DNA from: Longimicrobiales bacterium
Lineage (GTDB): Bacteria > Gemmatimonadota > Gemmatimonadetes > Longimicrobiales > Gaopeijiaceae
NCBI GenBank assembly: GCA_965249725.1
Contig: CBDFMQ010000002.1
Coordinates: 1,280,001 to 1,344,000, forward strand
Reading direction: 5' to 3'
DNA: 64,000 nucleotides
The position numbers and the translations under genes are program-made. Below are positions 1 to 64,000 of this stretch, one piece after another (position 1 is the first letter of the stretch; each line of letters begins with the position of its first letter). The notes below the pieces were generated by a model. The model saw only the letters and a list, made by a program, of their open reading frames with translations, had not been told where the DNA came from and did no database searches.

Positions 1-1
1 G

Positions 2-463
2 GGACGGGCGTACTTTTTCCGAACCCGCGACATGAAGGAGCTGATCGAGGTCCTCGGCTCCTGGCGTGGAGAGCCGATCACGACCGCGATTCATGAACAG
101 AAGGTCGATGCCCAGCCCGGTCGAAAGGACGAGACCGGCTCACCGGAGGAGGCGCCACCAGACAAGGCGCCACCCGAGACAGCCGCCGAAACGACGCCAA
201 GCGAAGCCGACACGCCCGTCGCAAAACCTCCTGCCAAGCGTAGCTCAAAGGCCGGGGCCGAACCCAAGCGGGCCCCTGCGGCCGCCTCTCCCGAGGCCGG
301 CGCGTCACCCGAGGCCGGTGCGCCAACTGACGAGGATGACTTCGACGACGTCGACTTCGACAGCATCGGGCTCACAGACGCGGAGATGGAAGAGCTTCTC
401 GGTGAAACGAGACGGGACAGCCCGCCGGACGACCCGACGGACGACTCGACGGACGAGAGCTAG
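2..463 (+). CDS. Hypothetical protein, C-terminal part (5' end probably outside the window), with a Pro/Ala-rich then acidic low-complexity tail
   Basis: Frame is open from position 2 (GRAYFFRTRDMKELIEVLGSW...) to TAG at 461-463, overlapping the convergent MATE stop. Confidence 0.55.
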   Translation, partial: GRAYFFRTRDMKELIEVLGSWRGEPITTAIHEQKVDAQPGRKDETGSPEEAPPDKAPPETAAETTPSEADTPVAKPPAKRSSKAGAEPKRAPAAASPEAGASPEAGAPTDEDDFDDVDFDSIGLTDAEMEELLGETRRDSPPDDPTDDSTDES

Positions 464-1866
464 TCTCCGGACGCTACAGCGTCATCGAGGTGCAGCCGGG
501 TAAGATCCCGCGCGAAGCGAACACGCACTCGCACCAGCAGAAACAATGACACCGCCGCGAGACCGGCGGCCATTCCCCACCAAAGCCCGAGCGGGCCCAG
601 ACCCGCTCGGAATCCGAGATACAGGCTGATCGGTAGCCCGATGAGCCAGAAGCCCACCAGGTTCACGGCCATTGGCGCCATCGTATCGCCGACGCCTCGA
701 AGCGCGCCCGACGCCACGGCCTGCAATCCATCGAAAACTTGGAAGATGCCGGCCACCGGAATGAGAGTGGCAGCCAACCCGACCACCATTGCGTCCGAGC
801 TGTAGATCCGAGCGAGCATGTCCGGCACGGTCAGGAACGTGGCGCCGAAAAACACCATCATGCCGCCGACGAACAGGAGCCCTGCGCCCGCGGAGCGCCT
901 TGCCTTCGCCGGGTCCCCTGCCCCCACGGCTCGTCCGACCAGGACCGCCGCAGCCTGGGTGACGCCCACGGCCGCCATGAAGGTCAAGCTCGCCAGGTTG
1001 ATCGCCACCTGATGGCTCGCCATGGGGATGGTACCGAGCCACCCCATCGCGATCCCGATGACACCGAAGGAACCGAACTCGAGAAAGAACTGCACACCGA
1101 TAGGCGCCCCCAGTCGGAACATGCGACGAAGGGGAGCGGGATCCATCGCCCCTGGTCGTAGCGGCCACAGGTAGGGCCGCAGCACGGGCCACGCCACGCC
1201 GAGCAACGCGAAGAGCATGACCCAACGGCTGAGCGTGGTGGCCCAGCCCGAGCCCACGGCGCCCATCGCCGGAAAGCCGAGATTACCGAAGATGAGCACC
1301 CAGTTGAAGAAGACGTTCGCGAGGTTTGCCAAGACGATGACCGCCACGATCGGGGCCACGCGTCCCATCGACTGAAGGCTCTGGCGCAACACAATGAAGC
1401 CGTAGAACGGCAGCACACCGGGAATCGAGACGAGCGCGTACTCTGCGGCGATCGGAATCACATCAGGCGGCTGCTTCAGAAACGTCAGGAAGGGCAATCC
1501 AGGGGTCAGACATAGTGCCGTGAACAGCGAAAGGACGGCCGCCATCACGAATCCGCGCTGAATACCACGTGCGATTCCAGCCCGGTCTCCGGCTCCGAAG
1601 GCCTGAGATACGACCGGGTCCAGGGCGAAAAGAGCACCCAGGCCGAAACTCGCGGTCAGAAAGAAGTAGAGATTCCCAAGAGCGACAGCCGCGAGGTCGC
1701 GCGGCGACACATGGCCCACCATGACCGTGTCCACCGCCCCCATCATCATGACGCCTACCTGGACCGCCGCGACGGGCATGGCCAGGCGGATCAAGGAGAC
1801 GAGGTCTGCCCTCTCCGGAATCATCTGGCGTACGACGCGCATGAGCAGGGCAGATCGGGGTGGCAC
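460..1866 (-). CDS. MATE family efflux transporter (NorM-like)
   Basis: About 12 hydrophobic segments. Motifs VDTVMVGH, LAAVALG, QVFDGLQ...SGALRG.GDT. Start could be ATG 1842. Confidence 0.92.
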   Translation of the reverse strand: MPPRSALLMRVVRQMIPERADLVSLIRLAMPVAAVQVGVMMMGAVDTVMVGHVSPRDLAAVALGNLYFFLTASFGLGALFALDPVVSQAFGAGDRAGIARGIQRGFVMAAVLSLFTALCLTPGLPFLTFLKQPPDVIPIAAEYALVSIPGVLPFYGFIVLRQSLQSMGRVAPIVAVIVLANLANVFFNWVLIFGNLGFPAMGAVGSGWATTLSRWVMLFALLGVAWPVLRPYLWPLRPGAMDPAPLRRMFRLGAPIGVQFFLEFGSFGVIGIAMGWLGTIPMASHQVAINLASLTFMAAVGVTQAAAVLVGRAVGAGDPAKARRSAGAGLLFVGGMMVFFGATFLTVPDMLARIYSSDAMVVGLAATLIPVAGIFQVFDGLQAVASGALRGVGDTMAPMAVNLVGFWLIGLPISLYLGFRAGLGPLGLWWGMAAGLAAVSLFLLVRVRVRFARDLTRLHLDDAVASGD

Positions 1867-1955
1867 AAGAGACGCAAAGGACCGCGCCGGCCTGGGAGGG
1901 CGTGCGGTCCGAGAAGGATAACACTTTGCGTTGAGGGCCGGGATCGCTCCGCCGA

Positions 1956-2243
1956 CTACTCCCCGAGAGCCTCGTCCGACTCCAGTACGCGAGTCCCTCG
2001 ATCCCGCCTGATACGGTCCATTCGGATCTCGAGGAGGAGATTGCGCTCCTCCTCCAACTCACTCCGATCGTTCACGCTCGCGCGCCGTGTCTTGGGCACG
2101 GCAAACATAGAAATGAGCGTGATGGGAAAGCCGAGCCAGAACGCAGCGAACCGTTTGAAGCCGCGCTCACCGTCGCGGACGTAGGCGCAGTATGTGAAGT
2201 TGGCAGCCACCCAGACGAAAGACCCCAATAACCCACTGACCAT
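1956..2243 (-). CDS. Small hypothetical membrane protein (2 TM)
   Basis: 95-aa ORF with a GAGGAAGAGG RBS-like sequence, two hydrophobic segments and a charged tail. Confidence 0.6.
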
Positions 2244-2593
2244 CCTCTTCCTCCCTACCCGGATGTTCCGGGCTACTCACCATTTCGGCGGGGTCGCCGC
2301 ACCAACTCCCCGCCGCAGTTGGGGCAGAGACTCTCCATCGCCTCCGCACATCCCGGACAGAACGTGCACTCGTAGCTGCAGATGTGAGCTTCGTCACCCG
2401 GACCGACCGGGCGTTGGCAATGCTCGCATGTACTACGCATCTCGAGGGTCATTTCGTCCGTTTCGTGCAGTGGTCCCCGTCCCGCTGCCTACACCACATG
2501 GCCCCGGACGGTCGGAGTCCCGTGACGGGAGTCGACGCCGGACCGTATCTTGGCTCTCGAATCGCGATGGCCGTACTGCTTCCTAGGTGCCTG

Positions 2594-3076
2594 ATGCCCC
2601 GTAAAGCCGAATCACCCGGAATTCGCCTCGAGCAACTCTGGAATCGACTCTCCGCCTTTCCCGGCGGAGGTTGGGCGTTCAGTAGGCTTCTCCGCTTCAT
2701 GGTTCCTTACAGCGGGTCCATCGGCGCCCGGGTCGAAGCACTCGAGCCCGGATACGCGCGCGTCTCGCTCCAGGACCGACGTCGGGTCCGAAACCACCTC
2801 CGGTCGGTACACGCGGTGGCGCTGGTCAACCTGGGAGAGCTCACCAGCGGCTTGGCCATGCTCACCGGCCTGCCCCCGACGGTACGTGGCATCGTAACCG
2901 GCATCTCCGTGGAGTACACGAAGAAAGCGCGTGGCCGGCTGGTTGCCGAGTGCCGATGTGACCCGCCTCCCGTGACCGAGTCCATCGACTACACCGTAAC
3001 CGCCGAGGTTTGCGATGCCGAAGAGGACGCGGTGGCCCGAGTGTCGGTCAACTGGCGCCTGGGACCGGTGGAGTGA
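2594..3076 (+). CDS. Hotdog-fold thioesterase (PaaI/DUF4442-like)
   Basis: [40 protein letters not shown]. Start chosen at ATG 2594. Confidence 0.85.
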
Positions 3077-4095
3077 ACGACGGCCCGCCAATACCGGAGG
3101 TTCCCACTCGGCTCACGTCCGACGCTGGAATCCGGGTGCCGATCATCTGTGGCGCCATGTACCCCTGCTCCAATCCCGAGCTGGTGGCGGCGGCCTCGGA
3201 GGCCGGTGGCCTCGGTGTGCTGCAGCCGATATCGCTCACCTACGTCCACGGATACGAGTATCGCGACGGCCTCTGCCAGATCCGGTCGCTCACCGATCGG
3301 CCCATCGGCATGAACGCGCTGATCGAGCAGTCTTCGCAGACGTACCGCAAACGCATGGAGGAGTGGATCCAGGTGGCGTTGGAAGAGGGCGTCCGCTTCT
3401 TCGTGACGTCCCTCGGCAAACCGGATTGGGTGGTCCGCATGGTCGAGCCCTTCGGAGGATGCGTCTACCATGACGTCACCGAGCGGAAATGGGCGCAGAA
3501 GGGCGTCGACTGCGGAGTCCACGGGCTCATCGCCGTGAACACCCGCGCCGGAGGTCATGCCGGGGAGCTCGACGTCCGGGCGCTACTGGACGATGTGGGA
3601 GACCTGGGGCTTCCGGTCGTGTGCGCAGGGGGCGTCGGCACCGAACGGGAATTCGTTGAGGCCCTTCGACTCGGTTACGCCGGCGTTCAGATGGGGACCC
3701 GGTTCATCGCCGCGAGTGAGTGCTCGGCCTCTGACGAGTACAAGCAGGCCATCATCGACGCTGAAGAAGAGGACATCGTTCTCAGTGAGCGGATCACGGG
3801 CGTACCCGTCGCGGTGATCAATACCCCCTTCGTTCGGCGGATGGGGCTCAAGGCGGGGCCGCTCGCCCGTTGGATGCTCAGAGGCGGCCGTACCAAACAC
3901 TGGATGCGCACGATCTACGCCCTACGTTCGCTGTGGCAGTTGCGGCGGTCCTTGCGCGCAACAAGCGGACGCGGCGATTACTGGCAGGCCGGGCGGAGCG
4001 TCGCCGGCGTGGACGGAGTCGAGCCGGTGCACTCCATCGTGCGTAGATTCGCCCTCGCGGCCGCGGCCGCTCCGCCTGGACCGACGACCGAATGA
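3073..4095 (+). CDS. Nitronate monooxygenase / FabK-like FMN oxidoreductase
   Basis: [31 protein letters not shown] start overlaps the upstream TGA. Confidence 0.9.
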
Positions 4096-4147
4096 CGGAC
4101 GACCGACGGCCCGACGACCGAGTGATCGGCGACCGAGTGATCGGCGA
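4085..4147. repeat. 15-bp-period minisatellite, 4 units starting CGACCGA, last two identical
   Basis: Units at 4085, 4100, 4115 and 4130; the last two read cgaccgagtgatcgg. Confidence 0.75.
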
Positions 4148-4175
4148 ATTCCACATCCCTACCGGGAGAACACAC

Positions 4176-5486
4176 ATGCTCCGACGCATTCTATGCCTCA
4201 CCGCTCTCTTCCTTCTCCAGCCGGGAGTCTCGAACGCCCAGGAGGCCCGTCGGCGATGGGAGAGGATGGCGCAGATCCGCCAGGAGAAGTTCGACCTCGT
4301 CCTTCCCGAAGCCATGCGTGAGAACGGGATCGACATGTGGATCACGGTCATGCGTGAGGGCCATCTCGATCCGCTGTACGAGGATCTCGGTCGAGGCTAC
4401 GTCGGCTCCACGGCGTACTACATCTTCACGGACCGGGGCGGCGACCGGATCGAGCGCGTAGCCCTCGGCGTGGGCGGTTATCTGCTAGAGCAGAACGGTG
4501 CGTACGACATGGTGACCGGGCGCTACGACCTCCGCGAGTTCGTCCAAGAGCGGGACCCTGGGCGCATCGGCGTCAACATGTCCGAGTCGATCGGCGGGGC
4601 CGACGGCCTTTCGCACACGTCGTATGGGGCGCTGGTCGAGACGCTGGGCGAGCCTTATGCATCGCGGCTCGTGTCGGCCGAGAAGCTCGTGTCGGACTTC
4701 CGTTCGCGCCGGGTCGCTTCAGAGATCGTGGCATTCGGGGAGGCCGGTGAGATGTCCAGGGAGATCGCGGAGCGTGCCTTCTCGAACGAGGTGATCACCC
4801 CCGGCGTCACCGCCCTCGAGGACGTCGCTTGGTGGATGATGGACCAGCTACTCGAGCGTGGTCTCGGCTCCTCGTTCGACATGCCCTCCGTGTACATCAC
4901 GGGCCCCTCGGGCGTGGAGGCCACGTCGTCCGACCGCATCATCCAGCGTGGGGACCTGATGATGATCGATTGGGGTGTCGGGTACCTGAATTTCTACACG
5001 GACATGAAGCGCACCGCTTATGTGCTCAGAGAAGGCGAGGTCGAGGCCCCCCCCGGCATCCAGAACGCGTTCGACCGGGGCGTCGAAGCCCGGACGGTCA
5101 TCAAGAACACCATCAAGCCAGGCATGACCGCGAGCGACAACTTCGACTTCATCCTGGAGGCGTTGTCCGGAGCGGGGTTCAGCATCATGGAGACTTTCAA
5201 CCAGCCTTCGGACGACCCTGAGGTGACCGACATCATGACCGGCAACCATTCAGTCGGTAATCTGGGCCACGGAATTGGCCCGTCTATCGCGTGGTTCAAT
5301 CCCACCCGGATGACCTACGAGGTGGTGCCGGGCAACTTATTCTCGATCGAGCTGTTCGCCTACACCGCCGTGCCCGAGTGGGGTGGAGCGAAGGCCCGCA
5401 TTCCCCTCGAGGACGACGCGATCGTGACCGCGCGGGGAGTCGAGTGGCTGTACCCGGTCAATTCCAGAATCCTGCTCATCAGGTGA
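4176..5486 (+). CDS. Exported M24-family metallopeptidase (Xaa-Pro aminopeptidase-like)
   Basis: Signal peptide MLRRILCLTALFLLQ..SNA. Pita-bread metal ligands IDWG..YTDMKR, HSVG..GH, SIE, LEDD. Confidence 0.88.
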   Translation: MLRRILCLTALFLLQPGVSNAQEARRRWERMAQIRQEKFDLVLPEAMRENGIDMWITVMREGHLDPLYEDLGRGYVGSTAYYIFTDRGGDRIERVALGVGGYLLEQNGAYDMVTGRYDLREFVQERDPGRIGVNMSESIGGADGLSHTSYGALVETLGEPYASRLVSAEKLVSDFRSRRVASEIVAFGEAGEMSREIAERAFSNEVITPGVTALEDVAWWMMDQLLERGLGSSFDMPSVYITGPSGVEATSSDRIIQRGDLMMIDWGVGYLNFYTDMKRTAYVLREGEVEAPPGIQNAFDRGVEARTVIKNTIKPGMTASDNFDFILEALSGAGFSIMETFNQPSDDPEVTDIMTGNHSVGNLGHGIGPSIAWFNPTRMTYEVVPGNLFSIELFAYTAVPEWGGAKARIPLEDDAIVTARGVEWLYPVNSRILLIR

Positions 5487-5533
5487 GCGACCCAGGCGTG
5501 AGACATCCTGAGGAACATCCAGAGAGACACAAC

Positions 5534-6478
5534 ATGAGGTACACCATGAAGCACTCTATGAAGAGGCTGCGGTTCACATCGGCCTGGTTCGTGACGCTGC
5601 TCGCTCTCGCCACCTTTGCTGTCCTACCGACCCCGGGTCACGCCCAGGACGGGTTGAAGGTCCATATCTCCGTCGACATGGAGGGCGTGGTCGGCGCGGT
5701 GACCAGCGAGCAACTCGGGCCGGGGGGCTTCGAGTATCAGCGGTTCCGCGAGTTCATGACGAACGAGACCAATGCCGCCATCGAGGCCGCCCGCGCCGCG
5801 GGTGCGACCGAGATTGTGGTGGCCGACTCCCACGGTAACGGTCAGAACCTCCTCATCGACCGGCTGCCCAGCGACATCACGCTGGTCCGCTCGTGGCCGC
5901 GTCGATTGGGCATGATGCAGGGCATCGACGAGTCCTTCGACGCCGCCATCTTCCTGGCGTACCACTCGAGCACAACCAACCCGAGGGGCGTCCGGGCACA
6001 TACGATGTCCAGCGGGAACTACGCCGCGGTGACGATCAACGGAGTCGAAATGCCTGAGGCCGGAATCAATGCGGCCCTCGCGGGACACTTCGGGGGGCCC
6101 ATCGTCATGATCTCCGGCGATGACGCCATCGTCGAGGAGGCACAGACCCTGATCGGCCCCATGGAGGGAGGGATCGTGAAATGGAGCTATGGCTTCCATT
6201 CCGCCCGAACGCTCATGCCGGAGGCCGCGTACGCACTCATTGGTGAGAAGGTCACGAGGGGGATCGAGCGTATCGGCGAGTTGGAGCCGTATCGTTTCGA
6301 GGCTCCGCTCGAGGTGGAGTTGACCTTCAAGAGCTATATGCCCGCCGAGGTGCTGAGCTATTTGCCCAATGTCGAGCGGGTCGACGCACACACAGTGGGG
6401 TTCACGGCACAGGACATGGTCGAGGTGGTCACGTTCTTCCAGTTCATCGGCGAGTTCAACAGCTCCGCGACGCCGTAG
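5534..6478 (+). CDS. dppA: M55-family D-aminopeptidase (DppA-like) with signal peptide
   Basis: ISVDMEG, VADSHG, YHS..., RAHTMSS, E.GINA, SGDD. Start is one of ATG 5534, 5546 or 5558. Confidence 0.88.
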   Translation: MRYTMKHSMKRLRFTSAWFVTLLALATFAVLPTPGHAQDGLKVHISVDMEGVVGAVTSEQLGPGGFEYQRFREFMTNETNAAIEAARAAGATEIVVADSHGNGQNLLIDRLPSDITLVRSWPRRLGMMQGIDESFDAAIFLAYHSSTTNPRGVRAHTMSSGNYAAVTINGVEMPEAGINAALAGHFGGPIVMISGDDAIVEEAQTLIGPMEGGIVKWSYGFHSARTLMPEAAYALIGEKVTRGIERIGELEPYRFEAPLEVELTFKSYMPAEVLSYLPNVERVDAHTVGFTAQDMVEVVTFFQFIGEFNSSATP

Positions 6479-6535
6479 GCGCGAAACGGATGTCCGGTCC
6501 GTGCGTCGCACGGGCCGGACGGCTCCGCCCGCGAA

Positions 6536-7264
6536 CTAGCGAGAGCCCAGGTACTCGCGCACGAACTGGTGATGGCTACGGGCTTCTTCGGGAGTGCCAA
6601 GCTGATGGGTGGTACCCGCCACCATCCAGGTGACCGTGTCGGCCAGAGCAAGGACATCCGTGACGTCGTGGCCTGTCACGACGACCGCGCACCCCTGCCC
6701 CGCAAGCTCGCGAAGGGCCCTCGCAACGGCGGCCCGGTCGGTCGGCGTGATCCCCGCGAAGGGTTCGTCGGCGAGAAGGCACGTCGGACGACGCAGCAAC
6801 GCGAGAGCCAACTCGGCACGCCGTCGTTCACCACCCGAAATCTGGAAACACCTCTGCCCAACGATGTGTGCGATGCCCACGCGCTCCGCGACCGAGAGGT
6901 GATCGCCAAAAGGATCACCACCGTGTCGGGGGGATTCAGGTCGAGCAGCTCGGGCGGCAGCCTTCAGATGTCCCTCTACGCTGTGCGCGGGAGACAACAG
7001 ATCACGCTCCGGAAGGTAGAACACGCCGAGGCGGGCCAGCCGATGGGGCGCCGGATTCTCGAAGGTGTGCCCACCCACCTTGACCACTCCGTAGTCGGGC
7101 CGCTTAAGACCGAACGCGCACTCGAGCAGCGTCGTCTTCCCGGATCCATTGCGTCCCAGCAGAGCAGTGACGCTGCCGGCGCTGCCCCACAAGCTCGCGC
7201 CCTTGAGTACCTCGAGGCGCCCGAAGCTCTTTCCCAGGGACTGAGCCGTGAAGACGTGACTCAC
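6536..7264 (-). CDS. ABC transporter ATP-binding protein (LptB-like subgroup)
   Basis: Walker A GRNGSGKTT, signature ISGGERRR, Walker B LLADEPFAG, H-loop TGHD. Confidence 0.88.
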   Translation of the reverse strand: MSHVFTAQSLGKSFGRLEVLKGASLWGSAGSVTALLGRNGSGKTTLLECAFGLKRPDYGVVKVGGHTFENPAPHRLARLGVFYLPERDLLSPAHSVEGHLKAAARAARPESPRHGGDPFGDHLSVAERVGIAHIVGQRCFQISGGERRRAELALALLRRPTCLLADEPFAGITPTDRAAVARALRELAGQGCAVVVTGHDVTDVLALADTVTWMVAGTTHQLGTPEEARSHHQFVREYLGSR

Positions 7265-7572
7265 CGGAAGAGAAGTACGACTTGGAGCAGTACTTCCGAT
7301 CCGGCCAGCACGAGCCAGCCTGAGAACCACATCCCCACGCGAGACACACCGAGGTTGGCGAGGAAGATCCGGTAGCGGAGTTGGCGGGCATCGACCATAA
7401 CGAGAATCGACCCGACCGTGATGACCCACACCACGGACGCCCAGGAGTTGGCCGGAAAGCCGTTGGCCCGAGCGATACCCAACGCCACGGCATGCAAGAA
7501 CGTCCAGACGGCGAGAGCGCTGACCCCGAGACGTAGGACAAAGCCTGGAGCCGCCCTCACATATCCCATCAA
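7261..7572 (-). CDS. Small hypothetical membrane protein (3 TM)
   Basis: Hydrophobic 103-aa ORF whose stop overlaps the ATPase GTG start (GTGA). Confidence 0.6.
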   Translation of the reverse strand: MMGYVRAAPGFVLRLGVSALAVWTFLHAVALGIARANGFPANSWASVVWVITVGSILVMVDARQLRYRIFLANLGVSRVGMWFSGWLVLAGSEVLLQVVLLFR

Positions 7573-7612
7573 GGTCCGGAGCTCACGGGCACGAGGCGTC
7601 CCTGAGGAGCCC

Positions 7613-8497
7613 TCACGGCATCTTGAGTTCCACCAACTCGATCAGTTCACCTGACGGGCCGACTACGGTCGCCGCCCTACGCGTTCCGTAGGGCGCCTCC
7701 GAGTACGCACGGGGCGGCACCACCCAGGTCAGGTCATCCCGGTCGAGGGAATCGACATAGTAGGTGGCCATCGCCATCCCGGGGGGCAGCTCCCCCTCGA
7801 TCCGTGGCCGCTCGGTCGTCCTCGAGCTCGATCCGTCCAGCTCTTGGAGGCATCCGCCGGGAAGCATGATGACGTGGAGCCGGTTGTCTCCTCCCCCCAT
7901 CCTGAAGGGAGAGGTACCCGGCACTCGAAAAAGGTCCTCATAGAAAATCTGTGATGCCCGGGGGTCACGGGTCGTGACCAGAGTCATGATCACCTGGTCC
8001 ACGAACGACTTCGCCCTCGCGAACGGCATGTTGGGTACGTCGCCGTCGAGCTGCGTCAGATACAAGGCTTCGCCGTCGGGCCCAACAACGCGGAAGTTGA
8101 TGATGTCCTGCGAGAAATCGAGCTGAATCTCGCGCATGCCCGACTGCTGGACGAAAGGGCTGCCTCTGAGGGCATGCGACAGGGTATAGGTGTCTTGAAC
8201 AATGATCTCCGCGGTCGACCACCCATAGGACCGAAGCGGTTCGAAGCCCTGGGTCGGCGGGGCCTCGACCACTCGCAGATAGGTTCTCGCCCCCGACTCG
8301 GGTCCCAGGAGGATGTATGGCCGCCCCGCCACGTTTGGCGTGCCCCAACTCTCTGCCAGTTCCGCTGAGATCTCACCCTCGGCCCGAACTTCATAGCTGA
8401 GATGCGTTTCGTAACGAACCCGCACCGCGTCGAGGTCGGGCGAGGTGAACGTCATCATGGCGATCGGACATATCGCAGCTACGACTTCGGTTAGCAT
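7613..8497 (-). CDS. VOC/glyoxalase-like two-domain protein
   Basis: Repeated VOC-type motifs VVGPDGEALYL and VVGPSGELIELVE. Confidence 0.65.
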   Translation of the reverse strand: MLTEVVAAICPIAMMTFTSPDLDAVRVRYETHLSYEVRAEGEISAELAESWGTPNVAGRPYILLGPESGARTYLRVVEAPPTQGFEPLRSYGWSTAEIIVQDTYTLSHALRGSPFVQQSGMREIQLDFSQDIINFRVVGPDGEALYLTQLDGDVPNMPFARAKSFVDQVIMTLVTTRDPRASQIFYEDLFRVPGTSPFRMGGGDNRLHVIMLPGGCLQELDGSSSRTTERPRIEGELPPGMAMATYYVDSLDRDDLTWVVPPRAYSEAPYGTRRAATVVGPSGELIELVELKMP

Positions 8498-8502
8498 GGT
8501 TC

Positions 8503-8814
8503 CTATCCCTCCGGGTGATCCTCATTTAGGCCCACCTGGGCGTCCTCCGCGTCTCCGTCGGCTTCCGAGCCCTGCTCATCGTCCGCCAACATCCCCGCGT
8601 CGGCCAGTACCTTCCGCGCTCGCGCCTCGTCCTCCACCCGCACCACAACGCGCGCAGGGTTCACGAACGCCAGGCCTACGTCCATGCCTCCAGCATCGTC
8701 GATGAAGAGCGCCGAAGGCACGTCAGCGTCCTCGAGGTACCCGTGGGCGAGTTCCGCCTGGTGTCGGTAGTGGAAACGCGCCACGACCGTCGTGGGGACT
8801 CTGGCCCGACTCAT
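8503..8814 (-). CDS. DUF2007-like putative signal-transducing protein
   Basis: AELAHGYLEDADVPS...RVVVRVEDEARARKVL pattern. Confidence 0.7.
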   Translation of the reverse strand: MSRARVPTTVVARFHYRHQAELAHGYLEDADVPSALFIDDAGGMDVGLAFVNPARVVVRVEDEARARKVLADAGMLADDEQGSEADGDAEDAQVGLNEDHPEG

Positions 8815-8859
8815 GGAGTCACGGGAGCCTTCGACACCGATGCCGGCGCCAACGTGCCT

Positions 8860-9975
8860 CTACCCCGGGAAGAGCGATTCATCGATCGCCGGTACCAGCC
8901 GGACAGCGTTCTGGTAGTAGATCTTCCTGAGCACGTCCTCCGGTAGGTCCAGGCCATACATCTGCCAGAACGCGTGGTATTTCCGGTAATAGTCGAAGTA
9001 ATCGTCGTCCGTTTCGAATACCTGGAAGTAGGTGTAGAACTCCTCCTGGTTGTAGGAGTCCTTCCCCATCAGGACTCGGTCCTGGTACTGCCCGAGCCAC
9101 TTGGCACCGAAGCGAGGCTGCCGGCCGAGCTCGTAGATCACGGCGCCCAGGCCGACGTTCATGTTCGGAATCTCGTCGAGCAGCGCCCCGAGGCGCCCCA
9201 GATCGTGGCCAAGCCAACTCATGTGCGCCGAGATGAACGTCGTGTTCGAGTGTCGCCGAAACATGTCGTGCTGCTCACCGATGATCGTCTCGAACGGCGC
9301 GCTCTTCCCCGGAGGCTGAATTCGACCGGGACGAAGCTTGAGTTCGAGCCACCGCTCGTTGAACCGATCGTGAGGCTGCCAAAACTCCGCCGGATCGGCT
9401 GAGTGAATCAGCACCGGGATGCCCAACTCACCCGCCTTGTCCCATACGGGCTCCAGGCGCGGATCGTCAACGGGAATTCTCTTCCCGTCCGTATCGAGAG
9501 CCGAGAGACCGAGGTTCTTGAAGATCTTGAGTCCGGCGGCACCATTCCGGACGTCTTGCTCGAGCTGTGCCGCGGCTCGGTCACCCCACCCGGGCTCTCC
9601 GACGCCCTGGAAGCTCACGTTGGCGAAGAACACGAACCGGCCGGCGTGGCCCTGTGTCATATTCTCGAGCCCCGAAACCAAGGCGTCACCGCTTCCCCCG
9701 GAGAGGTTCACCATGACGGCCATGTTGAGCTCGTCCATCTCGGCCACGAGCCCAGCTACATCAGCGGCCGACATGCGGGTCGCCCTCTGATGACCGTGGA
9801 TGTCCACGAACGGAAAGCGAGCCCGGGTGAGCGGATGTTCAGAGACGACCAGCGTCTTGCGGGGCTCATACTCCTCGATGGTCGGATCTTGGGCCGCCAA
9901 CTGTGAAAGCCCCCCGAACACCGGTATCGAGGTGAGGGCGAGAAGCACCGCGAGTACAGAAGTGTTGAACCGCAT
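8860..9975 (-). CDS. Exported amidohydrolase (Amidohydro_2 family)
   Basis: Signal peptide, VDIHGH, GLKIFK, PVLIHSADP, ISAH, LMGKD, KIYYQNA. Confidence 0.85.
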   Translation of the reverse strand: MRFNTSVLAVLLALTSIPVFGGLSQLAAQDPTIEEYEPRKTLVVSEHPLTRARFPFVDIHGHQRATRMSAADVAGLVAEMDELNMAVMVNLSGGSGDALVSGLENMTQGHAGRFVFFANVSFQGVGEPGWGDRAAAQLEQDVRNGAAGLKIFKNLGLSALDTDGKRIPVDDPRLEPVWDKAGELGIPVLIHSADPAEFWQPHDRFNERWLELKLRPGRIQPPGKSAPFETIIGEQHDMFRRHSNTTFISAHMSWLGHDLGRLGALLDEIPNMNVGLGAVIYELGRQPRFGAKWLGQYQDRVLMGKDSYNQEEFYTYFQVFETDDDYFDYYRKYHAFWQMYGLDLPEDVLRKIYYQNAVRLVPAIDESLFPG

Positions 9976-10112
9976 TCGTCTTACTCCGTGGTCAGGCTCC
10001 GTCCATGCCGGCTCCGCAGATCGCAGCCGTCCGATATCATGCGATGCACAGTGGGACCCCGCACCTACCCCGACAGTTTCTCGTCGATGCGTCTTCGGGC
10101 CGGCGCCTGCGG

Positions 10113-11012
10113 TCAGGGGGGAGCGGTATCGCCGTCCCAAACCAAGTGGTGGATCCCGTTTCTTCCGAATCTCTTCACCGCGTACATCGCCTCGTCGGCG
10201 ATACGCAGCGCGTCACGACTCGTCTCTACCGCCACCTCGAAGGTCACGACCCCGATGCTGAACGTCACCGGCCACCCGCCCTTCTTCATGGCCAGAACCA
10301 GGTTTCGTTCGAGCTTCTCCAGGACGGCGCTGGACGGTCCGCCGGTGGTTTCCGGCAGGAGTGCTGCGAACTCGTCGCCACCGAGACGCCCCAGGATGTC
10401 GGTCTGGCGGGTGCTGGATCGCAGCGTGTCCGAGACCCGCGTCAGGACTTCGTCACCGGCGTCGTGGCCCTCGAGGTCGTTGACCGCCTTGAAATGATCC
10501 AGATCGATGTAGGCCAAGGTGAACGCTCGCCCGTAGCGGGACGATCGAGCTAACTCGGCGTCGAGCCGGGCTATGAAGGACCCCCGATTGAGCAGTTGGG
10601 TGAGCGCGTCGGTGGCGGCGAAGCTGGCTTCTTCCCTGAGTCGTCCCCTGAGTGCAGCCGCCAGCCAGGCCACCACGACCAACAGAAGGGCCAGGGACGC
10701 GACGTTCCAGACGATCAGTCCGGGGTCTTGCGTTCCACCCGTCAGTAGCGGCACTCCCACGAGCGTGAGAGCCGCGAGAACGGCGAGGGCATAGGCGATG
10801 CCCGAACGAGCCAACCACGCGGCCAGAGCGATCGGTCCGGCGTAAAGGGGCAGCAGCGACAGCGTCGGGCCCACCAAGAAGTCCAGGATTCCGAGCAAGA
10901 CCACGAGACCGACACCGATCCGACCTACCGTGCGTTCTGGCCAGCCCTCGATAGACTCCCGGACTCTACTCGTAAGGGCCCTGAAGGGACCTAGAGATTG
11001 TCCCTCAGCCAC
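10113..11012 (-). CDS. Membrane-anchored diguanylate cyclase (GGDEF)
   Basis: Four TM segments, then TDALTQLLNR, DLDHFKAVND..GH..GD, GRLGGDEF, ADEAMY. Confidence 0.92.
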   Translation of the reverse strand: MAEGQSLGPFRALTSRVRESIEGWPERTVGRIGVGLVVLLGILDFLVGPTLSLLPLYAGPIALAAWLARSGIAYALAVLAALTLVGVPLLTGGTQDPGLIVWNVASLALLLVVVAWLAAALRGRLREEASFAATDALTQLLNRGSFIARLDAELARSSRYGRAFTLAYIDLDHFKAVNDLEGHDAGDEVLTRVSDTLRSSTRQTDILGRLGGDEFAALLPETTGGPSSAVLEKLERNLVLAMKKGGWPVTFSIGVVTFEVAVETSRDALRIADEAMYAVKRFGRNGIHHLVWDGDTAPP

Positions 11013-11257
11013 TGGTTCTCACACCGGACGTCCTGCCAGGCTGCTTCTCGGTTGGACTCGAGTACGAAGATCCCGTCGTCGGGGTCGAGAAGCTCCCAGA
11101 GCTTGTCTCGGATATCAGCAGCGGAGTCATCCGTGACGACCGCCCAGGCATGCTCGAGGATCTGCGCATTGGCAGGATACGATTTGAGCTCGGTGAAGAA
11201 GTTGATGTAGGCCGCTCGGGGTTGTTTGAGCTCATATGAAATGATGTAGCACCGCAT
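10991..11257 (-). CDS. Stand-alone Cas2/VapD-like small protein (often labelled SinR family)
   Basis: 88 aa: YIISYEL...ILEHAWAVVT..SAADIRDKL..LLDPDDGIFV, a ferredoxin-like Cas2 pattern. Confidence 0.65.
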   Translation of the reverse strand: MRCYIISYELKQPRAAYINFFTELKSYPANAQILEHAWAVVTDDSAADIRDKLWELLDPDDGIFVLESNREAAWQDVRCENQWLRDNL

Positions 11258-11357
11258 GCGTGACCCTTACCACTCCGTCCGATGAGAGGCACCCAATCCG
11301 ACGGTGTACGCCGGACGGCACCGGAATCGCCAACCCGCCCACAGGCTCCACAAGATC

Positions 11358-11831
11358 CTACGGAGATCCGAGCTTCGCCAGCCCGGCCATTTCGCGGGCG
11401 AGAAGGTGGACCTCGGTGAGTTTCCAATGGGCTCGGATACAAACTACAGCAACCAGCATCAGAGCCAACGCCACGACCAACCCGCCGCCGCTCAACTGGC
11501 TGGGGGAACGCACCAACTGCAGGCCCCTGGTCACCACGACATAGCCACCGAACAGATAAGGGACGAAGCTGCCCACATCGATCAGGCCGGACCATGGACT
11601 TCTCGTCTCCATCACCCGCTTCACGGCTTGGGTACCGTAGGCGACCGTGGCCGCAGCCGACAATAGCGCTCCCAGGAACACGATCATGTAGTCGGCACTG
11701 CCAAACCCGAGCCGAACACTCTGGACCAAACCGTAGACGGCGAGCAGCGCCAGCGACGGGAGCGCGCGCCCGATCCTGGCGGCGGCCAGACGCTCGACGG
11801 CTCGAACGACTTCGGCACCCGCCTGGCTCAT
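11358..11831 (-). CDS. Hypothetical membrane protein (4 TM)
   Basis: GGAG RBS before ATG 11831; four hydrophobic segments. Confidence 0.6.
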   Translation of the reverse strand: MSQAGAEVVRAVERLAAARIGRALPSLALLAVYGLVQSVRLGFGSADYMIVFLGALLSAAATVAYGTQAVKRVMETRSPWSGLIDVGSFVPYLFGGYVVVTRGLQLVRSPSQLSGGGLVVALALMLVAVVCIRAHWKLTEVHLLAREMAGLAKLGSP

Positions 11832-12058
11832 ATCTGCTCCTGAATTCCCCATTCTGAATGATCGTCCCAAGCAGAATGGTGCGCCAGAGAACCGGTGGTG
11901 GGCGGCCTGGCGCATTCGCACCGCGGGAACGGATCGGCCGCCCACGGGGTCTTGCTGCTGGGAGATTCGACCGCGTTTCGGCGTGGCGCTATAGTTGGAT
12001 GGTTGGGTGGTAGAATCGTGGGCCCTTTAGGGGACTCACGTTGGTCGGGGGGAATTCG

Positions 12059-13153
12059 TTGTTCACACGCTGCATCTTTTGTCATTCGCCCTTCCCCGAG
12101 AACGGGGTCTTCGGGCGACTGCCTCCGGGACGCCGCCTGGCGTTCGACCCCGGACGAGGCCGACTCTGGGTCGTCTGCTCCGGTTGCCACCGCTGGAACC
12201 TCTGTCCCATCGAGCAGCGCTGGGAGGCACTTCACCAACTCGAGCGCATGGTGCGCGACAAATCCCAACTGGTCGCGGAAAGGGACAACATCGTACTGCT
12301 ATCGGCTGGAGAGCTCTTCCTGATCCGAGTGGGCAAGGCCGGGCTCGCCGAGCAGGCGTGGTGGAGATATGGTCGGGAGCTCAACGCACGACGAACCCGA
12401 TTCCAGGGCACCCGTTCTCAAATCACGGCCTATACGTTCGGCGCCATGGCTTACCTCTCGGACATGGTCGGGCTGGGTGACGAGGATCTGAAGATCGGCT
12501 GGGACGACACCCCCGCCGTGGACATCCTCCGGTGGCGCCGGTTCGGGTGGGCAGCCTGGCACGGGAGCGTCGATTGTCCGTACTGCAACAGCTCGCTGAA
12601 AGCCCTTCGATACGACCTCTCGTGGTGGGTCTACCCTTGCGTCGACCCGGCGACCGGGAATGCCACTGTAGAGGTTCCGTGCCCCCGGTGTGACCCGTGG
12701 AACCCCGAGAAGGTCTATCGCATCGACGGGCCCGACGCTCAGAACGTCCTGCGACGGGTGCTGGCCTACCAGCACATCGCCGGTGCAGCGGAGACCACCA
12801 TCAAGGACGCGGCCCATCTCATCGAGAGTGAAGGGTCACCCGAGGCCTTCGAGATGCGGGTAAGCCGGGAGCGGAAGTCGCTGTGGGGGATGGGTAGACC
12901 GCAGTCCATCGCCTTCGAAATCGCGCTCAACGACAGTGTGGAGCGACGCATGATGGAGCTCGAGCTGAAGTCGCTCGAGTTCATGTGGAAGCGGGAAGAG
13001 GAACTGGCCCGCATCATCGATGAAGAGCTGACACCGGAGGATGTTCGAGACCGACACCCCAGGCGGCTGCCCGTCACGGTGGCGGCTAAGAGGCACACCA
13101 GCGAAGACGTGGGCAGGCTACTCGATGGCGCAAGCGGTGGATCCGGAGACTGA
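12059..13153 (+). CDS. Hypothetical protein with four CxxC pairs (probably two Zn ribbons)
   Basis: CIFC, CSGC, CPYC, CPRC. TTG start at 12059 (or 12041). Confidence 0.7.
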   Translation: MFTRCIFCHSPFPENGVFGRLPPGRRLAFDPGRGRLWVVCSGCHRWNLCPIEQRWEALHQLERMVRDKSQLVAERDNIVLLSAGELFLIRVGKAGLAEQAWWRYGRELNARRTRFQGTRSQITAYTFGAMAYLSDMVGLGDEDLKIGWDDTPAVDILRWRRFGWAAWHGSVDCPYCNSSLKALRYDLSWWVYPCVDPATGNATVEVPCPRCDPWNPEKVYRIDGPDAQNVLRRVLAYQHIAGAAETTIKDAAHLIESEGSPEAFEMRVSRERKSLWGMGRPQSIAFEIALNDSVERRMMELELKSLEFMWKREEELARIIDEELTPEDVRDRHPRRLPVTVAAKRHTSEDVGRLLDGASGGSGD

Positions 13154-13182
13154 TGTCTCGAGCAACTGATCGCTACGGGGCG

Positions 13183-14454
13183 TCACCCCTCCGTAGGCGA
13201 TCCCTCCAACAGACCTTCCAGCGCCAACTCCTCGGCTCCGTTCTCCGTACAGATGGCGTAGTGGCTCTCCCGGGACCCGTACATGGCCACGCCCGCGTAC
13301 TCGCCCTTCTTGTTCAGGACGAAGAAGCGAACATCGAAGGCCGGTAGGCCCCGGCTGTTCAGGAGCCTCTCTTCGACGGTGTTGTCCCTGATGCGCCTCA
13401 GGGCCACCATGCCAGCGTCCTTTGGGCTCATGCCGTTCCGCATGCTCTCGACGATCAAGAACGACGCCAGATTGAACAGGTTGGCCTCTCCCCGCCCGGT
13501 GGATCCCGCTGCCCCGACGGCTCCGTCCACATAGAACCCCGCCCCGAGGATCGGCGAATCACCTGCCCGGCCGGGGATCTTCCAGGACAGACCCGACGTC
13601 GTGGTGACACCACAGATCTCTCCCTGCGGTGAAATCCCGTTCGAAGTCGTGGTGCCCCAGAAGCTGTCTGCAGAGATGAGCCCCTCTCGGACCATCTCGA
13701 GCCCGGCCTCGTAGAAGGCGCGTGAGCGGGCCCTCTCATCCTCGGGCGACCGGGCCGCCGACCGGAGGCCGGCTCCGCCCGAGGACTCGGACCCAAACGC
13801 GGCTTCCTCGCCTCGTCCCGCCCCTCCACCACGGGGGCCTCGCTGCTCGGGGTCGAGGAAGTGCGAGGGATCGATTCGACGCTTCCAGTTCAGCCATAGC
13901 GACCGCGACTTCTCGGTATTCAGATCGTCTTCGATCGTCATTCCCAGCTGGCGCGCGAATTCACGTGCCCCATGCCCGACGAGCAGGTGGTGGTCCGTGA
14001 GTTCCATCACCGCCTTGGCGACCAGCGATGGTGTCCGAACCCCCTCGATGGCAGCTACGCCACCCGCCCACTTCTTGGGCCCATGCATACAGCAGGAGTC
14101 CAACTGAACCACGCCGTCCGCGTTGGGAAGCCCCCCGTAGCCGATCCCGGACTCCTCGGGATCCAACTCGGGGATGTTGACCCCCGCGATGAGCGCATCG
14201 AGCACGTCCTCCCCGCGAGTGATCCCCTCGAAGGCCCGCTCGACGCTGCTCTGTGGGCCGCCGTTCTTGTACCGAATGCCGCTGAGGTCGGATACGACCA
14301 CCGGACGGATCAACTGAGGAGTGTGTACGACCGGCGCCTCGACAACGGGTCGCGCGGTGATCGTCTCTTGTGCAGCGGCCGGAACGGCGGCGCCCGCCGC
14401 AACTCCGAGAGTCGCGGTCTGGACGAATTGTCGACGGTTCATGCGCTCCGACAT
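13183..14454 (-). CDS. Tat-exported N(4)-(beta-N-acetylglucosaminyl)-L-asparaginase / isoaspartyl peptidase (Ntn hydrolase)
   Basis: NRRQF Tat motif, GYGGLPN.DGVVQLDS, TTTSGL.WKIPGRAGDSPILGAG, GSTGRGE. Confidence 0.88.
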   Translation of the reverse strand: MSERMNRRQFVQTATLGVAAGAAVPAAAQETITARPVVEAPVVHTPQLIRPVVVSDLSGIRYKNGGPQSSVERAFEGITRGEDVLDALIAGVNIPELDPEESGIGYGGLPNADGVVQLDSCCMHGPKKWAGGVAAIEGVRTPSLVAKAVMELTDHHLLVGHGAREFARQLGMTIEDDLNTEKSRSLWLNWKRRIDPSHFLDPEQRGPRGGGAGRGEEAAFGSESSGGAGLRSAARSPEDERARSRAFYEAGLEMVREGLISADSFWGTTTSNGISPQGEICGVTTTSGLSWKIPGRAGDSPILGAGFYVDGAVGAAGSTGRGEANLFNLASFLIVESMRNGMSPKDAGMVALRRIRDNTVEERLLNSRGLPAFDVRFFVLNKKGEYAGVAMYGSRESHYAICTENGAEELALEGLLEGSPTEG

Positions 14455-14503
14455 GTGTTGCTCTCTCTGCTGTGGTATCGAAAACCTCGGGTCGGCCCGT
14501 ACC

Positions 14504-15202
14504 TCACACATCCATCTCGGAGAGACTACTGGCCCGCTCCCAGATCGCGTCGAACATTGGCTCCGTGAGCCTTCCCGTAAACGTGTTTTGCTGGCTTGGA
14601 TGGTACGAGCCGAGCACGGTGATGTCACCGACGCCGACCTCGACCCCGTGAGTGAACTTCGGGCGCGGACGTGGTACGGCCCCTCCGCGGGCCGCCAGGA
14701 TCCGCAGGACCTGGGCGAACGCGAATCCCCCCAGGGTCACGATGACCCGGACATCGGCGAAGACGTCCAACTCCCGCTCCAAGAAGGGGCGGCACGCGTC
14801 CCGCTCCTCTGGTGTGGGGCGATTGTCCGGTGGTGCGCACCGAACCGCCGCGGTGAGGTAGGCCCCAGAGAGCGTCAGCCCGTCGTCGGCAGTGCGGCCC
14901 TCCGGGCGGCTCGCGAATCCCGCACGGTGGAGCGCCCGAAACAACCAGTCTCCGGAGCGGTCTCCGGTGAACATCCGACCCGTGCGGTTGGCTCCGTGGG
15001 CCGCGGGGGCCAGCCCCACGATGAGTACCGGGGCCGCGGGATCGCCGAAGGACGGCACCGGCCGGCCCCAGTACTCCTCTTCGGCGTAGGCGGCCCGTTT
15101 CGTCCTGGCCACTTCCTGCCGCCATTGAACCAAACGGGGGCACCTGACGCATCCGGTGACTTCAGCATTCAGCGCTGAAAGATGGGCCGCGCCCTCAGGC
15201 AT
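14504..15202 (-). CDS. udgB: Uracil-DNA glycosylase family 5 (UdgB, 4Fe-4S)
   Basis: CVRCPRL, GLAPAAHGANRTGRMFTGD, RCAPP.NRP, YHPSQQN. Confidence 0.9.
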   Translation of the reverse strand: MPEGAAHLSALNAEVTGCVRCPRLVQWRQEVARTKRAAYAEEEYWGRPVPSFGDPAAPVLIVGLAPAAHGANRTGRMFTGDRSGDWLFRALHRAGFASRPEGRTADDGLTLSGAYLTAAVRCAPPDNRPTPEERDACRPFLERELDVFADVRVIVTLGGFAFAQVLRILAARGGAVPRPRPKFTHGVEVGVGDITVLGSYHPSQQNTFTGRLTEPMFDAIWERASSLSEMDV

Positions 15203-15267
15203 GGTCGGGACCACCCCCTCGTGCGCGACCCATTGGAGTCCTTCCGCAGATGCCTGGTGGCCGTGTC

Positions 15268-15879
15268 CTAGTGGCCGTGTCCCTCTTCGGCGTCTCCCTT
15301 GAAGGAGAACATGATGTGCGCCGAAGGCTTGCCGGGGAACATGATCCACGGGCCGCCCTGGTTGGGCTCAGGGCTCAGTCCGGTGCTCTCCGCAGTCGCC
15401 AACGGGATGTAGGCCGCGTGCACGTGCTGCGCGTCTTCCATATGCAGATTGTGTGCATCGAAGTGGTCCGGCTGTCCCCAGAGGTTATAGACCATGGCCG
15501 CACCGTCCGGCATGGGAATCTTGCCCTCGTCGACCTCGGCCCAGCGCCGCATCTGACGCTCTTGGCCCTTCAAGCCCATGGCCGAAAGCTCACGACCACG
15601 CTGCATGAACGGCTCCAGGGACACATGGTAGCAGGCCGAAGCAAAGCCCTCGTCGCCGGGCTTGTCGGCCAGGCAGATCAACTCGTTGGTCCCCTCACGC
15701 ACGGTCCATAGGGCCCCGTCCTCGCCGTAGGCGCGAACCTCGGCCCCCGCCCTGAACCCCTCGGGCGCAGCTGCCACCGCTTGAGCGATAAGGACGTCGT
15801 TTGAGGCTCCCTGGGCCTGGACTCGGGCCGGGATCAAGACCAACACACCCAGGGTGAGAAGTGCAATCCCATTCTTCAT
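15268..15879 (-). CDS. Exported hypothetical protein
   Basis: GGAGAG RBS, signal peptide ending VQA, Cys pair (ICLAD...ACYH), C-terminal AHIM. Confidence 0.75.
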   Translation of the reverse strand: MKNGIALLTLGVLVLIPARVQAQGASNDVLIAQAVAAAPEGFRAGAEVRAYGEDGALWTVREGTNELICLADKPGDEGFASACYHVSLEPFMQRGRELSAMGLKGQERQMRRWAEVDEGKIPMPDGAAMVYNLWGQPDHFDAHNLHMEDAQHVHAAYIPLATAESTGLSPEPNQGGPWIMFPGKPSAHIMFSFKGDAEEGHGH

Positions 15880-15979
15880 GATACTCTCCGGTAGTCGAAC
15901 TCGGTTTGACTGCCAATCGAGTTCGTTCCGCCTACCGTTCGAACTCGTCTTGCCTGTCCGCAAACTAGCACAACCGACG

Positions 15980-16564
15980 TCAGGCTTCACTCCCCCACGG
16001 CCGGATGAAGTCCTCGGGATCGATCCCGAGACCATCTGCGATTCGCGTGATGTAGTTGAAGTACGCCACGACCTGCGTGGCGTCGTGAATCGCCACGTCG
16101 TCGAAGCCCAAGGATCTCAGTTGGTCGAGGTGTGCGGGCGTTACGCTGCCCTGCTGTCGGGTCAGCCGGATCGCATGGGCGCAGAGTGCTCGGTCGGCCT
16201 CCGAGAGCGCCGCGGTGGTCCAGTCCCGGGCCACGGCGTGCACGAAGGCATCGGCCTCCTCATCGGTCTCGAACATCGTCTGGACCTCTTCCCGGAGGTC
16301 GTGCGCGTGCGCTTGCGTTCAGTACCGACAGCCAAGTTCGGCCGAGACCACGGTTGCGAGCATCTCTCGTTGAACACGAGACAGCGGAGACGCCCCCATC
16401 ATGACTGCCCCGTAGAGCCGCATGCTGGCGTCCAGAGTGGGAGGGGTAGGACTCATGATCCGGATGATGTTCCACACACGTCCCGCCCGTTTCAGAGCCG
16501 CATCGTACTGCCTCTTGAGGATTCCGGTTGCCTCTGCAATCGGCGTGAGTCGGATCCAAGCCAT
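15980..16564 (-). CDS. AhpD/carboxymuconolactone decarboxylase-like peroxidase, probable selenoprotein (Sec at TGA 16321-16319)
   Basis: The ORFs 16319-16564 and 15980-16276 are in one frame. Read-through gives REMLATVVSAELGC-R-Y-U-TQAHAHDLREE...YFNYITRIADGLG, the CxxC...H motif with U as the second residue. Confidence 0.85.
16283..16321 (-). promoter_or_regulatory. Putative bacterial SECIS element
   Basis: UGA + 18 nt + hairpin GACCUC-CGGGAA-GAGGUC (perfect 6-bp stem, G-containing loop). Confidence 0.65.
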
Positions 16565-16574
16565 GTCGCTCGCT

Positions 16575-17174
16575 CTAGTCGGAGGGAAATCCGGCAGAGG
16601 CCATGACGCCCTCCGCTTGCTTCAGGTGACGCTTCCCGTGCTCCACTAGGAGGCGCAGCGCGTCCCCCAGTCGGAAGCGCAGCAATCCACTAGCCGGAGA
16701 CGATACCTTGGCCTTGGTGAGATCCAAGGCGCGGCAGCGTTCGATCACGGACACGATCGTGCGCTGCTGCTCGACGAACCGGTGTACGATTCCCGGCTCC
16801 GCGGGCTCACCAGGGCCTAGAGGGGCGGGCTTGAACAATCCCGGTGCCTTCATACGGAGGGTCGAGTCCGGTCCCAGCGATCGTATGAACCGATTCGCCA
16901 GAGGCCCGCTCTCGAACCCTGCATCCGGGTCCGAGGAAGCGACCGATCGCCCCGGGGTCCGATCGATACTCTCGAGGTAGAGCCCATGGGTGGTCAGAAG
17001 ATGGTCCAGGCACTCGGCCACGCTCCACGACTTGGGCGCCGGTCGCCATCCGAGCTGAGCCGGCGAAAGACCCGCGAAACGCTCGGTCGCCCGCTCCGCG
17101 AGCACCTCGCTCTCCTCGGAGAGGGCCGTGAGGTACTCCGACGCCGAATCCCACCTGCGCACTATCTGCCCCAT
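16575..17174 (-). CDS. DinB family protein
   Basis: WRPAPKSWSVAECLDHL ... EHGKRHLKQ His triad. Confidence 0.85.
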   Translation of the reverse strand: MGQIVRRWDSASEYLTALSEESEVLAERATERFAGLSPAQLGWRPAPKSWSVAECLDHLLTTHGLYLESIDRTPGRSVASSDPDAGFESGPLANRFIRSLGPDSTLRMKAPGLFKPAPLGPGEPAEPGIVHRFVEQQRTIVSVIERCRALDLTKAKVSSPASGLLRFRLGDALRLLVEHGKRHLKQAEGVMASAGFPSD

Positions 17175-17470
17175 CGCCACATCTCCGGTCCCTGGCCACT
17201 CAGCGCCGTCGCTTGGTGCCGGTAGTATCCGTACAGGAGCACCGACCCGGACAGCACGACGTTCACCAGTGACATCTGGTCGAAGGGTCCCTCGAGTGCA
17301 CCGCTCATGATGGCCTCCGGTATGTTCCAGATGGGCAAGAGGATGGAGAGCATGAGAAGCAGAAGGTTCGCGGCGAACGCGAGGTCGGCCACGACGAAGA
17401 TCGGTGTGGCGAGCAGGTAGACCCCGATGAAGCCTGCGTGCCCTTCCAGGGTGCATGCCCGGTCGATCAA
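17162..17470 (-). CDS. Small hypothetical membrane protein
   Basis: TTG start overlaps the HAD stop; hydrophobic segments YLLATPIFVV, NLLLLMLSILLPIW, LVNVVLSGSVLLYG. Confidence 0.5.
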   Translation of the reverse strand: MIDRACTLEGHAGFIGVYLLATPIFVVADLAFAANLLLLMLSILLPIWNIPEAIMSGALEGPFDQMSLVNVVLSGSVLLYGYYRHQATALSGQGPEMWRWGR

Positions 17471-18174
17471 GCGAGCCCCATGAGCCCGGTCAGCGTCTCG
17501 AGGTCCGGAACCTCGAGGTCCGGCTCCGCGCTGGCGGGCGCAGTCGCCCCCGCCCCCGTCTTTCCGGCCCGCCGATTCACCCACACACACGAGAGTCCGA
17601 GTTCACGAGCGGGACCGATGTCGTGATAGAGACTCTGCGCCACGTGTAGGATCCCCTCCGGGCCGTGACCCAACCGGTCGAACGCAACCGAGAAATTCTC
17701 GTGCGACGGCTTGTACGCACCCACCTGCTGCGCCGTGACCACTTCATCGAAGTCCACACCGAGCTTCCCGGCACTGTGCTCGAAGAGGTCGTCGTCGATA
17801 TTCGAGATAACGGCGAGTCGGTACCGACTCTTCAATGTCGCGAGAACTTCGACCGTGTCGGGGAATGGAATCCAATCCCTGATCGACTCGGCAAGGGAAT
17901 CACGCTCTGTCGCGGAAGGAGTGAAGCCGAGCGCGTCTCCGAAGCCCTCTACGACCTCGCCCAAGATCTCCCGGTAGGGACGATACCCCTCAGCCTCCAC
18001 CGACGACTCGATCCTGCCGAAGAGCGCCAAGACCTTCTCGTCGTCTCTCGTAACGCCATGATCGACCAGGATGGACTGGAGTGCCGCGAGGATTCCGGAC
18101 TCCCAATCGATTAGAGTGCCGTAGCAGTCGAAGGTGATGCAGTCGAACGCTTCGAAGTTCATGGTCGAGATCAC
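17467..18174 (-). CDS. Haloacid dehalogenase type II (HAD-IA)
   Basis: FDCYGTLIDWE, VISNID, YKPS, HVAQSLYHDI. Confidence 0.92.
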   Translation of the reverse strand: MISTMNFEAFDCITFDCYGTLIDWESGILAALQSILVDHGVTRDDEKVLALFGRIESSVEAEGYRPYREILGEVVEGFGDALGFTPSATERDSLAESIRDWIPFPDTVEVLATLKSRYRLAVISNIDDDLFEHSAGKLGVDFDEVVTAQQVGAYKPSHENFSVAFDRLGHGPEGILHVAQSLYHDIGPARELGLSCVWVNRRAGKTGAGATAPASAEPDLEVPDLETLTGLMGLA

Positions 18175-18416
18175 CGTTTCCGGAATCGCTCAACGATGAT
18201 CCCGATCATCGGACCGATGAGGCCACCCACGGTCGCGCCAATCACAGTCATGACTGCCATGGGATTGAGGTGCTGGACCGCAAGTCCGCCGCTGGCCACC
18301 GATCGGTATAGGCTCATGGCGGCGAAGAGTCCGCCGACCGCCGCCGCGCCTATGAGTGTCCAACGAAGCGTGGGGCTGGATCGGGGACCCGTTCCCAGCT
18401 CCGGAGGTGGGCTCAT
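18171..18416 (-). CDS. Small hypothetical membrane protein (81 aa, 2 TM)
   Basis: ATGA overlap with the SulP stop and GTGA overlap with the HAD start; two hydrophobic segments. Confidence 0.65.
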   Translation of the reverse strand: MSPPPELGTGPRSSPTLRWTLIGAAAVGGLFAAMSLYRSVASGGLAVQHLNPMAVMTVIGATVGGLIGPMIGIIVERFRKR

Positions 18417-19933
18417 TCCTCGACCTCCTCGGTTGGATGCCAGTCGAGCACACCCTGGAGAATGCGCTCGGCGTGTTCGGGTACGCCGACCAACTCCACC
18501 TCGAATCCTCCCTGCTTCGCCTCGTCCATGACTTCCTTCAGCGCCAGGGCCCCGGTCAGATCGATGCGCCCGAGCCCACCGAGATGCAGGACCAGTCGAT
18601 CGGCCTCCCGGGCCTCGGAGAGGCGCTCCGAGGCTATCTGCTCGAGGTAGGCCGCCGATCCGAACCACAGCACTCCCTGAGGCTTCAGATGGACACCCCG
18701 TTCGTCGGTCCACGATTCCACGCCCGGCCTCAACTCCCGCCAAATATGGACCGCAACGCCCGCCAAGATCCCCAGCACGACGGCCTGCTCGATGTGCGGC
18801 GCGAGCGATAGGGTGAAGACAAGCGTTATCCACCCCACGCCCGCCTGAGCGCGAGAGATCCTCCAGAGCGAGGCCAGGAGTCCCAGACGGATGAGCGGAG
18901 CCACTGCCGCGATCACGATGGCTGCGAGAATCGCCCGCGGCAGCGGAGCGAGGATCTGGGCGAACGGCAGGAAGCTGAGTACCGCGATACCCGTGACGGC
19001 ACCGCTCCATCGGGTGCGGGCTCCCGACAGATAGTTGAGGCTGCTCCGCGAGAACGACCCACCTACGGGGAATCCTCCGAACAGGCCAGCCGCTACGTTG
19101 GCGGCTCCCTGGCTGATGAACTCGCGATCAGGACTCCAGGGCATCCGCTCCTTGGTAGCATAGACCCGCGAGATCGAAGCCGCCTCGGCGAAGCCAACCA
19201 GGGCGATCACGAAGCCGGGGAGGATCAGCACCGGCAGGCTCACCCACGGGAGGTCGATGTCCAGTGGCGGCAGACCTACTCGAATATCACCGACGGTCGG
19301 GCCTCCGTATCCAGTCGCGACCGAGAACGCGAGGCCCACCACAGTGGCTATGAGCACGCCGGGCATCAGCGGGTGAACGCGCCGTCCCCCGATGATCACC
19401 GCCACCGTGACGACACCGAGCACAAGGGACGCTGCCTCCCATGAGCCCGGATGTGCCAGGGTCCAGAGCGCTCCCTGAAGCACGCCGTCATTCGCGGCTG
19501 TGACCCCCGCCAGTCCGGGAAGCTGCGAACTGATGATCAGGATCGCTGCGCCGGAGGTGAAGCCGTCGAGCATGGGCCTGGACATCATGTACGAGATCCA
19601 ACCGGTCTTGAGGGCCCCCACCAAAACGCGTGCCGCACCCACGACCAGAGCCAATAGCGCCGCCAGCTTCACATACTCGATCGACCCTGGGACGGCCATC
19701 GGCACGAGCGCCCCCAACGTGAGAAGGGCAGTCAAGGCGACCGGGCCCGTCTGTAGGTAGGGGGAGGACGCGAAGCAGGCCGCCGCGATCGGCGCCACAG
19801 CCGCTGCGAAGAGCCCATGCTGGCTGGGGAGGCCCGCCAACTCGGCGTAGGCCATGGCCTGTGGGATCAGCACGAGAGCCACGCCGACGCCGGCCACGAA
19901 GTCCCTCGCAGACGGGCGTTGAGCTTCCGTCAT
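18413..19933 (-). CDS. SulP/SLC26 anion transporter with STAS domain
   Basis: DFVAGV..ALVLIPQAMAYA, QTGP, GGSFSRS, LWFGSA, IDLTG. Confidence 0.92.
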   Translation of the reverse strand: MTEAQRPSARDFVAGVGVALVLIPQAMAYAELAGLPSQHGLFAAAVAPIAAACFASSPYLQTGPVALTALLTLGALVPMAVPGSIEYVKLAALLALVVGAARVLVGALKTGWISYMMSRPMLDGFTSGAAILIISSQLPGLAGVTAANDGVLQGALWTLAHPGSWEAASLVLGVVTVAVIIGGRRVHPLMPGVLIATVVGLAFSVATGYGGPTVGDIRVGLPPLDIDLPWVSLPVLILPGFVIALVGFAEAASISRVYATKERMPWSPDREFISQGAANVAAGLFGGFPVGGSFSRSSLNYLSGARTRWSGAVTGIAVLSFLPFAQILAPLPRAILAAIVIAAVAPLIRLGLLASLWRISRAQAGVGWITLVFTLSLAPHIEQAVVLGILAGVAVHIWRELRPGVESWTDERGVHLKPQGVLWFGSAAYLEQIASERLSEAREADRLVLHLGGLGRIDLTGALALKEVMDEAKQGGFEVELVGVPEHAERILQGVLDWHPTEEVEE

Positions 19934-20799
19934 GCCATCATCCCCACCAGGGCCTCCTCTGCGAGGGCGGCCAACAGATCGGCGGTGCCGTTCGCCCGAC
20001 CGACCCAGTGCTCGCGGATCGGGCCCAATCCCTCGAGGCGTGTCTCTTGCTCCACCGCCCGCAAGCGAGCTTCCCGGCCCAACCACGAGAGCACCCCGCC
20101 CGGGTCCTGCGAAATGAGTCCCTTGAGGACAAAGGCTCGCTCGCCGGAGCGTAGGCCCAGCTCCAGATCGTCGGCGCAGCGGGCGAGATCGCATCGAAGG
20201 AGGATGAGGCCACTCCGTACCGGAGGCAGAAGCGAGGCCAGGAAGGCCTCGGCCCCCTCCCTTCTCGGATCCGTGATGCCTTCGGCATCCACGAGATGTC
20301 GCGGCGTGACGTCCAGAGCGCCGAGGTCGGCGACCTCGGATCTCAACACGTCCTGGAGCAGCGTGGCCCAAGGACCGTAAAACGGTCCACCCACCTCTTC
20401 CACACGCCGCAGGAAGAGCGGCACCCAGGGCAGTAGGTGTTCCCAGAGCAGCGCCGCCCTGCTGTTCCGTAGAAGCCGGGCCGCCGCCGCGTCGCTTTCC
20501 AGACCCTCGGCCTCGGCGAGGCTCGCCGCCAATCCGAGAAGCCCACTCAGATGATCGGGCTCGTCGGGAGCGTCCTGCCCGAGGGCTCTCCAGAATCCGG
20601 CCACTCGGTCCCGGGCTTCCCCCCCGAGCATGCCCTCGTTCCCGAGGTAGACGGACGCGTATGGTTGGAGCTGCATCAGGAAGACGTCGGCGTACGTCTC
20701 CCCACCCGGCGGTGCGGACAGTTCGAGCAGGTCGGCGAGCTTCCCGTGTTCCTCGGCTGGGGGCTCTGCCAGGGCGGCTAGCGCCCGGAGCAACTCCAC
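19930..20799 (-). CDS. TorD/DmsD-family molybdoenzyme chaperone
   Basis: PYASVYL, EPDHL, EHLLPWVP.F. GAGGAG RBS before GTG 20799. Confidence 0.85.
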   Translation of the reverse strand: MELLRALAALAEPPAEEHGKLADLLELSAPPGGETYADVFLMQLQPYASVYLGNEGMLGGEARDRVAGFWRALGQDAPDEPDHLSGLLGLAASLAEAEGLESDAAAARLLRNSRAALLWEHLLPWVPLFLRRVEEVGGPFYGPWATLLQDVLRSEVADLGALDVTPRHLVDAEGITDPRREGAEAFLASLLPPVRSGLILLRCDLARCADDLELGLRSGERAFVLKGLISQDPGGVLSWLGREARLRAVEQETRLEGLGPIREHWVGRANGTADLLAALAEEALVGMMA

Positions 20800-20827
20800 G
20801 TGCGCTCCTCGGTAGGGGTCAGATCGA

Positions 20828-23743
20828 TCATGTCCCGTCGTCGGCCTCACGTCGATGCAACTGATACGCCTCCGGCTGAGGGCGCACAGGTCGGTCGAAC
20901 CACTCCGGCCGACGTGTACCATCCGGGCTGACCTGGTCGGCCGGGCGGGTCAGGTCGAGCCACTCTCTGAATATCTCACGAGACCTCGTGGTGTCGACCC
21001 GAATGTCTCCGGCGCTCTCTCCAGGGTCGGCCTTTTGGACCCGGACCGCCTGGTGCCAACAGTGCATCCCCGAAATCGGATCGGGATGGACCGGGAATGT
21101 GAGATTCTGATTCACACCGACGTCAGCCCACCAGATTCGGCCCGTATCTGGATCAGCCGAGTCGTACGCGCCTCCACCCGTAATCCGGCGCATGAACCAC
21201 TCGTTGCCCGACTGGTTCAACGACACGGCAGCCGACACCTGACGCTGCCCCTCGGGTTGAATCTTCCACCGCCCCATGTGGTGGCTGCACGCCACCACCC
21301 CCGGCTTGATGGCCTCAGTGACCCACGCCTTGAGCACGAAGTGCCCCAGGTCCGTCTCGACCCGCATGAGATCGCCGGTCGCAACTCCGTGAGGAGCCGC
21401 ATCGTTGGGGTGGATCCAGAGGGGGTTGGTGTGGGCGATCTCGTCGAGCCACTTCGAGTTGCCGCTCCTGGTGTGGATCTGCACGGGCACCCTGAAGGTG
21501 GGCAGAAGGACCATCTGATCGCTCGCCAAGTTCTGGCGGTGAATGTGGCTCTTGATGTACCCGGGAAGGGCCAACTCCGGCCAACCCCACGCCTCCAGGG
21601 TGGTCGAGAAGAACTCGAGACGCCCCGATGGCGTCGGGAAGCCGCGCCGCACGGAATCGTCCAGCATGATCCCGACGCATCGGCGCTCCTCATCGTCGTC
21701 TGAGGCCTTCGGCGCAGACACCGTATGAGGCGTCGAAGGCTTGTCAGCCCGGCTGAACACTCTGCCGAGCTCATCGGTACCGATCCCCTCCAACTCGGCT
21801 TCCGGCACCTCTTCCTCGTAGAGCGCCCCCACCTTCCGTCGCACCTCGAACGCTCCGTAACGCCGCATGTACTCCAGTGGGGTCAGGCCTTCCTTGGCCG
21901 CGGACTCGGGGAGACCCGGGACCGAGTGATCGAACATCCACCCGTAGTATTCGTCTACCGAAAGGGGCTTCCCCGGCTCCTTCTTCGACTCGAAGTACTG
22001 TCGTATCCCGAGCGTGCCATCGGGGTCGATGCGCCAGGAGAGCTCCATCCAGAACTCGTTCTCCTCCCACACTTCTCCCGGATTGGCCTCGCGGGTGTCG
22101 TCGACATTCTCACCCAGCCGCTCCCTGGCTACGCGGAGCACGGGCTGCCGGAAGCCCACCCACTGGCCGTCGTACTGCTCGTAAGAGTGAACGTCGTGTC
22201 GCTCTGAGCCGAGGCCCATGGGCAGAATGTAGTCCGCGTACTGGGCGGTCTCGTTCCACGTCGGTGTGAGAGCCACGTGCATGCCGACGAGTGCCTCGTC
22301 CGTGAGCGCCTCGATCCAGGAGAAGCCGTCGGGATTCGTCCAGACCGGGTTGTAAACACGAGTGAAGTACGTGTCGAGCTTGCCCCTGCCCTCCAGAAGT
22401 AAGTGCGGGAGCAGGATGGACATCTCGTGGTACGACAGCGGGTACTCGCGGGGCCACAACAGCTCGTTCCACTCGGGGGGACCCGGGGGATTGTAGATGG
22501 GCTTGGGCGTGAACTTGTTCCACGCTGCGGGATGCGTCCCGCCCTCGGTGGCTACGGAGCCGGTAAGCGCACAAAGCATGTAGAGCGTACGCGCCACCTG
22601 CCATCCCCCGAGGTTGCCCGACGCGGCGCTACGCCAAGTGTGGACGGCGAGGCGGGTTCCCGCCTTGGCAACCGTTTCCGCAACTCCCTTGAGGGAGTCG
22701 GGATCAACCCCGGATTCGGCTGACGCGTATTCGAACGTGTACTCTGCGTACAGTTCCTTCAGCACGTTCTCGAAGTGCTCGAAGGTGGCCTCCTCCGTTG
22801 GATGCCTGGCCTGGAGGTACTCTCGCCAATTCCACCAACGCCGCACGAAATCCCGGTTGTACAGGTCGTTCTGAATGAGGTAGTTGGCGATTGCCAGGTT
22901 GATCGCGGCCTCGGAGCCCGGATAGGGTGCGACGTAGTGGTCGGCATGAGTCGCCGTGTTCGAAAGACGGGTGTCGAAGACGATGACCTTCGCCCCACGC
23001 TGGCGTGCTTCGATGATCCGCTGGGCATGCGGATTGAAGTAATGCCCGGCTTCGAGATGGCTCGAGATGAGGAATATGACGTCGGCGTGTGCGAAGTCCG
23101 GGCTGGGGCGGTCCGACCCTACCCACAAGTTGAAGCCGACCCTGGCCCCGGACGAACAGATGTTCGTGTGGGAGTTGTGCCCGTCCACGCCCCACGCAGC
23201 CAACACCTTGTTGGCGAACCCGGCTTCGCCCGGACGTCCTACATGGTACATGACCTCGTTGGCGCGTCCCGACTGCAGCGCCGCACGGATACGCTCGGCG
23301 AGCACATCGAGCGCCTCATCCCAGCTCACGCGTTCCCATTTTCCTTCACCCCGTCGACCCGCACGTTTGAGAGGGTGGAGAATGCGGTCCGGATCCGTGA
23401 CTTGGTTGAGCGTAGCCGGGCCCTTGCCGCAGTTGCGGCCCCTGGAGCCCGGATGCTCCGGATTCCCCTCGAATTTCCGTACTTCCAGGGTGTCCCGATC
23501 GACGTACGCAAGGAGGCCACACGCCGATTCGCAGTTGAAGCAGGTGGTGGGCACGAGCATGTATCGGCGCTCCACCCGGGCGGGCCAGGCGGACGAGTCC
23601 AGCTCCACCCAGTCGTTCCACCGCTCCTTGGGTGGGAAGGCGGAAAGGTGGACCCGGCTGGGACCCGGATAGAAGGTCTCACCACGCGCCTCAACCTCGG
23701 CCCGGGCCGCGGACACACGTTTGTTAAGTTTGTTTAAGTCCAT
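20828..23743 (-). CDS. Mo/W-bis-PGD oxidoreductase catalytic subunit (DMSO reductase superfamily), no Tat signal
   Basis: N-terminal 4Fe-4S motif CFNCESAC...NCGKG, DPDRILHPLKR, SHTNICS (Cys ligand region), C-terminal molybdopterin-binding HTRS..WIHPNDA. Confidence 0.92.
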   Translation of the reverse strand: MDLNKLNKRVSAARAEVEARGETFYPGPSRVHLSAFPPKERWNDWVELDSSAWPARVERRYMLVPTTCFNCESACGLLAYVDRDTLEVRKFEGNPEHPGSRGRNCGKGPATLNQVTDPDRILHPLKRAGRRGEGKWERVSWDEALDVLAERIRAALQSGRANEVMYHVGRPGEAGFANKVLAAWGVDGHNSHTNICSSGARVGFNLWVGSDRPSPDFAHADVIFLISSHLEAGHYFNPHAQRIIEARQRGAKVIVFDTRLSNTATHADHYVAPYPGSEAAINLAIANYLIQNDLYNRDFVRRWWNWREYLQARHPTEEATFEHFENVLKELYAEYTFEYASAESGVDPDSLKGVAETVAKAGTRLAVHTWRSAASGNLGGWQVARTLYMLCALTGSVATEGGTHPAAWNKFTPKPIYNPPGPPEWNELLWPREYPLSYHEMSILLPHLLLEGRGKLDTYFTRVYNPVWTNPDGFSWIEALTDEALVGMHVALTPTWNETAQYADYILPMGLGSERHDVHSYEQYDGQWVGFRQPVLRVARERLGENVDDTREANPGEVWEENEFWMELSWRIDPDGTLGIRQYFESKKEPGKPLSVDEYYGWMFDHSVPGLPESAAKEGLTPLEYMRRYGAFEVRRKVGALYEEEVPEAELEGIGTDELGRVFSRADKPSTPHTVSAPKASDDDEERRCVGIMLDDSVRRGFPTPSGRLEFFSTTLEAWGWPELALPGYIKSHIHRQNLASDQMVLLPTFRVPVQIHTRSGNSKWLDEIAHTNPLWIHPNDAAPHGVATGDLMRVETDLGHFVLKAWVTEAIKPGVVACSHHMGRWKIQPEGQRQVSAAVSLNQSGNEWFMRRITGGGAYDSADPDTGRIWWADVGVNQNLTFPVHPDPISGMHCWHQAVRVQKADPGESAGDIRVDTTRSREIFREWLDLTRPADQVSPDGTRRPEWFDRPVRPQPEAYQLHRREADDGT

Positions 23744-23774
23744 CTATCTAATTGCTTACACATCAATGGGTTAG

Positions 23775-25313
23775 TCATGCTAATGGAACGGCCTGACCGG
23801 CCTGCACGTAGGCGTGCTCGTAGGCCGCCAGACCCAGGAGACCGAGAACCACTACGCCCCCGCCAATCCATGGTGCGAACAACCCGGCCAAGGACAGGAT
23901 GGTCCCCGCCCAGAACCATCGGCTGAACCGTCCGCGGGTCATCTCCACGACCGCCAACCGCGCGTGGGCACTGACATGGGGGAGCGTGACTTCGCCCAAG
24001 ATCATGAGAAGGTGCACGGCCGCAGCGCCCGCAAAACACACACGGAGTACGTTGGCTGCGGCCCCATCCCAAATCGGGGCCAACAAGGACAAGACTCCTG
24101 CCCCCGCCATCACGCACTGGACCAGGAGATGCGGTGGCAGGAGAGGGTTCTGCCACAGGTCGCGAGCCTTGGCCTGAGCGAACAGGTAAGCCGTGTAGAT
24201 GGCGGTCATGGCCGCGAGAGGCCCTCCTGCCCAGGCAAGGCGTCCCGTCAGGCCTATACGGCCGGTAATCTCGGCACCAAGGTGGAGGACGAGCACCGCC
24301 CCGTAGCCGCTGATGATGACACCGCCCCGGACCAGCCAACTTCGCCACTGCGGGCGGGTGAAGATCATGTAGAACCGCTCGGGATGCTCGAGATCCCAAA
24401 TGAGCAGCACCCCCGTCACCGCCAGGAAGGCCAGCCCCACCACCGGGGCGCCGAACGTCCACAGCGAGCTGGTCCCGGAGAGCACCCCGGCCAGAATGAG
24501 CAGCAACGGCACGAGGTATGCACCCGCGGCGACCGACTTGGTCCACGTATAGAAGCTCACCCGCCAATCCCAGGGAGCCCTGTGCAGTACATCGTAGGAC
24601 AGAACGGCCGCGGCCGAGCTGTTCCAGGGGCCCGGGTGCCCCGAGGGGACCTGGTGCGGGACGTTTCCCTGTTCACTCCACATGAACAAGCCGCCATCGG
24701 GCCTTCGGGCGGCCAGGGGATCGAGGGTGACCTGATCCGCACCCTTGTAGTAGAGCTTCGGCAGGGTCTCCTTCTCGGGACGCCGCACCGTGACGGCGTC
24801 TCGATTCACGATCTGGTTGACCGCCGAGGTCGGGTCGGTGAGATCGCCCACCAGCAGCGCCTGTGTGGGGCAGACCACCACGCAGGCGGGCTCCAGGCCC
24901 ATGTCGATGCGGTGAGCGCAGAAGTTGCACTTCTCCGCCGAATGGTCCACGGGGTTGATGAAGATGGCGTCGTACGGGCAGGCAGCCATGCACGCCTTGC
25001 AGCCGATGCATATCGACTTGTCGAAGTCGACGATGCCGTCCGGACGCGCGTGCATGGCCGAAGTCGGACAGGCCGTCACGCAGGGCGCGTTGGCGCACTG
25101 GTTGCACCGAGTGACCTGAAAGGAGCGCCGGGTCTGGGGATACTGCCCCACGTCGACGTACTTCACATAAGTGCGGGTCACGGACAGCGGGACTTCGTTC
25201 TCCGACTTGCACGCCGTGGTGCAGGCGTGACAACCGATGCAGCGGGTGTGATCCACGACTTTCGCCCATTGGGGCGCGTCGGTCTTGGGGGCCGACAGCG
25301 TGTGGGTCTCCAT
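23775..25313 (-). CDS. 4x[4Fe-4S] ferredoxin fused to NrfD/PsrC-type membrane anchor
   Basis: CIGCHACTTAC, CNQCANAPCVTACP, CIGCKACMAACPY, KCNFC..PACVVVCPT, then DLEHPERF, SWLVRG, YTAYLF. Confidence 0.92.
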   Translation of the reverse strand: METHTLSAPKTDAPQWAKVVDHTRCIGCHACTTACKSENEVPLSVTRTYVKYVDVGQYPQTRRSFQVTRCNQCANAPCVTACPTSAMHARPDGIVDFDKSICIGCKACMAACPYDAIFINPVDHSAEKCNFCAHRIDMGLEPACVVVCPTQALLVGDLTDPTSAVNQIVNRDAVTVRRPEKETLPKLYYKGADQVTLDPLAARRPDGGLFMWSEQGNVPHQVPSGHPGPWNSSAAAVLSYDVLHRAPWDWRVSFYTWTKSVAAGAYLVPLLLILAGVLSGTSSLWTFGAPVVGLAFLAVTGVLLIWDLEHPERFYMIFTRPQWRSWLVRGGVIISGYGAVLVLHLGAEITGRIGLTGRLAWAGGPLAAMTAIYTAYLFAQAKARDLWQNPLLPPHLLVQCVMAGAGVLSLLAPIWDGAAANVLRVCFAGAAAVHLLMILGEVTLPHVSAHARLAVVEMTRGRFSRWFWAGTILSLAGLFAPWIGGGVVVLGLLGLAAYEHAYVQAGQAVPLA

Positions 25314-25463
25314 GTCGCTCCGGATCGGGTAGACGGTCTAGAAGCCCGGCGAGGGAGGCAAGCGCGTCACCCCCGCAGGCGGCGCATCATAAGCAAACGT
25401 CCTGCCGACGTACAGGTAAGGGAGTGGAGCGTGCCGTAGGCGCAGAACGGCCTCACCGCAGGA

Positions 25464-26813
25464 TCAGAAGCGGTTGTTCACCACGTTGTTGAAGATGGAG
25501 CCGAACTGATAGCTGAAACCGGCCCGAATATTGAACTCGTAGTCGCTCGCCCGTTCACGTCGACGTAGCAGAATCTCCTCGTCGGTCAGCCCCCCTAGGC
25601 GGAGGAAGATCTGATCTCGAATCCGCTCCCAACTGCCACCGGTGTTGAACCGAAGGCCTCGGAATACCCGAATACTCACATTGCCGTTCAGCTCGATACG
25701 GTTCTGTTCCAGGTCGTCGAGAAAGGACGAAGCCTCCAGAGCCAACCAGGAGTCGCCCCACGTCTGACGCTGGAAGAGCCTCGCCTCGAGACTCTGCCCA
25801 GGGCGCGTCTCGGTCAGCTTGCGGAACTCGGTCTCCTCTTCCCAGTCGAAATACTGGACGTTTACTCGGTAGGTCATGGTCAGCGACCGCCGAGGGGCCT
25901 CCTCGTAGGGCCAGAAGCTGTACTCGATTCCCGGTCCGACTTCCAAGCCGAGGTCCTGATTCGATCTGGTGGACGCGCTGGCCTCCGATTCGAATGCTAC
26001 CGACCAGTGATCGGCCAATGCATAGACGATCTCTTGATTCAGGTTCCAGTTGTCACGCGTGTCCACAACCGTAGAACTGTCGCTCAGCTGGAGTTCCTCT
26101 CGTGAGTAACTGCCAAAACCGCTGAAGCGGAACTTCCAAGTGGGCGTGGTTCGACTCGCGGATAGATTGCCCCGGATCCTCGCTTCGTTCTCAGAAGACT
26201 CCTCGTCGTAGTTCCCGTTCAGGCCGACGTTGAATACCCAAAAATCCCAAGGATCCTCAACCTCGTCGCCTGTCACTAGCCGATCCGTGAGGTCTCGCGA
26301 CTCACCCGAACGCTGCACCTCCAGCCCCTCCCCGCTTCCCGCCAACACCGAATAGCGGGCCAGTCCGATGGCGAGAACCTGAGAGATGCCCCTCAGGTTC
26401 TCCTCGGACGTATCCGACCCCAACGACGCGTAGACGAGATTGTCGTCCAGTCCCTCGAGTTCCTGGAGCCCGATAAAGTCGAAACCGTACTCCCTGCCGC
26501 CGCTAGCGTTCGTTTGGCTGGTCATGATGAGATGGACCTGCCCGAGCGTACGGTCCCGGACCCAGTTCACCCAATCGATCTCGGTCCGATAGTAGCTCGA
26601 GTTGCAGATGCGACCCGAGCAATCGAAGAAGACGCGGAGGGCCCCCTGATTGGGGGCGACCTCAGAATCGGCCGCCTCTTGGGCCCGGCTCGCCCAGGGT
26701 GCCAGTAGAAGAACTGCCGCGGTGCCTGCGCCGAGGATAGCGCCCCGCAACAGCCGAGACCTCTTGGGGCCTCTACGCATCACAGTGCTCACAGGTCCGT
26801 CGATCATCCCCAT
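25464..26813 (-). CDS. Putative outer-membrane beta-barrel protein
   Basis: Signal peptide, amphipathic beta-strands, terminal Phe (FSYQFGSIFNNVVNNRF). Start uncertain. Confidence 0.7.
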   Translation of the reverse strand: MGMIDGPVSTVMRRGPKRSRLLRGAILGAGTAAVLLLAPWASRAQEAADSEVAPNQGALRVFFDCSGRICNSSYYRTEIDWVNWVRDRTLGQVHLIMTSQTNASGGREYGFDFIGLQELEGLDDNLVYASLGSDTSEENLRGISQVLAIGLARYSVLAGSGEGLEVQRSGESRDLTDRLVTGDEVEDPWDFWVFNVGLNGNYDEESSENEARIRGNLSASRTTPTWKFRFSGFGSYSREELQLSDSSTVVDTRDNWNLNQEIVYALADHWSVAFESEASASTRSNQDLGLEVGPGIEYSFWPYEEAPRRSLTMTYRVNVQYFDWEEETEFRKLTETRPGQSLEARLFQRQTWGDSWLALEASSFLDDLEQNRIELNGNVSIRVFRGLRFNTGGSWERIRDQIFLRLGGLTDEEILLRRRERASDYEFNIRAGFSYQFGSIFNNVVNNRF

Positions 26814-26965
26814 CCCAGTCTATTGTTCAGCCCCGGCCCCGGAGGCTCTATACGACATGGTCGCCTGCTCAGCCACACTTCAACTGCCTACCAAGTGGAC
26901 ACGGTCACGGTTCTGAACGTTGGAGTCTTCCTCGATCGCCGCACCGGCCGAGTGTCCACCGACCA

Positions 26966-29900
26966 CTACTCGGGCTGGGGCGTGAGTCCGCCGGTGGACC
27001 CCAAAGTACCCGGTCTGACCCGCTCGGAGCGGACACCCACCGGCTGCGGCACCGGCACCGGTCCGGCCGGAACAACCGTCGTCCGCTCACCCTCCGGGTG
27101 TTGATCGGCCGCTTTCGCCTCAGCCTCGGCCTCAGCTTCTTCGTCGAGCACGTGCGTATAGTGCCGTTTGAAGAAGTCCGTCACGTCATCGACGATAGAA
27201 TACAAGACCGGCACCAGGACCAAGGTCAGGAAGGTCGCGAACAGAATCCCGACGATGACGGCAATGGCCATCGGTCCCCACCAGGCCGCCTGTTCACCAC
27301 CCCAATAGAGCTCGGGCTGGAGAGTCGTATAGAGCCCGAAGAAGTCGAAGTTCAGCCCGATGGCCAACGGGACCAGGCCGAGAGCGGTCGTGATCGCCGT
27401 CAGGACCACGGGCCTGAATCGAACGTGGCCACCCCGGACGAGCGCCTCGTGCCGGTCCATCCCGTCCCTGGTCCGCAGCGTGTCGATGTAATCGATGAGG
27501 ATGATGGCGTTGTTCACCACGATCCCGGCGAGCGAGATGATTCCGACCCCCGTCATGATGATGCCGAAGGGCATGCGGAACACCATGAGCCCCAGGAAGA
27601 CGCCAGCCGTCGACATGAAGACCGACGTCAGGATGATCACCGGCTTGACCACCGAGTTGAATTGGGTCACCAGGATGAGCCCAATGAGCATGATCGCGCC
27701 CAGGAACGCATTCTGGAGGAAGGCGGCGGCCTCATCCTGATTCTGTGACTGCCCCGTGTATTGCAGCCGGTACCCGACGGGCAGTTCGGTGGCAGCGAAG
27801 TCGTCCAAGACCTGGCGCACCTGGCCCAGAACGGCATTGCTGTTCAGCCCGGCACGTACATCCGAGCTGATGGTGGCCATTCGCGTCTGGTCCTTCCGAC
27901 GAATGCTGCCGTAGCCGTCGTTGACCTCCCAGTCCGCAACGGATAGCAGCGGAATCTGGGTGCCCTCGTTCATGACGGTGAGGTCCCGCAGGGACTCGAG
28001 CTCGCCGCGGTACTCCTCGGCCAGACGAACCACGATGTCATACTCGTCGTTCCCCGTCCGGTACTTCGCCGCCTCGATGCCCTGGATCGCACCCCGAATC
28101 GCCATCCCGACATCGCGGCTGGAGACTCCATAGAGTGCGGCCTTCTCGCGATCCACCGACACGGAGAGCTCCGGTCGGGCCTCGTCCAGGTCACTCTCTA
28201 AGCCCACCAGCTGTGCGTAGACCGGGTCGTTCTGAAGAATGGTCAGGACTCGATCGGACAGGTCCTTCAGGGTCGCGGGGTCCTCTCCGATGATCTCGAT
28301 GTTCACGGGAGCTCCCCCAGAGGGGCCCTCTTCCATCTGTTCGACCGTGATCTCCGCTCCGGCGATATCCGTTCCCAGTGATGCCTGCATGGCACCCAAC
28401 AGGTCGAACGCATCGAACTCCTGGTCGGCGAACTCGACCATGCTGACCGTCACCCGACCTGCGTCCGGGCCGGAGGCCCCTCCGCCCATCATCGCCGAGG
28501 CACCGCCGCCACCGACCGTGGCCACCACGGACTTGGCATCAGAGATGCCCGGAACGGTCAGGATTTCTGCTTCCAGCCGCCGGGCGATCACATCCGTGGC
28601 CTCGGCACGACTCCCCACGGGAAGATCGATGTCCACCAGGATCTCTTTCGGCGGCATGTCCTCGGGGAAATACTCGACCCCCGCATTGAAGCGGCCGAAC
28701 AACATCAGAGTCACCGCCAGCCCCGCCAGGGAGCCGAAGACCACTACGGCCCGGTGACCGAGCGCCCAGCGCAACGTGGCCTCGTACAGCACCAGGTTCC
28801 GGGGCAGCCAGGACTGCTGGAACCGCTCGGCGATCCGCGCGATGACGAAGTGGTTCAAAGCCCACAAGAACGCCACGGTCGCAGCGAGCAGCACGGCCGT
28901 CAGCAGATTCTGGGTGGCGAAGATCAACAGGACCAACGCCGCGCCCCCCAGGAGGGTCCAGCGCGTCGCCGGGGTCATGGGCGGCGCCGGATCGTCTTCG
29001 AGGCGAAGGAACATCGCACAGAGTACCGGCACGATCACCAACGCCACGAAGAGCGAGCTCGACAGGGCGATGATCAAGGTGGACGGCATGAACTTCATGA
29101 ATTCGCCCACCTGTCCCGGCCAGAACAGGAGGGGCGCGAAGGCCGCCAGCGTGGTCAGCGTCGCCGCGATAACGGGCATGGCCACTTCGCCGGTGGCCTT
29201 CTTGGCCGCTACCCGACGGTCCCAACCCTCTTCCACGTATCGGTAGATGTTCTCCACGACGACGATGGCGTTGTCCACCAGCATGCCCAACGCCAGGATC
29301 AACGAGAACAGCACGACCATGTTCAGGGTCGTGCCCGTCAGTTGAAGGATGACGAATGAGAGTAGCATGGAGGTCGGGATCGAAATGGCCACGAACACCG
29401 AATTCCCCGCCCCGAGGAAGAACAGCAGCACCGCGATGATGAGAATGAGCCCTGAGATGATGTTGTTCTCGAGGCTGCTCACCATGTCGGCGATCTGCAC
29501 CGACTGATCGGACGTGATCTTCACGACGGTGGTGGGCGGAAACTCAGCTTCCATCTCTAGGATGGCTTCCTTTACCAGCTCGGCCGTCTGGATGATGTTC
29601 TCGCCCGAGCGCTTCACCACATCCAGAGTCACGACCGGAGATCGATCGAGGCGGGCAAAGCTCTCACGCTCCTTGAAACCGAACTCCACATCGGCAACGT
29701 CACGTACGTAGATGGGACTGTCACCCTTGGTCATCACCACGATATCCTCGATGACCTGCGGGTCGTCGAATTCGCCATCGACCCGGACCAAGTACTTGAG
29801 AGCACCGACGTCGATGGACCCGCCGGGGATGTTGACGTTTTCGTTGGCAACGGCTTCGATGACGTCTTGGATGGCCAGTCCGTAGAACTGGAGGCGATCG

Positions 29901-30544
29901 AGATGTACGTCGACCTTCACCTCTCTCTCCAGACCCCCTCGGACATCGGCGCGGAGCACGGACGGGATCTGTTCCAGACGGTCTTGAAGGTCTTCGGCGA
30001 TCTCCTTGAGCCGGACGACGCCATACTCACCGGAGAGGTTCACCTGCATGACCGGGAACTCGGAGAAGTCGAACTCCATGATCGTGGGATCTTCCGCCTC
30101 GGCCGGTAGGTCCGGCTTGGCCAGATCTACCTTCTCACGGACCTTCTGGAGTGCCTCTTCCAGGTTTACCGTCGTCTCGAACTCGGCGACGATGCTGGAG
30201 TACCCCTCCACCGACGTCGACGTGAGTTCCTTGACGTCCGAGATCGTGGACAACTCATCCTCGAGGGGACGGGTCACGAGGCTCTCGATGTCGGCCGGGG
30301 AGACCCCGACATACATCGTATTCACCGCGATCATCGGAATCTCGATCTCCGGGAACGACTCCCGCGGAATCGCCCGATATGCCAAGAGACCGGCTACCAC
30401 GATGAACGTCAGAAGCACCAAGACGCTCGTTTGGTGATCCACGGCGACGCTCGTGGCCTTGAATTCCTTGAAGCGGGCCAGGAACCCGGCATCTCGTCGC
30501 GGGTCCATGTCTTCCCCCCTAGATCCGTCCGTTGGTTTGATCAT
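26966..30544 (-). CDS. RND efflux permease (AcrB/AcrD/AcrF family)
   Basis: GMLVDNAIVVVENI, GIVVNNAIILID, RFRPVVLTAITT. Confidence 0.95.
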   Translation of the reverse strand: MIKPTDGSRGEDMDPRRDAGFLARFKEFKATSVAVDHQTSVLVLLTFIVVAGLLAYRAIPRESFPEIEIPMIAVNTMYVGVSPADIESLVTRPLEDELSTISDVKELTSTSVEGYSSIVAEFETTVNLEEALQKVREKVDLAKPDLPAEAEDPTIMEFDFSEFPVMQVNLSGEYGVVRLKEIAEDLQDRLEQIPSVLRADVRGGLEREVKVDVHLDRLQFYGLAIQDVIEAVANENVNIPGGSIDVGALKYLVRVDGEFDDPQVIEDIVVMTKGDSPIYVRDVADVEFGFKERESFARLDRSPVVTLDVVKRSGENIIQTAELVKEAILEMEAEFPPTTVVKITSDQSVQIADMVSSLENNIISGLILIIAVLLFFLGAGNSVFVAISIPTSMLLSFVILQLTGTTLNMVVLFSLILALGMLVDNAIVVVENIYRYVEEGWDRRVAAKKATGEVAMPVIAATLTTLAAFAPLLFWPGQVGEFMKFMPSTLIIALSSSLFVALVIVPVLCAMFLRLEDDPAPPMTPATRWTLLGGAALVLLIFATQNLLTAVLLAATVAFLWALNHFVIARIAERFQQSWLPRNLVLYEATLRWALGHRAVVVFGSLAGLAVTLMLFGRFNAGVEYFPEDMPPKEILVDIDLPVGSRAEATDVIARRLEAEILTVPGISDAKSVVATVGGGGASAMMGGGASGPDAGRVTVSMVEFADQEFDAFDLLGAMQASLGTDIAGAEITVEQMEEGPSGGAPVNIEIIGEDPATLKDLSDRVLTILQNDPVYAQLVGLESDLDEARPELSVSVDREKAALYGVSSRDVGMAIRGAIQGIEAAKYRTGNDEYDIVVRLAEEYRGELESLRDLTVMNEGTQIPLLSVADWEVNDGYGSIRRKDQTRMATISSDVRAGLNSNAVLGQVRQVLDDFAATELPVGYRLQYTGQSQNQDEAAAFLQNAFLGAIMLIGLILVTQFNSVVKPVIILTSVFMSTAGVFLGLMVFRMPFGIIMTGVGIISLAGIVVNNAIILIDYIDTLRTRDGMDRHEALVRGGHVRFRPVVLTAITTALGLVPLAIGLNFDFFGLYTTLQPELYWGGEQAAWWGPMAIAVIVGILFATFLTLVLVPVLYSIVDDVTDFFKRHYTHVLDEEAEAEAEAKAADQHPEGERTTVVPAGPVPVPQPVGVRSERVRPGTLGSTGGLTPQPE

Positions 30545-30557
30545 GTCAGTCTCGTCC

Positions 30558-31640
30558 TCACCTCGTCCCGACCACGGTCACGCGATCGCCTGCCGATACT
30601 TGTTGTTGGCCAACCACGATGAGGCGATCTCCGGCTTCCAGACCGCTCTCGATGACCACCCCGTTCTGTTGGCTCGCGCCGGTCTCCACACTCCTGGACA
30701 CCACCGTAGACTCCTCCCCGCTTCCCTCGACCACGAAGACCCTATATCCAGCCTCGACCCGCACGAGGGCCTCCTGGGGGACCACGACGGCATCTGCCAA
30801 GACTCGTCTCACAACCGATACGTTCGCGACCATCTGCGGCTTGACCGTCCCGTTCGGGTTGGGCATCTCCAACTCGATGGGGAACGTGCGGTTCCTCGGA
30901 TCGACGGTCGCGCCGACGTAGCTGAGCACGCCCGCCTTTGAGAGGTCCAACACGTCGAAGAACACGGTCGCCACGGCGCCAACCGCAACGTCGGCTGCAT
31001 ATCGCTCCGGCACGCCCGCCACCACCTTGATCGGGTCGCGCGTGACGACACGAGCAACCTGGGTCCCGACGCTGACCATCGTTCCGACCTCTACCATCCG
31101 CGATTCGAGCACACCGGCGATGGGGGCTCGGATCACCGTCTGACCCAGGCGTGTCTGGAGGAGGGCCAAACGGGCAGCCGCCTGTTCTGCGTTGTACTTC
31201 GCCTCGAGGTACGCGAGCTCAGAGCCGACCTGATCATCTTCATAGAGGCGCTTACGACGCTCCCAGGTCTCGTTCGCCAGCGCGGCCTGCGCTGCGGACT
31301 CCTCCACTTGGCTCTTGAGGATCTCGTCATCGATCCGGAAGAGGGGCTGGCCGGCTTTCACCTCAGTCCCTTTGTCCACGAGTATCCGTCGAATGACGCC
31401 GGACTCCTCGGCGGAGATCGTCACGTCTTGATCGGCCAGCACGATACCGGTGAGGCGGATGATCTCTACGAACTCGCCGCTCACGACGGTCTGTGTCTCC
31501 ACGTTGATGACCCGTGCCGTTCCTTCGATCAGCACTCCGTCGTTCCCGCTATCCACGGCCTCTGCGTCACCGCCGCATGAAGCGACAACAGCGAAGAGTG
31601 CCACCATCAGGCCGCCTCGGACCCTGGTTCGTATCGTCAT
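30558..31640 (-). CDS. RND periplasmic adaptor (MFP), lipoprotein
   Basis: VASC lipobox, IRAPIAG, VDPRNRTF, GLEAGDRLIV.GQQ. Confidence 0.92.
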   Translation of the reverse strand: MTIRTRVRGGLMVALFAVVASCGGDAEAVDSGNDGVLIEGTARVINVETQTVVSGEFVEIIRLTGIVLADQDVTISAEESGVIRRILVDKGTEVKAGQPLFRIDDEILKSQVEESAAQAALANETWERRKRLYEDDQVGSELAYLEAKYNAEQAAARLALLQTRLGQTVIRAPIAGVLESRMVEVGTMVSVGTQVARVVTRDPIKVVAGVPERYAADVAVGAVATVFFDVLDLSKAGVLSYVGATVDPRNRTFPIELEMPNPNGTVKPQMVANVSVVRRVLADAVVVPQEALVRVEAGYRVFVVEGSGEESTVVSRSVETGASQQNGVVIESGLEAGDRLIVVGQQQVSAGDRVTVVGTR

Positions 31641-31660
31641 TGCTCCCCGTGCCTCCCTTA

Positions 31661-33115
31661 TCACTGTATGCGGCCCGAAGCGCCATCGGAGTCAACCAGC
31701 GGAACGTATCCCACCGCCTGGTCCAGATTCGCCTGAGCCACCAAGAAATCGTAAACCGCCTGAGCGTAGTTGAATTCGCTCTGCCTGAGCGCTACCTCCG
31801 AGTCCGTCAACTCGAGCTGACTGCTCAGCCCTTCCCTGTACTGCGCGCTCGCAATGCCGAAGCCCCGCTGTGCCTGCCTGACGGCCGACCCCTGGGCTTT
31901 GGCTCGCTCCCGAGCTTCTCCCACCTGATCCCAGAGCGTCTTCACCTCACTCTCGGCCCTCGACCGGGCCAGGCGGGTCTGCGCCTGTGCCTGCCGCAGG
32001 GTGGCCCGCTTCTGGTCGATACGCGCGTCCTTCGAGAAACCGCTGAAGAGCGGCCAGGTGACCCGCACGCCTGCTTGTCGCGCGTAGGCCCGCTGCATGG
32101 AAGACTCCCCGAAGAAATCGGGGCTGCCGTTCTCCTGCGCCGTGATGGCGTAGGTCCCGAAAAGGACGATCTCCGGCAGGTACTGGACCTGTTCGAGCCT
32201 CATCTCCGTTTGTCGGAGCTGCTCCATGAGGTCCAGGCCGCGAAGATCCGAACGTTGGCTCTGGGCCATGGTCAGCAGGCGCTCCGGACCGGCGCCCTCC
32301 TCGTCCACCCACGCCGAGTAGTCGAGAATCTGACGATTGGCTGCCGAATTCGCGGCACGATCGTCCAGGTCGATATCCGCCAACGAACCGGCCACCCTCA
32401 AACTCTCGTCCCCGTCCTGGCCGAGCTCGATACCCAGTTCTCTCGTGGACTGGGATACCGCGTTCTGCGCCCGACGCAGGTTGGGCTCGAGGTTGGCGAG
32501 CTCTACCTCCAAGCGTAGAACATCATAGTCGGCGGCCAATCCAGCGTCGTTGAGCGCCCGCGTCTCCGTGAGTGACTGACGGACACGCGCGACCGAGTTC
32601 TCCACCAGGCGAGCCTGTTCCTGCGCCAGAAGAAGGCTGTAGTACACGATCCGGACCCTCGTGACCACCGCCTGTGTGCGGCCCCGGACATTCTCGCGCT
32701 CGAAGTTTTGGAACCGGCTCGCCGCGCCCACTCCCACGAACACGCCTGGCTTGAACAGCGGCTGCTCAACGTTGATGCTGGTCGTCCAGATGTTGTCCGA
32801 GCCGAATCGCACCGGAATCAACTCCGAAGGATCGGCGTCGGGATCGAAGATCACCGCCGGAAGGAAATTCGAAGCGACACTGATATTCCGCGTGTACCCG
32901 GCGGACGCATCGATCGTAGGGTACAGAAGCGACCACGCCTCCGAGACCTGCTCCTCGGCGACCTCGAGCCCCATCCGCGCATCGCGGAGGTCCAGGCTCT
33001 CCACCAGGGCCGTATTCACAGCCTCCTCCAGGGTGAGCACCCGTTCCTGGCCCGCCAACCCCTCCACCATCGCCAACCCGATCAGGGCCAAAGCCCCCAC
33101 GATCTGCATCTTCAT
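31661..33115 (-). CDS. TolC-family outer-membrane efflux protein
   Basis: LTLEEAVNTAL, YPTIDASAGY, PLFSGF, QYREGLSSQLEL. Confidence 0.92.
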   Translation of the reverse strand: MKMQIVGALALIGLAMVEGLAGQERVLTLEEAVNTALVESLDLRDARMGLEVAEEQVSEAWSLLYPTIDASAGYTRNISVASNFLPAVIFDPDADPSELIPVRFGSDNIWTTSINVEQPLFKPGVFVGVGAASRFQNFERENVRGRTQAVVTRVRIVYYSLLLAQEQARLVENSVARVRQSLTETRALNDAGLAADYDVLRLEVELANLEPNLRRAQNAVSQSTRELGIELGQDGDESLRVAGSLADIDLDDRAANSAANRQILDYSAWVDEEGAGPERLLTMAQSQRSDLRGLDLMEQLRQTEMRLEQVQYLPEIVLFGTYAITAQENGSPDFFGESSMQRAYARQAGVRVTWPLFSGFSKDARIDQKRATLRQAQAQTRLARSRAESEVKTLWDQVGEARERAKAQGSAVRQAQRGFGIASAQYREGLSSQLELTDSEVALRQSEFNYAQAVYDFLVAQANLDQAVGYVPLVDSDGASGRIQ

Positions 33116-33117
33116 AT

Positions 33118-33774
33118 CTAGGTAGTCTCCTGGACCCTGGATCCCTCAGCCTCGAGAGATGCCCGCACGTCTTCACCCATGGCCGCCGCGAACTGCGGCT
33201 CGGCCAATCCCTCCATGAGCCGCCAGCTCGATTCCAGGAAGAGCCGACGGAAAGCGTCCTCGTCGATCCTGAGCAGTCCACGGTGGTAGATGGAAACGAG
33301 TCCATGCGCATGGGCCCATATGGTCCGTGCTACGGTTTCAGGGGAGCCAGTCTTCAGCATCCCCGACTCCATGCCCTCACGCACTCGGTCCACCATGAAC
33401 TGCCCCGCGGCACACGCATGATCCGTGGCCTCGTGAGGCAGTTCTCCGTGGCCCATCAGCTCGTGAGCCGTGTGCAGGAGCTCGTAGTACCGAGGGTGCT
33501 CCAGAGCAAAGGCCAGGTACGATCGCCCGGTCATGCTGAAGCGCTCAACGGGCGTACGCCCGTCCAGAGCCCTGGAGAGGTATTGGGCGAACACCTTGAA
33601 GGCCTCTCCCACCACATCTACCAGCACCATCTCTTTACTCTCGTAGTGCCGGTAGAGAGCGGGGGCAGTGACTCCTACCTGCTTGGCGAGCTTTCGCATG
33701 GACAGGCCTTCGAGCCCTCCAGCCATCAGCAGGTCACACGCCTCCGACAGAATCTCATCTCTTTGTGTAGACAT
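33118..33774 (-). CDS. TetR/AcrR-family regulator (WHG-type C-terminal domain)
   Basis: HTH LSMRKLAKQVGVTAPALYRHY, WAHAHG. Start set at ATG 33774 by promoter geometry. Confidence 0.92.
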   Translation of the reverse strand: MSTQRDEILSEACDLLMAGGLEGLSMRKLAKQVGVTAPALYRHYESKEMVLVDVVGEAFKVFAQYLSRALDGRTPVERFSMTGRSYLAFALEHPRYYELLHTAHELMGHGELPHEATDHACAAGQFMVDRVREGMESGMLKTGSPETVARTIWAHAHGLVSIYHRGLLRIDEDAFRRLFLESSWRLMEGLAEPQFAAAMGEDVRASLEAEGSRVQETT

Positions 33775-33775
33775 A

Positions 33776-33810
33776 GTTAACAGTGTAAACAAGATGAAAT
33801 ATCAAGTCAA
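33776..33810 (-). promoter_or_regulatory. Sigma70-type promoter TTGACT-N17-TACACT for a leaderless tetR mRNA, overlapped by an operator-like dyad
   Basis: -35 at 33810-33805, -10 at 33787-33782, ATG 7 nt later. Dyad GTTTACA-C-TGTTAAC at 33790-33776. Confidence 0.75.
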
Positions 33811-33910
33811 CGGCTTATTGTACACAAAGGTGCATTAGGCAATGTGAATGCTGTTCAGAACGAATGAGCCGTGGTTCCCGGGGCAGCCAGGTGGCTCAGG
33901 AGGGGAACAA

Positions 33911-34056
33911 CCGGAGGCGATTTCCGGGGTCGGAGGGCTCCGCTACTGAATACCCTTCACGGTGACCCGGAACACCAACAGGGAAATCGCCGGAGGCGAT
34001 TTCCGGGGTCGGAGGGCTCCGCTACTGAATACCCTTCACGGTGACCCGGAACACCA
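33911..34056. repeat. Exact 67-bp direct repeat (33911-33977 and 33990-34056) duplicating the FKBP 3' end
   Basis: Identical sequence ccggaggcgatttcc...ggaacacca at 79-bp period. Confidence 0.9.
33982..34004 (-). terminator. GC-rich hairpin downstream of the FKBP gene (possible terminator)
   Basis: ggaaatcgcc-gga-ggcgatttcc, 10-bp stem; weak U-tract. Confidence 0.45.
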
Positions 34057-34480
34057 GCGTGGAGTTGGCCGGAATGCCACCTACGACCTGATCCCCGTAT
34101 CCGAGAGCCGGGGGAATGACGAGGCTGCGCGTGCCTCCCACTCGCATCCCGATGACACCTTCGTCGAAACCGTCGATCAGGTTGCCCGTCCCGACGGGAA
34201 ATTCGACGTCGGTCCCTGCATCGAACATCGCTCCGTTGGGCAGCCAACCTGCGTAGTCTACCAAGGCGATCGCCCCGGCCTCTACCACCGGCCCGTCACC
34301 GACGGTGAGATCCTGCACGTACAAGCCGCTCGCCGTACGTGTCATGGCGGATAGATCGATCTCGAGCTCGTCCACGAACTCGATGTCCTCGGGGGCCACG
34401 ACCGAGTCAGACCCACAGGCGGCAAGTGATAGCGCCACCATGATGGGCAGGAAGGTCCGGCTCAAGCGTCGATCGGTCAT
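34022..34480 (-). CDS. FKBP-type peptidyl-prolyl isomerase, lipoprotein
   Basis: LAAC lipobox, TASGL, YAGWL..G.MFD, GM.VGG.R.LVIPPALGYG, IPANSTLVF. Confidence 0.93.
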   Translation of the reverse strand: MTDRRLSRTFLPIMVALSLAACGSDSVVAPEDIEFVDELEIDLSAMTRTASGLYVQDLTVGDGPVVEAGAIALVDYAGWLPNGAMFDAGTDVEFPVGTGNLIDGFDEGVIGMRVGGTRSLVIPPALGYGDQVVGGIPANSTLVFRVTVKGIQ

Positions 34481-34662
34481 TCACCATCTCCAGTATAGTC
34501 AGCAATTCCGGGCGGTCTGTGTGCGGCCGGCTCGGGAGGCCTCACGTAGAAACGCCCGCGGCGAGTGTCCCTCGCCAACATGGAACCCGCATCAGACACT
34601 CTGGGATCCCAAAGAAGTAGTACGACGGAGTCCCTCGACCATGTCGTGGGCCGCTTCCCCGA

Positions 34663-36435
34663 CTACGTCGCGGGCCGCTCGAAGACGATCGTGCCGTTCA
34701 CCATGGTGATCAAGACGCGCAGGTCTCTCAATCGAGTCCCCTCCACCTCCAGAGGGTTCTCCTCGAGCACTGCCAGATCGGCCAAGTATCCCACCTTGAT
34801 CTGGCCCTTGTAGTCCTCCTCGCCGGCTACCCAGGCGTTGTTCACCGTGTAGGCCTTCAGCGCCGACTCGGCGCTGATTCGCTCTTCCGGGAACCAACCA
34901 CCCTCTGGCTGTCCATCCATGGTCTGCCGTGTGACGGCCGCATACATGCCCTGCAGCGGGTTGGAGGTGTACCACGCGGCGTTGGTGCCGGGCCAGTCAC
35001 TCCCGAACGACAAGAGGACCCCAGCATCCTCCAGCGTCTTGAACGCGTAAGCCCACCTGCCCCTCTCCCCGATCCGTTCCTCCATCCAGCGCATGTCGTC
35101 GATCGTGTGGTAGGGCTGCATCTCGGCGATGATGCCCATCTCGGCCTCACGCCGAGCGGTCTCCGGGCCCGAAATCACCTGGTTGTGGATGATGGCGAAG
35201 CGGCGCCCCTCGCGGGGTCCGTTCACGTCGATGACCTTCTGGAAAATGTCGAGGATCGAGTCGATGGCCACGTCGCCGATGGCGTGTACCCGCGGATTGT
35301 AGCCGGCCGAGTCCGCCCCGAAGACGAGCTTCTCCATGTTGCCCGCCGGATCGAATCCGGATCCGTTGTCGGTCACATATCCGGTGTTGTTGATGTTCCG
35401 CCACGAGCCGCGCACTCCCGTGGTCAGGTAGGGCTCGGCGAATCGCGCCGAGGAGCCGCCCATGATTCCGTCGACGAACCCCTTCAGGCCCTGGTAGCGA
35501 ATCCACTCGTCACCGAACCCCTCGACGATGCCTGCGTCGCGCATTTCGTCCCACGTATCCAGGACCAAGCGCATGTTCACTCGTGCAGTCAGCTCCCCAT
35601 TCTGTCGCAGGTGGTGGTAGACCTCCACCTGGCCCGGGGGAGTGATGTCGAAGAAGGTTGTGACTCCATGCTCTGCCAGGCGTGCCAAGGCCACCCGGGC
35701 CTCGGCCATCCGCTGCTCCATGGTCTTGGCTGGGATGGAACGCCTTACGCGTCCAGCCGTCTCGGCGTCGAGTCGACCGGTCGGGACACCGTTCTCGCAC
35801 TCGATGCCTTCCCATGTGCAATCCGCACCCACGGCTTCCAGTGCGGCACCGTTGGCCACGTACTGCGCACGGTCCCAATTCCAGAGCAACGCGGGGTTGC
35901 GTGGGGAGACCGGGTCGATCACGGTGCGGTCCGGTCGAAAGAGCGTCTCCGGCTTGTCGAGATCCTCTCCTCGGCCCGTCGAACTCGACGCCCACTGTTC
36001 ATACGCGCCCCAGCTTCCCCCGGTCATCCAAGCGCCGTCCGGAAGCCGAGTCGAAGCCTCGCGTACCTCGGCGACCAGCCCCTCCTCGTCGGACACCTCG
36101 AGAAGGTTGACGCCGAGCAGCAACTCCCCGGCCCGGCTGAAGTGAGTGTGGTTGTCGATGAATCCGGGCGACAAGAAACGACCATCCAGGTCGATGACCC
36201 GAGTGTCGCTGCCCCGGTACGACGCGACGTCGTCATCCGAACCCACCGCCACGATGCGGTTCCCGACGACCGCAACGGCTTCAGCCCAGGGGCTGTCCGA
36301 ATCGCCTGTCCAGATGCGCCCGCCACTGAAGATGACGTCCGCTTCCTGCGCTCCCAGGTGAATGGGGAGTGACAGGCACAAGGTTAACAAGAATATCAAC
36401 GAAAGCCGGGGCGATCCGCCCGAACCGTGCTTCAT
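34663..36435 (-). CDS. Exported amidohydrolase (Amidohydro_3/YtcJ-like)
   Basis: GGAGG RBS, signal peptide, PGFIDNHTH, KGFVDG, VHAIGD, FGSDWP, GYLADLAVL. Confidence 0.88.
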   Translation of the reverse strand: MKHGSGGSPRLSLIFLLTLCLSLPIHLGAQEADVIFSGGRIWTGDSDSPWAEAVAVVGNRIVAVGSDDDVASYRGSDTRVIDLDGRFLSPGFIDNHTHFSRAGELLLGVNLLEVSDEEGLVAEVREASTRLPDGAWMTGGSWGAYEQWASSSTGRGEDLDKPETLFRPDRTVIDPVSPRNPALLWNWDRAQYVANGAALEAVGADCTWEGIECENGVPTGRLDAETAGRVRRSIPAKTMEQRMAEARVALARLAEHGVTTFFDITPPGQVEVYHHLRQNGELTARVNMRLVLDTWDEMRDAGIVEGFGDEWIRYQGLKGFVDGIMGGSSARFAEPYLTTGVRGSWRNINNTGYVTDNGSGFDPAGNMEKLVFGADSAGYNPRVHAIGDVAIDSILDIFQKVIDVNGPREGRRFAIIHNQVISGPETARREAEMGIIAEMQPYHTIDDMRWMEERIGERGRWAYAFKTLEDAGVLLSFGSDWPGTNAAWYTSNPLQGMYAAVTRQTMDGQPEGGWFPEERISAESALKAYTVNNAWVAGEEDYKGQIKVGYLADLAVLEENPLEVEGTRLRDLRVLITMVNGTIVFERPAT

Positions 36436-36594
36436 GGCCGCCTCCAAGTGAGAATCCAGATGTGTCTCTGACTCTACGGGGACCGAATAGGGGGAGCAAG
36501 CTGGAGGATGTGGTGTTTTAACTCCTCTACAGTCGAGCCCGGAGGCGTACGGTGAGGTCGCTCGGGCACTTCCGACGTGCATGCGAGAAGGGGT

Positions 36595-37410
36595 ATGAGA
36601 ATGATCGCTCGGCGAGGGCCATCGAATCGCTTTTTCGTCATCATCGCTTTTGTTGCTGCTCTGGTCCTTCCCCCGGAGTCTCGCGCACAAACGTCGCCCC
36701 AGAGTGACGCTCGTGCAGTCGAGCTCATCGATGCTTGGATCGACGCTCTGGGAGGAATGGCCCACCTCCAGGAGATGGTGACAGCACGCTTCACGCTCAC
36801 CACCGAGCTATACGAGGCCGGTTCGGGGAGACTGCGCAGGACCCGCCCGAGGTACGTCACTATCGCCCGACAACCGGGCGTGTTGGCGGCGCGGATCGAG
36901 CGCTGGGAAGGCGACGACTTCATCGTCCAGACGTGGGATGGTGGCACTGCCCGGGCCTTTCTGAACGGGACGCCCCTCACCTCTGATGACAAGGACCAAC
37001 AAGAGGTCGAGTACGTCGCCGGAGAAGTGAACTACTGGATCCGGCTGCCGCAGAAACTCAAGGACCCGGGTGCCTACCTGCACTACGACGGTGCGGACGC
37101 GTCGGGGCGCCACACGGTCCGCGTGACCTTTGGCGACGGGGTGGGGGACCACCAGGATTCGTACTTCTACTATTTCGTCGATGGGCGGGTCTGGCCGGTG
37201 CAGGTCGACTACCGTGAGGAGGGCAGCGACCATGTCGAACACACGCGATGGGAGGACATCCGTGGTGTGGACGGCTACCACTACGTGGGGGCGCGCATCC
37301 ACTTCGACGACCAGGGACGGGTGTTCAAGATCATTCGCGCGGACGTGGCCGAGGTGAATCCTCAACTGCCGCCCGAGATCTTCTCCGAGTTGGGCGCCCC
37401 CGGCGGCTGA
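36595..37410 (+). CDS. Exported hypothetical protein (beta-rich)
   Basis: Signal peptide, IDALGG motif, LPQKLKDPG; typical codon usage. Confidence 0.7.
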   Translation: MRMIARRGPSNRFFVIIAFVAALVLPPESRAQTSPQSDARAVELIDAWIDALGGMAHLQEMVTARFTLTTELYEAGSGRLRRTRPRYVTIARQPGVLAARIERWEGDDFIVQTWDGGTARAFLNGTPLTSDDKDQQEVEYVAGEVNYWIRLPQKLKDPGAYLHYDGADASGRHTVRVTFGDGVGDHQDSYFYYFVDGRVWPVQVDYREEGSDHVEHTRWEDIRGVDGYHYVGARIHFDDQGRVFKIIRADVAEVNPQLPPEIFSELGAPGG

Positions 37411-37469
37411 ACCACCCCCGAGGGTGCGTGCCACTGGGCTGGTAGCGCCCCAAGCACGCCCCGGCGCGA

Positions 37470-38225
37470 TCAATCCGCGGTCGGACTCCGGAGCGACGCT
37501 ACGATGAGGTCGCGGTTGAGCCGGGCGATGTACTTCACGCTGATCCCCTTCGGACAGGCAACCTCGCATGCACCGTGGTTCGTGCAGTTGCCGAACCCTT
37601 CCGCGTCATGGACGCCCACCATGCTCAGAGCGCGGGAGTCGCGCTCCGGCTGCCCCTGAGGCAGGAGGCCGAGGTGTGAGATCTTGGCTGCCGTAAAGAG
37701 CATCGCCGACGCGTTGGGACAGGCCGCCACGCACGCACCGCAGCCGATACAGGTGGCGGCGTCCATGGCGTCGTCCGCCTTGTCCTTCTCGATGGGGAGA
37801 GCGTTTGCATCGGGGGCGCTGCCGGCCCGCACCGATACGAACCCACCCGACTCGATGATACGGTCCAGAGGGGACCGGTCCACGACCAGGTCCCTGAGGA
37901 TCGGGAAGGCGGTGGCACGCCAGGGCTCGATCCAGATGTCGTCGCCATCGCGGAACTCGCGCATGTGCAGCTGGCACGCGGTGATCATGGTCTTGGGGCC
38001 GTGCGGTACCCCGTTGATCATCATGCCACACGCCCCACAGATGCCCTCACGGCAATCGTGCTCGAAGGCGATGGGCTCGGCGCCACCCCGCACGAGAGCT
38101 TCGTTTACCTCGTCCAGCATCTCCAAGAACGACATGTCGGGACTGACGTCCTTCGCCTGGTGCGTCTCGAACGCACCGGTGTGATCAGGCCCGGCCTGCC
38201 GCCATACGTGGAGCGAGAGGTTCAT
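37470..38225 (-). CDS. sdhB: Succinate dehydrogenase/fumarate reductase Fe-S subunit
   Basis: [34 protein letters not shown]. Confidence 0.95.
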
Positions 38226-40138
38226 CACTTGTAGCTCCTCTGCGACAGCGGCACATACTCGAACTCCAAAGCCTCTCTGTGCCGGAGGGGCTCGTTCCCT
38301 TCGCCCCGATACTCCCAGACGGCGACGTGGGTGAAGTTCTCGTCGTCTCTCCGTGCCTCACCCCCGTCGGTGGTGTGTTCCGAGCGGTAGTGGGCCCCGC
38401 ACGACTCGTCCCTGGTGATGGCGTCGTGACACATGGTCTCCGCAAACTCGAGAAAGTCGGCCACTCGTCCCGCCTTCTCCAGCGATTGGTTCAGCGTCTC
38501 CGCGCTCCCGGGCACACAGACATCTTTCCAGAAGCGTTCTCGGATCTCGGGAATCCGGTCGAGCGCTTCCCGCAGCCCTTCGGCGTTCCGCTCCATCCCG
38601 CAGCGGTTCCACATGAGGTGACCCACTTCCTGATGGAAGTCGTCCACGGTCCGTGAGCCTCCGGTCTCCAACAACCGCCGCGTCTTCTCGTGTACTGCGT
38701 TCTCGACGCTGCGGAACTCGACCGCATCAGGTGTAAGCTCGTCGTGCTTCGTGCGCGCCAGATGATTCCCGATGGTCATCGGAAGGATGAAGTACCCGTC
38801 TGCGAGACCCTGCATCAGCGCGCTGGCCCCGAGTCGGTTGGCACCGTGGTCGGAGAAATTGGCCTCGCCGATCACGAAGAGACCCGGCACCGTACTCTGG
38901 AGATCATAGTCGACCCACAGCCCACCCATCGTGTAGTGAGGCGCCGGATAGATTCGCATGGGTACGCGATACGGGTCCTCCCCCGTGATGTTCTCGTACA
39001 TCTCGAAGAGGTTGCCGTACCGCTCGCTGATGGTATCGCGCCCAAGACGCTCGATGGAGTGTGAGAAGTCGAGGAACACACCGTTCCGGAGGGATCCCGC
39101 ACCGTGCCCGGTGTCCACCATCTCCTTGGACCGCCGCGATGCCACGTCCCGAGGCACCAGGTTGCCGAAGCTGGGATACATGCGCTCCAGGTAGTAGTCG
39201 CGCTCGTCCTCCGGGATGTCGCGGGGTGCCCGCTCGTCACGTTCGCTCCCCGACACCCAGATGCGTCCGTCGTTTCGGAGCGACTCGCTCATGAGGGTGA
39301 GCTTGGACTGATACTCCCCGGGCGGCGGAATACACGTCGGATGAATTTGCGTGAAGCAGGGGTTCGCGAAGCCCGCTCCACGCTTGTGAGCTCTCCACGT
39401 CGCCGTGACGTTACACGCCTTGGCGTTGGTGGATAGGTAGAAGACGTTGGAATACCCTCCGGTCGCCAGGACCACCGCATCACCGGTGTGGGATTCCACC
39501 TTCCCGCTCACCAGATCGCGGGTGACGATGCCTCGGGCCTCGCCCTCCACCAGCACGACGTCGAGCATTTCGTGACGCGTGTGCATCTGCACCATGCCGC
39601 TCTGGACTGCCCGCTGCAGCGCCTGGTAGGCTCCGAGGAGCAACTGCTGCCCCGTCTGCCCGCGGGCGTAGAACGTCCGAGATACCTGTGCACCCCCGAA
39701 GGACCGGTTCGCCAGCAGGCCCCCGTACTCCCGGGCAAAGGGCACACCCTGGGCCACCGCCTGGTCGATGATGTTCTCGCTCACTTCGGCGAGCCGGTAG
39801 ACGTTGGCCTCCCGGGAACGGAAATCTCCGCCCTTCACCGTGTCGTAGAACAGCCGATAGACGCTGTCTCCGTCGTTCTGGTAGTTCTTGGACGCGTTGA
39901 TGCCGCCCTGCGCGGCGATGGAGTGAGCCCGCCTGGCAGAGTCGTGATAGGTGAACACCTTCACGTGGTATCCGAGCTCGGCCATGGTCGCCGCGGCCGC
40001 CGCGCCGGCCAAACCGGTCCCCACCACAATGACCTCGTATTTTCGCTTGTTGGCCGGGTTCACCAGCTTCATGTCGAACTTGTGCTTGTTCCACTTCTGT
40101 TCGATGGGGCCGGCCGGGATTCCTGGATTCAGTTCCAT
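38225..40138 (-). CDS. sdhA: Succinate dehydrogenase/fumarate reductase flavoprotein
   Basis: [37 protein letters not shown]. Confidence 0.95.
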
Positions 40139-40145
40139 GGTGCCC

Positions 40146-40838
40146 CTATCGGAGAATTCCGATCAGTGCCGCCCAGGGCACTGACAGGAATCCGCCAACC
40201 ATGACGAAAGTGAGTACGGACGCGAGTGGACGACGGATATCGTCGTACCTGGGATGGCTGACACCCAGGGTCTGGAAGATGCTCCAGAGCCCGTGGTACA
40301 GGTGCAGCCCGAGGGCCAGCGTCGCCACGGTATAGGCACCGACGACGACGGGGTTCTGGAAGCCGATGACGAGGTTGCGATACACGGCGCCGTGCTCGAA
40401 GTCCGGATGGGCCGAACCGACCGTCATGTGCAGAAGATGGTAGATGATGTAGAGCAGGATGATCACCCCACCCCATCGCATCGTCCTCGACGCATATGTG
40501 AAGGAGATCGACTCCTCCCTGGTGTACTGCGTCGTACGGGCCGCTCGGCTCTTCAGATAGAGCTGTGTCGCGGACACGATGTGCATGCCGATCAACGCCA
40601 ACATGACCAGCCGGATCCCCCAGAGGGTCACCCCCTCGGGGAGTATCGGCTCGCCCATCGTGCGGAGGAACTCCGCATACTCGTCGATGTGGTGGATGCC
40701 GGCTTCGTTGGCACCCAGGAAGGCCTTCAGGTTGCCGACCATGTGGCCGAAGAGCCAACCGACGATGAGCAGGCCGGATACGGCCATGGTGGTCTTCTTC
40801 CCCACCGATGACCCGTACAGTGTGAATACTCGACGCAT
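40146..40838 (-). CDS. sdhC: Succinate dehydrogenase cytochrome b558 subunit
   Basis: [15 protein letters not shown], five TM segments with heme His residues; upstream of sdhA. Confidence 0.9.
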
Positions 40839-40918
40839 GGTGTCTCCCACCGGTCAGCGCCGGCCGTGCTCCGAGCCGCTGAAGAGACGGAGCCTGGGCT
40901 CCGAGCGGCCCCGGGGCG

Positions 40919-41971
<1,053 letters not shown>

Positions 41972-42952
41972 TCAGCCGCCGGTCTCGGAGAGGGCCACGA
42001 GACCCCCAGAGCCTTCGTCACTCCCCTGGATCAGGTAGTGTCGCTCAGGCTTTGTGCGCAGCGTCTCTTCAATGAGCGGAACCAGGTCGGATCCCTCCCG
42101 AAGAGGGTCTCGGAGGTTGGTCTGTTGAGCCCCGAATAGGCACGGGCGAAGCTGGCCGTCGGCTGTGAGACGCATGCGGTTGCAGCGGTCGCAGTAGTTG
42201 TGGCTCATCGGCGTTATGACTCCAACCGTGCCACGCCCGTCAGGGAAGCGGAAGTACGTCGCGGGGCCGTTCCCGGCGGGACCCTCGGCGGGCTCGAGGT
42301 CTCCTAGCCTGCGGATCCTCTTCAAGGCGTCCTGGCAAGAGACGAAGTTCTGCGCGCTCAGTTCCAGGTTCGAACCCGTCGGCATGAGCTCGATGAAACG
42401 CACGTGCCAGGGTCTGTGTCTCGTGATCAGGGCGAAGGCCTCGATCTCGTCGTCGTTCTGTCCGCCGATGAGCACGACGTTGATCTTGATGGGCTCGAAC
42501 CCGAGGTTCTCGGCGGCTTCGAGGCCGTCCATGATGCGCGAGAACGAGTTGGGGCGTCGTGCGATCGCGTCCACGCGGTCGGCCCGCAGCGAATCCAGTG
42601 AGATGTTGACGCGATTCACTCCCGCGTCCCTCAGCATCTCGCCCTGATCGGCCAGGAGAACGGCATTGGTAGAGAGCGAGATGTCCTCGATCTCGGGAAT
42701 GGCCGACAGCATGCGGACCAGTGAGGGCAGGTCCTTTCTCACCAGAGGCTCCCCACCGGTGATGCGCACCCTCTTGAGGCCCATCCCGGCCATGACCTGG
42801 ACGATGCGTGCGATCTCCTCGTAGCTGAGCAGGCTCTCCCGCTTGAGCCAGTCGAGGCCTTCTAGGGGCATGCAGTAGACGCACCGGAGATTGCATTTGT
42901 CGGTCACCGAGATGCGCAGATACTCCACGCTGCGGCCGAATTGATCGATCAT
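41972..42952 (-). CDS. moaA: GTP 3',8-cyclase
   Basis: YLRISVTDKCNLRCVYC, CDRCNRMRLTADG.L.PCL, terminal GG. Confidence 0.95.
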   Translation of the reverse strand: MIDQFGRSVEYLRISVTDKCNLRCVYCMPLEGLDWLKRESLLSYEEIARIVQVMAGMGLKRVRITGGEPLVRKDLPSLVRMLSAIPEIEDISLSTNAVLLADQGEMLRDAGVNRVNISLDSLRADRVDAIARRPNSFSRIMDGLEAAENLGFEPIKINVVLIGGQNDDEIEAFALITRHRPWHVRFIELMPTGSNLELSAQNFVSCQDALKRIRRLGDLEPAEGPAGNGPATYFRFPDGRGTVGVITPMSHNYCDRCNRMRLTADGQLRPCLFGAQQTNLRDPLREGSDLVPLIEETLRTKPERHYLIQGSDEGSGGLVALSETGG

Positions 42953-42954
42953 GG

Positions 42955-43410
42955 CTATTCGGCCTCCCGGGAAGGGACGACCGGCGTGGCCCCAGCCACC
43001 CATTCTTCCACCCCGTCGCTGTAGCGCTCCTTCTTCCAGACCGGGAGTCTCTTCTTGATCTCTTCGATGATGAACCGAGAACCCTCGTAGGCCTGGGCCC
43101 GGTGTGGACTCGAAACCGCAATGGCCACGCTGACCTCGCCCACCGCCAAGTCACCTACACGGTGCACCACGGCGATGCGGTCGGTGCCCACCACGCTGGA
43201 GGCTTCACCCACAATCTCTGCGAGGACAGCGACGGCCATCTCCTCGTAAGCGTCGTAGCGCACACCGCCCACAGAGCGACCCTCATTGTGATCCCGGACC
43301 ACCCCAACGAACAGGAGGCCGGCTCCATCTTCGTCGGCTCCCACCCGAGCCAGAACCTCGGCCGGATCGATGGGGTCCCGAACCACCGTAGCGAAGCCCA
43401 CGTCAGCCAC
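42955..43410 (-). CDS. moaE: Molybdopterin synthase catalytic subunit
   Basis: FVGVVRDHN, HRVG, SPHR, PVWKKE. Confidence 0.95.
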   Translation of the reverse strand: MADVGFATVVRDPIDPAEVLARVGADEDGAGLLFVGVVRDHNEGRSVGGVRYDAYEEMAVAVLAEIVGEASSVVGTDRIAVVHRVGDLAVGEVSVAIAVSSPHRAQAYEGSRFIIEEIKKRLPVWKKERYSDGVEEWVAGATPVVPSREAE

Positions 43411-43648
43411 CCGCTACCGGAGGAATGAGCGCCACTTCGTCGCCGTCGGTGAGAGGCACAGCCGAATCCGCATAGCTGTGGTTCACGGCCACGGCAGGAT
43501 CCGGAGGAAGTACGGTGAACGCACCCCCACGAGATCGAAGCGTCGATACGAGGTCAGACACGGTCGCCCCTTCGGGGAGATCGAGGCTGAGCTCTTTGGT
43601 ACCGAGGAGCTCTCTATACGAGGCGAAGAAAAGGGTTCGGATTTCCAC
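43403..43648 (-). CDS. moaD: Molybdopterin synthase sulfur carrier
   Basis: LFFASYRE, AVN, GDEVALIPPVAGG. Confidence 0.95.
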   Translation of the reverse strand: MEIRTLFFASYRELLGTKELSLDLPEGATVSDLVSTLRSRGGAFTVLPPDPAVAVNHSYADSAVPLTDGDEVALIPPVAGG

Positions 43649-43656
43649 GGATTGGG

Positions 43657-43732
43657 GGCGCCCGGAACAGGGATGGTCTCAGGAGAGCGGGAATGTCTCC
43701 GGAAACAGGAATCGTCTCAGGAGAGTAGAGGA
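43657..43732. repeat. Degenerate 19-bp-period tandem repeat (4 units) between the Spy-like gene and moaD
   Basis: gtctcaggagag at 43676 and 43714, gtctccggaaac at 43695, weaker unit at 43657. Confidence 0.6.
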
Positions 43733-44307
43733 ACCCCCCCTTTCGGGTCAACGTTCCAGGCGGAAGGCTCGGGGAAGTCGAGACCGGCGCCCGGTCGGCG
43801 ACCCGCAGGTGGACCCATACCGCGGCCCCCACCACCCCGAATGCTCTGAATTCTCTGATTCAGCTGCTCACGCATGACGACGAACCGTAGGAGCTGCCGG
43901 GGGGTGAGGACTCCGACGAGCGCCTCCTGTTCCTCTCTGAAGAGGCGCACCTCGTCTTCGCGCAGTTCGAGCATATCCTGCAAGGCCTCACTGGCTTGCT
44001 CATCGGTGATCTCACCCTCGGCGCCCAGGGTCATCAACTGGCGCCTGGTGGACTGCTCAAGCTGCATGAAATCCCGTCGCTGAGCGCGGTAGCCGTCCAA
44101 GACGTCTTGAAGCCTCTGGCTCTCCTCGTCACCGAGTCCGAGCTGTTGCCTCACCATAGCGTCGAAACGGCCGCGAATCATCTGCTCCATCCGGGCCCGC
44201 CGGCCTTCGCCGGGCGGCTGTCCGTCCCGTGGGCGCTGTTGTGCTTCCAGACCTTGCGAGCCAAACGTGACGAGAACTGCCACCAGAACACCGATCGGTC
44301 TCTTCAT
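43717..44307 (-). CDS. Exported helical protein, Spy/CpxP-like
   Basis: Signal peptide, LGLGDEESQRL and VLTPRQL (LTxxQ-like) motifs. Confidence 0.65.
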   Translation of the reverse strand: MKRPIGVLVAVLVTFGSQGLEAQQRPRDGQPPGEGRRARMEQMIRGRFDAMVRQQLGLGDEESQRLQDVLDGYRAQRRDFMQLEQSTRRQLMTLGAEGEITDEQASEALQDMLELREDEVRLFREEQEALVGVLTPRQLLRFVVMREQLNQRIQSIRGGGGRGMGPPAGRRPGAGLDFPEPSAWNVDPKGGVPLLS

Positions 44308-44756
44308 CCTCCGAGCTCCTCCAGCAGGGCCGCCAACTCGTCTTCGGTCAGGTCTTCGAGCATGGGAGCGTCCGCGACAAGGGCATCGTCGTCCGCCCAC
44401 ACCATGACAAAGGCCTCTTGGGCGAACTGGCTGGATTCGGGTAGGGTCTCCGCCCGCTGCCAAATGAGGGCGGTTCCCAATGCCAGGACGATCGCAGCAG
44501 CAGCCGGGAGCCGCCATCCGACCGAACGCCGGGAGTGCGCCCGGTCACGTGCCACCGCTTCCTTGATTTCGGCGGCCAGGCCTACCGGCGGCACGGGTGT
44601 CGTCGCGCTCAGCACGCGAAGGAGGGCGACTTCCTCACCGCAACTCCCACACTCCGAGACGTGCGCCTCTATTCGGACACACAACTCGGAGGAGAGGTCT
44701 CCCCGCACGAAGTCCGGTAGCAGGTCCTTTACATTTGCGCACGTCTGGTCCGTCAT
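44304..44756 (-). CDS. Zinc-binding (ZAS, HxxxCxxC) membrane anti-sigma factor
   Basis: C...LLPDFV..., HVSECGSC, one TM segment. Confidence 0.85.
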   Translation of the reverse strand: MTDQTCANVKDLLPDFVRGDLSSELCVRIEAHVSECGSCGEEVALLRVLSATTPVPPVGLAAEIKEAVARDRAHSRRSVGWRLPAAAAIVLALGTALIWQRAETLPESSQFAQEAFVMVWADDDALVADAPMLEDLTEDELAALLEELGG

Positions 44757-45313
44757 GGCTCCAATAACTCCCTCAGGCGGCGGATGCCGTGATGGTAGTT
44801 CACTCGAGCGGAACCTTCAGAGGATCCGATGATCTCACCGATCTCCCGAAAGCTCAAGTCGTCGTCGATTCTAAGTGTCACTGACAGCCTCTGCTTATCC
44901 GGGAGCCGGTGCACGGCCTCCCTGATACGGGCCGCCTCGGACCGGAGGGTGACCTCTCGAGATGGATCGTCTCCCGGTGCCGCAATGGCTGATACGTCCT
45001 CGAGCGGGCGCTCCTTGCGCCGACCGGCCTTGCGTAGATACCCGCGGGCCTCGTTGCCCGCGATGGCCAACAGCCAGGTCCGGAAAGCGGCGTCCCCACG
45101 AAACCTGCCGATGGCCTTGAACGCCTTGATGAAGCAGTCCTGGCTGGCATCCGCTGCAAGATCCTCTTCTCCCAGGATGGCCACGCAGGTCCGAAAGACC
45201 GCGCCGTGATGCCGGTCTACGAGCAAGTCCATCGCGCGGCTGTCTCCAGCCTTTGCACGCTGAACCAACTCCTCGTCGGATGGTGGCTCGGTGCGTAAGT
45301 CCTCGGCCATCAT
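44753..45313 (-). CDS. ECF sigma-70 factor
   Basis: DASQDCFIKA, FRTWLLAIA.N, LSFREIGEI. Confidence 0.9.
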   Translation of the reverse strand: MMAEDLRTEPPSDEELVQRAKAGDSRAMDLLVDRHHGAVFRTCVAILGEEDLAADASQDCFIKAFKAIGRFRGDAAFRTWLLAIAGNEARGYLRKAGRRKERPLEDVSAIAAPGDDPSREVTLRSEAARIREAVHRLPDKQRLSVTLRIDDDLSFREIGEIIGSSEGSARVNYHHGIRRLRELLEP

Positions 45314-45418
45314 GAACTCAGATGCTCGTCGTCCCCGAAGCGTTAAGTCCGTCGAGCGACAAAGCGGAGGGGGTTCGGACAACGCTGGCGTCGAAAGTCG
45401 TGACGCACCATGCACCCT

Positions 45419-45721
45419 CTATTCTACGGGCTGTCCGTCGAGCTGGCTCACACGCGTCCGAAGGTGCTTGGAAGGCTTGAACACAGGAACGCTCCGGGAA
45501 GGGACTTCCACACCCTCGCCTGTCCTGGGGTTGCGAGCCATGCGACTCTTCCGCTTGCGAACCTTGAAGGTTCCGAACCCACGGATCTCGATGTTCTCCC
45601 CGTTGGCGAGCGCCCTCTTCACGGCGTTGAGAAACCCATCGACGACCAAGGCACAGTCCTTCTTGGTGATCCCGGGACCGATGGCTTCCGCCACCTGTTC
45701 GACGAGGTCCGCCTTGGTCAT
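45419..45721 (-). CDS. HU/IHF-family DNA-binding protein
   Basis: MTKADLV, IEIRGFGTF, ARNPRTGE, PVFKPSK. Confidence 0.95.
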   Translation of the reverse strand: MTKADLVEQVAEAIGPGITKKDCALVVDGFLNAVKRALANGENIEIRGFGTFKVRKRKSRMARNPRTGEGVEVPSRSVPVFKPSKHLRTRVSQLDGQPVE

Positions 45722-45812
45722 TCATTCCTCCGCGATACGATATGTGTCCGAGCTATGAGCAGGGGAGCCACGGTAACGATCTCGAACCTGGAACGTCAAG
45801 TGCCCCTTGGAC

Positions 45813-46937
45813 CTACGGCCGCCGTGACTCCATCAGCGCGATGAACTGATCGAAGAGGTACCGGCTGTCGTGGGGCCCCGGCGCCGCCTCTGGATGGTAC
45901 TGGACGGCGAAGACCGGCCGCTCCCGATGGGCCACGCCCTCTACGGTGCCGTCGTAAAGATTGACGTGTGTGAGTCGCAGATCCGGCGCCCCGGGAATCT
46001 CGTCGCCGTCGCCGAGGGCCACGGCAAATCCATGGTTCTGAGAGGTGATCTCCACGGTATCGGTGTCGAGATTGCGTACCGGGTGGTTCCCCCCGTGATG
46101 TCCGAAGGGGAGCTTGTAGGTCTTGGCACCGAACGCCTGAGAGATGAGCTGGTGGCCGAGGCAGATCCCGAACACGGGGACATCGTTCCCGGACAGCTCG
46201 AGGATCGCGGCCTCTGCCCGCTCGACGGCAGCGGGGTCACCGGGTCCGTTGGATACGAACATCCCGTCGGGACGTTCGGCCAGAATGTCCTCCAACGAGG
46301 TCTCGGCGGGAATCACCGTGACGCGGCAACCTCCCTCAGACAGAATCTTCGGCGAGTTTGCCTTGACGCCGAAGTCGTAGGCCAACACATGGAAGCGTTC
46401 CTCCCCGACCGCCTCCACCACATAGGGCTCGTCCGTGGAGACACCACAGGCGAGGTCGAGACCCTCCATACGGGGGTGCGCGAGCACGCTTTCGAGCAGC
46501 GTCGCCTCGTCCGTCTCGGCGGGCGCGATGGCTCCTCGCATGGCTCCCTCCGACCGGATGTGTCGGGTGAGCGCACGGGTGTCTATCTCCGCGATCCCCA
46601 CCACGTCGTTGGCCGTGAGGTAGTCCTCCAGCGCCCCCGTCGCCCGCCAGGACGAGTGTTGCGGTGGCAACTCACGCACCACGAAGCCGGTGACCTTCGG
46701 ACCTTCTGACTCCCGGTCCTCGTCGTTCACCCCGTAGTTGCCGATCAACGGATACGTCATGACGACGTGCTGACCGGAATAAGACGGATCCGTGAGGATC
46801 TCCTGATATCCGGTCATCGAGGTGTTGAAGACCACCTCCCCCAGAGAGGGTCCTGAAGCGCCGAAGCCGAGGCCGTCGAAACGCCGTCCATCTTCGAGTA
46901 GAAGGTACGCGGGTTCGCGTGGACCGGTGCTCGCCAC
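45813..46937 (-). CDS. carA: Carbamoyl-phosphate synthase small subunit
   Basis: GEVVFNTSMTGYQE, GICLGHQ, SQNHGF, QYHPEA.PGPHD. Confidence 0.96.
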   Translation of the reverse strand: MASTGPREPAYLLLEDGRRFDGLGFGASGPSLGEVVFNTSMTGYQEILTDPSYSGQHVVMTYPLIGNYGVNDEDRESEGPKVTGFVVRELPPQHSSWRATGALEDYLTANDVVGIAEIDTRALTRHIRSEGAMRGAIAPAETDEATLLESVLAHPRMEGLDLACGVSTDEPYVVEAVGEERFHVLAYDFGVKANSPKILSEGGCRVTVIPAETSLEDILAERPDGMFVSNGPGDPAAVERAEAAILELSGNDVPVFGICLGHQLISQAFGAKTYKLPFGHHGGNHPVRNLDTDTVEITSQNHGFAVALGDGDEIPGAPDLRLTHVNLYDGTVEGVAHRERPVFAVQYHPEAAPGPHDSRYLFDQFIALMESRRP

Positions 46938-47125
46938 CAGGCAGATTCCTAGTCTTGGGTGGTGCCGCCAGAAGCCTCCGACGGCCGGCGGAATCTAGAG
47001 CGGGACGGAGGCGAGTCAAGCACTGGTGTCACCCGTTCCGCCCCTCCTCTCCTCACCCTACCTTTCTCCCGACCCGCCGGGGTTCCCGTAAGCGAAGTTC
47101 CTACAAGAGAAGAAGACGAGTTGAA

Positions 47126-47695
47126 ATGACCGACGCGCCCGAGATCTCCATTTACGCCGACGAGTCGTGCCTCGGCAACCAGTTCCAGCACCGTGCCAAT
47201 CCGGGAGGTGCCGGGGGGCTGGTAGAGTACTGGTCGGGAGGCGAGTGGGTGCGTCGCGACTACTGGGTCTCCGAAGCGGACACGACGAACAACCGCATGG
47301 CCCTCAGGAGCGCCATCGAGGCCCTGACCTTGATGCGAAAGCGCCCGTGCAACGTCCGTTTCATATCCGACAGCCAGTATCTGGTCAAAGGAATGACGGA
47401 GTGGCTCAGGGGGTGGAAGGCCCGGGGTTGGAAGCGAAAGGGGGGCGAGATCGGCAACTTGGAACTCTGGCAGGAGCTCGATCGCATCGCCTCGAAGCAC
47501 GACGTGACCTGGAGTTGGGTCCGCGGACACGACGGTCATGTCCAGAACGAATACGCCAACCACCTCGCCACCCGAGCGGCCGCGGAGCGGACGGCCTCCG
47601 GAGGATTGGTGGAGAGCGAGTACCAGGTCTGGCTGGAGGGGCAGCGCGACAAGGGCCGCTATCTCGACTACTTCGAGCACGCCCCGCCCGACTGA
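47126..47695 (+). CDS. rnhA: Ribonuclease HI
   Basis: IYADESC, NPGG, TTNNRM, SDSQY, WKARGWK, N.ELWQ, WVRGH, NE.AN.LA. Confidence 0.92.
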   Translation: MTDAPEISIYADESCLGNQFQHRANPGGAGGLVEYWSGGEWVRRDYWVSEADTTNNRMALRSAIEALTLMRKRPCNVRFISDSQYLVKGMTEWLRGWKARGWKRKGGEIGNLELWQELDRIASKHDVTWSWVRGHDGHVQNEYANHLATRAAAERTASGGLVESEYQVWLEGQRDKGRYLDYFEHAPPD

Positions 47696-47726
47696 TCGCT
47701 CCCACGCTCAGACAAACATCTGGGGC

Positions 47727-47767
47727 AAAAAAAAGAAGCCCTCGGTGCGGCAAGCCGCCCCGAGGGC
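47727..47767 (-). terminator. Intrinsic terminator for a minus-strand transcript
   Basis: GCCCUCGG-GGCGGCUUGCCGCA-CCGAGGGC followed by UUCUUUUUUUU. The U-tract exists only in the minus orientation. Confidence 0.85.
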
Positions 47768-48075
47768 CTCTAATTCGTTGGTAGAAGCTTCGTCTCGTTT
47801 GGAGACCCGCCCATCTTCCAGATCGCCTTGCGGCTCACTTTCAGTCGGGCAGCTAACTCAGCTTCCCTTCTCCCGTCGTCGCGCGGTCAGCAACTTCGGG
47901 TCCTCCGAGCTCCGGAGGGTTCAGCAGAGACCAACGACTCCTCTGCCGGCTCACCGAGGTCCAACCCCCAGTTCGCTTCCACCGCTACGGCGTCCCGTCC
48001 GATGAAACACGTTTCTCGATCCGCATGAAGGGATGACCAACGCCATCGATTCAGCGTACCACATCGGAAACGCAC
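47727..48075 (-). ncRNA. Candidate ~350-nt structured non-coding RNA, class not recognised
   Basis: Own promoter and terminator, no credible ORF with RBS, many nested complementary segments and a GNRA hairpin. Confidence 0.65.
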
Positions 48076-48079
48076 GACC

Positions 48080-48108
48080 AGTATGGGCGGGCCGAGCCCA
48101 CGCGTCAA
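48080..48108 (-). promoter_or_regulatory. Sigma70-type promoter TTGACG-N17-CATACT
   Basis: -35 at 48108-48103, -10 at 48085-48080, 17-nt spacer, AT-rich upstream DNA. Confidence 0.7.
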
Positions 48109-48316
48109 GCTTCTCGGCCCATCTCATTCCAGAAACTTGCATTATCCCCTAACTCATTGTCATATCAAGGTTTAAGGAACGTCTAGAGACGTCGGTATTC
48201 TCTCCCGAATCGAACGTAAACAGATTGATCTTCTCGGCATGTGTGAGGAACCACGGGCCAGATCGGTTGGCTGAATTCGAAAAAATGGCGGAGCCTGCCT
48301 AGGACTTCCAAGACCT

Positions 48317-49036
48317 TCAAAGAGCCTCGATGGAGGGCTCATTTGTTGGCCCGCCAACACGAATTCGCCGCCCAAAGGCGCTTGCGAAGACATCGCGAAC
48401 GACAGCGGCGACTTCGCCAACCCGAATCGGACGGCCGGCCTCTTGCGAAAGCGAGGTGACCGAACGGTCGGCGATGCCGCACGGCACGATGGTCTCGTAG
48501 TAGGAGAGGTCGCTGTCGACGTTGAGTGCGAAGCCGTGAGAGGTGATCCACCCGGAGGACACGCGGACGCCGATGGCGGCAACCTTGCGGTCCTCGACCC
48601 AAACGCCCGTCAGCCCGGGCACGGTCTCTCCCTGAACTCCGAAGCGAGCCATGGCGGTGATGAGCATGGTCTCCAGATCTCGCAGGTAGCGGAGCAGGTC
48701 TCGGCGGTCGGGCTTGAGATCGAGGATCGGGTAGCCCACGAGCTGGCCCGGCCCATGGTACGTGACGTCCCCTCCCCTTCCCGCCTCGTAGAGCTCGAGG
48801 TCGAGCTCCTCCCTACGAGTGGCGTCGGCCAAAACGTGTTCGGGATGGGATCCTGTTCCCAGGGTGATCACGTGGGGGTGCTCCAGAAGGAGCAGTTGGT
48901 CGGGCACCTCGCCGGCGCGGCGGCGGGCCACCAAATCGGTTTGGAGTGCCAGGGCCTCTCCGTACGGGACGAGCCCGAGATCCCGTACCTCGAGTACCTC
49001 AAGTTCCTTGAGCTCTGGCGCGTCACCCGGGGACAC
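48317..49036 (-). CDS. lipB: Lipoyl(octanoyl) transferase
   Basis: LLEHPHVITLG, RGGDVTYHGPGQLVGYPI, KVAAIG, HGFALN, IVPCG. Confidence 0.95.
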   Translation of the reverse strand: MSPGDAPELKELEVLEVRDLGLVPYGEALALQTDLVARRRAGEVPDQLLLLEHPHVITLGTGSHPEHVLADATRREELDLELYEAGRGGDVTYHGPGQLVGYPILDLKPDRRDLLRYLRDLETMLITAMARFGVQGETVPGLTGVWVEDRKVAAIGVRVSSGWITSHGFALNVDSDLSYYETIVPCGIADRSVTSLSQEAGRPIRVGEVAAVVRDVFASAFGRRIRVGGPTNEPSIEAL

Positions 49037-50472
49037 TAGGCGTCCTCTGGGAAGTCCTCCAGCAGGGCCTTCAGTTCAGAGAGGAACCTCGCTGCGTCTG
49101 CGCCATCCACAATTCGGTGATCGTACCCCAGAGAGAAGAGCGATCGCTTCCGGATGGCGATGACGTCCGTGCCGGTGACCGGATCCTCCACCACCACGGT
49201 TCGCTTCTCGATCGCACCGGTGCCGAGGATCGCTGCGGTCCCCTTGGGAATAACGGGCATCCCCACCAGCGTACCGAGTACCCCGGGGTTCGTGATGGAG
49301 AATGTGGCTCCCTGAATCTCGGACGGGTTGAGCTGCCGACCCCGAGCCCGCTCTGCCAGGTCGATGATCTTCTTGCCGATTCCGACCAGGCTCAGATCAT
49401 CCGTGTCGTGGATGACCGGAACGATGAGGCCGGGATCGAGATCCACGGCCATCCCGATGTTCACGCTTCCACGTTGGATGATGTTGTTCCCGGACACGGT
49501 GCCGTTCACATAAGGGAAGCTCCGCAACAGACGCGAGCACGCCCAGGCCACGAAGGCCGTGTAGCTGACCCGAGCGCCCTGCTCCGCCCACTTCGCCTTG
49601 TTCGCGGCACGAATGCGGTCCACTCGTGAAAAGTCGATCTCGATGAACGAGTGCACGTGCGGAGCCACCCGCTTGGCCATGACCATGTGCTCCGCCGTGA
49701 GCCGACGGATCTTGTCCATGGGCTCGACCTGGTCGCCTTCGCGGACCGGGAACTCGGGGTGCTGTACCTCGCCGTAGAAGGCGGTCCAAAGATCGGACGG
49801 GGCCACCGAGGCGGCCGGATGCACGGGGGCAGCCGGCTTTGCCGGAGCGGCTGCCGGCGCCGCCACCGGGGCGGGAGCCGCAGGCTGTGCCGGCGATCCC
49901 CCACCTTCGATGTAGTCGAGGATGTCCTGCTTCGTGACCCTACCGGCGTGGCCGGTGCCCGCCACGTCGCCGATGGCGATTCCGTGCTCCTCGGCGATTC
50001 GCCGAACCACCGGAGTGGACTTCGTCCGCAGGCGCTCCTCGGCCGACTGCTCGCCCGCATCCTCGGCCCCACCGTGGGCCGGTGTGGTCGCGGCGGGCGC
50101 AGCAGCGGGTGCGCCGGTCGGAGCGGCCGGCTCTGCCGGGGTCTCGACGACTGGGGGCGCCTCCGGACCCGAATCGGCGACCTCGACCGGTGTGGACGCG
50201 GCGGACACGGTGGGCACGGTGGGTGCACCGCCCTCGGTGTCGATGAACGCCACGACCGTGCCCACCTCAACGGTCTCGCCCTCCTGGACCTTGACCTCCA
50301 CGAGGGTTCCCGACTGGGGTGAGGGAATCTCGGCGTCCACCTTGTCGGTCGAAATCTCCAGGATCGGCTCGTCTCGCTCGACCGTGTCGCCGACACTCTT
50401 CAGCCACTTCGATACCGTGCCTTCGGCGATGGACTCGCCCATCTGCGGCATGGGAACCTCGATGCGGGCCAC
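49036..50472 (-). CDS. 2-oxoacid dehydrogenase E2 (dihydrolipoamide acyltransferase)
   Basis: One lipoyl domain (STDKV), E3-binding domain GTG.AGRVTKQD, catalytic DHRIVDG. Confidence 0.93.
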   Translation of the reverse strand: MARIEVPMPQMGESIAEGTVSKWLKSVGDTVERDEPILEISTDKVDAEIPSPQSGTLVEVKVQEGETVEVGTVVAFIDTEGGAPTVPTVSAASTPVEVADSGPEAPPVVETPAEPAAPTGAPAAAPAATTPAHGGAEDAGEQSAEERLRTKSTPVVRRIAEEHGIAIGDVAGTGHAGRVTKQDILDYIEGGGSPAQPAAPAPVAAPAAAPAKPAAPVHPAASVAPSDLWTAFYGEVQHPEFPVREGDQVEPMDKIRRLTAEHMVMAKRVAPHVHSFIEIDFSRVDRIRAANKAKWAEQGARVSYTAFVAWACSRLLRSFPYVNGTVSGNNIIQRGSVNIGMAVDLDPGLIVPVIHDTDDLSLVGIGKKIIDLAERARGRQLNPSEIQGATFSITNPGVLGTLVGMPVIPKGTAAILGTGAIEKRTVVVEDPVTGTDVIAIRKRSLFSLGYDHRIVDGADAARFLSELKALLEDFPEDA

Positions 50473-50565
50473 TCTATCTCTCCAGATCTATTGTTGCTGA
50501 AATCAGAATCGGCGACCCCAAAGTACCCGGGGGATCGATGGGCGGTCCCACCGCCACCGAAAGAA

Positions 50566-51621
50566 CTAGTAGTTCACCAGATATCGTGCTGCCGTCACGA
50601 TGTCTTCGACCTGCGGCAGGAAGTAATCCTCCAATACGCCGGAGTACGGCACGGGTGAATCGATGGAAGTCACCCGGAGCATCGGCGCGTCCAACCACTC
50701 GAAAGCACTCTCGCTCACACGCATGGCGATCTCACCGGCAATGCCCCCGGTCCGGGTGTCTTCGTGCACCACCAGCAGCCGTCCGGTCTTCTTCACGCTC
50801 TCGATGATGGCCTCGTCATCCAACGGGAGGAGCGTACGAAGGTCCAAGATCTCGACTCCCATTCCGCTCTCACGTTGGAGTTCCTCTGCCGCCTCCGTAC
50901 TCCGGTGCACCATCATCCCATAGGTGACGATGGTGAGATCCGCCCCTTCGCGCACACAACGCGCTTTCCCGAGAGGTACGATGTAGTCCTCCTTGGGCAG
51001 TACGTCGCGCAGAGTCGGCGCTCGGTAGAGACCCTTGTGCTCCTCGAAGATGACCGGATTGCCGTCACGGATCGCTGCCTTGATCAGCCCCTTCGCGTCG
51101 TAGGCCGTGCTCGGATAGACGATCTTCAAGCCGGGGGTATGGAAGAACGCCATCTCGACGTTCTGCGAGTGGAACGGTCCGCCACGATTGCCCCCTCCTA
51201 CGGGGCCTCGAATGACCAGCGGCAGAGGTCCGCTCCCCCGATAGAGTGAGGTGGCGATGTAGTTCGTAATCACGTCGTAGGCCGGCGAGATGAAGTCCAT
51301 GAACTGCATCTCGACCACCGGCCGAAGTCCCATATGGGCCGCCCCGGCCGCCGCCCCGGTGAAACCGCCCTCCGCGATCGGGGCGTCGATGACGCGCTTG
51401 CCCCCGAAGTACTCTAGGAAGCCGCGCGTGACCTTGAAAGCTCCGCCGTAGACTCCGATGTCCTCACCCATCAAAAACACCCGATCGTCGACGACCATCT
51501 CCTCGAAGAGACCCTCGCTGAGGGCCTCCAAAAAGGTCACGGCCTCGCCGCGCTCCGTCTTCGACAGGTGTTCGGGCTTCACCGTCGTCACGACAGTATC
51601 CGGTGATTCCTTCAGGGTCAT
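50566..51621 (-). CDS. 2-oxoacid dehydrogenase E1 beta subunit
   Basis: GEDIG.YGG, PIAE, EMQFMDF, FHSQ, DLRTLLPLD. Confidence 0.93.
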   Translation of the reverse strand: MTLKESPDTVVTTVKPEHLSKTERGEAVTFLEALSEGLFEEMVVDDRVFLMGEDIGVYGGAFKVTRGFLEYFGGKRVIDAPIAEGGFTGAAAGAAHMGLRPVVEMQFMDFISPAYDVITNYIATSLYRGSGPLPLVIRGPVGGGNRGGPFHSQNVEMAFFHTPGLKIVYPSTAYDAKGLIKAAIRDGNPVIFEEHKGLYRAPTLRDVLPKEDYIVPLGKARCVREGADLTIVTYGMMVHRSTEAAEELQRESGMGVEILDLRTLLPLDDEAIIESVKKTGRLLVVHEDTRTGGIAGEIAMRVSESAFEWLDAPMLRVTSIDSPVPYSGVLEDYFLPQVEDIVTAARYLVNY

Positions 51622-52703
51622 GTCCTCACCCCGCTCCGTGCGGGTCGTGGCCGAGGCGAGGCCGAACGAGTCCAGGGGTGAGGCGTTTGCACATCGGAGT
51701 AGACTCCGTCCAAAGCCCGCGAACCATCCGGCAAGGGTTCGTGCACAGCCTGCTCCGCAGCGTCGTCGGCCGTCGCCCGCGCCTCTGCCTCCAGGCCCGC
51801 CAGTTCGTCCTCAGAGGCCCAGCCCTCATCGAGCAGCCGGCGGCGGTAGAGGGCGACCGGGTCCTTCTCTTCCCAGGCCCGAATCTCCTCCGGATCAACG
51901 TACGCCTGATCGTCATGCTGCGCGTGTCCTACGCGGCGATAGTACTGCAGCTCGACCATCCCCACGCCCTCGCCGGACCTGGCTCTGTGCACCGCGTCTC
52001 GGGTCGCCTCGATTACGGCGAGGACGTCCGTGGCGTCCGTGGATGTGGCGTGAAGTCCGTAGCCGGCAGCTTTCTCCGTGAAGGACTCGAGCCGCGTCGT
52101 CTTGCTCAACGGCGTCGAGAACGACCACTGGTTCACCTCGACCATGAGCACCATCGGACATCGCTGGGCGGCAGCGAATGCGAGCCCTTCGTGCCAGGCA
52201 CCCGTCGACGTGGCCCCGTCCCCGCAGAAGGCGAGCCCGACACGGTCCTGGCCCCGGACCGCGAATGACAGAGTGATTCCCGCCATGACCTGAACCATGA
52301 CTCCCAGGGGCGCGATCGGGCCGACGAATCCTAGGTCGAAATCCCCCCAGTGCAGGCTGCCGTCGTGTCCCGCGGTCGGGCTGGTGGCTCTCCCCAGATA
52401 CTGCCTGAACAGATCGACGGGTTGCCCGCCCATGGCGAACACGGCTCCCAGGCCACGGTGTGTGTGTGCCAAGAGGTCGCCCGTCCCGTCATCGTTGCGT
52501 CGAAGGGCATATGCGGCTCCCACGGCTCCGGCCTCTTGGCCCAGGGAACGGTAGATCCCACCCGCTACGTGCCCTTCCTTGGCGAGGATATCGAGACGCT
52601 CTTCGGCGCAACGGGTCAGTACGAGTGCCCGGAATACGTCGTGGAGCTCGGAACGGCCAAGGCCGGCCGCCAAGCCGTTGTCTGAGGGCTCAGATGAGGA
52701 CAT
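51618..52703 (-). CDS. 2-oxoacid dehydrogenase E1 alpha subunit
   Basis: GQEA, HR, ThDP motif GDGATSTG..HEG...NQW, YRRVGHAQHD. Confidence 0.92.
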   Translation of the reverse strand: MSSSEPSDNGLAAGLGRSELHDVFRALVLTRCAEERLDILAKEGHVAGGIYRSLGQEAGAVGAAYALRRNDDGTGDLLAHTHRGLGAVFAMGGQPVDLFRQYLGRATSPTAGHDGSLHWGDFDLGFVGPIAPLGVMVQVMAGITLSFAVRGQDRVGLAFCGDGATSTGAWHEGLAFAAAQRCPMVLMVEVNQWSFSTPLSKTTRLESFTEKAAGYGLHATSTDATDVLAVIEATRDAVHRARSGEGVGMVELQYYRRVGHAQHDDQAYVDPEEIRAWEEKDPVALYRRRLLDEGWASEDELAGLEAEARATADDAAEQAVHEPLPDGSRALDGVYSDVQTPHPWTRSASPRPRPARSGVRT

Positions 52704-52763
52704 TCGATATGCGAGTCGTTGGACCCGCCGGCCTGCCTGAGTCGGTCGCAAGACCGGGCTGGG

Positions 52764-53141
52764 TCAGTTGCTGCTTCCGTCGTCGCCGGGTGGGTCGGCG
52801 GCCTCGCCGGGCGCGGCTTCCCCACTCTGATCGAGCGTCGGCAGAATCGGCTGTGCCGCCGGAGCCGTCGGCTGCGCGTCCTGGCGTAGAATGGACTCCG
52901 GCTGCTGCGCCCGAGAGGACATGATGGACAGGACCAGTGCCAACAGCATGAAGACGGATCCCGTGGTCCAGGTGGCTCGGGTCAAGACGGTCGTGGCCTG
53001 TCGGCCGCCGAGGACTCCATCGGTCGCTGCGGCTCCTCCACCCATAGCCGCAAGACCGCCGCCCTTCCCCGATTGGAGTAGGACTACGACGCTGAGAAGA
53101 ATCCCGTCGAGTATCAGAAGCGCGAGCAATAAACCGAACAT
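52764..53141 (-). CDS. secG: Preprotein translocase subunit SecG
   Basis: VLLQSGKGGGL, LTRATW; directly downstream of tpiA. Confidence 0.93.
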   Translation of the reverse strand: MFGLLLALLILDGILLSVVVLLQSGKGGGLAAMGGGAAATDGVLGGRQATTVLTRATWTTGSVFMLLALVLSIMSSRAQQPESILRQDAQPTAPAAQPILPTLDQSGEAAPGEAADPPGDDGSSN

Positions 53142-53222
53142 ATTCGCATAGCCGAGAGGGTGTAGAATAGCGGATAAACGTCGCCGTGCAGCTCGCGGGT
53201 GTCAACCCGAAAACCCTTGCAG

Positions 53223-53972
53223 TCAGCCAGCTTCCGCGATCGCGGCGAACGATGCCGCGTCCAGGCTGGCACCGCCCACCAAAACTCCATCCACATCCGA
53301 CGCAGCCAACAGTTCCGCGACGTTGGAAGGCTTCACGCTGCCGCCGTACAGAACAGGGACTTCCGCTGCTCCATCCGATCCGACAACCTCGCTCAAACGG
53401 CCTCGGAGGGTCCCATGAGCCGCGGCGGCGTCGGCCGAGGTCGCAGTCTCACCCGTTCCGATGGCCCAGACCGGCTCATAGGCCAAAAGGAACGTCGCCC
53501 CTCCGTCGGGTAGCGCCGAAAGAGCAGCGTCCAGCTGACGGACGATGACCTCGTCGACCCGGCCCGCCTGGCGCTCCTCAAGGGTCTCTCCGACGCACAC
53601 CACCGGGATGAGCCCCTCACCGAGCGCCGCCGACACCTTCCTGCCCACCTCCTCATCCGTCTCACCGAACACGTGTCGCCGCTCCGAGTGACCCACCAGC
53701 GCATAACGCGCCCCGGCCACCAGAGCCATTCCGGCCGAGTGCTCGCCCGTATAGGCCCCCTTGGGCTCCCAGTGAATGTTCTGGATCCCCAACGCCACCT
53801 CGGGTCGGCCCTTCCGGGACTCCGCCGCTGCCGAGAGGGATATCGCGGGTGGGAAAATCAGAATGGTCGGCTGTGGCTCCCCGAGCTCCGGCGCAAACTC
53901 GTGGAAGAACTCCCGAGTCGCCGAGGGACCATGGTGCATCTTCCAATTCCCTGCAATCACCTTTGGTCTCAC
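53223..53972 (-). CDS. tpiA: Triosephosphate isomerase
   Basis: AGNWKM, GHSERR, AYEPVWAIGTG, YGGSV, LVGGASL. Confidence 0.97.
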   Translation of the reverse strand: MRPKVIAGNWKMHHGPSATREFFHEFAPELGEPQPTILIFPPAISLSAAAESRKGRPEVALGIQNIHWEPKGAYTGEHSAGMALVAGARYALVGHSERRHVFGETDEEVGRKVSAALGEGLIPVVCVGETLEERQAGRVDEVIVRQLDAALSALPDGGATFLLAYEPVWAIGTGETATSADAAAAHGTLRGRLSEVVGSDGAAEVPVLYGGSVKPSNVAELLAASDVDGVLVGGASLDAASFAAIAEAG

Positions 53973-53994
53973 TGGTCTTTCCCTGGAATGCGGT

Positions 53995-55206
53995 TCAAGT
54001 GCGGTCGGACAGTGCCTCGACGCCCGGTAGTTCCGAGCCGGACAGAAACTCGAGAGCGGCACCACCACCCGTAGAAACGTGCGTCATGCGGGAGGCGACC
54101 CCGGCCGCCTCGGCAGCCGCCGCCGAATCGCCCCCGCCCAGTACGACGACGGTTCCCGCGTCGGCGGCTCCGGCGGCCACGTGAGCCAGCTGGACCGTGC
54201 CAGCCTCGAACTCGGTCAGCTCGAACATCCCCATGGGGCCGTTCCACACCACCGTCCCCGCGCCGGTGACCTGGTCGGCAAACAGTCGAATCGATGCCGG
54301 TCCGATGTCCCCGATGCGATCCGCGGGATCGACGTCGGCACGAGGGACGACCCGAGTCGCGGTCCCTGCCGTCAACTGTGGTGCAGTCACGACATCGACG
54401 GGCAGCATGATCTTGTCACCGGCTCGAGTCATCAGGTCGCTTGCGACCTCAACCCGGTCCGGCTCTACGAGGGACTCGCCCACCTCGAGGCCGAGCGCCA
54501 AGAAGAACGTGTTGGCCATCGCCCCACCGATGAGCAATTGATCCACCGTCGGGAGCAGAGCCTCGATGACATCGATCTTCCCAGAGATCTTGGCTCCCCC
54601 GATCACTGCTACAAAGGGACGTGCCGGCTCGTCGAGGGCGTCACCGAGGAAGCGGAGCTCGGCCTCCATCAGGTAGCCGGCGACGGCGTCGCCGCCGGCA
54701 TCTCGCACGGCGTGTGCAACGCCCGTGGTCGACGCGTGGGCCCTGTGGGCACTGCCGAAGGCATCGTTGACGAACAACGTGGCTCCGAGCCGGAGTTCCT
54801 CGGCCCATGCACGGTCGTTTGCCGTGTCTTCTTCGTAGAAGCGGGTGTTCTCGAGTAGTAGAACGCCCCCGTCCCTGAGAGCCTCCACAGCCCCCCGGGC
54901 TTCGGGGCCGGTGGTCTCGGGACAGAACCCAACCGGACTCCCGAGTAGACTCTGGAGTTCACTCGCGACTCCTCGGAGTGAAAGCGTCGGAACAGACCGC
55001 CCCTTCGGACGCCCCAGGTGCGAGAGCAGCACCACCCTCGCCCCGTTCTCCAGGAGGTGACGAAGCGTCGGAAGCGTCCGTTCGAGACGCGTCTGGTCGG
55101 TGACCCCGCCTTCATCGTCCAGCGGCACATTGTAGTCGACACGCACGACCACAAGTCGGCCCGCAAGCGATTCAGGAGGAAGGTTTTGGAGGGTTTTCTT
55201 GGCCAT
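53995..55206 (-). CDS. pgk: Phosphoglycerate kinase
   Basis: RVDYNVP, SHLGRP, LLENTRF, NDAFG.AHR, GGGD, HVSTGGGA. Confidence 0.97.
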   Translation of the reverse strand: MAKKTLQNLPPESLAGRLVVVRVDYNVPLDDEGGVTDQTRLERTLPTLRHLLENGARVVLLSHLGRPKGRSVPTLSLRGVASELQSLLGSPVGFCPETTGPEARGAVEALRDGGVLLLENTRFYEEDTANDRAWAEELRLGATLFVNDAFGSAHRAHASTTGVAHAVRDAGGDAVAGYLMEAELRFLGDALDEPARPFVAVIGGAKISGKIDVIEALLPTVDQLLIGGAMANTFFLALGLEVGESLVEPDRVEVASDLMTRAGDKIMLPVDVVTAPQLTAGTATRVVPRADVDPADRIGDIGPASIRLFADQVTGAGTVVWNGPMGMFELTEFEAGTVQLAHVAAGAADAGTVVVLGGGDSAAAAEAAGVASRMTHVSTGGGAALEFLSGSELPGVEALSDRT

Positions 55207-55252
55207 CAGGTCCGGAAAATACAGAAGCTCCCCCGAGATGGCCACCGAGGAA

Positions 55253-58063
55253 CTACCGGACGGTCAGACTCCTTCTCGACCGCACCGGTTCCAACGAGCG
55301 CGGCAGGGTGGCCACGATCTCGAGCGCATAGTCACCGGGCTCTAGGTCGGTCAGGTCCACCGTCACGTACTCAGTGACACCAACCGTCGCGTCGCTCCTC
55401 CGCCTCCACGTGGTTCGGAACTCACGGGCTCCGGCAGGAGAGACGTAGAGCGGAACTCGAGACCCGTCCTCAGACACCAGATTGGCCTGCACGCTGTAGC
55501 TGGATTCGTCGGCGGGAAGGTCATACAACTCGAACATGACTCCGACGGTCGCGTCGTCACTGATCGGCTGGCCAAGCGGCGATACCCACGGCGCTGTACG
55601 CCGCACCTCCGAGGGCTCGGGGCTCCCAGCTTCGACAAGGAGCAGCTCCGAAATCCGAGGATCCCCTCCCGCCAAGGTCGCGAGGCCTACAGGCTCCCGA
55701 AGAGCCGCCAAGAAGCCGAGCCGGTCGTCGTAGATCTCGACGACGACCTGTCTGGCGTCGGATCCCGCCCACGTCCTGAGTCCGAGATGTCCCTGAGCCG
55801 CCGCTACGAGCTGTCTCGACGAGCTCACAACCTGCTCATTCTCACCGAGCAGGAAGATCGACACATGTAAGGAGTCGCTCGGCCCTCCGAACATCTTCGC
55901 CGGGACCGCAGAGTGAACTTCGACCTCCAGCCCTCCCCTGGGCATGCGGAACTGACTCACCAAGCCGGGAAGATCACGGACCTCTCTGTGGGCCACACTT
56001 CCGTACCGGTCCGGCAGGATGTCCTTCAGGCTCCGGAGATACGCCGCACTCTCGGGCGTCAGGTCCATGTGCCTGGAGGTAGCCGGGCGTCGGAACGTCA
56101 CGTTCGAGCCCGTCCCATAATCCCAAAAGACAGTTCTGAGGTCCGCCCCCTGCCCCATCGTACGGACGACGGTCGGAGACCCGTACCGCAGCAGCACCTC
56201 GGCAGCCTCGGAATCGAGATCTCCGAGGCGGAGAATGGCGTAAGCGGCTCTCGCGAAGTGCTCCGCCTCACGCTCATTCACTTCAGTCGTCAGGATGGGA
56301 TCGCGAGTGCCCCAGAATGCGTTCTCCGTCTCCAGGCGCCGGGCATCGCTCATAGCCGCATAGGCGCTCACTCGGCTCAACGGCAGCAGCGCCCCGATAT
56401 CCCTGAGACGTTGCGCCTCGACCGCAGGGAGCGCGTCGAGTGCTACTCGGAAGCGCTCCATCGCCTCTTCGGGATAACCGAGACGTTGGAGTGCGAGCCC
56501 GGAAAGCAACATCCCGTGTGGGTTGCCCCGAGACTTCCATATGAACCGCTGGGACTCCTTGAGGAGATCTCCCCAGCGGCCACGATCGGCGTAGTCCAGT
56601 AGGAGCTCGATATTCGCGCCGGGATGGCTCGGCACGGCCTCCACAGCAGCGGAGAGGGAGCGAAGCACGTCGTCCCGACTCTCTCCTGCGGCCGGTCGCG
56701 TCTCCTCGAAGCCCTGGGTCATGACCTCACGGAATTCAGTCGGACACAGGTTGTTCAGTCCCATGAGCGGCTCTGCCGATGCGTAGCGGGTGTCGGCATA
56801 TCCGGAAGCGACCCGGCAGTCGATGCTCTTCAGGTCCGATGTGGCGATGCGCCCGAGATGCTCCCAGGCCAGCCATTGCTCCTGAACGATCGTCCCATGC
56901 TCGTAGTGGAGTTCGGCCCGGAAGGCAGGCGAAACGTCATGGCTATTGGCTTCCGCACGCAGGATTCCGTCCGCGTAGAGCCGCCTCGACTCGTCACGAA
57001 GTCCCTGCTTCCTTCGGATCCGGGCCAAGGCAAGCGCCGGGGCCGGGTTCCAGGGTGACGAGCGCATGGCAGCTTCCAATGCCTCTGCCACGTCGCTTCG
57101 CCACTGCGTGAGGCCGAACCCCAGCGGAGGCTCACCCTCCAGGACCGCCCCCAGGTTCTCCAGCGGGCCGCCCGTCTCGATCGCACCGTCCAACGCCTCG
57201 CGAAGAAGTTCCCGTCCCTCGAACAAGGTCGGTGGCGGTGTCAGGTATTCGCCGGGGAACAGCTCTTCCGAGAACTCAAACCCCATGCTCTCCGGCGGAG
57301 CCGGCGTGGCAATCGGCGACGGAGGCGAAGGAGCAGGGCTGTCCTCCGAAGGCTCGAAAGCCAGGTCGAAGTTGACCCAAGTCCCCACCGGCACTCCGAA
57401 ACGCCTGGCCGGGTCGAACCGGAGGTTCGGAGCCATATCGAGAGCGACTCGATCGAACGCCGATACGCCGGATCCCCTCTCGATCTGCGCCTGCTCCACC
57501 GTCCCGTCCGACGCTACCCACAGGCGCAGCGTCACCAGGCCTCCGATGCCCGCTTCCTGTAGCACGATAGGATACTGACTCCGAATCGTCCTCTCCGCCC
57601 TATCCCTGTCGAGCAGCTCCGGATAGGTGTTGTCCGGAAAATCGAACGAGACTTCCGTCCCAAAGTCCGGCACACTCGGAACGGCCGCCCCTTCCGCCGA
57701 GTCATCGCTAGACACCGTGACGGGTCCCGGCTCCGGAAGGATCACATCCGGCAGGGTCACCGGTTCTTCGACCGGCTCAGGCTCGGCGGGCTGACTCCAC
57801 GGAAGGAGCCTTGCGAGACCGGCTCGGGCCTGAGGTGCAGCAACACTGACGAGCAGCAGGGCTCCGATGGCAGCCGCCATCGCATGGCGGATACGGAAGC
57901 CGGCCCTCGGCGCGGGGCTGATCCACGCGTTCTCCAATTCCGCCTGCAGCTCGGGGGCGAACGAGGGCCGCTCTTCGATCAAGATCGAGGAGAGCTCCGC
58001 GTCCAGCTCCGCCAGCTCAGGCGGAAGCGGGAGTCCGGATAGATCGTTGGGGCGGTCAGTCAT
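55253..58063 (-). CDS. Multidomain membrane protein: anti-sigma-like N-terminus + TM + TonB_C + TPR-like region + degenerate GWxTD-like domain
   Basis: YPIVLQEAGIGG.VTLRLWVASDG.V...SG..AFD.VA (TonB_C); FWGTRDP..T..NE..EH..R.AYA...LRYG.P (GWxTD-like). Confidence 0.7.
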   Translation of the reverse strand: MTDRPNDLSGLPLPPELAELDAELSSILIEERPSFAPELQAELENAWISPAPRAGFRIRHAMAAAIGALLLVSVAAPQARAGLARLLPWSQPAEPEPVEEPVTLPDVILPEPGPVTVSSDDSAEGAAVPSVPDFGTEVSFDFPDNTYPELLDRDRAERTIRSQYPIVLQEAGIGGLVTLRLWVASDGTVEQAQIERGSGVSAFDRVALDMAPNLRFDPARRFGVPVGTWVNFDLAFEPSEDSPAPSPPSPIATPAPPESMGFEFSEELFPGEYLTPPPTLFEGRELLREALDGAIETGGPLENLGAVLEGEPPLGFGLTQWRSDVAEALEAAMRSSPWNPAPALALARIRRKQGLRDESRRLYADGILRAEANSHDVSPAFRAELHYEHGTIVQEQWLAWEHLGRIATSDLKSIDCRVASGYADTRYASAEPLMGLNNLCPTEFREVMTQGFEETRPAAGESRDDVLRSLSAAVEAVPSHPGANIELLLDYADRGRWGDLLKESQRFIWKSRGNPHGMLLSGLALQRLGYPEEAMERFRVALDALPAVEAQRLRDIGALLPLSRVSAYAAMSDARRLETENAFWGTRDPILTTEVNEREAEHFARAAYAILRLGDLDSEAAEVLLRYGSPTVVRTMGQGADLRTVFWDYGTGSNVTFRRPATSRHMDLTPESAAYLRSLKDILPDRYGSVAHREVRDLPGLVSQFRMPRGGLEVEVHSAVPAKMFGGPSDSLHVSIFLLGENEQVVSSSRQLVAAAQGHLGLRTWAGSDARQVVVEIYDDRLGFLAALREPVGLATLAGGDPRISELLLVEAGSPEPSEVRRTAPWVSPLGQPISDDATVGVMFELYDLPADESSYSVQANLVSEDGSRVPLYVSPAGAREFRTTWRRRSDATVGVTEYVTVDLTDLEPGDYALEIVATLPRSLEPVRSRRSLTVR

Positions 58064-58083
58064 CTATGTAGAATCCTTCTCGT

Positions 58084-58692
58084 TTACTCGCGTTCGTCGG
58101 CGACGGCTTCCTTGAGGCGCTTCAGCGCCCTGTGGAGCCGAACGGCCACAGCGTTGGGACTTATGTCGAGCGAGGACGCGATTTCGCTATTGTCCAAGCC
58201 CGCTCCGTATCGGAGCGATAGAATCTCCTGGTCCGCTGCACGCAGGGTCTGGGTTCCGTTCAGTAGGGCTTGAATCCGCTCCTGCTTCAGCACCCGCTCC
58301 TCTTGCGACGGGATCTGAGCCACCAGGTCGGGAACCCGATCCAAGGAGACGTGCAGAGAGCCGCGACGCTTGAGAGACCGGAGATGATCGGTCACCGCGT
58401 TCCGAGCGATCCTGAGCAGCCACGTGCGTGGAGCCGCCCTTGTCGGGTCGTACCGGTGGATCGACCGGAGCGCCTTCATGAAGACCTGTGACGTCACGTC
58501 TTCCGCGGTCTCGCGGGTCGCAACGCGGAAGCGGACGTACCGATAGACCGTCGGCCTATGATCGGTATACCACCCCCCGAAATCCGGCGGGAGCTGGGAT
58601 GGCTTTGCCCCAGGCGCTGCAGGCGCCATAGGCGCCTCCGGCATGACCGGTGACGCCTCGACCAGATCTTCAAGCTGTTGCCGTGTTTTCAT
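58084..58692 (-). CDS. ECF sigma-70 factor
   Basis: AEDVTSQVFMKA, TWLLRIARN.V.D, EIA..L.IS.NAV.VRLHRA. Confidence 0.9.
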   Translation of the reverse strand: MKTRQQLEDLVEASPVMPEAPMAPAAPGAKPSQLPPDFGGWYTDHRPTVYRYVRFRVATRETAEDVTSQVFMKALRSIHRYDPTRAAPRTWLLRIARNAVTDHLRSLKRRGSLHVSLDRVPDLVAQIPSQEERVLKQERIQALLNGTQTLRAADQEILSLRYGAGLDNSEIASSLDISPNAVAVRLHRALKRLKEAVADERE

Positions 58693-58820
58693 CGCTTACA
58701 GATACGGACCCTTCCCCCCGCCATTACACCCCGGCGGCGATAGTTAAGCCACTGCCCCAAAAGACTTTGTTCCCCCTCGAGCCTCAGTGGTTCCCCATCG
58801 TAGTCCCCAATCGTCGGTCC

Positions 58821-59069
58821 CTAGTGGGCTTCCCCCGTACCCTCGTCTACCACGACCCGCACCGCAGCCTTCTCCTGAGTGGCACTGCCGGCGCTCAGTT
58901 CGAGGACGGTCTCGCAGTGTCCGCAATTCACCCGTCGGGCCGTGCCTAGATCCAGGGAAGTACCATCGCTGTGCCCGCACACCGGACACGCATATGAAAA
59001 CCACTGTTCGGAAGTGTCAGGCTTGCCGCCCTGTCGGTCCGGTGACCCGGGCAGAGATGCGGAGCCCAT
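58821..59069 (-). CDS. Small Zn-ribbon protein (CPxCG...CxxC)
   Basis: ATG 2 nt after the gap stop, preceded by GAGGGA; CPVCG and CGHC. Confidence 0.6.
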   Translation of the reverse strand: MGSASLPGSPDRQGGKPDTSEQWFSYACPVCGHSDGTSLDLGTARRVNCGHCETVLELSAGSATQEKAAVRVVVDEGTGEAH

Positions 59070-59071
59070 CG

Positions 59072-60100
59072 TTATCCCTCTACCGAAGCCGGAAGGCGCT
59101 CCCCCACATACCGCACGAGGTCCACCACCCTCTCCGAGTAGCCCCACTCGTTGTCGTACCAGGAAAGGACCTTGACCATACGTCCCTCGATGACGCTGGT
59201 GCTGAGTCCATCCACGATGGAGCTGTGAGGATTGCCAGTGAAGTCGATCGAAACCAACGGCTCGTCACTGACGGCCAGAATGCCGGCCAACGGCCCGTCG
59301 GCAGCGGCACGAAACGCCTGGTTGATGTCCTCGGCCGTCGCATCCGTGCCGAGTGTGGCCACGAGGTCGACGATCGACACGTCGGGGGTCGGCACCCGTA
59401 TGGCCATCCCGTCGATCTTGCCTTCCACCTCGGGGATCACCAGAGAGGTCGCCTTGGCGGCTCCCGTCGTCGTGGGAATCATCGATAGAGCCGCGGCCCG
59501 CGCCCGCCGCTTGTCCGAGTGGGGCACATCGAGAAGAGCCTGATCGTTAGTGTAGGCGTGGATCGTCGTCATCAGGCCCCGTTCGAAGCCGAACGAATCC
59601 ATGAGGACCTTAACCACCGGGGCCAGACAATTCGTCGTACAACTCGCGTTCGAGATGACGTCGTGGTTCTCGGGATCGTAGGCCTCATGGTTCACACCGA
59701 GCACCACCGTGATGTCCTCGTTCTTGCCCGGTGCGCTGATGATGACCTTCTTGGCGCCGGCCTCCAGATGCTTCGCCGCCTGATCGCGGCTCCGGAAGAA
59801 GCCCGTGGATTCCACGACGATGTCGATGCCGAGTTCACGCCAAGGGAGGTTCGCCGGATCGCGCTGCGAAAAGACCTTGAGGTCATCGCCGTCGACCGTA
59901 AGTCCATCGGGGCTGACGGCGACATCGCCCGGGTAGGCACCGTGGACCGAATCGTACTTGAGGAGGTGGGCAAGCATGTCGTTGTCCGTGAGATCATTCA
60001 CGGCAACGAATTCGATGTCCGAGGCTCCCGACTTCTTCGCCGACCGGAGGACGTTGCGACCGATTCGACCAAATCCATTGATGGCTACGCGGATGGACAT
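59072..60100 (-). CDS. gap: Glyceraldehyde-3-phosphate dehydrogenase type I
   Basis: [26 protein letters not shown]. Confidence 0.97.
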
Positions 60101-60130
60101 CCACTCGCCTCCCATTGATATCTGTTTGTG

Positions 60131-60871
60131 TTAAACAAAAGGACAGGCCCGGGCAAAGGTCGACAGAAAGACCTCGGTGGCGCCTGCCTGAACGAGCGCC
60201 CGGGCAGCCGCCTCCGCAGTGGCGCCGGTGGTCAGAACGTCATCCACGAGCAACACTCGAACGCCGGACAGCCCCGCTACGGCTTCCTCCCTTGCTACAA
60301 AGGCGTTCCTGACGTTAGCCCGGCGCTGAGCCGGGTGCAACCCGACCTGGGTGGGGCCTCCGCGACGACGTTCGAGGGCCTCGCGAACGGGTTGGTCGAC
60401 CCCGTCAGACACCGTCCGGGCGAGTAACTCAGCCTGGTTGTAGCCTCTCGATCGGAGGCGCCGTTTGGTGGTGGGGACCGGTACGATCACGTAGGGGCCG
60501 ACGGTGAGGTCGGGAGGTATGGCGGTACGGACCATGCGGCGCCCCATGAGTTCCGCCAGACCGGTCCATCCACCGTACTTGAGCCCGTGGACCAACTCGT
60601 CCGCGGGCGGTCGAAGTACCACCGCCGAACGGGCGCCCATCAACTCGGCCCCCCAGTCTGCACACTCGAAGCACCTCGGGCCAGGCTCCGAACCCGACCC
60701 TATGGCGAATCCGCAGCGATGGCACCGCGGCCAGGCGGGCTCTTTGAGCCGGGTGCGGCAGCCGGCGCACACCAGCGAGGCGCCGCCCAGAGAGAGGTGA
60801 TCACCGCATCCCAGGCACGCGGCCGGCAAGAAGAAGTCCAACAGCTCACGGGCTAGGCTACCGTCGATCAT
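60131..60871 (-). CDS. comF: ComF-family protein (Zn ribbon + PRTase domain)
   Basis: Four CxxC pairs, RGYNQA, LVDDVLTTGAT. Confidence 0.92.
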   Translation of the reverse strand: MIDGSLARELLDFFLPAACLGCGDHLSLGGASLVCAGCRTRLKEPAWPRCHRCGFAIGSGSEPGPRCFECADWGAELMGARSAVVLRPPADELVHGLKYGGWTGLAELMGRRMVRTAIPPDLTVGPYVIVPVPTTKRRLRSRGYNQAELLARTVSDGVDQPVREALERRRGGPTQVGLHPAQRRANVRNAFVAREEAVAGLSGVRVLLVDDVLTTGATAEAAARALVQAGATEVFLSTFARACPFV

Positions 60872-60902
60872 CCCGAGATCCAGGCCCGCCGGGAAGCTTG
60901 AC

Positions 60903-61754
60903 TCACTCCGGCGTGCGACGCGTCCGGGCTGCCGCCAGTGCGCTTCTCATGGCGTCGACGGGACCGGGGTCGCCCCACCATTTCTCGAAGGCCACGGCTC
61001 CCTGCTGCACGAGCATCTCTCCGCCATCCACTGCCCGGATCCCCAAGCGTTCGGCCGACTCGACGAACGGGGTGGTGGCCGGGCCATAGACCAGGTCCAT
61101 GACCGCACCGGCCCTCGCCAGGCGACCCAGGTCTACCGGGAGCTTGTCCCGTGGAGAGAGGCCGAGTCGCGTCGCGTTCACCACCAGATCGAAGACGCCG
61201 TCGTCAACGGCCTGACGAGCCTCGGCTACGCGCACACGTTCTCCACCGATACGGCGAGCGACGGCCCGGGCACGCTCGGTGGAGCGATTCAGAAGGAGTA
61301 CGTCCTCGACCCCGTCGTCGAGAAGCGCGACGAGGGTGGCGCGCGCCGCACCTCCCGCCCCTAGAACCAGCACCCGGAATCCCTCCGGCGGTCTCTCGAG
61401 AAAGTGCCTCAGCGCTCGTCGAAAACCCTCGACGTCCGTGTTGTCGCCACAGACCCGTCCGTTCTCACCCCAGAACGTGTTGCATGCCCCGGTGCGCCTT
61501 ACCGCCTCGGACTGTTCATCTAGGAACGAGGCCGCTTTCTCCTTGTGTGGGAGGGTGATGTTCCCCCCCGCCCCCGCGCGCCCCAGACCGTGCATGAAAC
61601 CCACGAGGTCCGACGCGTCGCACCGGAGGGCGACATAGACACCATCCACGCCGGCCTCACGAAACGCCGCATTCTGGATCACCGGAGACAGCGAGTGATC
61701 CACCGGATCGCCCAGGAGTGCCAGTACTCGCGTGCTCGAGGTGAGCGATGTCAT
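60903..61754 (-). CDS. aroE: Shikimate dehydrogenase
   Basis: HSLSP, NITLPHK, ACNT, NTD, GAGGAA, DLVY. Confidence 0.93.
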   Translation of the reverse strand: MTSLTSSTRVLALLGDPVDHSLSPVIQNAAFREAGVDGVYVALRCDASDLVGFMHGLGRAGAGGNITLPHKEKAASFLDEQSEAVRRTGACNTFWGENGRVCGDNTDVEGFRRALRHFLERPPEGFRVLVLGAGGAARATLVALLDDGVEDVLLLNRSTERARAVARRIGGERVRVAEARQAVDDGVFDLVVNATRLGLSPRDKLPVDLGRLARAGAVMDLVYGPATTPFVESAERLGIRAVDGGEMLVQQGAVAFEKWWGDPGPVDAMRSALAAARTRRTPE

Positions 61755-62254
61755 GAGTCGTTTCCCTGATTCGTGTCAGAGTCCTGATCGAGCCTCGCCA
61801 CGGCCGCCTCCACAAGCTCTTCCAGGACGCGGAAGCTGTCCCGATAGATATCGATATCGCCCGCGAAGGGATCGGGCACCCCCCACCCTTCTTCACCCTC
61901 CCGACCTTCGGCAAAGGCCGACAGCATCGCGGCCTTACCCGCGCCTCCGTGTTCCTCGACCGCCGCAAGATGATGGGCGCCCATCGTGAGCACGAGGTCA
62001 GCCCATTCGACCAACTCCTCGCTCAAGGTACTACTCTGATGCCCCGCCAGGTCGAGCCCCTGTTCCGCGGCGGCCCGGATCGCCCCTTCGCTCGCGGGAG
62101 AGCCTGAGAAGGCAGAGACACCTGCCGATCGAGTCTCGGCCGTGTCCCACCCTCTCCGCTCGAGTGTGCGCTCGGCAATGGCACCCGCCATCGGACTCCG
62201 ACACGTGTTGCCCGTACACACGAACAGGAGACGGAGGCGCGGCCGGTCACCCAT
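61751..62254 (-). CDS. Low-molecular-weight protein Arg/Tyr phosphatase
   Basis: FVCTGNTCRSPMA, VPDPF. Confidence 0.92.
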   Translation of the reverse strand: MGDRPRLRLLFVCTGNTCRSPMAGAIAERTLERRGWDTAETRSAGVSAFSGSPASEGAIRAAAEQGLDLAGHQSSTLSEELVEWADLVLTMGAHHLAAVEEHGGAGKAAMLSAFAEGREGEEGWGVPDPFAGDIDIYRDSFRVLEELVEAAVARLDQDSDTNQGNDS

Positions 62255-62915
62255 CGGGTGCCAATTCGATCTCGGGGAGGACGCATCGCACCCGACCGAC
62301 CGGCACGGTCCCCTGGCGCACGACCACGGGCGACCCCGCCGCACAGTCGATGATCGTGGACGGGGCAGATGCAGGGCGTGCTCCCCCGTCGAGCACCAAG
62401 AGCTCCTCTCCTAGTCCCAGGGACTGCCCCACCTCAACGGCGTGCTGAGCGTCGAGCGCCGGCGGTTCGCCCGGTGCGTTGGCACTGGTCGAGATCAAGG
62501 GGCCATCCAACCCCTCGACCAGAGCCTTGACCAACGGATGGGGGCTCACGCGGACCGCCACGGCCCCCGAGGCTCCACGGACTCCCGGTGGAAACCGGCC
62601 CTCCGGATCCGAGAGGATCAACGTGACGGACCCGGGCCAGAAGATCTCCGCCAACTGAGCGGCCTCATCGGTCCAGACCAGATCGTCTACCGTCTCCCGT
62701 CTCGGTATCAGCATGAGCATCGGCTTCTCGGATGTCCGGGCCTTGAGGGCCGAGAGCCTCTCCACCACATCGCGACTCGGGATGCCTCCCAACCCATATA
62801 CGGTCTCGGTCGGATAGGCCAGCAGACCGCCTCCACGCAGGTGGGCGAGGATGGGCGCAACGTCCAGATCGTCCCCGGGGATCGATCGAACGTCCAGTAG
62901 GCGTGGCCCGCTCAT
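62247..62915 (-). CDS. tsaC: L-threonylcarbamoyladenylate synthase (TsaC/Sua5)
   Basis: YPTETVYGL, K.R...KP, STSAN, PSTIID. Confidence 0.93.
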   Translation of the reverse strand: MSGPRLLDVRSIPGDDLDVAPILAHLRGGGLLAYPTETVYGLGGIPSRDVVERLSALKARTSEKPMLMLIPRRETVDDLVWTDEAAQLAEIFWPGSVTLILSDPEGRFPPGVRGASGAVAVRVSPHPLVKALVEGLDGPLISTSANAPGEPPALDAQHAVEVGQSLGLGEELLVLDGGARPASAPSTIIDCAAGSPVVVRQGTVPVGRVRCVLPEIELAPDG

Positions 62916-63634
62916 GGTCCACCGCGAGCCAGAACCGACTCCGCCAAGGCCAGATCTTCTGGGCGAGTGATCTTCAAGTTCGTAGGCGATGATTCCACCA
63001 TCACGACCTCGCCACCGCACCGCTCGACCAAGGCCGCATCATCGGTGGCCACCCACTCCTCCGCTATCGCGCACTCGTAGGCCTCTAGGATTTGAGCCCT
63101 CGGAAAGGCTTGGGGCGTCTGCGCATGCCATAGGGTCGAGCGCTCGGGGGTCTCCTTTATGGCTCCGGCCTCATCGACTCGCTTCATCGTGTCCACGGCC
63201 GGGCAGCCCGCCACGGCCGCAACGCCCGCCGCAGCCGAGTCGATACACCGGGCGATCACGTCGGGTGAGACCAGGGGCCGAGCCCCGTCGTGCACGACGA
63301 CGACGTCGAGGTCCGAAGGCAACGCCTGAAGCGCGGCCCAAACGGAATCACGGCGGGTGTCTCCACCCTCGACGATCCGGAGGCGGTCGTCCTGATCGAC
63401 CAACCACGACGGAGCCGGCTCCACCTGGTCGGCCGGGAGCGCAACCACCACGGCCCGGACGCCTGAATGCGAGAGGAACGGTCGAACGGCTCGAAGGAGG
63501 ACGGGCTCACCTGCCAGGCTCAGGAACTGCTTGCGCTCCCCACCCATGCGCCGGGACATCCCGGCGGCGGGCAGCACCACGCCGACGCGGGGACCAGCGA
63601 CCGCCTCTACGCGATCAGTCGTGGGTCCGCTCAC
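62912..63634 (-). CDS. ispD: 2-C-methyl-D-erythritol 4-phosphate cytidylyltransferase
   Basis: PAAG.SRRMG, VHDGARP, AQTPQ, TDD, NLKIT.PEDL. Confidence 0.95.
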
Positions 63635-64000
63635 GGACCGTCGTACCCACCTGCCCCCGGGGCACCCTCGCCCCGCTGCTCGCTGGTCACGGAGTCGAAG
63701 CGCGTGTAGGCCTTATGGAAGTAGAGATTCACCAATCCGGTGGGACCGTTGCGCTGCTTCGCAACAATCAGCTCCGTCTTGCCCTCGATCGAGTTTCCGT
63801 CACTGTCCACGGGGCCAAAGTAGTATTCGGGTCGGTACAGAAACATAACTAGATCGGCATCCTGCTCGATGGATCCGGAGTCCCGCAGATCGGAGAGCTG
63901 GGGCCGTCGATCGTTCCGCTGTTCCGGGGCACGGCTGAGCTGGCTGAGCGCGATGACCGGCACGTCGAGCTCACGCGCGAGCGCCTTGAGCCCGCGCGAG
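63631..64000 (-). CDS. dnaB: Replicative DNA helicase, C-terminal part
   Basis: [29 protein letters not shown]; runs off the window end. Confidence 0.95.

Follow-up and report, generated by a model that had tools for sequence, protein, structure and literature searches.

A 621-nt spacer separates the minus-strand gene lipB from the convergent plus-strand gene rnhA in this Longimicrobiales genome, and the locus raises the question of what that spacer encodes. In the window (the whole 64,000-nt stretch of DNA that we analyzed), it houses an RNA gene on the minus strand at 48073–47727. A preliminary description made by reading the sequence had proposed an undescribed, independently transcribed large noncoding RNA at this site. 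That proposal held up: the RNA has no match in Rfam, its homologs covary, its promoter is conserved, and it is present in RNA libraries. It looks like an apparently new bacterial RNA class of roughly 300–350 nt, with no Rfam 15 family. We put the probability that this is a real, independent, structured noncoding RNA that belongs to a new family and acts as a folded molecule at about three in four.

No known family was matched when the locus was compared with Rfam 15 (4227 models). At E ≤ 1, the sole match in positions 46500–49500 of the window was a sub-threshold, terminator-like alignment to ctRNA_p42d (22.7 bits against a cut-off of 50). At E ≤ 0.1, the only match among 12 diverse homologous loci was unrelated, sub-threshold and outside the RNA. 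The RNA had also been set apart from tmRNA, RNase P RNA, SRP RNA and 6S RNA, and none of these models (RF00023, RF00010, RF00169, RF00013) matched at the RNA locus. The genome carries the first three elsewhere: RNase P RNA at 261.6 bits, tmRNA at 177.2 bits, and SRP RNA at 39.7 bits, just under its cut-off of 40. Full-text literature searches, whose scope excluded most subscription journals and bioRxiv supplements, returned no description of such an RNA. The term ‘Gemmatimonad’ is absent from the text of PMC5737381 and from that of preprint 10.64898/2026.10.21.760802, the supplementary cluster table of which could include the RNA.

Promoter, terminator and presence in RNA libraries

The promoter TTGACG-N17-CATACT had been placed at 48108–48080 on the minus strand, and we recovered it there; the region holds two such sites, compared with 0.1 expected in shuffled sequences. 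The spacing of the −35 and −10 elements to RNA position 1 was constant across 100 unique upstream sequences taken from 122 matches. We assigned position 1 to window position 48073 from the promoter spacing and the onset of conservation, and RNA position p corresponds throughout to window position 48074 − p. Transcription would therefore be expected to start at about 48073, from the RNA’s own sigma-70-type promoter.

The terminator with a U-tract was also as described: a long GC-rich hairpin followed by eight U closes the minimum free energy (MFE) fold. A simple terminator scan omitted 47768–47727 because the stem has an internal mismatch. Among homologs, a hairpin with a T-run was found in 44 of 94 by a fold-based criterion, and a scan for perfect stems found a terminator in only 19 of 100; in many homologs, the RNA ends in a terminal hairpin with a weak or interrupted U-tract. 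The flanking genes rnhA and lipB lie where they had been placed (Table 1). The MFE of the whole RNA is −159.8 kcal/mol (z = −3.84), and none of 100 shuffled sequences folded equally well.

Twenty public sequencing runs contain the stretch or part of it. Six of these are RNA libraries, each with small shares of its words. For four RNA runs from four studies (salt marsh, two sediments and marine), we aligned contigs at a likeness of at least 85%, and every such contig maps to 47756–48093, with 705 coming from a single run. A discrete minus-strand transcript had been anticipated. The body of the RNA is represented in all four studies, but the contigs give neither strand, ends nor level, and these are assembled contigs from RNA libraries, which can hold DNA. 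The adjoining stretches at 47600–47755 and 48094–48350 were free of contigs in the four runs; these flanks are less conserved and only relatives at 85% identity or more were aligned, so their emptiness is no proof of discrete ends. Word depths, which reached about 1e6 in one run, are summed over the contigs of many organisms, and we did not take them as an expression level. Three joints that skip 90–107 bases were likewise set aside; their sides are 21–25 letters long with low likeness, and they probably come from relatives with a different domain 2.

Contigs from three of the studies end at 47774–47784, and one loose end at 47775 resembles a sequencing adapter, which we take to mean that the insert ended there. 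These are two weak hints that the terminator is possibly trimmed from the mature RNA. The 3′ end would accordingly lie either at the intrinsic terminator (47727) or, if trimmed, near 47775.

A small protein-coding gene, or a 3′ untranslated region of lipB, would be the simplest alternative to an independent RNA, and we consider it extremely improbable. The preliminary description had stated that there was no ORF with an RBS here. As a statement on ORFs in general this was not literally correct, since two minus-strand ORFs (73 and 63 aa) overlap with the region, but it was right in substance: neither is conserved, and 1-nt indels between close relatives shift and break their frames. The 73-aa ORF also begins within the −35 element. 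Among 53 homologs, the longest ORF on either strand ranges from 0 to 103 aa, and neither its length nor its strand is conserved. A UTR could be suspected because, at 15 of 24 loci, lipB precedes the RNA on its own strand, but distant copies of the RNA are not beside lipB. Against both versions, substitutions in the helices are compensatory and the conserved promoter keeps a constant spacing to the RNA.

The fold and its covariation

Comparative analysis shows a fold made up, in order, of a variable 5′ hairpin domain, five serial hairpins (P4–P8) and domain 2, which is again variable. The P6 loop and a heptamer about 150 nt downstream pair to form a long-range pseudoknot around P7, P8 and domain 2. 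The parts are listed in Table 1.

Table 1. Positions of the RNA gene’s parts and neighbors in the window, with RNA numbering for the elements of the fold; pair counts for P4–P8 are from the alignment of 46 sequences.
Feature	Window coordinates	Strand	Observation
rnhA	ends 47695	+	RNase H domain; converges on the RNA terminator
Intrinsic terminator, GC-rich hairpin + U8	47727–47768	−	Seen in MFE fold
Pseudoknot 3′ strand ACCAACG, positions 292–298	47776–47782	−	Pairs with P6 loop, 47936–47930
Purine-rich joiner (GAAGGG) and variable domain 2 (P9–P12; domain 2 at about positions 208–291)	47783–47870	−	
P8 hairpin, positions 180–196; 5 bp, 7-nt loop with GACCG	47878–47894	−	94.2% paired; 5/5 pairs compensatory
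P7 hairpin, positions 156–172; loop around AGCU	47902–47918	−	78.3% paired; 6/6 pairs compensatory
P6 hairpin, positions 127–151; 11-nt loop	47923–47947	−	93.5% paired; 7/7 pairs compensatory
P5 hairpin, positions 98–125; tandem G.A/A.G, YUUGGA loop	47949–47976	−	77.4% paired; 10/10 pairs changed on both sides
P4 hairpin, positions 68–96; conserved GACG loop	47978–48006	−	90.4% and 96.7% of cells paired
P1-P2-P3, 5′ hairpin domain, positions 1–64	48010–48073	−	P1 82.7% paired, 6 compensatory pairs; P2 + P3 80.7% (17 sequences)
−10 element CATACT	48080–48085	−	Site scan; A (−11) 85% and T (−10) 71% conserved among 100 upstream sequences
−35 element TTGACG	48103–48108	−	Site scan; TTG (−35 to −33) in 79–87% of 100 upstream sequences
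lipB	48317–49036	−	Lipoyl ligase domain

This model was tested on two alignments. With 17 sequences and 96 pairs, 78.6% of cells were paired, compared with 71.4 ± 0.5% in shuffled alignments, none of 500 of which scored as high. Sixty pairs had changed on both sides, versus 37.1 in the shuffles, and slid controls gave 37–44%. The second alignment, of 46 sequences, includes three other families. Its 46 core pairs were 87.9% paired versus 73.8% in shuffles (again 0 of 500 as high), with slid controls at 36–45%, and 45 of the 46 pairs showed compensatory, both-side change. The expectation of the preliminary description that homologs would exist and covary was thus borne out by many homologs and strong covariation.

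The pseudoknot was among the best-paired elements, at 97.5% on the 17 sequences and 93.8% on the 46, where 6 of its 7 pairs were compensatory; independent double changes were present in other families. Its 5′ strand (47936–47930, positions 138–144) lies in the P6 loop, where conservation within the family is highest. All 11 pairs of P4 had changed on both sides in the 46-sequence set, and in P5 the G.A pairs are replaced by Watson–Crick pairs in some genera. P3, a stem of 6 bp capped by a GNNG loop, includes a second copy of the heptamer, at 48042–48036; outside the window’s family, the whole 5′ domain is a short hairpin. Domain 2 is long in the window’s subgroup, where one stem has grown into a four-way junction that carries three mini-hairpins. 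In most genera it is a single hairpin with a conserved CCAAG-like stretch.

The three-way junction of the preliminary description has to be given up. Its closing helix (48042–48036/47782–47776), the CCCUUC/GAAGGG closure of its first domain and the long irregular stem had 77.5% paired cells compared with 77.0% in shuffles, 165 of 500 of which scored as high, and one pair of the closing helix was unpaired in 9 of 17 sequences. The closure is unsupported, and the series of hairpins with a long-range pseudoknot takes its place. Judged from the alignments, the real partner of 47782–47776 is the other copy of the heptamer, the one in the P6 loop; the mistake likely arose because the heptamer occurs twice and the copy in P3 was picked. 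Other parts of that model were sound. Hairpins GCAGAG/CUCUGC and CCUCCG/CGGAGG correspond to P6 and P7 and are backed by covariation. The domain-2 stems also appear right, with pair counts that are poor on MAFFT columns (35–55%) and compensatory changes that are seen by eye only.

Several competing pairings and motifs were considered and rejected. RNAalifold, which is pseudoknot-free, preferred the pairing between the P6 loop and the 3′ strand to the P6 stem, and we replaced its output with a hand-built model; a pairing that it proposed from the 5′ part to P5 was almost without compensatory change. A scan of all column pairs returned, besides the known helices, only a possible second partner for the P6 loop, the 3′ strand of P8; we regard this pairing as a by-product of sequence similarity. 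Three motifs noticed by eye are not claimed: a K-turn in P5 (the 3-nt bulge is absent), a T-loop in the P5 loop (the final base varies) and a Shine–Dalgarno-like GAGG in P6 (no conserved start codon follows it).

Distribution and gene context

A DNA search found the stretch in 18 of 61 related genomes. We then searched with two models, R1 (17 sequences, positions 1–198, 61 pairs) and the core model R2 (42 sequences, P4–P8, 39 pairs), whose E-values are rough because calibration was shortened. The majority of the genomes surveyed are metagenome-assembled genomes (MAGs). Within the window’s family, R1 matched 87 of 151 genomes and R2 matched 91 of 151, the R2 matches amounting to 65 of 110 high-quality genomes and 60 of 81 genera; about 40% of the family’s genomes were without an R2 match. 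Most genomes have one copy, and a few have two.

The RNA also occurs in three further families of the same class. In the class sample, R1 matched 9 of 32 genomes of family f1, 4 of 4 of f3, 1 of 3 of f2 and 2 of 10 of f8, with none in families f4, f5, f6, f7 and f9. In the phylum sample, R2 matched 9 of 16 genomes of f1, 1 of 1 of f3, 9 of 31 of f8 and 4 of 71 of f5 (only one of these strongly), and 0 of 19 genomes in three families of sister classes. Weak R2 matches in one genus, at 23–36 bits, keep the P5-P6-P7 pattern and the conserved P6 loop. Diverged forms therefore exist, and the genome counts are lower bounds.

Named genomes were also scanned with a pattern; of the 101 stretches that this gave, 80 were scored. 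R1 gave at least 100 bits in 69 of the 80, and all but three of these strong loci are in records titled Gemmatimonadota, Gemmatimonadales, Gemmatimonadaceae or ‘Longimicrobiales’. The exceptions are one ‘uncultured bacterium’ and two sponge MAGs labeled Gammaproteobacteria. Named records with the RNA are thus almost all Gemmatimonadota MAGs. The other 11 loci were chance matches without a strong model match and were discarded. Their titles were Paraburkholderia, Nocardia, Dietzia, Rhodobacteraceae, Rhizobiales, Myxococcales, Solirubrobacteraceae, Flavobacteriales, two Actinomycetota and one proteobacterium.

One genome of a carrier genus is closed and 100% complete; in it, the upstream region is conserved and the syntenic site has no RNA, even when searched with filters off. 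Because this closed genome is without a copy, the RNA is probably dispensable, that is, not essential.

Gene context was surveyed by scanning 144 flanking ORFs from 24 loci against Pfam. Of the 24 loci, 15 have lipB upstream in the orientation of the RNA and 15 have a convergent RNase H gene downstream; the two occur together in 13, usually in the order E2, lipB, the RNA, rnhA on the opposite strand, and carA. Neighbors are unrelated at the seven loci that come from other families or are second copies; they include an ECF sigma factor, an SDR, a CBS protein, DUF4202, DinB and DUF72, and also a beta-eliminating lyase with an AMP-binding enzyme. The unrelated neighbors of distant copies argue against a cis-acting leader, in line with the preliminary description, which had discounted a riboswitch leader. 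The arrangement fits a stand-alone gene in a stable neighborhood and not a regulator of one gene class.

Like riboswitch and attenuator leaders, the RNA has a structured domain followed by an intrinsic terminator, and such a leader might control a downstream gene such as carA. In most loci of the family, that gene follows on the strand of the RNA, and in locus L011, which has no rnhA in between, it directly adjoins the RNA. Several distant copies, too, are followed by a gene on their own strand (an SDR, an acyl-CoA synthetase-like gene, DUF4202, DUF72 and a methyltransferase), and cis effects may occur at those copies. As an account of the family, a leader is nevertheless very unlikely: convergent rnhA separates the terminator from carA in 15 of 24 loci, genes downstream of the distant copies share no common function, no Rfam riboswitch matched, and the covariation scan yielded no alternative anti-terminator pairing. 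Unlike such leaders, the RNA has its own conserved promoter, mostly a convergent gene downstream, and no consistent downstream class.

Possible roles and comparison with known RNAs

We favor a stand-alone RNA that would act in trans as a folded molecule. Its own promoter, compact conserved fold, single copy and presence in RNA libraries are the reasons for this reading, and we give about even odds to a trans-acting folded RNA that most likely binds protein, as a scaffold or decoy.

The most specific candidate partner, by analogy with 6S and Ms1 RNA, would be RNA polymerase, and we name it tentatively, with the odds well against it. It comes into consideration because the class appears to have lost canonical 6S RNA. 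The 6S model RF00013 had no match in the region of the window, nor genome-wide at E ≤ 0.001 or E ≤ 10, and it matched 0 of 42 genomes of the class compared with 13 of 19 genomes of sister classes. Those classes keep 6S RNA between zapA and rny; the corresponding spacer in the genome studied here is 122 nt long and holds only a terminator-like hairpin. Two points speak against a substitution for 6S RNA: the supported fold lacks a 6S-like rod with a central bubble, and the argument depends on a single phylogenetic event. Family f5 is without 6S RNA (0 of 28 genomes) and mostly without the new RNA (4 of 71); therefore, the two are not complementary genome by genome. We regard as similarly doubtful the wider scenario in which Gemmatimonadetes lost 6S RNA and evolved an unrelated pseudoknotted RNA of ~330 nt that controls RNA polymerase globally, or in which this RNA forms the core of a new ribonucleoprotein or represents a new ribozyme class.

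Activity without a dedicated protein, either as a ribozyme or as an RNA that self-assembles into a higher-order particle, is unlikely in our judgment. Self-assembly into higher-order particles has been reported for some large orphan bacterial RNAs. The complex fold with its long-range pseudoknot, the conserved unpaired GACG, UUGG and GACCG loops together with the purine-rich joiner, and the many contigs in one RNA library would all suit such a role. However, the ribozyme and large-RNA families of Rfam 15 gave no match, and a conserved processing site is not evident.

A base-pairing regulator or sponge, in which a conserved single-stranded stretch binds mRNAs or other RNAs, is distinctly unlikely. 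A stand-alone gene with its own promoter and terminator is what such an sRNA would have, and the conserved purine-rich joiner and the CCAAG-like stretch of domain 2 are unpaired. Yet the RNA is far larger and more structured than typical sRNAs, and its most conserved stretch, the P6 loop, is taken up by the internal pseudoknot. As for a sponge of the CsrB/RsmZ type, GGA occurs in several loops of the window’s copy, but by eye in the 53-sequence alignment the positions of these loop motifs are not conserved across the family.

A folded, trans-acting RNA remains our preferred reading, and its closest parallels among known systems are of two kinds. The first is the set of large orphan structured bacterial RNAs that includes OLE, raiA, ROOL, GOLLD and HEARO. 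New classes of large, highly structured bacterial RNAs are rare, and earlier ones led to new ribonucleoproteins, guide RNAs and RNA-only assemblies. The new RNA resembles this set in its large size, many helices, pseudoknot, covariation and lineage restriction. The known members, whose functions are unknown or only lately clarified, have other host phyla, and no Rfam match connects them to the new RNA. HEARO-type RNAs adjoin associated protein genes, whereas none such were present at the 24 loci of the new RNA. The RNA described here is widespread in a phylum whose members are common in soil and sediment but barely studied at the bench; it is found in RNA libraries of several habitats and has a well-defined, covarying, pseudoknotted fold. 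With the R1 and R2 models and their alignments, it could be annotated in both genomes and metatranscriptomes.

The second parallel is with RNAs that act on RNA polymerase. Like the new RNA, 6S RNA is stand-alone, usually single-copy and driven by a housekeeping-type promoter, and both would be expected to be abundant. In other respects they differ. 6S RNA is ~185 nt long, compared with about 300–350 nt, and there is no sequence or model match between them. 6S RNA forms a rod with paired 5′ and 3′ ends and a central bubble, whereas the fold that covariation supports for the new RNA consists of local hairpins with a loop-to-3′-tail pseudoknot; a pairing of its 5′ part with its 3′ end, which would be a 6S-like closure, is unsupported. 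Nor is the new RNA at zapA-rny, the 6S site of the sister classes. Ms1 of Actinobacteria is an abundant, structured RNA of ~300 nt from a lineage without canonical 6S RNA, and it has been reported to bind the RNA polymerase core. It sets a precedent for a lineage-specific 6S substitute; no Rfam family matched the new RNA, for which polymerase binding would be proposed by analogy. A lineage seemingly without 6S RNA thus provides a concrete, testable hypothesis for the role of this RNA. If it is true, this replacement of 6S RNA would be the second independent case after Ms1 in Actinobacteria, achieved with a wholly different fold.

Sequence elements upstream and within the RNA

A second promoter-like site lies upstream of the structured RNA gene (see the table below). 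In aligned upstream regions from loci L001–L018, its TAAT core is kept in most homologues, approximately 55–60 nt 5′ of the main −35 element. The site may serve as an additional promoter, or a regulator might bind there.

Within the RNA, the 5′ part of the P6 hairpin loop (window 47930-47938) is identical in sequence to the 5′ strand of hairpin P8. Because of this identity, this part of the loop could pair instead with the P8 3′ strand (window 47878-47882). The alternative pairing comprises 5 pairs, which are at least 80% paired across 46 sequences. It may represent an alternative conformer of the RNA, or the match may be mere coincidence.

At the other end of the molecule, assembled metatranscriptome contigs from the RNA libraries of three studies end immediately 3′ of the pseudoknot 3′ strand. 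One of these positions carries a loose end that resembles sequencing-adapter sequence. Together, the clustered contig ends and the adapter-like end hint weakly that the terminator hairpin is cut from the mature RNA.

Coordinates of features in the window and at two other loci
Feature	Position	Strand	Description
Second promoter-like site	window 48141-48168	-	TTGATA-N16-GATAAT; 10/12 matches
Contig ends	window 47774-47784		
Adapter-like loose end	window 47775		
Small gene with RelA/SpoT-like domain	L058 ~2050-2320		genus g6
zapA-rny spacer	L207 1355-1476		window's own genome

Copy number, neighbourhood and taxonomic labels

The RNA is present in two copies in some genomes (G042, G044, G331, G009, G099, G104, G106, G113 and G159). 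The copies in G042, L065 and L072, are separated by ~1.3 kb, and one two-copy pair is almost tandem and adjoins an ECF sigma-factor gene. In genus g6 the small RelA/SpoT-like gene sits between lipB and the RNA, and a TylF-type methyltransferase gene, in place of rnhA, comes next after the RNA (L058). One closed genome of this genus retains the upstream region of L058 but lacks the RNA.

A full-scoring copy (115.7 bits) was found on two sponge-derived MAG contigs titled Gammaproteobacteria (L097 and L143). The bins of both are probably mislabelled or mixed.

The 6S RNA site between zapA and rny

RF00013, the Rfam model of 6S RNA, gave no match in any of 42 genomes from the class. In the window's own genome the spacer between zapA and rny is just 122 nt long, and its content is a terminator-like hairpin. 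Canonical 6S RNA is present in sister classes of the phylum, where the gene order is pheT, zapA, 6S, rny.
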